A DNA stretch of 10,004 nt, taken from assembly GCA_031425655.1 (NCBI GenBank), contig JANPJS010000297.1, positions 1-10,004 of the forward strand. The letters run 5' to 3'. A program made the translations under genes and the position numbers. The first letter of the stretch is position 1; the number at the start of each line of letters is the position of its first letter. Positions 1-10,004 of the stretch are shown piece by piece. The notes below the pieces were generated by a model that had not been told where the DNA came from, did not search any database, and saw only the letters and a list, made by a program, of their open reading frames with translations. This stretch comes from Abditibacteriaceae bacterium. Its GTDB lineage: Bacteria > Armatimonadota > Abditibacteriia > Abditibacteriales > Abditibacteriaceae.

Positions 1-169
1 AACACGATGAGCCTGCCGTCGCGCGAGATGTGGGGCTGATCGTCCACGGCAGGATTGTTAGTCAGACGCACAGGGTTGGTGCCGTCGGATTTCATGGTGT
101 AAATCTCATTGTTGCCGTCGCGCGACGAACTGAACGCGATAATACCCGTCAACGGGCCGGGCGGAGGCA
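1..169. repeat. Direct repeat copy 1 (TolB/PD40 constant module; probably continues beyond the window)
   Basis: 1-169 matches 2901-3069 at 167/169 nt. Both mismatches (108, 135) are synonymous. Confidence 0.97.
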
Positions 170-1454
170 AAGTGAAGATTACTGTGGTGACCGGAGCGCC
201 CGTCACCGTGCCTGCACCCGTGGCAGAAACGCTATAAGTTTGGTTCACGATGTTGCCGGAGGTCGCAGTGACTCTAACCGTCAGCGTCACCGTAATCTCC
301 GTCTGCGGAGCGATGTCGGGCAGACTCATGGTAAAAACGCCGTTGTTCACGACCGGGTTGGTGCCGCCGGTGGCTGAAACGAAAGTGGTGCCCGTGGGAA
401 TGGTATCGCTCAAAACCACGTTGGTCGCCGGGCCGTTGCCGCTGTTACGAATCGTGAAGGTGTAGACCAGATTGGTGCCGGAGTTGACTATCGCCGGAGC
501 TGTCTTAGTTACGCTCAGGCCGGGGGCGGCGATGGCGTCGAATTGGGTCGTAACGTATTGGCTAAAAGTCTTCGAGGCGCCCGCCGCTAAATCCATCGGC
601 GTGTCAAAACCCCAGTGATAGGTAACGGCACTGTCGGAACCACTGCCGGTATTGGTGAAATCCCACGCCGCAGAAACACTCGCGCCCCAACTGCAATACC
701 GAACCTGATCGGGCGTGGTTGGAGCCGGAGTCAGCGGCAGATCACGCACCGAGCCGAAGATGCTGAAAGTGGGATTAGCTGGATCGTCTACTTCCTCATA
801 AAGCTTGAACTGCGGCGGGCTGTAGGTCTGGAAAACACTGGTGAATGCACTATCCGGCAGGCGAGTCCGAAAAAGCGAAGAGTCCCGACCGGCAATTTGC
901 CAGTCCCACATATAACGCAGACCAAACTGCCGGGCCGCGTTGCTGGTATTTGTGACCTTCACCGAATCCCGCACACTGGAATCGTTCAAGGTGGTGCCGT
1001 TAATCACTATGTCTTGTTCAACCGTCCAATTCTCCAACGTAAAGGTTGTGCGAAACCCGGTAGTTCCCAGCGCCACAGTGGTGGTAGAAGCGTTATTCAG
1101 CGCTCCTAATGTGTAACCCGCCAAACCGGGCGTGGAAGCAAAACCATTACTGAACATGATCTTATCCACTGCATCGCGGAGCGTGGTGTAACTGGTGCCG
1201 ACTGAGAAAAAGATAGTCTCATTAGGCTGAGGATGTTGCGCACCCGTCCCGATTGAGAACTCGCCGCTGGTAGACTCAACCTCAATGGTTAAGATTCCAT
1301 TAGTTGCCGTCAGCAAGGCGGCGGTATCAATACCGTTTCGTAGCCGTGCCTCTGCGACCATTTTGGCTTTTGACGCCGCGTCCTGTCCCCACGCCGTAAC
1401 GGAAAACGTCAACAGCAGGGCCACGGACAGCAATAATTTCTTGGTTCCAAACAT
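1..1454 (-). CDS. Secreted modular protein, 3'-truncated by the window edge: signal peptide + unknown beta-rich domain + DUF11-like Ig domain + start of TolB/PD40 beta-propeller
   Basis: Not in the ORF track because its stop lies outside the window. Hand translation from ATG at 1454, with SD-like GGAGGAA just upstream, is open for 484 codons. It begins [25 protein letters not shown] (Sec signal peptide). A DUF11-type segment [41 protein letters not shown] spans ~175-520. It then reads [24 protein letters not shown]...[11 protein letters not shown], identical to the neighbouring protein. Confidence 0.92.
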
Positions 1455-1693
1455 TACTTTCCTCCAAATAATGCGTCATTCCCCTTCCGCTCGAAAAAGC
1501 TCCGATTTGGGTGCTGACGCCTATCAACTTCGATAATTTTCCAAAACGTTCAAGGCCCGTTGGACATCCTATGCTATCACACGTTGCGCTTTTGTGAATC
1601 GTCGCAGCACGATTGCAGCAGGCCGCTAAAGAACAAGCGCCGGCCAACGTTTTCCGACACCGTTGGCAGCACAACCCACCGGGCATCTGATTT

Positions 1694-1723
1694 ATTTTGA
1701 CACAAATACGGTGTGCCGGTCAA
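1694..1723 (-). promoter_or_regulatory. Possible sigma70-type promoter for the 1..1454 gene
   Basis: TTGACC-N18-CAAAAT on the minus strand, in an intergenic region downstream of a terminator. The match is imperfect. Confidence 0.25.
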
Positions 1724-1754
1724 CAGATATATGGCCGCGTTTCGCAGGCGTTTT

Positions 1755-1841
1755 TCACTAAATCAGGCCCAATTCGCGCATCTTCGCCAGACTGTCGGGG
1801 CCGTGCGCACTTACGCGCGACTGCACGTTCTTGTCAATTAA
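1755..1841 (-). pseudogene. Displaced or duplicated 3' end fragment of the peroxiredoxin gene (direct repeat of 4851-4934)
   Basis: 1755-1807 matches 4851-4903 at 52/53 nt, and 1808-1838 matches 4904-4934 at 21/31. It translates LIDKNVQSRVSAHGPDSLAKMRELGLI** versus YIDKDVQARVTSHGPDSLAKMRELGLIQ* in the intact gene. No start codon or 5' part is present. Confidence 0.9.
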
Positions 1842-1860
1842 GACCCAATTACAGCCAAGC

Positions 1861-1899
1861 AAAAGGGCCGGAGCAAATGCTCCGGCCCTTTTCTTTTTT
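1861..1899. terminator. Rho-independent terminator, probably bidirectional, after the 902-aa gene
   Basis: Perfect 15-bp inverted repeat AAAAGGGCCGGAGCA-aa-TGCTCCGGCCCTTTT (1861-1892) with T-runs on both strands, 14 nt after the stop codon at 1907-1909. Confidence 0.9.
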
Positions 1900-1906
1900 G
1901 CTGGAA

Positions 1907-4615
1907 TTACGGCACATTCGTCGCAAGCGCGCCATTATGGCCGTCAAAGCTGACGCTGACGGTCGCGCCCGCAGGCAACGCGCCGTCGGGCAACGCGAGA
2001 TTGACGCTGTTGCCTTGCACCGTCACGCTTTGCACCACAACCGCTTTGCCGTTCACGCTGACCGTGAACTTCAAAGCGGCGGCGTTTTGCGGCGCCGTTT
2101 CGGCAAAGGTCAACGTCAAAATCGAACTTGATTCGTTGGCGCTTAGCTCTGCCGCCGGCATTACGCTGGCCGCAGCGACACTGGCCGCAGCGACACTGGC
2201 CGCGGCTCCATCGCTTATGCCGCCCGTCGTCGCGGTTCTGGCCCACGAAGGGCCGCTGTCGTCATTGAGATTTCGGGTCAGGGCTTGCGCTCCCGACACT
2301 TGTTCGCCCGCAAGCGTAGCCAATGCGATTTCGTTGTCGCCGCTGTCTGTCGCACCGCGCGTGGTGGTGAAAGCGAGGCGAGTGCCATCAGGACTGAAGC
2401 ACGGCAACGCGTCGTTTAAAGCATGGAACGAGATGCGCTTCTGACCGGTGCCATCGGCGTTCATCAGATAAATTTCGTTTTGCCCACGAACGCGATTGCT
2501 TTGAAAAACGATGCGCGAGCCGTCGGGACTGTAGTTCGGATTGGTGTCCGTGCCTGCGATGTTGGTCAGGCGCCTCACTGCCGTGCCATCGGCGTTCATG
2601 CGATAAATCTCATGATTGCTCAGGCGATACGAGTGAAACACGATCTGCGTGCCGTTCGCGTTGAAGCTGGGATGGTCGTCCGCACCGTCGTTGCTCGTCA
2701 GACGAGTTTGACCGGTGCCGCCAGCGTTCATGATGTAGATTTCGGGATTGCCGTTGCGCACCGAGGTAAAGACGATTTTGGTGCCGTCCGGCGAAAACTG
2801 CGGCTGATAATCGTCGTAGCCGTTGCTGGTCAGACGCCTGAGGTTGGTGCCGGTGATGCTCATCACGTAAATCTCGCGCTGAAAATCGCGCAGCGAGGAA
2901 AACACGATGAGCCTGCCGTCGCGCGAGATGTGGGGCTGATCGTCCACGGCAGGATTGTTAGTCAGACGCACAGGGTTGGTGCCGTCGGATTTCATGGTGT
3001 AAATCTCGTTGTTGCCGTCGCGCGACGAACTGAATGCGATAATACCCGTCAACGGGCCGGGCGGAGGCAGATCGTCGTTGGTGATGGTGCCTGCGCCCTG
3101 GGCATCAGCAAGGGTAGCGCCGACCGGAGCGGTTAGGTTTACGAAAAACTGCTCGTTGGCTTCAAAGGTGGTATCACCGTTGACGACGACGGTAACGGAT
3201 TGGGTGGTTTGGCCGGCGGCGAAATTCACAGTGCCGGTTTCGGCGATATAATCGGTGCCTGCCGTAGCCGTGCCGTTGGCAGTCGCATATTGAACGCCGG
3301 CGGCAGTCGAAGTAGTTCCACTGCGCGTGACTGTAAAGGTCGCGGTAACCGTGCCGCTGTCGCCTTCAGTCACCGTCACATCGTTGATGCTGAGCGTGGG
3401 CGGAGTGATGGTCACATTCGTCGTGCAAGTAGTCGCCACGTTACCGTCATCTACCTTGATCATGACCTGATGCGGCCCCGGCGTAAAAGTATTGGTAAAC
3501 GTCAGAGTCGCTGAGGTTGTCGGGGCGTTGGCCGGCACCTGATCGGTCTTAACAACGACGCCATCCACACTCCAGGTTACCGTCAGCGCCTCGCCGTCGG
3601 CATCTGCCACCTGAGTTGTCAGAGTTACCGGGTTAGTGGCATTGGTAATGTCCGGCATACAGGTGACTGTAGGCGGCGTATTGGCGGTAAAGCTGCCGCC
3701 CGCGAGGAAAACGTTGGAATCAAGAGACGAATCTTGCGCATCGGCAATCGCCATCTTGATGTGGTTGGTTACGTTGGGGTTTACGGCTGCCACCACGTTC
3801 AAAACCACTGTCAAGCCGTCCATTTCTGTGCAAATCGAACCGCCTCCATCGTCCAAGTCATTGTTGCGGTAAAACTGCGGGTTCTTGGGATTAGTGCCGA
3901 AGGGATTGCCGTTGTTGACGTTGTTGATGGACACCACATTGGTAGTGGTTGTCGTGCTGGGAAGTAAAGCCACGTTAACGCCATTGACAAAGAACCCAAA
4001 AACGTCGTTAAACGAAGCGTTTACAAACTCATTGTATTCATCGGAGCCGAACACATATTGGAAGGAAACGGTGGATTTATTGGGCACGAAGTCGAACTCT
4101 AAAAGGGTGGCATCTTTAGTTTTCGAGGTGGTCAAAGTATCCAGGTCAACATCGCCGGGCAGAGCGTTCACTCCTGTTATACCATCGTCCACATTAGGGC
4201 CTTCAGCGTTCTTAATAGAACCGCTGCTCAGTATAATTCCAGTATCGAAGCCAATATCAGCTCCTCCGGTGAAGGTGCCGGCTGATTTGACTGTGCCGAC
4301 AAACGTAGCATTGCTAAAGGTGACACCCACGCCTAAAATGGCACGCACCAAATCGTCGGGACTGCCGTTTCCGGCCACGTTATCCACAGTTGTGCTCGTA
4401 AGATCGGTTGTGGTCAGCGTGCAGGGTTCCGCAGGCGCACTGCCGGATCGCGCGATCCGGGCCTTCGCAACCGCGTCTGCGTGCGATACATTGCCCGTGG
4501 GGCGCGCGGGATATGCGCCGGCCCCAGTCGAATTGAACAAACCAATACTCAGAAACAAGCTCAGGGCGCACGCGATGCGGGGCGACAAGAGCGAAAACAT
4601 ACGATTTTGCATCAT
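1907..4615 (-). CDS. Secreted modular protein: signal peptide + choice-of-anchor L-type domain + Ig/PKD-like + Calx-beta + TolB/PD40 beta-propeller + small C-terminal beta-rich domain (902 aa)
   Basis: SD-like AGGAG before the ATG and a hydrophobic N-terminus. GIILSSG...LEFDFVP...FQYVFGSDEYNEFV...FNDVFGFFVNG is typical of the choice-of-anchor L domain. LSINDVTVTEGDSG...YATANGTATAGTDY...VNFAAGQT...TFEANEQFFVNL is Calx-beta. About six P-x-F-S-P-D-G-x-x-I-V-F...EIY-x-M-N-A-D-G repeats follow. Confidence 0.95.
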   Translation of the reverse strand: MMQNRMFSLLSPRIACALSLFLSIGLFNSTGAGAYPARPTGNVSHADAVAKARIARSGSAPAEPCTLTTTDLTSTTVDNVAGNGSPDDLVRAILGVGVTFSNATFVGTVKSAGTFTGGADIGFDTGIILSSGSIKNAEGPNVDDGITGVNALPGDVDLDTLTTSKTKDATLLEFDFVPNKSTVSFQYVFGSDEYNEFVNASFNDVFGFFVNGVNVALLPSTTTTTNVVSINNVNNGNPFGTNPKNPQFYRNNDLDDGGGSICTEMDGLTVVLNVVAAVNPNVTNHIKMAIADAQDSSLDSNVFLAGGSFTANTPPTVTCMPDITNATNPVTLTTQVADADGEALTVTWSVDGVVVKTDQVPANAPTTSATLTFTNTFTPGPHQVMIKVDDGNVATTCTTNVTITPPTLSINDVTVTEGDSGTVTATFTVTRSGTTSTAAGVQYATANGTATAGTDYIAETGTVNFAAGQTTQSVTVVVNGDTTFEANEQFFVNLTAPVGATLADAQGAGTITNDDLPPPGPLTGIIAFSSSRDGNNEIYTMKSDGTNPVRLTNNPAVDDQPHISRDGRLIVFSSLRDFQREIYVMSITGTNLRRLTSNGYDDYQPQFSPDGTKIVFTSVRNGNPEIYIMNAGGTGQTRLTSNDGADDHPSFNANGTQIVFHSYRLSNHEIYRMNADGTAVRRLTNIAGTDTNPNYSPDGSRIVFQSNRVRGQNEIYLMNADGTGQKRISFHALNDALPCFSPDGTRLAFTTTRGATDSGDNEIALATLAGEQVSGAQALTRNLNDDSGPSWARTATTGGISDGAAASVAAASVAAASVMPAAELSANESSSILTLTFAETAPQNAAALKFTVSVNGKAVVVQSVTVQGNSVNLALPDGALPAGATVSVSFDGHNGALATNVP
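2166..2206. repeat. 15-bp tandem repeat (~2.7 copies) encoding AAASV x3
   Basis: CTGGCCGCAGCGACA at 2166-2180 and 2181-2195, with a partial copy at 2196-2206. It is in frame in a linker. Confidence 0.9.
2901..3069. repeat. Direct repeat copy 2 (TolB/PD40 constant module)
   Basis: 167/169 nt identical to 1-169. Identity ends abruptly at the Leu codon of LPPPGP. Confidence 0.97.
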
Positions 4616-4707
4616 GAATCTCCTAAAATCTTAAAAACAGCACAGGCAACTCTGCGAAATTCCATAGCCTCATGGCTGCTTTTCACACGCGATTTCATCT
4701 TAAAAAG

Positions 4708-4744
4708 CCTGAAAAAATCGTATTTTCTGCTTCAGGTTAGACAA
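4708..4744 (-). promoter_or_regulatory. Possible sigma70-type promoter with overlapping inverted repeat upstream of the 902-aa gene
   Basis: TTGTCT-N16-TACGAT (4744-4717) on the minus strand. The inverted repeat CCTGAA...TTCAGG (4708-4713 / 4731-4736) overlaps it. Confidence 0.3.
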
Positions 4745-4850
4745 GATCATCGTCTTGGGTGCTTTGGAAAAGATAGACACAATTAGGTTGCGCTAAAGTT
4801 CCGTTGAAACCCGATTAATTCCAATAAATTCGCGCTCTAAACGGTCGCGC

Positions 4851-5921
4851 TCACTGAATCAGGCCCAATTCGCGCATCTTCGCCAGACTGTCGGGGCCGT
4901 GCGAGGTGACCCGCGCCTGCACGTCTTTATCTATGTAGCGCAGTATGCCCTCTTTGTCAATTAAAAAAGTCCAGCGTTGCGCGACTTGCTCGATGTGTTC
5001 GACCGTGCCGTAAAGCAGGCACACATTGCGGCCTGTATCGGGGATCAAGGGAAAATCCAGCGCCAGCGCGGCGGCAAAAGCGATTTGGCCGCGATCCTGG
5101 CCGCCGGCATCTACATTACGCGCCGGATCAATGGAAACGGCCCAGATTTGGGTTTCGGCATCTTCAAAGGCGTCTCGCTCTGCACGGAGCGAGCTAAGTT
5201 GATTCGCTCAGCCACCGGTGAAGCACTTGGGGAAAAAGCTGAGCAGCAGGTTTTTCTGGCCGCGCAAATCGGCCAGACGCCGCACATGATTGTTCATGTC
5301 GGCGATAGCGAAATCCGGCGCCCGCTTGCCGACTATAACAAGCGGCGTCGGGTCGCCGATTTTCAGCATCAGCGGCGCTACGTCGGCGATGTCGCGCACC
5401 GACTCGACGCGGCGCAGAAAACCCGCGCGATCAATCGCCACAACCGTCACCGCCGTCTGGCTGACGTTGAAAAGTTTCGCCATCGCGCCGTCGGCATCAC
5501 GCAAGCCAAGTAAGGCCAAATCGGCATTGAGGGCGCCGATGTCAATGCCGATGGCTTTGGAAATCAGCGCCGTGACAACGCCAGCTTTTTTAAGCTGCTC
5601 GGCGGCTTCCATCATTGCCAAAAGCGCTTGTTGGGGCGTGGCGCGCTCGCTGACCAAAATCGGAGCATCGCCGGTGAGAACTAAAACAACGGGGCTTTTA
5701 CCGCGCTGATCGCGCAGGCTCCACAGCTTTTTATCGGCGCCGGGAAACGCGAACTGCGGCGCGAGGTCGGCAATGCGCGGTTCGGCGTTGAGAATCGGCT
5801 TAATGCCTTCGACGGGCGCTTCGAGCGGCGCAGCAGGCGCCGTTTCGGCGGCGTGCGCGAGGCTCAAAAACCCGCCCGCCGCCGCGCCGGCTGCCGAAGA
5901 AAGGAAAACTCTGCGTTTCAT
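4851..5921 (-). CDS. Tat-signal, two-domain peroxiredoxin-like (AhpC/TSA, BCP/PrxQ-type) selenoprotein, ~356 aa; UGA at 5208-5210 read as Sec
   Basis: ORF-track pieces 5208..5930 and 4851..5048 are in the same frame, and the segment between them is open. It reads FFPKCFTGG-U-ANQLSSLRAERDAFEDAETQIWAVSIDP...LDFPLIPDTGRNVCLLYG...RWTFLIDKEGILRY. The TGA sits exactly at the Cys of the Prx PxxxTxxC motif and the conserved Arg (RWTFLID) is present. The N-terminus MKRRVFL...AHA is a twin-arginine signal. An alternative GTG start at 5930 overlaps the upstream stop. Confidence 0.88.
5174..5193 (-). promoter_or_regulatory. Putative bacterial SECIS hairpin
   Basis: The mRNA reads UGA + 14 nt + CUCGCUC-CGUGCA-GAGCGAG. 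This is a perfect 7-bp stem with a 6-nt loop that has G at position 2 and begins after 21 nt following the UGA, consistent with the general bacterial SECIS model. Confidence 0.75.
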
Positions 5922-5926
5922 TAAAA

Positions 5927-6529
5927 TCACCGCTTCTCGTCGTGGAAACTATCGGTATCCACCTGTAACCCGTTGACATTGGTGATGCTCAGCGCATGAT
6001 CGAGATGCACGTCGAACGTAAAGGGGAAACTATCGCTCCAATCGTCCTCATCCTCTACCGAATCGAAGAATATTGTGACACCTACAAGGCCGTCACCCCG
6101 CACCCGGATACCGTCCGTTGTGATCTCTACTGCGTCAACAGTAACCTCGCTCACTTCTTGCGCCACGGTTTTCGAGGCTAAATTATTTAATTCCGCAGGT
6201 GGGCTGTGAATCAATTCGCTCAATAACGCCTCGCTTAGTCCTGCGATGGAAACGCTGACTTCGTGTGGCGGACTGACTATGACTAAACGAAATTCATCGT
6301 ATCCTTCGGACAACGCTTTTTCACGGAGACGCCGCACATGCCCCAGATTTTCCGACAAATGGGCTTTTGCTTTAATTTCAAAAGCAATTTTGCGATTGTG
6401 CTTCGTAGCAACCAGATCATAGCGCGCTGTTCCCATTTCCGATTCTACGACGACTTCGTAGCCCTGCGCCCTCAGTTGGCCTGCTAATTCTTCCGCCTTC
6501 GCCGCTTCCAAATACTGTGTGGCTGTCAT
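5927..6529 (-). CDS. PD-(D/E)XK-fold nuclease domain fused to an acidic C-terminal domain resembling predicted pPIWI-associating nuclease domains (200 aa)
   Basis: The N-terminal E...LRAQGYEV...RYDLVA...IAFEIK matches the Hjc/Mrr-like D...ExK motif. The C-terminal ELNNLAS...V-x-G-x-G-x-V-x-V...SDSFPFTF recalls pP_pnuc-type domains (from memory, unverified). ATGA overlap with the upstream gene. Confidence 0.75.
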   Translation of the reverse strand: MTATQYLEAAKAEELAGQLRAQGYEVVVESEMGTARYDLVATKHNRKIAFEIKAKAHLSENLGHVRRLREKALSEGYDEFRLVIVSPPHEVSVSIAGLSEALLSELIHSPPAELNNLASKTVAQEVSEVTVDAVEITTDGIRVRGDGLVGVTIFFDSVEDEDDWSDSFPFTFDVHLDHALSITNVNGLQVDTDSFHDEKR

Positions 6530-6975
6530 GAGCTGCCTTCCTCAATGGGACCAAAAGTCACTACTTGATGTGGCATGGCACCAATTTTAATATACAAAAT
6601 GTGGGGGTGATTATCGGCGATGAGTTGTTCCATTTCCTCATATTTCTGATTTGGAATTTGCGTTCGCGCGGAGGCGGACAAGGTATAGTCTCGAAAAACG
6701 TCAACTCGCTGCGCCAGACAGAGAACGATTTGCTCATCATCGTCGAAAACACGATTTTTGAACGCATCCAAGATGGGTTTTACAACATTGTCTATATCGC
6801 CTTGAGACTTGGCGTTGCGAAACCACACGACGCGAACGTAGAGCGTGCCTCGCAAAGGCGCTTCTTGCCATACGGCAGAGGCTTCGTGCTGAAGCGCTTG
6901 CTGAAAACTGCGCTTCGACTTTCCACTGCTCTGCGATGATACCGGGCGTAGCGCCGTCACCAAAATGAAAGTCAC
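6526..6975 (-). CDS. rusA: RusA-family crossover junction endodeoxyribonuclease-like protein (149 aa)
   Basis: GDIDNVVKPILDAF...FDDDEQIV is the RusA D-x-D-N-x-x-K-x-x-x-D...DD signature. The GTG start is 16 nt after the recJ stop. Confidence 0.85.
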   Translation of the reverse strand: MTFILVTALRPVSSQSSGKSKRSFQQALQHEASAVWQEAPLRGTLYVRVVWFRNAKSQGDIDNVVKPILDAFKNRVFDDDEQIVLCLAQRVDVFRDYTLSASARTQIPNQKYEEMEQLIADNHPHILYIKIGAMPHQVVTFGPIEEGSS

Positions 6976-6991
6976 TCTGGAATAACCCTTT

Positions 6992-8758
6992 TCATAGCTT
7001 TTCCGAGCGCCGCGCTTCTTTGATGTTGAGGCGCAGCGACACGTTGTCCTTCCAATGATTCATTTCGGGCACGAAAATCAGGTCTATTTCGCTGCCGTAA
7101 GCCAAATCGGCGGCGCGTGCGCCGGGACTCCACCACACGGCGGAAAAGCGGCGCCCGTCGGCTTCGAGCGACCACGCCAGATGATCGCCGGTTTTGCCGA
7201 TGGGCCGGCTTTCCAACAATCGCGCGCCCTGCAAAAGCAAGCGCGGCTCGTGATTGCCCGCGCCGCACGGCTCCAATTTTTCAAATTCGCGCGCCAATTG
7301 CACCGATACATCGCGCCCTTGCACCGCGCAGTCGGCTTCGACGGCCAAAACCAAATCTTCCATGCGCAACCCGTCTGCCGCGACTTGCAAGGCGCGCTCG
7401 CGGAATTCCGGTAAATGCGCCTCGTCCAATGTCAAGCCGCACGCCGCCTGATGGCCGCCGCCTTCGCGGAGCAAATCGCGCGTGGCATCAAGAATCGAAT
7501 GCAAATCGAACTTGCCGACGCTGCGACCGCTGCCATGCGCCACGCCGCCTTCGCAGTTCAAAACTATCGCCGGACGGCCATAAAGCTCGGTCAGGCGATT
7601 CGCCACCAAACCCACGACGCCGCGCGGCCAATCGGTGCCGACGACAATCGTCAGCATATCCACTTCCCAATTGCAGTCGCGGTCGGCGATGGCAATCGCT
7701 TGCTCGAAAATGCGCCGCGTTAATTCCTGTCGCTCTTTATTATGCACTTCCAATTCGTCGGCTAAAGCGGCGGCTTCGCCTAAATCGGTCGCCATCAGCA
7801 GATTGAAGGCTTTGCGCGGCGAAGCCATGCGTCCGGCGGCGTTGAGGCGCGGCGCGAGGGTAAATCCGACTTGGCGCCCGGTCAGCGTGTCGTTGTTGAT
7901 TTTCAAGCCCGCCGAGCGAATCAGTTCACGAAGTCCGAGCTTTTTGGTTTGCGCCAGTTGCTTCAAGCCTTCGCGCGCCAAGATGCGATTTTCATCGCGC
8001 AACGGCACGCAGTCGGCCACGGCGGCCAGCGCGGCCAATTCGACGAACTTGTCTTGAAACGAGGGCGCGTATTTCGGCCAATGGCGCAGCAAAAGCGCCT
8101 GCATGACCTTGAAAGCCACGCCGCAGCCGCTTAATTCGCGGAAGCCGTAACGCGAATCGGCGCGCTTTGGATTAATAACCGCTAAAGCTTCGGGCAGCGT
8201 TGCGTCCGGCTCGTGATGGTCGGTGATGATGAGATCGAGACCGATGGCTTTGGCGTGCCTTGCCGCTTCGTGCGCCGTGATGCCGCAGTCAGCGGAGAGA
8301 ATCAGAGCGGCACCGGCAGCTTTGGCTTCGTCCACGGCGGCGGGATTAAGGCCGTAACCTTCGTGCCGTTCGGGAATGCGCGGCACCACGCTGGCGCCGA
8401 TGGCGCGCAAGGCGCGCGTGAGCAAAGCCGCCGAAGTCACGCCGTCCACGTCGTAATCGCCGAAAACCCAGATTTGCTCGCCGTTTTGAATCGCTTGGTG
8501 CAATCGCGCGATAGCCGGTTCGATGTCGGGCAAGTCGAACGGGTCGAGCAAACCGTCGCACGACGGATCGAAAAACGCGCTTATTTGCGCCGCCGTGATA
8601 TAACCGCGCTCGCGCAGAATCGCCGCTGTGACAGGCGTAATGCGGCAATGGCGCGCGACTTCAAGATCAGCGGCGTTCGGTTCGGTGCGAGCGATCCAAC
8701 GCGCAGCGGAAAGCGCGGGACGACGGACAGGTGAAGGAGAAAGAGTTGCGACGGACAT
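6992..8758 (-). CDS. recJ: Single-stranded-DNA-specific exonuclease RecJ (588 aa)
   Basis: DHH-family motifs GDYDVDG, ADCG, TDHH, NPK, LSGCGVAFK, AVADCVPL..ENR and PRLNAAGR; DHHA1 motifs GSGRS and GGH; LEPCGAGN and a C-terminal OB fold. Confidence 0.97.
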   Translation of the reverse strand: MSVATLSPSPVRRPALSAARWIARTEPNAADLEVARHCRITPVTAAILRERGYITAAQISAFFDPSCDGLLDPFDLPDIEPAIARLHQAIQNGEQIWVFGDYDVDGVTSAALLTRALRAIGASVVPRIPERHEGYGLNPAAVDEAKAAGAALILSADCGITAHEAARHAKAIGLDLIITDHHEPDATLPEALAVINPKRADSRYGFRELSGCGVAFKVMQALLLRHWPKYAPSFQDKFVELAALAAVADCVPLRDENRILAREGLKQLAQTKKLGLRELIRSAGLKINNDTLTGRQVGFTLAPRLNAAGRMASPRKAFNLLMATDLGEAAALADELEVHNKERQELTRRIFEQAIAIADRDCNWEVDMLTIVVGTDWPRGVVGLVANRLTELYGRPAIVLNCEGGVAHGSGRSVGKFDLHSILDATRDLLREGGGHQAACGLTLDEAHLPEFRERALQVAADGLRMEDLVLAVEADCAVQGRDVSVQLAREFEKLEPCGAGNHEPRLLLQGARLLESRPIGKTGDHLAWSLEADGRRFSAVWWSPGARAADLAYGSEIDLIFVPEMNHWKDNVSLRLNIKEARRSEKL

Positions 8759-8816
8759 GGCGTTTCGGCGATTTGATGGCGATGAAAACTACGATGGGAT
8801 TGTGCTTTAGAGAATA

Positions 8817-9740
8817 TCACAGAAGGCGGACTGAACGCCGACGCGAGTCGGAACCCTTCTGAAGTAGGTTCCTAAAACCCCGCGACGATTTTCGATAGCC
8901 CAGAAATAGCAGCCGCCAAATCTTATTGGGCTGCTTCTTTTCTGCTGCCTCAATAGCAGCCTGCAATTCTGGCCCAATTTCGTCTAAGATAGCAGGAGCG
9001 AATCGGGTATTTTTTAGTGCCACAAGATCATCTTGTCGAGATTTAATAAGTCCACGAGCCGCAATCACATACAATCGCCTAAATTCTGCGCCCCACGGAT
9101 CGTCAACCCGATACCATGGGTAGCCAAAAGCACGAAAATACTGAAAATCCGCTTTTTTAATGTCTCCCAAGTCATAGGCTACGCGGCCCAATTCAATGGT
9201 TTGGTAAACGAGCCTCCTGTCTACATCAATCTGCAATTTATTAAGCAGGTCAGAGGCCTGGGTGCGTGATTCCAGCTCTTTTTGCTTGTCCTTTTTCATA
9301 CTCCATAGAAGTGCCTTTTGCTCGTATAAATAAGCGGCAAGGCTTGGCCTGCCATAAATCAGCGGCAAAACAGCATCAATGACGCGATGCGAATTCGTGA
9401 AAGCATTAGGCACGACGGGCGCCGGCACATTAATGCCGCGAGCCTCGTTAAAAACCCAGGTCTTTACCATTGCCATGACTGAATCGTCCGTCACGCAAGA
9501 CTCTGCCTGCAAACGCCTCATGACGGCTTGCTCCAACGGTTTCGGGTCTTCACCCCTGCCTTGAATACGTATCTCCTGACCATGAACCCAAGCTTCGAAT
9601 TGCTTTGAATTCAGTTGCGCAACAGCATGGGAATCTGCTGGAGCATCGTTCTTTTGTTCCTGAGCCTGTGTCAAGCAAGGGAGCATCCACAGCGATAACG
9701 CAGTCAGCACACTCTTTTTCGATAGTTTGAATCGGCGCAT
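8817..9740 (-). CDS. Hypothetical secreted alpha-helical (possibly TPR-like) protein, ~307 aa
   Basis: Long open frame. The start is reassigned from 9857 to ATG 9740 because GGAGG lies just upstream and MRRFKLSKKSVLTALSLWMLPCLTQA-QE looks like a signal peptide. ELGRVAYDLGDIKKADFQYFRA is TPR-like. Confidence 0.7.
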   Translation of the reverse strand: MRRFKLSKKSVLTALSLWMLPCLTQAQEQKNDAPADSHAVAQLNSKQFEAWVHGQEIRIQGRGEDPKPLEQAVMRRLQAESCVTDDSVMAMVKTWVFNEARGINVPAPVVPNAFTNSHRVIDAVLPLIYGRPSLAAYLYEQKALLWSMKKDKQKELESRTQASDLLNKLQIDVDRRLVYQTIELGRVAYDLGDIKKADFQYFRAFGYPWYRVDDPWGAEFRRLYVIAARGLIKSRQDDLVALKNTRFAPAILDEIGPELQAAIEAAEKKQPNKIWRLLFLGYRKSSRGFRNLLQKGSDSRRRSVRLL

Positions 9741-9878
9741 TAATCCTCCATCGGAACCAGCAGTTAAATTGAATGCCCGCTTTTGCATGAGGCGGAGTTT
9801 AGCGGCAGCAAGCGGCGGACGGGCGCAACGCGAATTAAATCCGCAGGGCAAACGCATTGCTTCCCCAGCCTGCTCGCT

Positions 9879-9936
9879 GGCGATTGAAATCGCGGCTCAG
9901 GGCGCCTGTGGCGCCGATAGTCCGCCTACGCGGACT
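9879..9936 (-). repeat. REP-like palindromic extragenic element
   Basis: The minus strand reads AGTCCGC-GTAG-GCGGACT atc GGCGCC-aca-GGCGCC ctg AGCCGCGATTTCAATCGCC, giving three adjacent hairpins. The outer two match a dispersed repeat type I recall from several soil and aquatic bacterial phyla (unverified). Confidence 0.7.
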
Positions 9937-10004
9937 GAATTTCGAGCTAAATCTTGTGTCGGCGCAGGCCGGGCGCCCTCTGGGCAGAATCAGCCGTAGG
10001 CTCT

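Follow-up and report, generated by a model that had tools for sequence, protein, structure and literature searches.

We analysed a window of 10,004 nucleotides, a single stretch of a contig from an Abditibacteriaceae bacterium, in which a reverse-strand peroxiredoxin gene carries an in-frame TGA at the position of its peroxidatic residue (Table 1). The frame contains this one internal TGA, at residue 238, and then stays open for 118 sense codons up to its terminal TGA, as the original prediction had described; the peroxiredoxin motifs AVSID, FPLIPD and RWTFLIDKEG that it had read are all present in frame between 5921 and 4851. The internal codon falls in the Cys column of the PxxxTxxC motif, here P231-x3-T235-x2-U238 (PKCFTGG-U). 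UGA is also an ordinary stop in this organism: recJ, rusA, the nuclease gene and the peroxiredoxin gene itself end in TGA, again in agreement with the earlier reading, and of the 3104 host-genome frames that stay open for 300 codons or more, 1247 close with TGA, a count that includes shadow frames.

Table 1. Features of the peroxiredoxin gene in the window; residues are numbered along the full-length product.
Feature	Coordinates	Strand	Basis or detail
Whole gene	4851..5921	-	356 aa with predicted Sec238; ATG at 5921, terminal TGA 4851-4853
Predicted signal peptide, ~residues 1-25, twin-arginine-like RRVFL	5847..5921	-	sequence
Cysteine-free peroxiredoxin-fold domain, residues 44-190	5352..5792	-	profile and fold match; no Cys
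Catalytic peroxiredoxin domain, residues 191-356	4854..5351	-	Pfam and fold match
Cys233, candidate resolving cysteine, five residues before Sec	5223..5225	-	87/88 motif homologues
In-frame TGA, inferred selenocysteine 238, peroxidatic position	5208..5210	-	homologue column
SECIS-like hairpin	5174..5193	-	CTCGCTC-CGTGCA-GAGCGAG; 7-bp stem, 6-nt loop CGUGCA, -10.4 kcal/mol
Arg316, conserved peroxiredoxin active-site arginine	4974..4976	-	40/40 aligned full-length proteins

The RusA-like and restriction-like nuclease genes (5927-6975, reverse strand) have a GC content of 50%, against 60% in their neighbours, and are absent from the interval that separates recJ from the peroxiredoxin gene in all five relatives examined; this segment is likely a recent insertion. 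On the other side, an 84-nt copy of the 3' end of the gene lies at 1755-1838 (reverse strand), is 87% identical to 4851-4934 and has no other copy in the genome. It sits between two paralogous secreted PD40/TolB-repeat genes (1907-4615 and 3-1454) that share 169 nt at 99% identity, and may have been left behind by an insertion or a tandem duplication.

The gene had been expected to be split or called a pseudogene in standard annotation, and this is what we found: its database entry (P0004) stops at FTGG. The same break recurs across the family. Among the 90 non-self database proteins matched, 88 carry the motif; 60 of these read on through the catalytic column with Cys, and 28 are cut exactly before it, with a TGA inferred for most of the latter from protein records only. 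Recognizing the codon repairs a systematic annotation error, in which 28 of 88 database homologues end at this codon.

A search of the host genome, which is 97% complete, for the selenocysteine machinery recovered selA, selB, selD and the gene for tRNA-Sec (selC), with matches above the family cut-offs. The tRNA-Sec scored 76.1 bits against a Rfam cut-off of 47 and was also called by ARAGORN, and the host selD carries an in-frame TGA of its own. The organism can thus read UGA as selenocysteine even though the codon is also one of its common stops. The search for Cys/UGA pairs at the catalytic column likewise found them, both in genomes of the same family and in database proteins. We searched 26 other genomes of the family and obtained a copy spanning the column in 17 of them. 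Counting the host (G000), five genomes have TGA at the column (the others being G001, G002, G003 and G005), and all five gave matches to selA, selB, selC and selD, with fragmented selA and selB matches in G003 (79% complete). Cys, encoded by TGC or TGT, was present at the column in 22 distinct copies from 13 genomes, and matches to selA, selB or selC were found in none of the 13; one of them, G021, has a selD match alone. A further genome, G010 (63% complete), has the Sec genes and gave no full match. Because the genomes are related to one another and not all of them are complete, the agreement between codon and machinery reflects a few events and not 18. In all five UGA relatives examined, recJ lies directly upstream of the gene, which supports orthology. 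The gene family is expanded in some genomes, with six copies in G016. Named relatives are labelled Abditibacteriaceae; in wider scans of metagenomes and genomes, most of the matches listed were distant peroxiredoxins, and they included one new UGA member of the family (L060).

The TGA is not peculiar to one isolate, nor does it look like an assembly error. It recurs in the four other genomes, where the protein is 47-68% identical, in a metagenome contig and in contigs from three other studies, which differ from the window at 2-7 positions near the codon and at none of 5208-5210. A contig from the possible source run also matches 4874-6100 without a mismatch, and it is not an independent observation. 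The 7 runs listed as containing the sequence included no RNA run, which speaks neither for nor against expression. Relaxed selection downstream of the codon was likewise not seen. From dN and dS against three genomes of the same genus, with dS near 1, we obtained dN/dS ratios of 0.16-0.20 after the UGA, 0.15-0.21 before it within the catalytic domain and 0.20-0.26 in the N-terminal domain. Judged by these ratios, the segment after the UGA is under purifying selection with no relaxation past the codon. Together, the machinery, the shared TGA and the selection after it support the earlier proposal of a single selenoprotein of about 356 residues. On this sequence evidence we regard the locus as almost certainly a real selenoprotein gene, with selenium incorporation predicted.

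The perfect 7-bp hairpin with a G in its loop was located where it had been predicted, with the loop beginning 21 nt past the TGA. The published bSECIS model asks for a loop of 3-9 nt, a stem of 4-16 bp and a G in the first two loop positions (PMC13188914, Fig. 2 legend), together with a spacing of 16-37 nt and an energy of -7.5 kcal/mol or lower (PMC13188914). Checked with our own script against these constraints, as that text gives them, the hairpin agrees with each, having G at loop position 2 followed by U. Among 5000 synonymous recodings, 4 were as stable as the native hairpin and 71 reached -7.5 kcal/mol; at the TGA ends of long frames, a model-fitting hairpin of equal stability occurred in 24 of 1235 cases. 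The folding of the 80-nt stretch as a whole showed no excess stability over shuffles (z -0.95), so the signal is that of the local hairpin only. A scan for promoters and terminators gave no excess over shuffles.

The hairpin also follows the codon. Its register allows 5-7 of the 7 pairs in the five TGA copies; each of the 22 Cys copies allows 1-4. We aligned 10 UGA genes, of which six belong to the family and four encode distant peroxiredoxins from the same phylum. Pairing holds in 85.7% of cells, three pairs have changed on both sides, and 0 of 500 shuffles reach this level; in 17 Cys genes, 34.5% of cells are paired, and 240 of 500 shuffles reached this. The 10-gene test leans in favour of the hairpin, because 5 of 15 TGA rows, distant peroxiredoxins lacking this register, were omitted and the structure was taken from the window's own sequence. 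With that bias from the choice of alignment, the covariation check proposed for orthologues came out as a hairpin kept in UGA copies and not in Cys copies. A low-depth contig of another organism has the outer C-G pair changed to G-C and keeps the TGA.

Other recoding candidates turned up in the course of this work. In the host, another gene of the AhpC/TSA family (G000:C65:19433, reverse strand; L231) contains an in-frame TGA (RGEFUPTT) and has a hairpin. An in-frame TGA in a CxxU context, also with a hairpin, lies at G000:C158:6317 (forward strand), and its motif presumably resembles that of AhpD/CMD-like selenoproteins. The genome-wide UGA scan of the host was incomplete in that it missed selD. 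In a genome of the same order (G027), two adjacent UGA peroxiredoxin domains lie at L040:1192 and 1639, their hairpins in the same register; P0040, P0059 and P0109, from one Armatimonadota record, are two truncated copies next to each other plus a C-terminal half on its own, likely two tandem UGA copies. ARAGORN also reported a degenerate-looking tRNA-like sequence with a TTA (stop) anticodon at G000:C70:1011-1089 (reverse strand).

The architecture of the protein had been overlooked in the original prediction. The full-length product is predicted to consist of a signal peptide, a cysteine-free peroxiredoxin-fold domain and a Bcp/AhpE-like domain with a conserved Cys233. At the N-terminus, the RRVFL motif is accompanied by an Ala-rich stretch, and the closest homologues likewise start with MKRRIFL; the N-termini of most homologues look like ordinary signal peptides, and a crude rule for them passed 63 of 90 rows, with the window protein falling narrowly short (hydrophobicity 1.6, cut-off 1.8). 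A structure model with Cys in place of Sec gave two domains (pLDDT 86.4). Pfam AhpC-TSA (PF00578) spans residues 197-330 across the TGA (E 3e-28, 98.7 bits, cut-off 26), the best fold match of the catalytic domain is Bcp1 (3drn; Z 22.9, rmsd 1.9, 149 residues aligned) and the top ten fold matches are all peroxiredoxins; AhpE folds match this domain as well. The peroxiredoxin motif and arginine are complete (P231, T235, U238 and R316), with Arg316 aligning with the Arg of M. tuberculosis AhpE. Cys301 was rejected as a resolving residue, being Cys in just 12 of 40 aligned proteins.

Pfam and NCBIfam gave no match to the N-terminal domain, and pairwise BLASTP between the two domains was weak (E 0.041). 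Its peroxiredoxin fold was settled by profile and fold comparisons: the domain matches the catalytic domain by profile (probability 97.8, E 1.3e-12), and when folded alone (pLDDT 88.6) its best matches are Bcp1 3drn and 5enu (Z 14.8, rmsd 2.6, 131 aligned). In the model it is an inactive-looking duplicate of the peroxiredoxin domain, with the active site lost. Some other members of the family (P0058-P0074) are fused to different N-terminal domains, for example PF07610, PF22544 and PF03412.

The distribution of codons points to repeated exchange between selenium and sulfur. The region upstream of the codon was used for a careful tree of 31 rows of our choosing, on which the stop-or-Cys character needs 4 changes (3-5 over bootstraps), and the strong branches alone force at least 2. 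A single clade of UGA forms was rejected (p-AU 0.0009), a grouping that was tested after the quick tree had been seen. That quick-mode tree, with 83 of 99 rows (16 having been dropped for lacking the N-terminal domain), gave 9 stop/Cys changes. The nearest homologues, P0002 and P0003, have Cys, are 78-79% identical and lie inside a clade with 100/100 support that is otherwise UGA or truncated; this placement suggests that the closest relatives have reverted from Sec to Cys. For peroxiredoxins, Table 1 of a 2006 survey gives five events from Cys to Sec and none in the reverse direction (PMC1794560). The protein is likely a cell-envelope peroxidase of the Abditibacteriaceae, with more than one past switch between sulfur and selenium at its active site. 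P0002 and P0003 offer natural Sec/Cys pairs, at about 79% identity, for asking what selenium gains a peroxiredoxin; the interest of such pairs is that peroxiredoxins are already fast with sulfur.

We consider it highly probable from the sequence features that the gene encodes one 356-residue selenoenzyme, predicted to be exported, that would reduce peroxides in the cell envelope. In the proposed mechanism, SelB would bind the hairpin and bring Sec-tRNA to the UGA, placing Sec at position 238, and the protein would then be exported and its signal removed. Peroxiredoxin chemistry, as outlined in PMC3322552, has the catalytic residue attack the peroxide and then be resolved and reduced. Here, Sec238, held by Pro231, Thr235 and Arg316, would attack H2O2 or an organic peroxide and be converted to a selenenic acid. 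Its resolution by Cys233 as a Se-S bond is a proposition for which we see the case as evenly poised, the alternative being a 1-Sec enzyme. Re-reduction could come from a DsbD-type membrane protein feeding a thioredoxin-like protein of the envelope; the host has a gene for a 662-aa DsbD-like protein on another contig (G000:C40, L220:838-2826, reverse strand), about 2 kb from selD and tRNA-Sec. The first domain is cysteine-free and so incapable of thiol chemistry, and our guess is that it acts as a partner within the same chain or as a surface for docking.

Several other readings of the locus were weighed against this one. On one of them, the TGA arose by nonsense mutation or misassembly, or it divides the gene into two separately translated parts; this would fit the common use of UGA as a stop in the host and the separate annotation of the halves in databases. 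It is contradicted by the sharing of the TGA among genomes with 47-68% identity and in the contigs of three studies, and by a downstream frame that is open and under selection; moreover, the first in-frame ATG, GTG or TTG after the TGA lies 54 codons on, and a break here would cut the fold at the catalytic residue. We find this account scarcely credible. Still less probable, to the point of being negligible, is that a non-standard tRNA reads the UGA as cysteine or tryptophan: all homologues with a sense codon at the column do have Cys, but UGA terminates many host genes, the sole UCA-anticodon tRNA found is the tRNA-Sec over the Rfam cut-off, and the hairpin tracks the UGA.

Two further readings accept selenocysteine and differ in what the gene would do with it. 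The UGA might act mostly as a stop, giving a 237-residue exported protein as the main product and the full-length form only when selenium is plentiful, in the manner of a selenium switch. Read-through at Sec codons is commonly incomplete, and the N-terminal domain folds alone in prediction and is itself under selection (dN/dS 0.20-0.26), but the Cys orthologues make the full-length protein only and keep the same domain, so that its conservation needs no shortened product; we judge such a switch very unlikely. Alternatively, a true selenoprotein might work mainly as a thiol-disulfide oxidoreductase of the envelope, or as a redox relay through Cys233 and Sec238, and not as a peroxide scavenger. 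Cys233 is near invariant (87 of 88) and lies outside the usual peroxiredoxin motif, extra domains such as PF07610 and PF22544 occur in other family members, and folds of the ResA/TlpA type match too, at a lower Z (17.2 for ResA). Against it, the protein retains all four catalytic residues of peroxiredoxins and lacks a CxxC, and its ten best fold matches are peroxiredoxins. This reading is improbable, though less so than the switch, and we retain the exported selenoperoxidase as the preferred one.

The recoding of a peroxiredoxin with Sec is itself already known, as had been stated from the outset, and the predicted exported two-domain form adds to it. Table 1 of PMC13188914 includes a Sec peroxiredoxin (PF00578, TxxU) among the selenoproteins with experimental verification, and PMC5029168 counts Sec peroxiredoxins in 78 organisms. 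The two-domain exported form is absent from the list in the first part of section 7 of PMC13188914, and passages of PMC10298544 added nothing on bacterial Sec peroxiredoxins. Among the open-access papers listed by our searches, none dealt with this motif, with an exported or periplasmic Sec peroxiredoxin, or with selenocysteine in this lineage. Like PrxU of Eubacterium acidaminophilum (NF040737), the window protein has a predicted Sec in place of the peroxidatic Cys in PxxxTxxU, a SECIS just after the UGA and Cys homologues elsewhere; it scores 48.5 bits with that model, below the cut-off of 270, and adds the predicted signal peptide, the cysteine-free domain and the Cys five residues before Sec.

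PprX of Caulobacter crescentus provides a precedent, being a cell-envelope peroxiredoxin supplied by a protein of the DsbD class (PMC3322552). PprX is Bcp/PrxQ-like with a signal sequence; the window protein would resemble it on both counts, and its host has a DsbD-type gene. PprX, as described there, uses cysteines and has only a 20-residue signal extension. Bcp/PrxQ proteins (3drn, 5enu and 5epf) provide the best fold matches (Z 22-23, rmsd 1.9) and the best NCBIfam match, at 52.4 bits below the cut-off of 140 for the Bcp equivalog (NF006960). The window protein differs from them in lacking a Cys five residues after the catalytic one and in having the tandem domain and the predicted signal peptide. 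Among solved structures, AhpE of Mycobacterium tuberculosis (1xxu and 5id2) is closest in sequence (E 6e-17) and has a very similar active-site loop, but it is a single-domain protein with Ala where the family of the window protein has Cys233. Fold thus favours Bcp and sequence favours AhpE in the placement of the subfamily. We tentatively raise the possibility, which we hold to be somewhat doubtful, that the gene represents the selenium variant of a peroxiredoxin class not yet described, distinguished by an envelope location, C-x4-U recycling, a dead duplicate as partner domain and repeated Sec/Cys flips that include a return from Sec to Cys.
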